From Guillardia theta CCMP2712 (lineage: Eukaryota; Protista; Cryptophyta): a stretch of DNA of 35,582 bases. The translations under genes were made by a program, and so were the position numbers. Shown here one piece after another: positions 1 through 35,582 of this stretch; within the stretch, counting starts at the first letter, position 1, and every line of letters begins with the position of its first letter. The DNA lies in the NCBI RefSeq assembly GCF_000315625.1, contig NW_005434483.1:1-35582 (forward strand). The letters run 5' to 3'. The notes below the pieces were generated by a model, which was not told the DNA's origin, ran no database searches, and was given only the letters and a program-made list of their open reading frames with translations.

Positions 1-139
1 CAGGAGGAGGAGGAGGAGGAGGAGGAGGAGGAGCTGCCAACATGTGGGAGCGAGCGACTGCGGACGCGGCGAGGAGGAGGACAGGGATGGGAGGACGAGG
101 GATGTACGATTATTGAAACAAAACTTGAAACAACAGACA

Positions 140-1310
140 GGACTCCGCCGTGATGACTTTGAACTTCTGCTGAGAGTCAGCCAACCGTTTAGTTTAGTAG
201 TTCCTGGCATGACCGTGATGGCACAAGTTATCGTACTGGGACTCGGCCCGCCGGACTCGAACTGACTCAGTGAGTTCTGATATGCCCCCGACCCGGCGAC
301 GGTGCGGCCGGCTGAACTCAGGGGCACCGAACCGAGTCAGTTCACGGTTTGCCAACAGTCGGAGCCGGCCGCTGCGGCGGGCCGAAATCGGGCTTTCAGA
401 CTCCTCCGAAACCAGCCCGCTGCCGCCGCAGTGCCGCACTGGCTGGCTGTCAACTGGGCGCAGTGTCCTCACAGGCCCGCTTGTCACAGGCTGAGTCCGA
501 ACGCGGGGGACTGGCACACAGCCTCTCCGACGGACGCCGAGTCCGAGCCGCCACTGGCCGGCTCACTCGGACTCGCTGAGCCTGGGCGGCCGGGCCGGGC
601 CGTCGGAGGACTCCCGGACTCGGACGGACCGGCATGATAGTACGGTGACCGGCGTACGGTCCGAGCTGAGCCTGCGGCAGAGGGCCGGGGGGCGTGATGC
701 CGTTCCCCGGGCCGCCCGGCACTCCGACACTGAGCAGCGGGTACCGTACGGCGACCGTCGCGGGGCCCGGCCCCCGCTTCCCCGCGGGCGGGCGGCCGCC
801 CCGGGGGGAGCCGGCCGTCACCGTGCTGTGCCGTGACTCAGCCGCGGCAGTCACTGCGGCTGCGCCGCGGCACACTGTGCGCAGTGCCGCGGCGCGCAGT
901 GCCGCGGCACCGTCCGAGCCTGCGCGGCTAGGGGCGCGCGGGGCGGGCGGGCCGCCAGTGCCGAGCCCCTGTGACTGCCAGTGTCACCGACGGTCACCCG
1001 CCACCGGGTGGCGGCCGGCGGCCGCGGCGGCACCCCGCGGGCCGGGCCCGGCACGGCGCCGCGCCGCCGCCCGACTGCCAGTGAGCAGCGGGTGACTGTC
1101 AGCCGCTTGCCGCAAAGCGGCCCCGACGGTGGCCGGGCTCTCGCACTCAGGGCTCGGACGGGCCGGGATCACTGACTCTGTCGGAAGCCTGTGCGCCGAC
1201 TCGGACACGGCCCGGCCCTGACTCAAAGACTTGAAGGGACGGGCCGGTGCGGGCTGACTCAGCCTGTGGCACCGTCTCAGCGGCGGCGCGTCGGTCACTG
1301 AGACAGAACG
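140..1310. promoter_or_regulatory. GC/CpG-rich non-coding island upstream of RPLP1
   Basis: Very GC-rich, dense in CCGG, CGGCCG, CCGCGG and GTGAC/GTCAC; TGACTCA at 263, 834, 1219 and 1255; ORFs are Arg/Pro/Gly/Ala-rich with no family signal; ends ~80 nt before the RPLP1 ATG. Confidence 0.45.
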
Positions 1311-1391
1311 GTCAAGGTGGGGATGAGGGTCAAGACCGTTCATTATCGGTTACAGAGAAAAAAAGCACGCGACACGCGTGAGGAAGCAGCC

Positions 1392-2378
1392 ATGAGCGTG
1401 GTAAGTTTGATGGGAAGCGCGATGGGACAGCTATGCGGGAGGAGGAGGAGGAGGAGAAGAGGCACGGGAACGAGAGACGAGAGTAGATGATAAGCTTGAG
1501 TCGAGATGCAGGGGCAGACTGTTCCCGTGGCTAGTTTGAGGACAAGAACGGTCAGGAGTACCAGTGAACATTCCTAGCTTTTTGTCGCAAGGACATGAGA
1601 AGGACGTGCGGTCGTCTTTTGATTGCGTTGCTTGTGGACTGATGGGCTTGCTAAACTGCATGATGAATCCTCTACGTGTTTAACGAGGGATTGCATGGAT
1701 TGTTTTGTTCGTGCATTGAACGGTTGTTTGGCCCGTGTGATGGGGGTCACAACAGTCTTGCTGGAACAGAACCTAGATGGCAAGGACAGTTGTTTGAGCT
1801 GTGCAGTAGACACGAGGTTGACCAAGATCTGAGTGTCATGGTGCATCGCAAGATGAAAATGTGTGTGAGGCAGTGTCTGGTGAGAGGACTCGAGTGATAG
1901 GTTGCAATAACTGAAAGTCAGGATTGTGTTCACCTTGAACAAGGTTCAGCTCATTCTGACTTGTACTGTTGCAGCTTAACGACGTTTCATTTGCATGCTC
2001 ATACGCAACTTTGATCCTCCACGATGAGGGGCATCCTATCGAAGCTGCTCGCATCCAGAAGATCCTTTCCGCGGCCAACGTCTCTGTCGATGCTTCCTAC
2101 CCAGCTCTCTTTGAGAAGGCGATGGCATCTGCCGATCTCCCTGGAATCTTGAAAGCTGCTGCTCAGTGCGGAGGAGGAGGAGGAGGAGGAGCTCCTGCTG
2201 CCGCCGGTGGTGCTGCGCCAGGTTTGAGTGTTGACTTCTATGGGATGGCTTTGATTTCGCTCACGCATGTGTCCTCTTCGCAGCTGCTGGTGGTGGTGCT
2301 GCCCCAGCTGGAGGAAAGAAGGCTCCCGAGCCCGAGCCCGAAGAGGAGGAGGACATGGGATTTTCACTTTTCGACTAA
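1392..2378 (+). CDS. RPLP1: 60S acidic ribosomal protein P1 (exons 1392-1400, 1975-2221, 2284-2378)
   Basis: Spliced product MSV|LNDVSFACSYATLILHDEG...AANVSVDASYPALFEKA, Ala/Gly hinge, and canonical P-protein C-terminus EEEEDMGFSLFD*; both introns GT-AG. Confidence 0.95.
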
Positions 2379-2523
2379 ACCCTGCTGGCTTGAAACTATC
2401 TTAGAAATGATTGAACATGCAAAAAAAGAACGCAGATGTGTTGACGAGGTTTCTGAATTGACATCAAGTTCATGCAGCATTGCTGTTTTACTGATTCTAC
2501 ATGCACATTAACTGCTGGCGGTC

Positions 2524-4096
2524 TCATTGCAGTCCCATGAACTTCGCATACCAAATCCACTGCATACATGTCAGCACCACTGCATTTCGTCGTCGTTAAA
2601 CCCCACCTGCTCTCCGCCAGAGTAGCAATTCATGAATCGCACGATGAATGTCATTGCAGTCTGTGGCCAGAATCCTAGGGAAAGATGAAAAACATCAGTG
2701 AACAGGGGATAGCAAACAGAGTGCCTTTGGTTTCACCTCCAGGTATGTTGGGAACTATGTTAGCTTCCCATCCATTCACAAGCTTTGAAAGACACTTGTC
2801 ACAAGATCGCCAATCGTCAGGCAGAATCTTCACCTGATAACGAGCATTGGACGAAAGACCCATGAAGTTCGCCCATTGCACGGAGTTGTCAAGAACAGGC
2901 GCAAGCTTCGATGTGTCAGCTCCTCTGGACTGTCGGAGAGGAGGGTGTGGGTCAATCGAACAGGAGCACGCAGCCAGTCACTACCTCGAGCAGGAACTTG
3001 GTCATCGAGTGGCCCAGCAGAGAGGCAAACATTCCAACACTCCAGAACATGGCTGCCTTGTAACCGAAGCAGGCCAATCGCTGTGCCTTGCTGAAGGAAC
3101 CAGGCTGGAGGAAATGGGAGGGGAGGGAGGAGATGGCTTTTGAGATGCCGCCCGTGGGCTCAGCTGCAAACTTGGCTGCAGGAGAAAGGAGCCAGACGAG
3201 CGAAAAGTCTCCGATGATTTCAAGGGCCATATCGGACGCAACGAAGTCCAACTCGTCCCAGAAAGCGTTCCTCTGCGACCTCTCTCGGATCTCTGCAGCC
3301 ATCTTGCTCACACAGCCTATGAGCAGCTCGATCCCCATGACAACCAGAAATCGATCGTTTGCGATCAACCTGTCCCTCATCCCAGCGGACACCGAGGAGA
3401 AGAATTTCAAGATAGCATTGCTCTGCAGGTGAATCCATGCATTGATTTCTGCCGTCCCAGCACGCCCTGCCTTCAGAGCTGCAAGGATATCAGCTGGAAC
3501 TTGACCTATGGCGATCTTCTTGCTGGCCAGCAAGGCAAGAACATCCTGGGGGATCCCTTTATCCCCATCGTCGCCACCTCCGCCGCCATCACCGCCTCCG
3601 CTGCCACCTGTATGGGAGCAGGCGTCAATCTTCCGCAAGATCTCGATACATATACATCAAGTGTGAGAATTGAACAGAATACCTGCTCGAACTCCTCCTC
3701 CTCCCGACCCTCCGGTGCAGGTCGGGGCGAGAGAAAAGGAGCTGGGGCGATTTGATCGCAGGGAGAGCCCCTTATGATGCGGGAGTCCGCGGAACATGAC
3801 ATTTCCATGGAATGCTTCAACTCCACTTAGCAAGATGACGACGAGGATGGTCCTCGGAAGAATCTGTAAGTGCAATCTCAGAAGACGACTCCCTCGACTT
3901 TGAGGACGAGGGTGCAATAACGGAGATAGAGTTCAAGGATCAGAAAAACACAGCACATGGAACAAGGAGGGTTCGTGAGGCTTCAAGAAAAACAATATCA
4001 TCGGCATCGACAACAACTTTCATGTGATCGAAAACTCCTGAGGCTCAGAATCTGCATGCCGGCTTCTCTTACCGCCTGCCACAGCTGCATCACCAT
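2524..4096 (-). CDS. RETICULATA-related (DUF3411) plastid membrane protein, multi-exon
   Basis: RDRLIANDRFL...FWDELDFVASD...DFSLVWLLSP, WANFMGLSSNARYQ, and C-terminal IVRFMNCYSGGEQ|WIWYAKFMGLQ*; Gly-rich linker; N-terminus MVMQLWQA|ILPRTILVVILLSGVEA-FHG reads as signal peptide plus Phe (intron 4072-3864). Start could be 4090. Confidence 0.85.
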
Positions 4097-4139
4097 GGAC
4101 GGATCCCTGGAGAGCACCCCACCGCTCGCATAAACAACA

Positions 4140-4500
4140 TGACCCTACCCACTAAATTCTTACGTCTATACCCCTACCCTACTACAAGGGGTCTCCGCCT
4201 TTTGTGCCCCAATGTACCCCACAATTGCACCTGATGACCGCTACTTTTGATACATGAAAAGATGGTCATGAAGTACCTGAGCTCCCACTAAATTACCTAC
4301 CACCTCAAATCAGTGTAACACCACCCCTCCTTCATTTCCACTACCCATTGAAATCATCACCCCACCCCTCCTACACATACCTCGAAGTTCAGACTGCTGT
4401 GATCGCAATATGAGGATTCCCCAAGAAGGCCCACCCCCCCCTGAGAAAAATACCCCTCTTTTATGACTCCCCAACACCGGTAGTACCAAGTCAAAACTTT
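4140..4500. other. ACCC/TACCC-rich non-coding tract
   Basis: C-run-rich on + strand, no ORF, lies between divergent RETICULATA-related and opsin genes; same vocabulary as 27340-27780 and the reverse complement of 12600-14460. Confidence 0.5.
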
Positions 4501-4659
4501 TACAGGGCCTCCTCAGTAAATTTGGGGACGACCGGCTGAATTCCCGGAGTCCGGGCCCGACCGGCCGGCGCCGAACAACTTGACTGATATTTTCACTTAA
4601 TCTGGACTGCAGGTGGGGATGAGGAGTCTAATATAGTACACGTAGAGCAGGAACATGGC

Positions 4660-6372
4660 ATGGCGAGGATGAGGGAAGGGAGAGGGAGAGCTGTTACCTT
4701 CCTCCTGCTGCTGAGGCTGACAGGTCATGCCATCTTGGCTGAAGATGCGCCCATAGCAAAGAGCGCCAGCGTCCTAGGAGGAACGGGCGGTTTCTTGTCG
4801 CTGGCGCATGGATTTCATATCCCTTCCTACTCGATCAGTAACACAGACTCCGAGCACACGGACATCAATGTGAAATGGCCAGTGTGCTTCGGCAAGCATT
4901 CAGCCCTCCTTGGCACCTTTTGTGTCCCCGGCATGGACGCGTCAGACGCGAAGAAGGATCTTGCGTCCATCTCGTTCGATGTCGCACCTGGTGCTGGACG
5001 TTCAGTCACCCTTTTCCTCCTCGCCGATGAAGACAACGCGTATGGGAAGTTTTGGACAGACGCAGTAGCAAACAGATCCTGCTCCTCCATCTCGCAGTAC
5101 GCCAAGGCCGTGATCTCTCCCGGTGGCGATGGCAGGGTGCAAGGATCCCGCCAGCTCCAGGGGCAGCATGCGCACCTGTGGTACCTGGTGGCGGTAGACT
5201 GTGACAAGAGGATATGCCCCAACGTGACTAGCGCGCACCTCACCTTCTATCACCCCGGGACAGATGGGTCGAACGAGCTGTGCTCTGGGAGCCTGTCAGT
5301 GGCCGTGCTCAAGGAAGCCATGTTCGAAGGGTGGAGGTCGCTCAGTTTTCGCAACCTTCTGAATGTCTCGGGTGTCACTCCAGTCGGTGTCATCGTCCTC
5401 TATGCTTCCTTTGTCATCCTCTGTGCCTGCAGCTTCTACTTCTTCTTCAAGAGCAGGTCAGCGCCGAGCCTCGTGGTCAAGGATCTCCTGCAGAATGCCT
5501 TCTTCATCATGACCATCGCAGGCATCTGCTACCTGGCCATGGCGACTGGCAACGGGCTGCTGGTCCTTCGGAAGACGGGCATAGGGATCAGTTCAAAGTG
5601 GGCCTACAGTGACTCTTTGATCTCCTCCCCTGGGGACAAAGCGCACCCCAACCCGCTCTACGACGAGGAGTACGCGCTAGCTCCGACTTACCCCCTGTTC
5701 TACGTGCGGCACCTAGCATGGCTCCTCGTGTCTCCCCTTCTCCTCTACCAGATCTGCGTCGTCGTCGGCTGCACTTCTGTGCCCTTCCAGTCCCTCATGT
5801 TCTTCTCTGTCAGCCGCGTCGTCTGCCTGTTCGTTGCCTCGGCGGTGCTGGGCGGCTCCAGGTGGTTGTTTTGGATCCTCAGCATCTTCTGCTACGTTGC
5901 GCTCGTTACTGTGCTGATGGCTGATGTAACGTCCCTGTCGAAGAGGAGGGGCAAGAGGAATCACGAGATCTGCAACAAGCTGTCGACCGTTGTCTACGTT
6001 GGGTTCGGGCTGGCAGAGATCCTGTGGATAGTGACCGATGGAACCAAGGTTTGTACCGTCGACCCGAAGATCAAGCCCTTGTTCCCTGACGTGGTGTTAG
6101 GTGTTCTCCAGTGACGTAGCCATCATCTCGAACTCATTTCTGGACGTGTTCATAGTGTGCTTCTCTTCTTTCGTCTTGTTGAAAGGTACGCTTGACACGC
6201 TTGCAATCGCTGCTTCCTCCTCATGATTCTCTTGCCGTCAGAAGGGGAGGTGGCTGTCCCTGGACTGAGGTCTAGCGACATTGTTGGAATGGACGATGAT
6301 TTGTCCGCCGTAGCCTTCTCGGGGGCTGGACTGCTCGGTGACGACCTAGGAGACCTGGAAGACAATCTCTAG
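4660..6372 (+). CDS. Type-1 (microbial) opsin lacking retinal-binding Lys, with signal peptide and ~200-aa N-terminal ectodomain (exons 4660-6048, 6101-6185, 6242-6372; 534 aa)
   Basis: Helix B IAGICYLAMATGNG, helix C FYVRHLAWLLVSPLLL (cf. bacteriorhodopsin YWARYADWLFTTPLLL), helix E RWLFWILS, helix G SFLDVFIVCFS; two GT-AG introns (52 and 56 nt) give an open frame to TAG 6370-6372. Confidence 0.88.
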
Positions 6373-6419
6373 TCAGGATGGAGAAAGCAGATGATGTTAG
6401 CAGGTTTCTGAGTCCCTCA

Positions 6420-6760
6420 GCCGAGGCTCAGTGTCAGGCTCGAGGGTCAATCATTAAAAATGATTCCGATCAACTCAAAACTTGAATTGTCACGTTGGTA
6501 TAACCTCACTGAGGTGCCACAGACAGTCAGCAGACCCGGCCGGGCGGCGCCGCGGGCGGCCGGGAGCCTGGCACCGTAGCCCGGGCTGGAGGGCCTGCGC
6601 GGCCAGGCCATGACCACAGCCGCGATGATGAGTACCGCTGCCCGGCCACATGACCTGCTAAATGACCGGGAGACTGCCCGGCAGGAGACCTGCCGCGGGG
6701 CGGCGGGACCGTGCGCCCGGCGGAGCAGTGCCGCTGCAGTGCCGGGAGACTGAAAATATG
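6420..6760. promoter_or_regulatory. GC/CpG-rich island upstream of the OGT-like gene
   Basis: CCGG/CGCG/GGCC-dense tract with the same vocabulary as 140-1310; no credible ORF. Confidence 0.35.
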
Positions 6761-6982
6761 AGTGGGGAGGAGGGTAACCCGACATATCGGATAGACTCCT
6801 CGGAGGACCACGATGGGGAAGGAAAAGGAGGAGGGAAGGGAGGAGCACGAGAGAGAGAGGAGGACGAGGAGAGGAGAGGAGAGGAGGACGAGTTGAAGGC
6901 AAAGAGGATACGAGAAAGAAGAGACGAGGAAGAAGAGACGAGGAAGAAGAGACGGCGGTGAAGCAGTGAGTGAACGGTCTGG

Positions 6983-7351
6983 ATGAAGAGGATCCGTTGT
7001 GGAGGTACCGGAGTCTCCGCTGGGTTCCTGCTTGTCTGCTCCCCGCTCTTCCTCCTTGCCTGCCTGGGATCAGCGAAAGAAGCCAGAAGATGTCCAGAGC
7101 AGTTTCGCACTGCCAAGGAGCAGCGGGGCGCGGGAGAGATGTACATGAAGAGAGCGGGTGCGGAGGACGGCAAGCTTGCCGCCGCATGCTTCGAAGCAGC
7201 TCTGAAATCTTACTCCTACGGAGAGGCCCAGGAGCGAGGAGAAGTTGGGATGCTCCTAGCAGACGCACTTGAGATGGCGGGAGACGTCAAGGCTGCGACG
7301 AATCAGGTGACCTCATCTACATAAGCGCCATGCTCCTGCTTGTTCTGTTGG

Positions 7352-7450
<99 letters not shown>

Positions 7451-8736
7451 CTAACCTTTCAACTCACCTCCACCGCATCCAGATCAAGGAGATGATGTCT
7501 CAGTTTCCGACTTCACCAGTGCCGCACTTCAAGCTTGGGAATGTAGCACGGGCGACAGAGCGATGGGAGGAGGCGGTGGGGCACTACAGGAAGGCCATCG
7601 CTTTAGCTCCTCAGTTCGTGAACGCTCGCGTCAACCTGGCCATGGCGTTCAGGGGGATGAACCGCCTCGACGACGCCATCCAGAGCTACCGGGAGGCGCT
7701 GGAGTACGAGCAGGAGCGAGCCGACGTGTTTGTCAACTTCGGGGTGACTCTCGACGCGGCGGGGAAGATGGAGGAGGCGAAGGAGGCGTACGAGAAGGCG
7801 ATAGCTCTCGATCCCCTCCTCTACCAGGCCTACTTCAACTTCGGCGTGCTCATGGCCGAGAGCTTCAAGGACCGGGAGGCAGGGATTAAGCTGTACCATC
7901 AGTCTCTGAAGATCGAGCCCAACTTTCCTGATGCCTACCACACGGTAGGAAGTAAGCGAGGGAGGACAGGAGAGGCTGTGGAGAAGGAGGGAGCGAGTGG
8001 GAGGAAAGGAAGGGGGCTGTGGGGCAAGGGGTAGAGGCTGTGAGGACGACGACAGAACCTGTAGGGAGGGGGAGACTGCGGGAAGGAGTACGGCAAAGGA
8101 GGGAGAGACTGACTTTGACCTCCAGCTCGGAAACATCTACACGACCCTGGGGAAGTACGAGGAGGCGAAGAGGTTCCTCGAGATGGCTGTCGCTCTGCGC
8201 CCGGACGACAGTCGCTTCCACAACTCACTTGGCATGCTGGCGGATGCCCTTGGGGTGAGGAGGAGGAGATGTTGGAGGGAAGGGGAGAGTGAAGGAGGGA
8301 GGGAGTGAAGGGAGAGAAGTGGGAAAGTAGGAGAGGGAGAGGGGAAGAGAGGAGAAGAGGAAGGAGAGAAGAGGCTGCTGGGGGGGGGGGAGGAAGGAAG
8401 AAAAGCAAAGATGGGGGAGCAGTAGAAAGAGAGTACGCAGGAGCAAGTGATCAAATAGAGAGGAGCAGAGGAGGGCGGGAAGAGGAGGAGGAGCAACAGG
8501 AGCATAACTCTGGTGTGCCCTAGGATAATCAGGCAGCCCTGCGTTACTATCAGCGGTCTGTCAACCAGTCCCCGAGATCTCCTGCCGCCATCATCAACGC
8601 TGCCAAGGTTCTCAACTCACAGGCGAGGTACAAGGAAGCAGAGGCCATGTGCATGGAGGCCATTCGCATCGACCCCAAGTACGGGGAAGCCTACTGCCAG
8701 CTCGGAGACGTCTACAAGGACTCGGAACAGGTAATC

Positions 8737-8793
<57 letters not shown>

Positions 8794-11289
8794 CATGATT
8801 ATCTTTCACCTGCTGCCCCCTGCCCCTCCGCCCTCTGTTCCTCCCACAAGTGCCTCTGTCCTGTCCGCTTCTACTTCCTTCATCTTGCTCTTCCACCCTC
8901 CACCCTCCTCCTACTCGCATCCCTCCCATCCTCCTCATCGTCGCCCTCCCGTCACCTGTCGGCAGATCGGGCTATCAGTGCAGGCGTACTCGGAGGGGAT
9001 TAAGCTTGCTCCGGGCTACGAAGCGGGCTTCTGCAACTTCTTCTACGCCACCATCTTCGCCTGCCACTGGGAGGGGCGGGGGAGGCACGTGAAGCGACTG
9101 CGGGAGATCATGAAGGGATACTTGCAAGGAAAGGACCCGCTGATCCACGAGTGCGTCCAGCCATTCCAGGTGCTCCTCCTGCTCCTGCTCCTGCTCCTGC
9201 TCCACCACTACCTCCTCCTCTTCCTCCCTCTTTGGGGTGAAGTCATCTGTTGATTCGTTCCTGCTAGAGCTTGGCCTATCCCCTCGAGCCCGAGGAGCTT
9301 CTCGCCATCGCCTCCTTCCATGCCAACAAGGCTGCCGTCCATGTCAGTGGAGTGGTGGGGAAGAACTTCAAACCCTTTCCCCTCGTCCGCTATCCCCTCA
9401 TCGTCCATGCTGCTCACAATCCACACGGCGAAGGCAGCAGGAAGCTGAGGATCGGGTTTGTGTCGGCTGACTACAAGGACCATCCCGTTGTCAAGGATCT
9501 GGTCAGTCTTGTCCTCTTTCTTTCCCTCCTCCCCTCCTCCCCTCCTCATCTCCTCTCCTCCTCTTCCTACTCTCCACTCCTGTCCTCCTCTTCTGCTCCC
9601 CTGCTCTCCTGCAACCTTCCCATACTCAGCTTCTCCTCGGCTCTCNNNNNNNNNNNNNNNNNNNNNNNNNNNNNNNNNNNNNNNNNNNNNNNNNNNNNNN
9701 NNNNNNNNNNNNNNNNNNNNNNNNNNNNNNNNNNNNNNNNNNNNNNNNNNNNNNNNNNNNNNNNNNNNNNNNNNNNNNNNNNNNNNNNNNNNNNNNNNNN
9801 NNNNNNNNNNNNNNNNNNNNNNNNNNNNNNNNNNNNNNNNNNNNNNNNNNNNNNNNNNNNNNNNNNNNNNNNNNNNNNNNNNNNNNNNNNNNNNNNNNNN
9901 NNNNNNNNNNNNNNNNNNNNNNNNNNNNNNNNNNNNNNNNNNNNNNNNNNNNNNNNNNNNNNNNNNNNNNNNNNNNNNNNNNNNNNNNNNNNNNNNNNNN
10001 NNNNNNNNNNNNNNNNNNNNNNNNNNNNNNNNNNNNNNNNNNNNNNNNNNNNNNNNNNNNNNNNNNNNNNNNNNNNNNNNNNNNNNNNNNNNNNNNNNNN
10101 NNNNNNNNNNNNNNNNNNNNNNNNNNNNNNNNNNNNNNNNNNNNNNNNNNNNNNNNNNNNNNNNNNNNNNNNNNNNNNNNNNNNNNNNNNNNNNNNNNNN
10201 NNNNNNNNNNNNNNNNNNNNNNNNNNNNNNNNNNNNNNNNNNNNNNNNNNNNNNNNNNNNNNNNNNNNNNNNNNNNNNNNNNNNNNNNNNNNNNNNNNNN
10301 NNNNNNNNNNNNNNNNNNNNNNNNNNNNNNNNNNNNNNCCTTCTTCTCCATCCTCCTCAACTTCCTTCAGGTCCGCAAGATGTCCTCTCGAGCAGCAGCT
10401 TCCTTCGTCTACGCTTCTGCTGGTACCTCTCATCCTTCCCTCCTCCCCTTCCTCGCTCTCCCGCCGCCCTCAGCCCCTTTGTTGCTGCCGTTCTCACTTC
10501 CACCATCATTACCATCTCCTCTCCTTCGTCATCTTGCCCGTCCTGCCTCCTGCCTCCTGCCTCCTGCCTCCTGCCTCCTGCCTCCTGCCTCCTGCCTCCT
10601 CCTGCCTCCTGCCTCCTCCTCCTCCTTTCTAGTCTTCTCCATCTCCTCTCTTCTCCAACAACCACAAAGTTCACGCGTCATCAAGGACAAGGACGAACGA
10701 CGCTAGTGCGCTCCATGAAGGACTACGTGGACGTTGCTGGTGAGGAACAGGAATGCTTTCGGTGTGCAGTCCTAACATTAAGGCTTCAGTCAAACTAGGG
10801 AGGAAGAAGAATAGAAAGAAACTCAGGAAGATGAAGAAAGGTCAGCCAAGTCCTCCTTCCTCCCGGGCGATGACGAGGGTCCGCAGAGCTGGAAGAGGGA
10901 AGGTTCAAGAGTCCTATGTTCGACACCAGGAGGTCTGCTGCTCTTACCCTGGACTGCTGTCTTATCCTATTCCTCCTCCTTACATCCCTCCTCTACTCAC
11001 GCTCCTCCTGCACCTCCCTCACCTCGTCTGCAGATGGGTCAAGACCTTTCAGAAGCTGATCCGGATGCTATGGGACGCGCACGCAGGTGATGCTGACGGC
11101 AGGAAGATTTGCTGCCATACCTTCTCTCCTGCTCGCCTACTATCCTTCCTCCACTCCTTGCCCCTCATTCACTCCATCATTTACCCGTTCACAGATGGCA
11201 TTGATGAGATTTCTGTACATCAAATCTCGGAACTCCTGCAGCAAAGGAAAATGCACGTAGTCGCCGCCGATATTGTCCCTCCCAGCTGA
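6983..11289 (+). CDS. TPR-repeat GT41 glycosyltransferase (O-GlcNAc transferase, SEC/OGT-like), multi-exon, interrupted by assembly gap
   Basis: About 8-10 TPRs, then CVQPFQ|SLAYPL and LRIGFVSADYKDHP; after the gap VRKMSSRAAAS, LVRSMKDYVDVA and SPMFDTRR|WVKTFQKLIRMLW, matching the OGT/SEC C-terminal catalytic lobe. Confidence 0.85.
7353..7450 (+). repeat. (CTCCTG)n microsatellite in intron
   Basis: About 16 perfect hexamer copies inside intron 7307-7482; source of the spurious poly-Leu ORF. Confidence 0.95.
8737..8793 (+). repeat. (CTCCTG)n microsatellite in intron
   Basis: About 9 copies just after the GT donor at 8731. Confidence 0.9.
9646..10338. other. Assembly gap (693 N)
   Basis: Run of N. 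Confidence 1.
10542..10615 (+). repeat. (CCTCCTG)n heptamer repeat in intron
   Basis: About 10 copies of CCTCCTG/CCTGCCT. Confidence 0.85.
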
Positions 11290-11699
11290 ACATTGATAAC
11301 GCAATCATCATACATCTGTCGAATAACAAACAAGGTCTCATATGGTCCGATGTATGGGAGTCTCCGACTCTCTAGAGCACATACAGGAGGCAACGGAGGA
11401 CCAAGGGGGTCAAGACCAACCATCATAAGATACAAGCATCTACAAACTCTTGATGTAATTTACAAATTAAGTCGTAGTCTACACCCGCCATACCATATCT
11501 ATCGAGAAGACAACCAAAAAGACTCCGTTAAGAGAAGCGCTTCCTAACACGTTCCACTGCCCACAACCCTCCCATCCTCCCTAGCAATCACCAGGTCACA
11601 GCTCAAGTAACCTGTCAGCGGGAGATCCTCCTTCCCAAGTATCAACTACCAACGGCAGGAAGGGTGGAAAGTTTGCAGGACGACATCTTCTCAGATCTG

Positions 11700-12135
11700 A
11701 ACCGGACCATGTTGAAGGTAGTCTCCGGGTCCATCCTCCTTAGCAGGAGAGCCTCAAAATAGCTCCCATCTCCTTGACCTGGGAGACTCTTGACGCTGGG
11801 ATGCAGTACGTCGCCTCTTCACCATCAGAGATCGAGGAAACGATCACCTGCGATATAGTGAGCGTCTCGCACTACAAACCAATTGTATCATCCTACCTGA
11901 CCGTTCGCCAGTGTGTTCAGAACATCCGAAGCATTCTTCACTGGAACTCCAGCAATGATCGCCCACTGACCGGCGGTCTTGGGCGTCACATCTACAAGCA
12001 TTGCAGCAAGAAGGCCTGTCCTGCTAGCCATGGCCAGTGCGGTGGAAACCGCGGCGGCATCCAGCAATTCGGAGCAGCGGCCAAGAAACTCAGAATCGGA
12101 AGTAGCAGCAGCTGGCATTCTGACAGGAGATGTTT
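11700..12135 (-). pseudogene. Winged-helix N-terminal domain of an Rv2258c-like SAM methyltransferase; apparently truncated or frameshifted
   Basis: ALAMASRTGLLAAMLVDVTPKTAGQWAIIAGVPVKNASDVLNTLANGQ|VIVS...TYCIPASRV resembles the GLF..M...P.T..ELA..AG...L..LA....Y.LP pattern; the frame stops soon after and I found no SAM-binding motif. Confidence 0.35.
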
Positions 12136-12599
12136 CTTGATGACAAGTGTGTGAATACGAATTCAGATCCTGATTGCGATAGCGACAGAGGAAAAACTGT
12201 GCGACGATGCTGCGGTGCAACAGCGCCTTTTAAATTGACATACGAGCCGGATACAAACCGAGGAAAGAGATCGAACCAAGAAGGTACGGAGGAATTTTGT
12301 GCTGGCACACGTAGCAAGCTCCTGATTCGATTGAGACAATGACGGTGGAAAGGAAAGACAGCAAGCAACGGAGCGGGTCAGAGGTGGATAATGATCGAGA
12401 GGATTGCAGAACGCCGACAAGAGCGAACGAGGACGCACAAAGCTGCACAGAGGGAGGAAAGAAGTGATCACGAGATGCAGTGGAGGATAGACACAAGAGG
12501 AGGAGGAGGAGGAGGGAGTAAAGAAGGAGCGAGGGGGAGGAGAAACAGCAGCGAACGCTGGAGGCTGAGGAGGCGGATAGGACTGGTTGAAGGATGCGA

Positions 12600-14460
12600 A
12601 TGAGTACCCACCCCCACCGTAGCATAAGATTGCAGGGGAAGATAGGGGTAGGGCTCCCCCAGACATTCCAACTGATGGGTGTGAAGTAGGGTAAGGGGTG
12701 GGGGGGTCAAAGGGGTAGCTGGATCAGGGGGTAGGTTTAGAGCACTCCCAGGGGGTAGAAGGTGGGGGTAGTCAATTCGAATTTTTCTTTTCGGGGTCAG
12801 GGGTTGGAGGGGCTAGTACCCTACCCCATATATTCATTCATATTTCATATAAGAAGTACGGGTAGGTTTGAATCAGGTGGGGGATGGGGTTCTCAAAAGG
12901 GTGGGGTCAGCTCACGGGGTGGATCAGGAACATCGGGAACACGGGAGTGTGGGAGAAGGACCTCAGGGGGTGCGGGTTGTCGAATATAGGGGTGGGTACT
13001 CCATGGTAGGGGTCATTCTAGACGTTTCTACAAAGTGTGTATTGAGCAGACGGTGGGTAGGACCGAATTGATTCCGGGAGGTATAGGAGGGTGGGGGTGG
13101 GTAGAAGCGATCAACTTCGAGGGTAGGGTACTCTGTGTTTCAGGTCCCCGAGACCCATCATGGAGAATGCACCCTACCCAGGCACAACAACCACTCTTTT
13201 ACATGTACCCCTATATTTCAGATACAAACATGGGAATAAAGGTGGGTACTTCATAACATGGTCGGATGAGGAGGGGGGGGCACTCAATCTTTCTCGTGGT
13301 GTAGCTTCGAAGCTCTGGTGGACCTCGTCACATCCTGTGGATAGTAGGGTGGGGTGGTAAAATACACTTTGTCACTTGGTAGAAGTAGGGGTCAAACTAT
13401 ATCAAAAGACGGGGTACCTGGAGTTGGAGTTCTCCGAAGAGGTGAGGCTATTCCCGGGGGTGGGGTCCAAAGAGTGTTCTGTAGCCGTGGGCGGTACGAT
13501 AATCGTGAGGCGGTGTCTCCTGGAGTGGGGAGATGTCCTCCAATTAGGGGGTGGGTGTAGAGAACAGAGGGGGTGGGTAGTGTTGTTTGCGGATAGACTG
13601 GGGTAGTGGATGAAGGGGATTTCCAAAAGTTCCATTGACCCTTTAGGGGTTGGGGTATGATAATTTCCATGATTGGGTGGGTAGTCGTCCAAAAAGGAAC
13701 TTTCTGTAATAGAACTTCCTGGAAATTTTCAGGTCTACAACATGATGGGGTACTGAAGGGTACGAGGATGGGGGTACATTGTGGAGGTGGTCAGGATAAA
13801 ACCACGGGGTCCAGTGTCGATTCAGCCCAGCTGACGACATTGTTACCGGTAGGGGTACATATTTTACAAAATTCAAGGAGCTTGGGTGTATGACCCCCAA
13901 CTTTAACCCCATTTTCTAGGAATTTGATGGGGTTGTCACAACGTGACTCTTAGGAGGACCCCTAAAGTTCAACTTCAAGTAACCCTTTTTGGAAATAATC
14001 ATTTGCTCCACGTGGCAGGTTGCAGGGTGAGGCCCGTTAGGAAGAGGTGACTTTATCATTCGGGGGGTTGTGGCTGTTGCACTGCTGCAGTGGGGTGAAA
14101 AACAGTAAATATGGGGGTGGGGGTATAAATTTGATGGGGTCCTCATGATTCCATGGGGTGGGTATAAAAGACCGGCCCAACGATGTTGAACTTGAGGTCC
14201 CGGGGTACGAGCAAGAACGAAATGGCTATGGTAGGGGTATTTTGAAAGGTTTACATGGGGGTGGGGGTACAAAGACTCTAAAAGCACACGTATGTCGGGG
14301 GCAGCAATTTCAGTGGAAAAATACTGAGTCAGAACCTTGTTGTGTCCCACGATCGAACACTGAGGCTGGCTTGAAATAGAGCAACAACAACTACGGTTCA
14401 GTTCGGCCCGGGCCCGCCGGGCCCAAAGGATCCCACCCGAGTATGAGGGGGATGAGTTAG
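12600..14460. other. 1.85-kb GGGGT/GGGTA-rich non-coding tract
   Basis: Dozens of G3-G7 runs usually followed by T/TA on + strand; no tandem period and no credible ORF. Confidence 0.6.
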
Positions 14461-14599
14461 ATCTCGTCGTTGTCCGAACTATGTCGGCATCTTCGGAGAG
14501 CGGCGAGAGGTCGCGCAAGAGAAGGAGGAAGACGAGCAGCTCGTGTGAAGGTTAAGAGGATGAAGACGAGACGGATGAAGAAAACAGAACAAGAAAGTT

Positions 14600-14768
14600 A
14601 TGCGAGCACGGGCGGCGAAGATCTTCGCAATGCACTGCGGGGGGAGCAGCATATGCGAGCACGGGCGGCAGCGATCAGCATGCAAGGCATGCGGGGTGGG
14701 GGTGGGGGGCAGTATGCGAGCACGGGCGGCAGTGATCGTCATGCAAGGCATGGAGGGGGGGGGGGGGA
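14600..14768 (+). pseudogene. Decayed Cys/His repeat (CEHGRQRSxCKxCGGSSI) coding fragment
   Basis: Three copies starting TGCGAGCACGGGCGGC (14601, 14654, 14715); frameshifts between copies, and copy 3 has TGA where copy 2 has CGA. Confidence 0.6.
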
Positions 14769-14868
14769 NNNNNNNNNNNNNNNNNNNNNNNNNNNNNNNN
14801 NNNNNNNNNNNNNNNNNNNNNNNNNNNNNNNNNNNNNNNNNNNNNNNNNNNNNNNNNNNNNNNNNNNN
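14769..14868. other. Assembly gap (100 N, probably placeholder size)
   Basis: Run of exactly 100 N. Confidence 1.
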
Positions 14869-15371
14869 GGGTAGCAGCCGGTGTACATGGCTAGACTTTA
14901 GGGCTGCACTCGGAACCTGGCCTGCTGCGCTGGATACATCATGGCGCTGCTCCGATACTGATCCATCTTTAACTCTCTGTCACGCCCGGTGCCGGGACTA
15001 AGAATCGTAGACTTTGGAACCTGGTATCATCTGATAGACCGCAGAAATCAGAGTGACCCTCATCACAACGAGCACGGCGGATTGAGCCGGTAAATGTCTG
15101 ACCGTTATGAAGAGTCACTCATCACGTCAGTCACATGACCGTAAGAAAGAAACAACACTTCGTTTCTTAGATGAAAATATTTAGGAGTCTAGTGGCATTA
15201 AGAGATAAGAATGAGTGGTGAGCAGTACACGTGTACCCAGTCCTTACAACAGTGGCGATGAAACACGTCTTAATTGAAGTTCTCTGCTACAATTTTATGT
15301 GTCAACATCAGATCCCCGTGTACTTTTGCATTCTACATGAGCTAGATGAGTTGCATCGATTCAAATTACCA

Positions 15372-16024
15372 TCATTGTGCCATTCTTTTCAAATGAGCAA
15401 ACACTCTGTCTTTGACCCACTGCCGATAGAAAAATGTGAGAAAACAATCCGAAAAAGCAAACGAAAGAGGATTCTCCGAACAAACAGGAGCACCTCCTCA
15501 TCATGGAGTTGTGACTTACCTGCTTGTTGTGAGGTTCATAGGCACCGTAACCGTTGTACACGAGGCAGCACAGGTCGCCAAGCTGATCGATGAATGCATA
15601 CCTGCAAACGCATTCGTGATGAAAGGATCCCACAGGAGAAGGGAGGGCCTACAGCTCAGAGATGTCGTAGGTAATGTTCCTCATGCCTACATACAAGATT
15701 ATGAACATTGATATCACTCACTCGAAGGATCAACATCCTTACCAGGATTCATTTGCTTCAACCTCTGTTCGTACAGCTGGCAAATGCCGTTCATGGCCTC
15801 TGAGACACTTTCGAAGTCGCTGAAAGTTCTTGTGCTCTTGCTGGCTGCCAATTTAATCATGACAATGAAGAATTCAAAGTTTCATGGGATCAACAATATC
15901 ATGTTGTCATCTTGAACAAGAATCAACATACAAAGTGGGTTACATAATACCCAATTTACCCATTCAAAAGGGCGCACACACCTGTTTCCTGCAGAAGAAC
16001 AATCGTGTGCTTGGGTGTAGCCAT
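15372..16024 (-). CDS. ERH: Enhancer of rudimentary homolog, multi-exon
   Basis: MATPKHTIVLLQ...SKSTRTFSDFESVSEAMNGICQLYEQRLKQMNP...RNITYDISELYAFIDQLGDLCCLVY...AYEPHNKQ|WVKDRVFAHLKRMAQ*. Confidence 0.95.
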
Positions 16025-17128
16025 GGCGCTGAGTTTGTAAGTTGCTCAGGTAGCAGAGCAGATGTAGAGAAAAAGAGGAAGAGAGGGTCGGGACTGCCGA
16101 GGGTTCAGGTCCTGGGAGAGGCGCGGATGGCGGGAAGCAGGCAGGGGGGGTGGGGCAACACGGCAGGTGATGGGTTGTTAGAATGTTTCAATATTGAGGG
16201 AGATATTTCAAATCAGTGTTTGTAAAACTTCAATAATAGAGGAAACGCTTTGAGACGATGGAGTTTGACGCCGACCAGGGGGGTGGGGAGGGGCTGATGA
16301 GGTGTCTACCATTTTTACAATTTTACATTTTTAAATAATAGTTTTTAATTTAAAATAGTTTTTGCGCTGCCTTAGATTGAAACTCTAATGTCCCAACTAA
16401 GTGTAGATTGCTGTCCTTCAAGGTACCAATTTCAATAAAAGAACTGAACACAATAGTAGAAGATCAAGTTGTGGATGTGTATTTGAAATTCCATAAGGCA
16501 ATTTGAATCTACTTTCAGACCCCTTTCAATGCGCCCGATGGGTGAAGTGCAAGGGCGAGGCGAAAATCATCTGAGGAACGTGGCGGAAGGGGAGGGAGGG
16601 AGGGAGGGAAGGAGGGAGGGAGGAAGAGGACCAGATGAAAATTCAGAGCATGAACAGGGTCAGGACGAGGAGGTTCGGACAAGAAGTGGCATTTTTCTGA
16701 GGCATGCGAGTCGTGCAGACAAGAATTTTCCTGACCTGTAGTAGGAACAGCAACAGTTTCAAGAAGGGAAGCAAGTTCAAGCGAGTCTATAACAAATGAA
16801 GAATATGAGCTGTGATTTCTCATCAAGCTGTAATTTCCCATCAATGGTTCAGGGGAAAGCTGCAAGTCTGAAGAAAAAATCTATATATCCAATGACATGG
16901 TAGCAATAGTGGTGGTGAGCCAGTAGGATTAGGTTTGGCTGACAAACATTAGAGAGGAAACATTGAACAGCTGATATCTCCGCAATTTCTTGAAAATCAT
17001 GTGATTTTATTCCAATTGTCTTTGATCAGACATTGTCCAAACTGAAGCCTTGATAATCCGCTGGACTTTTCCTGCTTTTCCTTCTCTTATTGATATATTG
17101 CACGTAGCCTAGCGGGAAATATCGCGCC

Positions 17129-18306
17129 ATGGACCCTCTGACTTGCCAGCCACAACGGATTTTTATTTGGATTTTTCTATACCTCTGCATTGACACAGTC
17201 ACTGAGCAGTATGCAGCATCATCGCACCAACTCGGTTCAATAGCGGTGATGCGAAACAGCGTTGAAGGGACATGCAGGCTGCGTGGAGGGTTTGATAACC
17301 CCAACCCGATCTATCATCATGGAACGACAGACGACGAGTCGGAAAAGGAACAGAACGCAGACGCCCTTGATGAAAAGAAGATCCTTGAATCAGTGCTCAA
17401 GCACGTACGGCCCAAACCGGCACCACCGCCTGAGAAGCCGAAAGAGAAAACTGAGTGAGTTGTGACATGTTGTGACGCCGTCATTCATTGGATGCTACAG
17501 AGAGGAAGAACAACAAGAAGAGTTTGAAAGGTCCATCCTCGCAAAGATACTTGAACCTGGGGCCCTCTCCCGATGTGAGATGCTTGGTGCACGTGAATGT
17601 GAGTATGACATCTGGTCATCGCAGTGGACAACGTCAGGTACTCAAATCCTCAGCTCGCCAAGTCCATCCAGAACAAGCTCTTGTCGATGGCTAGGGAAGG
17701 AAGAATCCTTGACAAGGTGAGAACATCTCCGAATCTCCAGCTGCACCTCTGAGAGTTGCTCGCCACTCCAGGTCTCGGAGGACACGATAGTGTCGCAGCT
17801 CAAGACTGAAAGCAAGAGGTATTGCTCAGATCGCTTCTTAGCTGTTGCTGAGGCCGAGGGATCAGGGTACACAAGAAGTCTCAGTTCATCTACAAACGCA
17901 AGAAGACCCTGCTCGACAACGTAGGCATCACCCCAGAGGAAGCAGAGAGAGTCGGAGTCAACGTCTCAGGTATCTCTCCTCGCCTCCTGCTCCTCCCTAT
18001 CTCCTTGACCTGCCGCTATTCCCCCTCCGTGCCCTCCAACGCTGCCCCTCGCAGCACACCCCCACCCATCCTCTCGCCACGTCCCTGCATTACTTCCACC
18101 ATCTGTTTCCTTTGGCTCATCCTCGGGCTCAGATTGGAATATCGAGATGACGGACTCAGTCTCTTCGAGGTGAGTGCTCGGTCCTCGATCGCGCTCTATC
18201 TCATCCTCCCCTCTTCAGCCAGCTGCCACTGGATCTCGACGACGATGAGGAGCCAGCCGACGGAGGGATGGAAGACCTTCCTCTTGATGCGTCAAATGAC
18301 GAATGA
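17129..18306 (+). CDS. PDCD5/TFAR19-like protein with N-terminal hydrophobic extension, multi-exon
   Basis: Spliced core EEFERSILAKILEPGALSRLDNVRYSNPQLAKSIQNKLLSMAREGRILDK|VSEDTIVSQLK...FIYKRKK follows the PDCD5 pattern (IL.P.AR.RL..I..V.P.KA..VE..LI.MA..G....K..E); acidic tail ends at TGA 18304-18306. Confidence 0.7.
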
Positions 18307-18462
18307 GCCCGGGACTGTACAGGCTCCCTGCTCATGCATGACCGCCTCTTCCTTTTCTGCTCTTCCTCCCCTTCGCACTCTGAGGCTCCTTACAGTGAAA
18401 ACTCTTGCCATGACTTGCATACCTTGTCCTTTTTTGCTCCTACCACACATCCTGTCACATAC

Positions 18463-18515
18463 TCCCTCCCTCCCTCCCTCCCTCCCTCCCTCCCTCCCTC
18501 CCTCCCTCCCTCCCT
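18463..18515 (+). repeat. (TCCC)n microsatellite
   Basis: About 13 copies. Confidence 0.9.
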
Positions 18516-18628
18516 CTTTTCTTCTTTCACCCCATCCATCCCCCGATCTTCTTCATCTTTGTATTTCGGATTCCACTCACTTCAGTGCGCTTTTCATGCA
18601 AGACCGATGAAAGTGTGCCCTTGTCCAG

Positions 18629-18800
18629 GATCGCTGGCTCCTTCTCTTCCCCTTCCTCCAGCTATTCGCCATGATCGCTGGCTCCTTCTCTTCCCCTTCC
18701 TCCAGCTATTCGCCATGATCGCTGGCTCCTTCTCTTCCCCTTCCTCCAGCTGCTCGCCATGATTCTTCCCCTTCCTCCAGCTGTTCGCCATGATTCTTCC
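18629..18800 (+). repeat. 44-bp minisatellite
   Basis: GATCGCTGGCTCCTTCTCTTCCCCTTCCTCCAGCTATTCGCCAT at 18629, 18673 and 18717, plus an internally deleted copy at 18761. Confidence 0.9.
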
Positions 18801-18938
18801 CTCTCCTCCTCTTCTTCGCCACCCACATCCACCTCGCCTTCCTCGCTCACATCATTTTCGAAACTTCAAAAAAGGCGGGGAGGTGGTGGCAGATGCATAT
18901 TCAGGGGGTAGGGGTGGTGAGTCGTCGGGGCGTTGGGC

Positions 18939-21645
18939 ATGGCGGGCTTGGAGGGAGTGCGGGGGAAGGAGGCGATGGGGAGGAGGGTGGCGCTAGGGGG
19001 GGGGAAGGTGAGGATAGGACGAGGAGCTGAGTGTGAGATCAGCTTGCAGTGGGACGGGATGTCTCGCACGCACGCCGTTATCGAGGGTGTGGGTCAGCCG
19101 TCCACCTTCGTCAACAGCGAAGGCGGGAAAATTTTCACCTCCTTCAGGATCCGAGACTGCGGGAGCTCCAACGGAGTCTTCGTGAACCAGGTGAAGGTGT
19201 CAGAGTGCCTGCTAAGAGACGGGGACGAGATCGGGTTCGGACGAGGCGCCTCGTTGCAGGAAGGGGAGGCCATACATAGCCGTCATGTCGAGTATGCGTT
19301 CCTGTTCCGGACGTTGAAGCTCCATGGCACGCCGGGAGGCTCTCGGGAGGGGCCAGCTGAAGCGTCCAAGGACGGGAGGATGTGCCCTCCCTGCAGATCC
19401 TTCCTCTACCCGCCCACTGCATGGGCTGATAAGAAGGACCTCCGGGAGTTTGCCAGGCCACCGCCAGCAGATTTGGAGCTGGACTGGGTGCATGGGTACC
19501 GGAGCGCAAGGCAGATCCTAGAGCCTAAGTCAGAGGCGAAGAAGGCAGGGCGATGCCTCCACCTCAACAACGCCAAGTTCCTCTCCCCCTCCTCCATCGC
19601 CTACCCGGCTTCCCGCTATGTTGTCATCTTCGACGTTGTCGAACGAACGCAGCGGTACTTCAAGGAGCACGACAACGACTGCGTCAGCCTCGCTGTTGCC
19701 GCCTCCAAGACCGTCGCTGCGTCTGGGCAGCTCGCGAGCTTCGAGGAGAGGAGCCCTCCTATCTACGTGTGGGACGTGTCCTCCTGCTCCGTACTGACCA
19801 AGTTGCGGGGCTTCCACAGGAACGCAGTGACTGCGCTTGCGTTCAGCCCGACGGAGCAGTTCCTGGCCTCGATAGGAGGAGACGACATGCACTCTCTGGC
19901 GGTGTACGACTGGGAGAAGAAGCAGCTGCTGTTCAGCGGCAACGGCTACGTGGAGGAAGTGTACGCCGTAGCCTTCAGCCCGTTCAATCTGGACGAGATC
20001 CTTCAGGTCGGGAACAAGCACATCAAGTTCTGGAGCCTCGAGGCCGAGAAGTCTGTCATGGCGACGTTCCGACAGGAGAAGAACGCCAAGGAAGGGCAGA
20101 AACGGACTGAACCCCAGCTCGTCGCCTGCTGTGCGTACACCGCTGAAGGGATGGCGATCTGCGGGCTAGAGGAGGGCCATATCGCCATGTACAGCAGGAC
20201 CAAGACCGGGAGGAACGAGTGCGTCGACCGCATCGACAACGCGCACGCAGCTCCTGTGCTTGCTCTGTGCGCGATGCAGAACGGGATCATCTCGTCTGGA
20301 CGGGACGGCTACGTGAAGGTGAGAAAAGTTGAGGAGGCGGGGACGGAAGAAGGGGGAGGAGGAGAGCAAGGGGAGAGGGGAGGAGAGAAAGAGCTGATGC
20401 TGTTCCGGCAAGGTGTGGGCACCTCCATCGACGATCACGGGGAGGAAGGAGGGCGGCAAGTCACGGGAGGGGACAAGGAGGAGCACAAGGGAGACGATGA
20501 CGACGAAACTCAAGGTTGACGTGAAGGGAGTCTTCCTCGGGGGGGCGCAGAGCACGACGGTGGTCACCAGCCTCGACTATCTCAAGGGGAACATCCTGTG
20601 CGGCTCCTCCTCCGGACAGATCTTCCTCATCGCCCTCAAGGACGGGTCCATCCAGCAGCTCGTGTCCACTCACTTCGCAGGCGTGACGGCGGTGGACGTC
20701 AGCCCCTACGGGGACTCCTACTACCTGACCGTGTCGGAGGACAAGACGATCAAGAGGTGGGACGTACATAGCAGGGAGCTCCAGCTCTCTGTCTACGTCG
20801 GCCTGCAGTGCACCAGCGTCTCCATCCATCCGTCGGAGTCGCTCTACGCGCTGGGTCACCGTCATGGCAACTTCACCGTCTGGGACGTGCCGCCGCTGCC
20901 GCAGGCCCCTCGCTGCCTCCTCAAGTCTTCACAGAGGAAGGAGGATGTGACGCAGGTACGCTTCTCCCCGGACGGTCGCTACCTCGCCGTCGCCAGCCGA
21001 GAGCAAGTCATCGACCTTTACAGCGTCGAGAGCGACTTCCGGCACGTGGGGACCTGCCGGGGGCACTCAGGAGCCGTCCAGCACGTGGACTTTTCCGCTG
21101 ACTCTCGCTGGCTCCGTTCCTCGTGCACTGCTGCGGAGCTTCTCTTCTGGGAAGTTCCAAGCTGCCGCCCCCAGGGACGCTCCTCCCTTCTCCGCGACGT
21201 CCCTTGGCACACCCGAACCGTCGTCTTCGACTGGTCCCTGTCCTCCATCTGGCCTCCTGCTGCCCTCGTCTCCAGCATCGACTCTGTCAACGTCAGCAAC
21301 GATCTTCTGCTCTGCGCGTCCGGCAACGACCGAGGCGAGGTGAAACTGTACCCCTTCCCGGCCATCGGCGACATGCAGGAGACGCAGCGCAACTGCAAGA
21401 GGCTTCTCCTCCACAGCTCGCACGTCCATGGCGTCGCCTTCACCAACGAGGACGGCTGGCTCATCTCCGTCTCCTCCGATGGGTCGGCGGCTCAGTGGCG
21501 CGTGAAGCGGGAGGGGAGCAACAGCGGCAGCAACAGGCGGGCGATTGTGTCGGAGTGGCACGAGGACGGAGGGATCAGGCAGCGGGAGATCTCGCGGCCC
21601 CCGAGGATGGGAACCTTCGCCAACCCGCACAGCCGGCACGTGTGA
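18939..21645 (+). CDS. FHA domain + HELP motif + WD40 tandem propeller (EML/EMAP-like); intron 20319-20412
   Basis: FHA: IGRG..MSRTHA..IRDCGSSNGVFVN..LRDGDEIGFG. HELP: PPPADLELDWVHGYRS. EML-type WD40: HDNDCVSLA, CRGHSGAVQHVDFSADSRWLRS, HSSHVHGVAF. Confidence 0.9.
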
Positions 21646-21680
21646 GGGCGGCAGCTACAGTTCGACCTCTTCATCTACAC

Positions 21681-23571
21681 TTAATACCAATTTCCCAGCT
21701 CCTCCCCGTCGCTGTTGTTGGACACCAGCAGCCCTCCGACTGAGCTCGCGTCTTCATCCAGCCAGTCTTCGTCCCCGAGGTCCTGCGACTGAGTGTCGCT
21801 GGCTGGGGGCACAAACGTCCCCACGTCCTCCGGCAGCAGCAGCGTCCCTCGCATCCCTCCGTCGCTCTCGCTCCCTCCTAGGTCGACCATGAAGCTGTCC
21901 GCAAACTTCTGCGCATTGGTGCTCAGCCCTGCCTCCAACTGCCCCTCCCCTGTCATCGGTTTCATCACGTCGCTGACACCTGCTGACCGTGGCCTCTCGG
22001 ACATCGGGGTTGACCCAGGCCCTGTTGCTCTCCCTGCTCCCACCATCTCCCCTCCTCCAGAGATCCTGCTGGGGTCCCTCCACGTGCCATCCCGCGAACT
22101 TCCGCCCTGTTCGCTGGGAGGACGATGAGCCCAACCTCCTCGTCCTCCTCTAGCCCCCTGCATGCTGATGGGATTTGCGGTTTTCACTGGGAGCATTCTA
22201 ATCCCCTGCTGTATCCTCTCTTGTTGTATCCTCACGTCTTGTATCCTCTCCTGTTGTATCCTCTCCTGTTGCATCCTCTCTTGTTGTATCCGTTCCTGTT
22301 GTATCCTCTCTTGTTGTATCCTCTCTTGTTGTATCCTCTCTTGTTGTATCCTCTCCTGTTGTATCCTCACGTCTTGTATCCTCTCTTGTTGTATCCTCTC
22401 TTGTTGTATCCTCTCTTGTTGTATCCTCTCTTGTTGTATCCTCTCCTGTTGTATCCTCTCCTGTTGTATCCTCTCCTGTTGTATCCTCTCTTGTTGTATC
22501 CTCTCCTGTTGTATCCGTTCCTGTTGTATCCCCGCCTGCTGAGCAACTGCTGGTACCCTTGGGGGCATGAACTCAGCCTGCCTGGCTCTCGCTTGCCCCA
22601 GCTGTTCAACCTTCACAGGGTACCCAGCCGGAGGGTCGCTCATGATTCTATCCTCCAGGCTCTTACTCCGCATGTCCAACTTCATGCCCTGCAGGAAACC
22701 CTGATGCACTTCGCGCTGCCTCCCCATCCAGCCCTCTCCTCCCCTCATCATCTGCCCACCGTCCATCGGACCAGGCGAGAACTGCCCGCCTCCCATTTGA
22801 CCGCTCCATGCCGCCTGGAGCATGCAAAGTCACACCGTGGAACAGCAGGGAGGAGGAAACATGTAAGAAGTAGAGGGCGGAGGGCGGAAAAGTAGAGGAT
22901 ACAAGACGACAAAGAAGAGATGAGGACGAGGAAGGGAGTGCTCACGAGCTTCTGCGGGGGATAGGCTCTTCGCATGGATGCATCCATGTACATCTCTCCC
23001 ATCTGCCCAGCAGGGAAGACGCCACCAGGTTCAACGTACATGCCTCCCATCCGTCCAGCTTCGTTGGGGAATCCATCCATACTCTCATAGTACCCAGCCT
23101 GCCGCGCAGGAGGCATGCTTGCCCCGAAGAATTTTCTCTCCTGACTTGGAAGCGCTGCCAAGAATCATCACTCCTGCTCCTGCTCCTGCTCCTGCTCATC
23201 TTCCTCCTCCCTTCCTTCTCCTCCTTCCCCATCCGTCTCCGCCCCTCTTCTCTCTTACCTCGGAACATGTTTGACGGCATAGATGCATTGGTCCTGTTGA
23301 CTGCACCCTGTGGTCCTGAATTTTGCACTTGACCACCAGCCTGCGCGGGGCAAACAGTCATGACCTTCCAGCTGCTGTTGACGTCACCTGATGCGCAGGA
23401 TAGTCAACGAGATGGTTCTGCTCGTCCTCCAGCTCCTGCAGGCCTCGTGAGTCGAGTCAGGCGCGCCTCCCCTCCGAAACCTGTGCCGACTTGCATTGCT
23501 CGGCCATGATGCGATGCACTAGCATGATCGTCGCGTACTTGGCCTGGCACTCGGCGTCAACGAGGAGGAGA

Positions 23572-23612
<41 letters not shown>

Positions 23613-26518
23613 AACTTCACCTGCTGGAGGGAGGCGAAACGAAGGCGCTGATTCACACAGATCGAAACAAACTCGTGGCTGTCCAATCAGTCAGCTTCGA
23701 GATCTCAAAGGCTACCCTGCACTTACCGATCGGACGCGACTGAGCTGGCAAGGAGAGGAGCAATGTCGGGAGAGCGGTTGACCTAGCGCAACATGAGGAG
23801 CCTGAGACACACAGCCTGTCTACCTCACCTTCGCCCCAGCAGGGAGCAGGTGGATGAGGAAGAACCTCTCCTGCAGCTGCTGCACTCTCTGCTGACCATG
23901 TCAGTCGACGAGGAACGGAGGCCGCACACTCGCCTCCATCAGCTTTGCCGTCTGCTGGTCCAGAGCCCGCAAGTCAGCATTCTGAAAAGCTGCAAGCAGG
24001 TCAGCCAGGGGGGCAGGAGCTGATGGTGTCGTACCGATCTCTGCCGCCATCTCCGCAGGGTCCAAGAGAGAGAGCGGAAAGTTACTCATCTGACCCGCCT
24101 GGAAAAAGAGGATTGAGCCTTTGCCTTCAAAGAAACGCCAAACCTGTCCAGCTTCGAATGACGCGATGATCCGTGCTTGCATGGCACTTTGTAGAAGGCG
24201 ATGATACCTGCCAGTCAAGAATGAGTTTCAACAGGAAAACACGTTGGTCAGGCAAGAAGAGATGAGGCCAGTACCAATGTGAGAGATGGAGAGACGCTCG
24301 GAGCCTCACGGCCAGACTTCGACTGGCAAAGATGTGGCTGTAGTAGGGATGACATCTTTGCTGTGAAAGTTGGAAATCAACCTGTTCTCTTCGGTGGGAG
24401 GAGGAACACGCATGTGCGCGTACTGGAAGCCCCTGGAAAACGAATCAAGTGAGCAATCGACAAGAAGCAGCTTGTAGGGGCGATGAGAGATAGAGTATGA
24501 TAATAAGGGGAGAGGCGAATCGTTACATGTTGCGGACATAATCGAAATATCCCAAGACTATCGCAGAGAGCAATGCCTGCAGCGCGAGAACCAGCTCGTT
24601 GAGAGACAAGGCTGCTTACATCCCACATCACTACCTGTCGTTCCTCCCCTTTTTCGGATCCATACAAAGGAACACTATCCACACACTAACAACCAACAAC
24701 TCAGTTTCCCGTAGTGTCTCTCACAAACTGATTTCACCTCGATGTATATTCTCCCCGAATGCTCTGGAGCACAACCCGGCCTGCGGCGGATTCAACAGAA
24801 TGTCAGAACTGATCACTTGTCCCTCCCCTGTCGACTTTTTGACTCTTTTCATGCTCGTCTCTTTCCTCCCTCCTCTCTCGCCTACCCGTACTCGTGGACG
24901 TACATCCCGAAGCACAAGACCATGTGGGGGCCTGCCCAGCAACACGCGATGACATACACGATGTCGAGCAAGAGAGACGGACCTGAATCCACGAGCTGGA
25001 AGGCAAAGATCGCCTTACATCGAAATGGCAGTCCTGACTGCCGCTCCACGTCGCCTTGGGACCGAAACTGAGGGACCGAAAGCATGCCCCAGCTTCTCTC
25101 ACCTTTGTTCGTCCGCAGGTTTCGCTGCCGCAGGACATCTCAAGGTTCCCATCAGTCACAAACGGCAGAATGGTGGCCCAGCAGATACCCGCAACAACTT
25201 TGATCAGGATGGGACGGGAGCAGATGGCTCGCTGGCATTCATGTCATGACGCTCCATTGATGGTTCACCTTTTCCTCTCACCGCTTTTTGCGTTAGAAAA
25301 GATCCTAACGGCGTGTCCATTAAGTACTCAGCAGTCGTGTACTGCAAGAACATCAACCAACTTTAGGTCGAGATCTCATGAGCACCTGCGAGAAGGGACC
25401 GAGCTGCCTGCCCAACTGGCAAGGTGTTACTTCAGTTTTGACAATCAAACGAAGGGACAGGATACCTGTCTACTCAGAATTGTCAAGTCCTCGTCGCTCA
25501 AATCTTTTTCATCCATCTGCAAGGCAATTGAGAATTTACTCGGTCCACGTTAGCAACAATCTCATACCTGTAAGCTATCAGGCATCACATTCGAACGTGG
25601 TGTAGTTGTTGATCCAACACCATCTATTGCATTTGTTTGTGAGAGAACTTTTTTCTTTGCTTTGTGTGCCGCCAAGGTCTCCAAAACCTTGCTTGCATTC
25701 TGATTGCCATAAACGGTCATCCCATCGGATCCAGTCATGTCTCTGTTCTGTGCCTCTTTGGACGGGAGCGATCGTTCTTCCTTCAGCAGGCTGCTGCTGA
25801 TCATGGCTTCGATGAGGAGAGTATGTCAAAGGAACAACGATACTGTGCTGATCTACAAAAGTCTTAATCACTTCTCCGAATCCCTCGGCTGAAAGTTTGT
25901 TCTCGACGTACTGCCTCACGCTGTAAATGAATTGACGATATGCAGAAATGGGCAGACGACGAACGAACTCGTAGAGCACCACTTGCAAGTAGTTGCATAT
26001 CTTCTTTGAGTTCTTTCCATCAATGCACTCAAGTTGGCGCCTCTTGATTTCTTGCAGCCTCTTTTGATGTTGAATAAGGTCTGTTTCAGTCTCCTTCTCA
26101 TCACAAAGCTCATGAGTGGGTGGTAGAGGTTCGACGTCCATGTCCTCCATCCCCTCCTGCAAATCATTCTCTTGCCCAATCCTACCATCACTGCTCTGAT
26201 CTGCTGATGAACCCTCAGGCTGTCCTCCACCTTCGTTGAAAAGTTTGTTCAGGATGCTGCTATGTGCGGCTATGCTCTGGAGGAATGAAATGAATTCTGC
26301 CGTTGGAAACTTATTCTCCTGAGAAAGATTCAGGGAGGTCAAGGGAGGAGGAGCCCACCTTCCAGCAGCTCAGACATGTCTCTGTCGCAAGTCGTGCCCC
26401 CGTCGGGAGCTCCTGAAGAACCTGGCAGACTCGTTAAAACAGTCTACATGGAGCAGCCGCGAGCAACCTCCCGAAGGATCTCGTCAGTCAAGGGATGAGG
26501 CAAAGCTTGATTGCTCAT
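21681..26518 (-). CDS. Divergent p300/CBP-type (KAT11) histone acetyltransferase-like protein, many exons, with N-terminal helical repeats and Gln-rich tail
   Basis: Collinear HAT blocks: LPFRCKAIFAFQLVD, LCFGMYVHEYGPGCAPEHSGRIYIECVDSV, RQALLSAIVLGYFDYVRNMGFQYAHMRVPPP, LSHWYHRLLQSA, KLMERVQQLQERFFLIHL, DRHEFVSICVNQRLRFASLQQAKYATIMLV. Joining of the 5' exons (25100-26518) to the HAT exons is less certain. Confidence 0.8.
22202..22530 (-). repeat. Coding 15-bp tandem repeat (QQERI)~21
   Basis: TGTATCCTCTC(T/C)TGT units on + strand, in frame in ORF 21681..22823(-); two QDVRI and one QQERM variants. Confidence 0.95.
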
Positions 26519-26611
26519 AGACTGAGCTGGCTCTGTCATTCTGCTCAAGTGAGCTTGTCTTGAAGCGCTGTCATCCGCATGTGGTGCAAAACCTGCTCAT
26601 TCGCTCAGCTG

Positions 26612-26711
26612 GTCAAAGGGGGCTGGTCACCCCCTTTGACGGTCAGATGCCTCATCAGATGGTTGTTCACTCATCAGTTGTGACTCATCAGTTGATGAGT
26701 CATCAACCATC
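26612..26711. promoter_or_regulatory. Cluster of inverted repeats and TGACTCA sites upstream of the HAT-like gene
   Basis: GTCAAAGGGGG-N7-CCCCCTTTGAC; TGACTCATCA-GT-TGATGAGTCA (26681-26702); CTCATCAG three times. Confidence 0.4.
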
Positions 26712-26721
26712 CTAAACCAAA

Positions 26722-26795
26722 CCATATGACACTACAGGCATGTGCCGAGGACAACCTTGTCTCAATGCTGATGCGCTCTCTCGCTAATACCCACT
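26722..26795 (+). mobile_element. Possible decayed Ty3/gypsy pol (RNase H C-terminus) remnant
   Basis: NADALSR encoded at 26764-26784, preceded in shifted frames by YD and RHVP, and followed by a stop. Confidence 0.35.
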
Positions 26796-27339
26796 GAACC
26801 AAAACCTCTCCAACGACAGCAGTTCAAAAAACCTTGTTCCCGTGCTCACAATGATCATGGCATCACGTCAGACAAATCTGTTCCTCGCTGCAACAACTCA
26901 AACGTGATTTTTCTCTGCAGCCCCTTCCCATCATGCGTCGGAATGGTAGTGGATATATGCTGCGCTGAAGTGCCACTGGACAGCTAGTTCAACAAGAAGG
27001 CTCGCTTCTCGAGTGCATCCTTCCTCTCTCTCTTGGCAGTTGCTAGTAAAACCTTTCTTACTTCTTCAGATGTGTGTGTCTCATACGATCCCTGCCGCTT
27101 CCTGCCCCCATCATCACCTTTCCGTCGCGAGGTCGTATCTCGCTCGCCTCCGTACCCTTTCCGATATCCCCTCTACCCTGCCCTCCTTGCTCTTCTCTTC
27201 TCTCCTCCCTCCTCCTCCTCTCATCGTCTACTTTCCTGCTCTGCTCTGCTCTGCTCTGCTCTGCTCTGCTCTCCCTCCTGTCCTCCTCCCGTCTCCTCCT
27301 CCCCGCCCCTCCGGCCTCAACGCCGCCAATCCAGCATGA

Positions 27340-27780
27340 AGGCCCGTTGACCCCTACCCTGTTACCACCTCCCCATTCTGCTTTTCAACTATGTACCCTA
27401 CCCTTCGATTTCTACCATTACAATGCAGTTTAACAGGTCTTTACAACCCCTATGTTTACTACCCACCCCACTTTACTTGCCCCATCGCTGTGTACCCCTG
27501 ACGAGGGGGTAAACGAGGACTTATCCTACCACCTGACCCAGTCTATCCACCCTACCCTTCCAGAGAAAAATTCACTACCCACCCCCAGATTTCACGACCA
27601 CCCTACCTTGTGAATGAACAGAACACACCAGGTACCCCTCCAGTTACCAAAACACAAAAACCTTCTTGATGACCCCTCCCGTACGGATTTCCCACATTAC
27701 CCCTACCCCCTTAAATACCCTTCTATCTCGGTAGTTGCTCACCACCCCTCCCATTGTCCATTTGGCCTCCACCTCGACCT
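27340..27780. other. ACCC/TACCC-rich non-coding tract followed by CCT-rich low complexity (to ~28160)
   Basis: Same vocabulary as 4140-4500; lies between divergent HAT-like and GNAT genes. Confidence 0.5.
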
Positions 27781-28468
27781 CCAGCCATGTTCACTATTGA
27801 CGCAAACGTTTCTTTCCCCCTTCCTCCTCCTCCTCCCACCGCCGCCCCTCCTTCTTCCCTTCCCCCTCCTCGCTTACCCCTCCCCCTCCTCTTCTCCCCT
27901 CTCCTCCTCTCCTCTTCGTATCCCCCCTCCTATCCCCTTCCTATCCCCCTCCTATCACCATCTTCGCCCTCCTCCTCTCCTCCTCGTCTCTTCTTCTCCT
28001 CCTCTACTTCTCTACTCCTCTATCCTCCTGATATCATCTTTGCCTACTCCTCTACTCCTCTACTCCTCTACTCCTCCTCGTGTTCCTGCGCTCCTCGATT
28101 TCTTCCTGTCGTCTGTTCCGCTCTCGTCTGTTTGCTTCGAGTTTTTCCTGTTTGTCTCCTCTCAACAACACTGCAACACATGCTTTATCAGCAGTCCATG
28201 ATCCTGAGAACCATCCCGCAGCTACCCATATTCCTCATTTTCGCTTCATGGTTGCAATAATGATGTTACCATTTTCAATGCTGGTGTTTTCGTTTTCGAC
28301 ATGTGATTTCTCTCCAAATTGATGTTATTGGGGTAGCCGTGGTCTTCTAAGAAATATTTGCTGTGTTAGCTCGGTGACTTGTTTTGCACAGGGATAGAGG
28401 AAGGGTTTGGAAGTTGTGTTCGTCGGCGGCAGATTGAAAGTTTTCCTAGCTGCAACCAGGATAGAAGG

Positions 28469-29614
28469 ATGAAGAACAATTTCTTGGTTGTCCTGCTGTG
28501 GGTGTCCTTCATTGAGAGCTCTGGATTCTTGTTCGCTCCCGTGTCTTTGAGGCATGAGCAGACCATACTGCCGACTGAGCCTTCCTGCCCTCCATGCTCT
28601 GTGAGGAGGAGAGGATTCGCCTCGGTGAGAAACAGCATTTTGTTGTTCAGCTGCGACGTCACAATGATGATCTTGGTGGTAGGTGGCGAGGAGCAGGTTG
28701 AAAGCGGCAACAGAGCTCAGGTCGACGGAGGGCAGCGAGCACAAGTCATCTCCTCCTTTCAGCGTTCGAGTCTTGCAGCCAGAGGATCTGACGACGTTGG
28801 TGAACAAGGACGGAGTGCTACCGAATCTCCTCGAGCCAGTTTCGCACTTCTGCTCCCAGGTGACCGGGGGATTTGCGTGCAGAGACGGGGCTGAGTGTTG
28901 ATGAGCAGATGCTCTATGGGTCCGATGCCCTCCACTACTCCGTGCTGGTGGACTTTCAGAGGAGTGAGTTGCATGAAGCTGCTGTTGCGCTGCTGACTGT
29001 ACCAAGGGTACGGGATGAACAGGAGGAGCCGGGGGACGTTCCTCATAGCGACCACTCGTGTCGTATCGCTAGAGGAGGGGAGCTGTACGCCCAGTCTACA
29101 GCAGGCAGGAAAGGAGGGCGAGGGAGAGGGCGAGGGCGAAGACGAGCAGGGAGCGAAGAAGAAGCATTTCGACGCTAGCAAGGGCATCGAGCTGGGGGGT
29201 GGCGAGCTGCTGATAGGATGTGCGGGGCTTGAAGTCTTGCCGCTGTTTGCCAACGGAGCGTATGCTCCTATATCGGGGGTGAGGACTGGTCCTGGTTACG
29301 AGAAGGAGCTGGAGGAGCTGCTGTACAGACCGCTGCTGTCCAACCTGGCTGTAGCGCAGGAGCACCGGGGGAAGGGAGTGGGGAAGGAGCTGATCAGGGA
29401 GTGCGAGGCTGAGGTGGTAAGGATGGGGTTCACGGAGCTGCTGCTCAAGGTGGACCATACCAACGAAGGGGCGTACAGGCTCTACCGAAGGCTCGGGTAT
29501 GAGGAGATGGAAGCGAACAGGTTGCAGGAGGACAAGTTCGTTGCGACGGAGGAGGGGGGGAAGTGGGAGAAGACGATTAACATTTCACTTAGGAAGTACC
29601 TTGGGGGGATCTAG
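28469..29614 (+). CDS. GNAT-family N-acetyltransferase, probably plastid-targeted, multi-exon
   Basis: LSNLAVAQEHRGKGVGKELI (motif A) and LLLKVDHTNEGAYRLYRRLGY (motif B); N-terminus MKNNFLVVLLWVSFIESSG-FLF is signal peptide plus Phe. Confidence 0.88.
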
Positions 29615-29639
29615 GTGTTAACGGGAAAGAATATGACTC

Positions 29640-31280
29640 TCAATGCTGCACAGTATGTGCTGGAGCAGAGTCCCCTTGTGTTGCGAAAACCTTGCGATAC
29701 CTGAACGTGCGACGGTGAGGAAAGACGAGAAGCTGACAAGTGACAGCGATGATGGAAATTGTAAGAAAGAGGTAGAAGGCTAGACCAAGAGGGAGGGAGG
29801 GAGGGAGGGAGGGAGGGAGGGGAGAAGAACAAGATGAGGGTATGAGCTCACGAGTAGTACAAAACTCCGGCTCCTCCAGTCCTCATGCTGCGAGTCGCAG
29901 CTCCATACCAAAGACTGGAAGATGGTGAGGAGCAGGTGAGGCAGGGCAGGTTCTTCACCGGTTGATGCCCGGCAGAGCTCCTCGCTGAAACATCTCCTGC
30001 AGCACGTGAAGCATCCTCTGCCCCCTGCCAGGACATGAGATAGGAAGAGAGAGAAGAGGAGGAGGAGCTGCAGATAGCGAGAGCTCACTGATGGTGGAAG
30101 GAAAAACGAAAGAAGAGGAAGAGAAGGAGGGAGGAACGAGAACGAACCTGTTTGCCTCACTCTTCATCAACGCATTGAGGGTCTGGAAGGGAGCAGTGAC
30201 CAACCCTGCAGAGGTTCCGATCTGCCAGGAGAAACACTCAATCCAGGAGGAGCGCCGCAGGGGGGGAGTGCGTGGAAGAAGCACCAGGAAGGCCCCGAAG
30301 CCTCCGAAGATGGAGGCGTGTCGCTCCATCTTGAACGCATGGATCTCCCGCTCAACCAGCTTGGTGACCTGCGGGTTCGCCACGGTGATGGCGAAGACGT
30401 AGACTGCTGACGTGTCAGGGGGGAAGAGGTCTGTTTCATCCCTCCGACCGAACTCGCGGAGGAAGAGAGGAGTCACTCCGCCGTACAAGGCGCGAAGACC
30501 GTGCGTCTTCGTGTAGCTGGTGGATGGAAGTCAAGGGGCGAGAGGAGGAGAGGAGGAACTGGGAAAGAGCGACAGGGCGAGGGCGAGGGTGAGCAGGAAG
30601 GAGGGAGGAGGCAGGGACCTATAGATCTCAAGCATCGGACGAAAGGCAGGGAAGCGTTTGGCAGCAGAAGATGACTCTGAGGAACAGTCAGAGCGCGATG
30701 AGAGGAACATATGACTGCAAGTTCCTATTGCCCTTGTTTCCAGCAGCTGATCCATGACCTGCCTTTGACTGTCAGCGTGAGAAAACAGCAAAGACAAGGA
30801 TAGACGTTGAAGGGACTGAGAATGAGACAAGTCAACCATAGCTGGCATGCATGATCAGGGATCTTTCATATGAAAACTCCATCACCAGAACACGTGGGAG
30901 AATCGTTCATCATCTCCCGACGATTCTCCCGCACAACAACCCACCATCTTCTTCTCGATCGGCTGCAACCCAAAGAACGTAATCACTCCCGACGTCGCTG
31001 CCGCTGCCGCAACCTGGCAGGTCATACTATCCTCCTCCATCCCCAGCATCCTCGTCGTTGTCCTCCTCACTCCGTTGCTCAAGGTCTCAACCCCAATCGA
31101 GTACGGGATCAGCAAAGTCCCTGCTGTCCAACCCCCCGCCCACAGGCGCCCTTGAGCCAGCGCTGTTCTCATGGGCATGCCTGCTTCTCTCCGTGTCGCC
31201 AGAACAGCAAGTGGATACACCAGAGCAACGTCGGTGACTCCGACTGCTGCTCCGACCTTGGCGTCTATCCACCACGTCAT
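29640..31280 (-). CDS. Divergent mitochondrial carrier family (SLC25-like) protein, multi-exon; further 5' exons possible
   Basis: Three repeats with helix-Pro (VYPLAVL, LQPIEKK, TAPFQTL) and G-x-R-x-L-[YW]-x-G motifs (GRLWAG, HGLRALYGGVTPLFLRE, LWYGAATRSMR). Confidence 0.75.
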
Positions 31281-31849
31281 GGCTAGGATGGACCACAGCT
31301 ACCCCCTGCACGGGAGAGATCGGGTCAGCGCAGAGGAAGTTGTGAGATGGGCTGGAAATGACAGGCAAAAGGCAAGATAGCACTCAAACAGGCTGAGAGA
31401 TGGGCTGGTCAAGGAAGAGGACGATGGGGAGGGAAAGAGAAGAACGGAGGCCGAGGCTCTCGAACAGCATTTACTGGAATCAGAGGGAGGTGCGAAGATC
31501 ATGGAGGGCAACCCACGGAGAGGATTTCAAGAGTGAGAACAAGCACAAGAAAAGAAAAGAGAAAATGATCAAGGGATGGGGGGGATGGGGACGAAGATAC
31601 GCGAAGAGGGAGCGGAAAGAGAACTTGCTCATCGAGGAAGATTGAGGTATAGACGAGCTAGAAACGAGAAGAGGAAGAGGCAGGATGAGATAAAGAAGAA
31701 TGAGAAGTAGGAACAGGGGAAGAGAGGAAGGAGGGATGCGGAGAAGGGAGGCCGTGAGCGGGGAAGATCCTTGATATGAGAGCATGGCAAGCGATTCATC
31801 ATTTGTGGGGAATTTCGGACGTTACAGCATAACGGTTGTCCAGCTCTTA

Positions 31850-32310
31850 GGGGGCGGGCCCGGACTCCCCGGCCGCCGCGGCCATGCCCGGGCCCCGGCC
31901 GCCGCCGCCGGGGCCCAGTGCCTCTCCAACCGGGTGACAAAAAAGTCACGGTCAACGTGCCACGGTGTATAGTAGTATTATGAGGCTCAGACATGATCAA
32001 CTCAATTCAGTGACCGTGACCGGGTCACGGTCAGTACTCGCGGCGCCATCATCCGGGTCATACCGGCGGCGGGCCGCGGCCGGAAACCGTATTACGGTAC
32101 CGTAGGCTGCTGACGGTGATACCAGCGGCAGTGACGGCGGCGGTGCTGTACGTGACCGTGACTGTCAGGAGTGATTACAAGGGACGCCCGCGGCCGGGGC
32201 GCCCGGGGCACCCGGCCGTCACTGATCGGATCGCTGGATCCGGATTCAGAGCGACCCGGCCCGGCCCGGGCCCGGGCCCGGGCCACCGGGCCCCGCCCTT
32301 GCACGCCAAT
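31850..32310. promoter_or_regulatory. GC/CpG palindrome-rich island between divergent carrier and kinesin genes
   Basis: TGACCGTGACC-G-GGTCACGGTCA (32011-32033), ACCGTA-T-TACGGT, (GGCCCG)n, many GTGAC/GTCAC. Confidence 0.45.
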
Positions 32311-32797
32311 GCCGATTTTTCAAAAACATTTACGAACGTTTTGTAAAATGCATGCAAGAGTGCTGAGCGAAGGATACATGAGGCCGGAGGAAGCATGGAG
32401 AAGAGGAGAAGGGAGAGGGAGGAGGGGGAAGGAAGGAGGAGGAGGGAAGGAGGAGGAGGAGAGAGCAGGGAGGGTGGAGGGGGGATTGCAGTGCAAGAAA
32501 TTCACTCGGCATCGTATGAGCACCGTGAGAAGTTGTGGGGATAAGACTGAAAGAAATCAAGGTTGTATAGCGAACAATGAAGAGTCTGACAGGAAGGATG
32601 TGTATGTGTGAGAGCAGAAGATGTCAAATGATATGTCAGATCATTGAAACTAAGAGACGATTCTTCCGCACGTTTCTGATTTGATGATGTTGCCAACAGA
32701 CAAGGGATGGTCAGGCTGGATTGTTGATCAGAAAGATCGGCAACATTTTCTCTTCCTGTGAACACGAACAACTTCAAACAGTCTCAACCTCATCGCG

Positions 32798-34814
32798 ATG
32801 AATTTCCACCTGACCCCTCGTGACTCTCCCATCAACTCCCTCAAGCGACATGCCGCAAGCCCAGCTCACACGCCGGGCAAGGGGACTCCGAGGAAGCGAC
32901 CGTGCGTGGGAGCAAGAGCGAATGCGGAGCAGCAGGTGGAGTGTTGCGTCAAGGTATACGTGAGGACGAGACCTCCTTCTACCATCAACGGCACCTCCTG
33001 CGTAGAGGTCCGATCAGACCTGTCCACCATCCATGTGGTAGGTGCGCCGGTAGTGACGGGCCCGCTGCTGACCTCCTGTCTTCCAGCATCCTCCGCCGAG
33101 CAACAAGGGACCTCCGAAGCAGAACACAAGCACCGACGAGTTCTTCTTCGACAGCGGAGTGCTCGATCCTCAGGTCTCCCAGCATGACATGTTCGAAGCT
33201 GTCGGGAGGTACTCCTGCTTCCCTAACCCACTCCTCCTCTTCTCTCCTCCCCTCCCCTCTCCTCCTCCCCTCCCCTCTCCTCCTCCCCTCCCCTCCCCTC
33301 TCCTCTCCTCCCCTCTCCTCTCCTCCCCTCTGTCCGCACACTCAGGGAGTTTGTCAGGCCGGCAGCCGATTCCGTGATGGAAGGATTCAACGTGACCATC
33401 TTTGTAAGTCACAGGGAGACAGGAAAGAAAGATGTAGATGATGATATGGAGGAGGAGGAGATGGAGAGGAGGAGGAGGAGGAGGAGGATGAAGGTGCTAA
33501 CGAGAGGAAAAGGCATACGGACAGACTGGAAGTGGCAAGACTCATACTATCTACGGCTACTGCAGCTCCGGCAGCAACGTCGCAGACATCAATGCAGATA
33601 CCACAGGACTGAGCGGTGAAGGAGGAGGAGGAGGAGGAGGGGTGTCAGGTTTGACGTGCTGGACTAGGTCGTATCATGGACTACATAGTAACAACATGCG
33701 GAGAGAAGAAGGAAGAGAAGGTGAATATATAACTGCGACTCCTCCTCCTCCCTTTTTCCACCACTACCACCAGCAGCAGCATCTCCTCCTCTTCCTCCTT
33801 GATTCAGCTGCAGGTCAAGTATCGCTACAGTCTGAGCATGCTTGATATCTACGACGAGAAAGTCACCGACCTCTTCGACCCTCCTCACGAGAAGAAGGTA
33901 AACTAACATTCCTCCTCCTCCTCTTCGTCGTCTCCATGATCTCCTCCTCCTCCTCCTTCTCCTCCCCCTCCCCCTCCTCCTTCTCCTCCTTCTCCCTCCT
34001 CTCCGACCCCTGTTTCCTCCTCCTTCCTCGCTCATCGACTTGTCAGGTGCGAGAAGGAGCCAACGGCACCTACGTCGAAGGAAGCAAGTGGAAGTCCGTG
34101 CTCAGTGGCCCGCAGGTCAGAGGAGAGGAAGGAGGAGGAGGAGGAGGGGGAGGAGGAGGAATTTGGGAGGGGGGGCACAAGAGCAGGAAGTTACAAGCAG
34201 TCGAAGTGAGATTGCTGAGCAGGCACAAGCCCGACTCCAAGAAGCTCTCCAGGGCAGGAAGGTCATTCAAGAACTCCTAGTCACTCCTCTGCCTCCTCTC
34301 CCTCTCCTGCTGTCCTCCTCCCTCCTCTACCTATCGCCTCATCTTCTCGCCCGGCCCCCTTCATGTTCATCCTCGTTCTTCACCTTTACCACTACTCCTC
34401 TGCTCTCCTCCTCTCTCTCGCTCCCTCTCTTCTTTCATCTGCTCCTCTCCCTCCTCGTCTTCCTCCTCCTCCCGTGACGGCTGGGCGGTTCTCAGGTCTG
34501 CTTCACGGCCATGAACAGCACGAGCAGTCGCTCCCACACCATCTGCATGTTTCGAGTCTCAAGAGACGAGGTCACAGCAGCTGCTGATTCTCCTCCTCCT
34601 CCCTCACAGTCTGCAGGAGCGCGAGGACGGCGAGGTCGTGAATCGCAGCGGAATCATAACAATCGTCGACCTGTGCGGATCTGAGCGAGTGAAGAAGAGC
34701 GAAGTAAGAAAGGAGGAAAGGGGGGGGGAGGGAGTGCTGGAAAGAAGGAGGAGGAGGAGGATCGAATGACCAGGGCAGCATGGAGAAGAAGGAGGTGGAA
34801 GAGGGGGAAACAGA

Positions 34815-34850
<36 letters not shown>

Positions 34851-35582
34851 GTGTTTGGAGTGACAGGTTGGTTAGGTGGACGGCAGCCGTCTCAAGGAAG
34901 CGATCAACATCAACGCTTCTCTCAGCTCCCTCAAGACTGTCCTGACTGCCATCGGAGACTCCGCAGGAATTCTCTCCCTCCTCCTCGCCTTCCCCCCTCC
35001 TCATCCCACCTCCCCTTCCATTCCCCCAGCTCTACTCGACTCTCTCCACCTCCACTTCCTCCATCTTCCGTCCCTTCTCCCTCCTCTCCCTCCTCTCCCA
35101 GCTCTCTTCCTGTCTCTCTCTCTCCGCCCTCCCCCCCTCCTCCCTCCCTCCTCGTCTGGTCGAGACCTGAAGCCGCGTGCAGGTCATGTTCCCTACCGGT
35201 CGAGCAAGTTGACGTGGCTGCTGAAAGATTGCATCGGAGGAAACGCGAGGGTGAGGAGGAGGAGGAGGAGGAGGAGAAAACAAAGAGAGAGGAGGGGGAT
35301 GAGGAGGGAGGCAGGGAGGAAGAGCACGCGTCTGAGGGCAAGACGTCAGGTGATCATCATCGCACACGTCAACCCCTGCTGTCTCCACCACTGGGAGACT
35401 CTGTCGACCCTCCGATTCGTGTCGATGGTGAAGACTGTCAAGACCTACTCGTCCAAGAACACGCACGTGAAGACGAAGGCAGAGATGCAGGTGAGCAGGG
35501 GGAAGAGGGGGGGGGGGGAGGGGGAGAGGAGGAGGAGGAGGAGGAGGACGGGACGGGGAGGGGGGAAGGGGGAGGGAGGAGA
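32798..35582 (+). CDS. Kinesin with N-terminal motor domain, multi-exon, runs off the window end
   Basis: VKVYVRTRP, EGFNVTIF|AYGQTGSGKT (P-loop), NSTSSRSH (switch I), IVDLCGSERVK (switch II), ININASLSSL, HVPYRSSKLTWLLKDCIGG, ETLSTLRF. Confidence 0.95.

What the first reader, a model, noticed from the sequence alone, without database searches (positions are those of the whole stretch)
4660..6372. Retinal-free microbial opsin fused to a GPR180/TMEM145-like (GOLD) ectodomain: candidate non-photic receptor
Seen: a signal-peptide-like start, then ~200 aa with several Cys, then a full type-1 opsin 7TM; ectodomain and helices A-F sit in one uninterrupted 1389-nt exon, so the fusion is not a gene-model artefact. 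Recalled knowledge: the ordered motifs LLGTFCV, LFLLADE, W, SC, HLWYLVAVDC and HLTFYH resemble the luminal N-terminal GOLD-like domain of GPR180/TMEM145, which is normally attached to the GPCR-like GOST 7TM domain, not to a type-1 opsin. Inference: a domain swap produced a ligand- or cargo-sensing receptor or channel built on an opsin scaffold. I know of no description of this architecture, but cannot check that here.
Basis: partly seen in the sequence, partly recalled or inferred. Interest (0 to 1): 0.9.

Follow-up and report, generated by a model that had tools for sequence, protein, structure and literature searches.

The report
Lysine-less algal opsin with GOLD-like ectodomain
This expressed gene of the alga Guillardia theta joins a secreted-type beta-sandwich domain, most like the one on animal GPR180/TMEM145 trafficking receptors, to a bacteriorhodopsin-type membrane domain that has lost its light-sensing pocket, an arrangement I found described in no paper.

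Summary
Window 4660-6372(+) is Guillardia theta GUITHDRAFT_148137 (Gt_148137, 534 aa) with three exons. Spliced transcript contigs from three studies carry the ectodomain and the 7TM on one mRNA.

The 7TM is a true type-1 opsin: Pfam Bac_rhodopsin E 2.7e-14, and the fold matches archaeal rhodopsins at TM 0.86-0.91. There is no GOST signal. It has Val at the Schiff-base Lys position, Ala at D85, and Phe/Ala/Glu at W182/Y185/P186.

The ectodomain models as a beta-sandwich. Its best solved match is the GPR180 GOLD domain (Z 8.6), and language-model neighbours of three divergent members are all GOST N-domain families. Sequence evidence is weak: hhalign P 0.0014 against G. theta's own GPR180-like protein. 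I rate homology at about 70%.

New here:
- The architecture defines a small family seen only in Cryptista (Guillardia, with two paralogs, Baffinella, Hemiselmis, Goniomonas).
- Two members keep the Lys and the full retinal pocket, so the lysine was lost repeatedly.

The gene was already listed among the G. theta rhodopsin-like genes, but with its ectodomain trimmed. UniRef's automatic name hints at GPR180. Function is inferred: a non-photic receptor or cargo adaptor.

The parts
4457..4659 (+). 5' untranslated region
   Evidence: Transcript contig X1 starts at 4457; X3 and X6 start at 4644 and 4643, all upstream of the ATG.
4660..6048 (+). Exon 1 (1389 nt, codons 1-463): signal-like N-terminus, ectodomain, linker and helices A-F
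   Evidence: ORF, protein P0001, splice joint at 6048|6101 in three runs.
4660..4740 (+). Signal-peptide-like N-terminus (residues 1-27). No predictor was run. Orthologues P0016, P0025, P0005 and P0062 have cleaner hydrophobic N-termini.
   Evidence: Sequences. Modelled as a low-confidence helix 2-26.
4804..5289 (+). GOLD-like beta-sandwich ectodomain (residues 49-210). It has six invariant Cys and conserved N-x-S/T sequons at N138 and N188.
   Evidence: AF2 model with pLDDT 80. GPR180 NTD 9fow is the top VIA match, Z 8.6. Atlas neighbours are PF21892/PF21904/PF21902. hhalign against the G. theta GPR180-like N-domain gives P 0.0014, and 0 of 500 shuffles reach that score.
5290..5379 (+). Flexible linker with a short amphipathic helix (residues 211-240)
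   Evidence: pLDDT 46-63 and helix 214-227 in the full-length model.
5380..6042 (+). Opsin helices A-F (residues 241-461), including an extended, highly conserved B-C loop (residues 296-347, nt 5545-5700)
   Evidence: Pfam Bac_rhodopsin, secondary structure, conservation of the motif YLAMATGNG...W..S...PNP.Y...TYP.
5707..5721 (+). Helix C motif R-H-L-A-W: Arg350 (BR R82) kept, Ala353 in place of the counterion D85, Trp354 (W86) kept
   Evidence: Read directly. Alignment to solved rhodopsins. R350 is invariant in the family.
6049..6100 (+). Intron 1 (52 nt, GT..AG)
   Evidence: Skipped in contigs of X1, X3 and X6.
6101..6185 (+). Exon 2: helix G. Asp478 (BR D212) is kept. Val482 (nt 6155-6157) replaces the Schiff-base Lys216.
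   Evidence: The alignment in Konno 2020 S1 dataset also shows no Lys.
6186..6241 (+). Intron 2 (56 nt, GT..AG)
   Evidence: Skipped in contigs of X1, X3 and X6.
6242..6372 (+). Exon 3: end of helix G, disordered cytoplasmic tail and stop codon (6370-6372)
   Evidence: pLDDT below 50 for residues 498-534.
6340..6369 (+). Conserved acidic C-terminal motif DDLGDLEDNL. It is identical in P0002, P0004 and P0040; other members end in an acidic cluster plus a terminal L/I/V. A sorting-signal role is inference only.
   Evidence: Alignment columns 700-709.
6373..6469 (+). 3' untranslated region (minimum extent)
   Evidence: Contigs X3 and X6 end at 6469 and 6455. X1 runs on past 6700.

Best explanation
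Gt_148137 is an expressed membrane glycoprotein-type gene of the cryptophyte Guillardia theta. Its order of parts is: signal-like peptide, a disulfide-rich extracellular or luminal beta-sandwich of the GOLD kind (closest to the N-terminal domains of GPR180/TMEM145-type GOST proteins), a flexible linker, then a genuine type-1 (bacteriorhodopsin-family) 7TM domain.

The 7TM has lost the Schiff-base lysine (Val482), the counterion D85 (Ala353) and several retinal-pocket residues. It therefore almost certainly carries no covalently bound retinal and is not a photoreceptor.

It belongs to a small family seen only in Cryptista in which this architecture is constant. Two members still have the lysine and a complete pocket. 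The ancestor was therefore most likely a retinal-binding 'GOLD-rhodopsin', and the lysine was lost independently in several lineages, including this one.

Inferred mechanism: the ectodomain binds an extracellular or luminal ligand or cargo. It sits on the conserved extracellular face of the opsin (the extended B-C loop, R82 and D212 are all kept). The opsin barrel serves as a non-photic transducer or membrane scaffold, and the conserved acidic C-terminus directs sorting. This would be a functional analogue of GOST cargo receptors built on an opsin scaffold.

Shown: gene structure, transcription, both domain identities at fold level, loss of the pocket, family distribution. Inferred: homology of the ectodomain with GOST GOLD domains (about 70%), membrane topology, ligand or cargo binding and trafficking role (about 35%).
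For: - Gene model and transcript. RT-PCR and RT-qPCR detection is reported in PMC7714340.
- Opsin identity: Pfam 53.6 bits. phmmer to solved rhodopsins gives E 7e-9. Foldseek's top 50 are all microbial rhodopsins, TM 0.86-0.91.
- Pocket loss.
- Ectodomain fold: AF2 pLDDT 80.
- Ectodomain matches: 9fow GPR180 NTD ranks 1 at Z 8.6. p24 and TMED1 GOLD domains score Z 7.2-7.6. The Atlas fold search ranks a GPR180 cluster first, TM 0.54 and 0.61.
- Atlas feature neighbours of P0001, P0025 and P0064 are all PF21892/PF21904/PF21902, scores 0.87-0.89 with 182-191 shared features.
- Sub-threshold Pfam TMEM145_N hits appear in two homologues.
- A collinear hhalign to the N-domain of G. theta's own PF10192 protein gives P 0.0014 over 109 columns. 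It pairs the helix Cys and the WY..VA.C Cys of both families. None of 500 shuffles reaches its score.
- Family: 61 hits in 1.84 billion representatives, and every long one carries Bac_rhodopsin, never GOST TM.
- Taxa.
- Lys-bearing members P0025 and P0040 have a full ectodomain.
- The tree shows Lys scattered among lysine-less clades.
Against: - No Pfam GOLD or GOST N-domain model reaches threshold on any member.
- A profile search of PDB sequences finds nothing.
- Structural Z values are nearly tied with DeCLIC NTD, C1q/TNF and collagen-binding sandwiches.
- hhalign to a metazoan-only GPR180 N-domain profile is not significant, P 0.094.
- Interdomain geometry is uncertain (pTM 0.54).
- No localisation, ligand, glycosylation or electrophysiology data exist.
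- The signal peptide was not tested with a predictor, and this copy has Arg and His in its hydrophobic core.
Confidence: 0.6

Rival explanations
1. The ectodomain is a generic jelly-roll or lectin-like beta-sandwich unrelated by descent to GOLD/GOST N-domains (for example DeCLIC-NTD-like or C1q/TNF-like). The resemblance to GPR180 would be convergent fold similarity. The protein would then be an opsin-anchored adhesin or lectin.
For: VIA-align over representatives ranks DeCLIC NTD first at Z 8.2, with C1q/TNF and Pgp3 at 7.4-7.6, tied with the GOLD domains. Foldseek ranks Pgp3 and DeCLIC above 9fow. No Pfam hit reaches threshold.
Against: - Language-model neighbours are exclusively GOST N-domain families for three members that share only about 30% identity.
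- 9fow is rank 1 and the only chain at Z 8 or more in the second-look alignment.
- The only sub-threshold Pfam family seen twice is TMEM145_N, and the two matches are collinear.
- hhalign to the G. theta GPR180-like N-domain gives P 0.0014 with matching Cys positions.
Confidence: 0.22
2. The protein is a non-photic regulator or chaperone of other membrane proteins, such as G. theta's many retinal-binding rhodopsins or a P-type H+-ATPase. This is how yeast opsin-related proteins (HSP30, YRO2, MRH1) are thought to act. The ectodomain would serve only for folding or oligomerisation.
For: Lysine-less opsins with such roles are known in fungi, as discussed in PMC7714340. G. theta has 42 rhodopsin-like genes. 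The TM core is conserved without a pocket.
Against: The ectodomain and the extracellular B-C loop are the most conserved parts of the protein. This points to an extracellular or luminal binding function rather than an intramembrane partner alone. The family also occurs in Goniomonas. No interaction data exist either way.
Confidence: 0.2
3. It is still light-sensitive, binding retinal non-covalently or another chromophore.
For: W86, W189, R82 and D212 equivalents are kept. Close relatives P0025 and P0040 look like functional rhodopsins.
Against: K216 is Val, D85 is Ala, T89 is Val, W182 is Phe, Y185 is Ala and P186 is Glu. Other family lineages replace W86 as well.
Confidence: 0.05
4. It is a decaying relic of a rhodopsin gene with no function.
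For: The catalytic pocket is lost. Few raw RNA reads were found in one run (5 reads at 6% sampling).
Against: - The reading frame is intact across three exons and correctly spliced in three studies.
- RT-PCR and qPCR detection is reported.
- Lysine-less lineages persist across Cryptista with invariant residues and six invariant Cys.
Confidence: 0.04

Closest known systems
Rh-noK genes of Guillardia theta (Konno et al. 2020, PMC7714340), which include this gene as Gt_148137
   Same: It is the same gene. The paper lists it among 42 microbial rhodopsin-like genes. Nine of these lack the Schiff-base lysine, and six of those are reported as expressed. Its primers map here.
   Different: That study aligned only the 7TM part (S1 dataset). 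It does not mention the N-terminal domain, the paralog relationship with Gt_164142, or lysine-bearing relatives.
[quoted passage not shown]
   Same: The overall layout is the same: a luminal or extracellular GOLD-type sandwich ahead of seven helices. The best structural match of the ectodomain is the GPR180 NTD. G. theta also has canonical GOST genes.
   Different: The 7TM here is a Bac_rhodopsin domain with no detectable similarity to PF10192 or PF06814. Hoel et al. noted only general structural similarity of the TMEM87A TM domain to microbial opsins.
Fungal opsin-related proteins (HSP30, YRO2, MRH1) and bacterial lysine-less or retinal-free rhodopsins (Rh-noK; FArhodopsins, PMC10308929)
   Same: They are type-1 opsin folds that have lost retinal binding and are thought to act without light.
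   Different: None of them has a large N-terminal ectodomain. They are unrelated lineages.
Modular (fusion) microbial rhodopsins: histidine-kinase, guanylyl-cyclase and phosphodiesterase rhodopsins, and bestrhodopsins
   Same: They are type-1 rhodopsins fused to another functional domain.
   Different: In those the partner is cytoplasmic or a channel, and it sits C-terminal or within the membrane. Here the partner is an N-terminal extracellular or luminal binding-type domain. This statement rests on my own knowledge plus the lack of any hit in the literature searches.

Membership tests
Microbial (type-1) rhodopsin family, Pfam PF01036 Bac_rhodopsin | Sequence match to the family profile above the curated cut-off | tested here: met
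   53.6 bits against a cut-off of 24.6, residues 246-481, profile positions 6-209 of 224. Ten of 11 homologues match, best E 2.8e-25.
Microbial (type-1) rhodopsin family, Pfam PF01036 Bac_rhodopsin | Seven-helix fold superposable on solved microbial rhodopsins | tested here: met
   Foldseek's top 50 are all microbial rhodopsins, target TM-score 0.86-0.91, rmsd 2-3.6 A.
Functional retinal-binding rhodopsin | Schiff-base lysine in helix G (BR K216) | tested here: not met
   Val482, nt 6155-6157.
Functional retinal-binding rhodopsin | Counterion and pocket residues (BR D85, T89, W182, Y185, P186) | tested here: not met
   The residues at these positions are Ala353, Val, Phe, Ala and Glu. R82, W86, W189 and D212 equivalents are kept.
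GOST family (GOLD domain + GOST 7TM) | GOST-type 7TM domain (PF06814 GOST_TM or PF10192 GPR180-TMEM145_TM) | tested here: not met
   No hit at E up to 10. hhalign of the family TM profile against a GPR180/TMEM145 TM profile gives P 0.22. No GOST chain appears in Foldseek's top 50.
GOST family (GOLD domain + GOST 7TM) | N-terminal luminal or extracellular GOLD-type beta-sandwich | tested here: inconclusive
   The fold is a beta-sandwich. 9fow GPR180 NTD scores Z 8.6 at rank 1 and p24 GOLD domains score Z 7.2-7.6, but these are nearly tied with non-GOLD sandwiches.
GPR180/TMEM145 N-terminal domain (PF21892 TMEM145_N, PF21870 GP180_GOLD) | Match to the Pfam profile above the cut-off (28.1 bits) | tested here: not met
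   There is no hit for P0001, and only 13.7-14 bits in P0007 and P0062. Caveat: G. theta's bona fide PF10192 protein P0073 also gets no N-domain hit, and PF21892 finds nothing in this genome. The models are therefore insensitive here.
GPR180/TMEM145 N-terminal domain (PF21892 TMEM145_N, PF21870 GP180_GOLD) | Profile-level sequence similarity, and the Cys pair linking a small helix to the beta7-beta8 loop (described for GPR180 in PMC11605061) | tested here: inconclusive
   hhalign gives P 0.0014 over 109 collinear columns against the P0073 N-domain and aligns both Cys positions. None of 500 shuffles reaches the score. Against an arthropod-dominated profile P is 0.01.
Rh-noK / opsin-related proteins | Type-1 opsin homologue lacking the retinal-binding lysine, and expressed | tested here: met
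   PMC7714340 lists it among the 25 genes quantified by qPCR.

The most novel reading that the evidence does not exclude
'GOLD-rhodopsins' are a distinct, Cryptista-wide class of type-1 rhodopsins in which an extracellular or luminal GOLD-type binding domain is functionally coupled to the opsin barrel. In the lysine-bearing members (P0025, P0040), light would control ligand or cargo binding or release, or ligand would gate a photocycle. This would be an output mode not known for microbial rhodopsins. The lysine-less members such as Gt_148137 would be light-independent receptors or cargo adaptors derived from them. A still bolder version, that GOST 7TM domains descend from such opsins, has no sequence support here.
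Probability: 0.2. Interest if true: 0.85.

Novelty: new variant of a known kind. Interest (0 to 1): 0.68.

Why it matters
Microbial rhodopsins are known with cytoplasmic enzyme or channel partners. I found no report of one with a large extracellular binding-type domain.

A conserved family with that layout offers a natural experiment. It spans photosynthetic and heterotrophic cryptists and includes both pocket-intact and pocket-dismantled members. It can show how an opsin scaffold is re-used once light sensing is abandoned.

It also gives a second, independent example of the 'GOLD domain on seven helices' design. That could help explain what the poorly understood GOST receptors do.

The lysine-bearing members are candidates for new optogenetic behaviour. 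The lysine-less ones give the Rh-noK problem a concrete, testable handle in the form of an ectodomain that can be expressed and used for ligand fishing.

Tried and rejected
- Pfam on the isolated ectodomain of P0001 and of seven homologues gave nothing above threshold.
- A profile search of all PDB sequences with the ectodomain alignment gave only chance hits, E about 1.
- The ectodomain profile searched against 1.84 billion representatives reached no GOST protein. It found only the opsin-fused family.
- hhalign against a metazoan-only GPR180 N-domain profile was not significant, P 0.094.
- hhalign of opsin TM against GOST TM gave P 0.22. I therefore rejected the idea that this 7TM is intermediate between opsins and GOST.
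- A PF21892 search of the G. theta genome found nothing, even at the canonical GOST gene.
- The word-based homologue search with the G. theta GOST protein gave only two hits, so the GOST profile is dominated by arthropods.
- The look-up of encoding contigs for P0025 found nothing on record.
- Raw RNA reads of run X20 gave only 5 reads at the 3' end, too few to place the transcript start.
- Model coordinates are not exposed, so disulfide distances and the ectodomain/B-C-loop contact could not be measured.
Full report
**Organism and gene.** The window is contig C191 of the Guillardia theta CCMP2712 assembly. The ORF 4660-6114 and two short downstream exons give exactly the annotated 534-aa protein GUITHDRAFT_148137 / XP_005820098.1 / UniProt L1IA60 (P0001). 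The exons are 4660-6048, 6101-6185 and 6242-6372. The introns are 52 and 56 nt, both GT..AG.

**Transcription.** Assembled contigs from three runs of three different studies lie on the stretch with both introns precisely removed. They are continuous from 4457 (X1) or 4643/4644 (X6, X3) to beyond 6455. The ectodomain and the 7TM are therefore on one mRNA, and transcripts start upstream of the ATG.

Konno et al. 2020 (PMC7714340) list the gene as Gt_148137 among 42 microbial rhodopsin-like genes.
- Their full-length RT-PCR primers map to 4660-4679 and 6352-6369.
- Their qPCR primers map to 6145-6168 and 6294-6314, spanning intron 2.
- The gene is one of the 25 they could quantify.

One run of raw RNA reads gave only five reads, so it adds nothing about level or ends.

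**The 7TM domain.**
- Pfam gives Bac_rhodopsin only, 53.6 bits against a cut-off of 24.6 for residues 246-481.
- phmmer finds 34 solved microbial rhodopsins, best E 7e-9.
- The full-length AF2 model has pLDDT 76, and 85-96 in the helices.
- Its 50 best Foldseek PDB matches are all microbial rhodopsins, target TM-score 0.86-0.91.
- No GOST model (PF10192, PF06814) matches at E up to 10.
- A profile-profile comparison of the family's TM region with a GPR180/TMEM145 TM alignment is at chance level, P 0.22.

**Loss of the retinal pocket.** In the HMMER alignment to cyanorhodopsin 6lm0 the helix-G motif reads L-D-V-F-I-V-C against L-D-V-C-A-K-V. The Schiff-base Lys is therefore Val482, nt 6155-6157. 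Helix C reads R-H-L-A-W:
- R82 and W86 are kept.
- D85 is replaced by Ala353.
- T89 is replaced by Val, and D96 by Gln.

In helix F, W182/Y185/P186 are Phe/Ala/Glu, and W189 is kept. D212 (Asp478) is kept. This agrees with the scan's other first-stage note on this stretch (s1-441331). It also agrees with the trimmed alignment in Konno's S1 dataset. Covalent retinal binding is excluded by sequence. Non-covalent binding is unlikely.

**The ectodomain fold.** Residues 49-234, folded with a nine-sequence alignment, give a confident model (pLDDT 80, pTM 0.76). It has about nine strands and two short helices forming a beta-sandwich. Six Cys are invariant and two N-glycosylation sequons are conserved. 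Together with the signal-like N-terminus and the N-out topology of type-1 opsins, this fits an extracellular or luminal location. That placement is inference.

**Is the ectodomain a GOLD/GOST N-domain? Structural evidence.**
1. Among the 1000 chains Foldseek ranks highest, VIA-align puts the GPR180 N-terminal GOLD domain 9fow first: Z 8.6, rmsd 3.3 A, 118 of 133 residues. It is the only chain at Z 8 or more.
2. In the unbiased representative search, GOLD domains score Z 6.9-7.6 (p24gamma2, GPR180, TMED1, p24beta1, SPF). DeCLIC NTD scores 8.2 and C1q/TNF-type sandwiches 7.4. By the tool's own guidance these are ties.
3. The ESM Atlas fold searches rank GPR180/TMEM145 clusters first, both with the Atlas model (TM 0.61 and 0.53) and with my model (TM 0.54).

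**Language-model and sequence evidence.**
4. Feature neighbours of the ectodomains of P0001, P0025 and P0064 are, in each case, exclusively GOST N-domain families. These are PF21892 TMEM145_N, PF21904 CAND6-7_N and PF21902 PTM1-like_N, at scores 0.87-0.89 with 182-191 shared features. The three proteins share about 27-35% identity. The scores are below the tool's 0.9 line, so each is a lead on its own. The agreement of three divergent members is what carries weight.
5. Two homologues give sub-threshold but collinear Pfam TMEM145_N hits, E 0.06 and 0.08.
6. G. theta has a canonical GPR180/TMEM145 gene (L003 = P0073, PF10192 E 2e-31). hhalign of the opsin-family ectodomain profile against its N-domain gives P 0.0014 over 109 collinear columns. 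It pairs L-G-x-F-C, the V-x-L-x-D-D...W...C helix, and the W-Y-x-x-A-x-x-C strand. None of 500 composition-preserving shuffles reaches that score; the maximum is 26.9 against 27.2.

**Evidence against the homology.**
- No Pfam N-domain model reaches threshold.
- A PDB sequence-profile search is blank.
- A metazoan-only profile gives P 0.094.

The Pfam negative is weak evidence. The same models also miss the N-domain of the bona fide G. theta GOST protein.

My estimate is about 70% that the ectodomain is homologous to GOST-type GOLD domains. I put it near 100% that it is a beta-sandwich of that general shape.

UniRef's automatic name for L1IA60 is 'Intimal thickness related receptor IRP domain-containing protein'. 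An InterPro signature of the GPR180 family therefore once matched it. Current Pfam does not reproduce that match.

**The family.** The ectodomain profile finds only 61 proteins, many of them fragments, in 1.84 billion representatives. All nine hits of at least 364 aa with an intact reading frame that I scanned carry Bac_rhodopsin and never a GOST TM. Sources with a name are:
- Guillardia theta.
- Baffinella frigidus (P0005).
- Hemiselmis rufescens (P0016).
- The heterotrophic cryptist Goniomonas avonlea (P0064).

G. theta has a second copy on contig C53 (L002, 34% identity in the ectodomain, more introns). From its qPCR primers this is Konno's Gt_164142.

The residue at the Schiff-base position varies: V, Q, S, L, H, R or K.

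Two members, P0025 (an MMETSP transcript) and P0040, have D-V-x-x-K. They also have R-Y-I-D-W in helix C and W182, Y185 and W189, which is a complete pocket. The contig of P0040 (L005) shows that it too has the full ectodomain, and the same DLGDLEDNL C-terminus as Gt_148137.

In a maximum-likelihood tree rooted at the midpoint only:
- P0040(K) is sister to the clade holding Gt_148137 (support 94/92).
- P0025(K) sits among lysine-less clades.

The simplest reading is a retinal-binding ancestor that already carried the ectodomain, followed by at least three independent pocket losses. The rooting is not secured by an outgroup.

**Conservation and likely site of action.** Besides the ectodomain, the invariant or near-invariant positions cluster on the extracellular side of the barrel:
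- the end of helix B (Y-L-A-M-A-T-G-N-G);
- a family-specific extension of the B-C loop of about 45 residues, with beta-strands at pLDDT 69-89;
- R82 and D212.

Konno's alignment had to cut this loop out, so the other G. theta rhodopsins in that alignment lack it. A conserved extracellular face under a conserved ectodomain suggests that the two work together, as the GOLD domain and 7TM do in TMEM87A. The model's interdomain confidence is too low (pTM 0.54) to show this.

The C-terminus is an acidic cluster ending in L/I/V in most members, and is identical in four of them. A sorting signal is a reasonable guess and nothing more.

**Literature.** Full-text searches combining GOLD domain, rhodopsin, cryptophyte, GPR180, TMEM145, Rh-noK and N-terminal extracellular domain found no paper describing this architecture. 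Hoel et al. (PMC9711517) note only that the TMEM87A 7TM resembles microbial opsins structurally. Mitrovic et al. (PMC11605061) describe the GPR180 GOLD domain and its helix-to-loop disulfide. About 1.7 million PMC articles and most subscription journals are outside the searched corpus.

**Verdict.** It is probable but unproven on GOLD homology, and speculative on function.

The gene itself is known and annotated. What is new is recognising the ectodomain, recognising the family it defines, and finding that lysine-bearing 'GOLD-rhodopsins' exist alongside repeatedly derived lysine-less ones. I class it as a new variant of a known kind and score interest at 0.68.

Noticed in passing
L002 = G000:C53:152998-156561, minus strand (ectodomain exon at L002:1411-2172): A second G. 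theta copy of the same architecture. Its ectodomain is 34% identical and its opsin helices lie on several further exons. The qPCR primers for Konno's Gt_164142 map here, so it is also expressed. It belongs to the subfamily with Gln at the Lys position.
   Followed up: partly
P0025 (MMETSP transcript) and L005:1-1574 (Logan contig holding P0040): Family members that keep the Schiff-base Lys, D85, W86, W182, Y185 and W189 together with the full GOLD-like ectodomain. They are candidate light-sensitive 'GOLD-rhodopsins'. The species of origin was not identified.
   Followed up: partly
L003 (G000:C23:125527-129096) and L004 (G000:C4:871044-874385): G. theta has canonical GOST genes: one GPR180/TMEM145-type (PF10192, E 2e-31) and one GOST_TM-type (PF06814). 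The Pfam N-domain models detect neither N-domain.
   Followed up: partly
P0062 residues about 40-160: One divergent family member (Arg at the Lys position) carries an extra Cys-rich segment of about 110 residues ahead of the GOLD-like domain.
   Followed up: no
window 6487-6700 and beyond: Transcript contig X1 (3410 nt) continues past the other contigs' 3' ends and beyond 6700. Either the 3' UTR is long or the assembly merges with the neighbouring gene's transcript.
   Followed up: no
window 2955-3638 (-): Upstream neighbour exon encodes a RETICULATA-like domain (PF11891, E 7e-28).
   Followed up: no
window 7330-8031 (+): Downstream neighbour encodes a TPR-repeat protein (TPR_11, E 1e-23).
   Followed up: no
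window 18933-21642 (+): Two adjoining open frames encode an FHA domain followed by the first and second EML-type beta-propellers (PF23409 E 4e-46, PF23414 E 4e-70). This is probably one EMAP-like microtubule-associated gene.
   Followed up: no
window 9000-11000: A low-GC stretch (0.37-0.38 against about 0.55 elsewhere) with a strong C-over-G skew. It contains CT-rich microsatellites, for example (TCCTGCC)n at 10541-10623.
   Followed up: no
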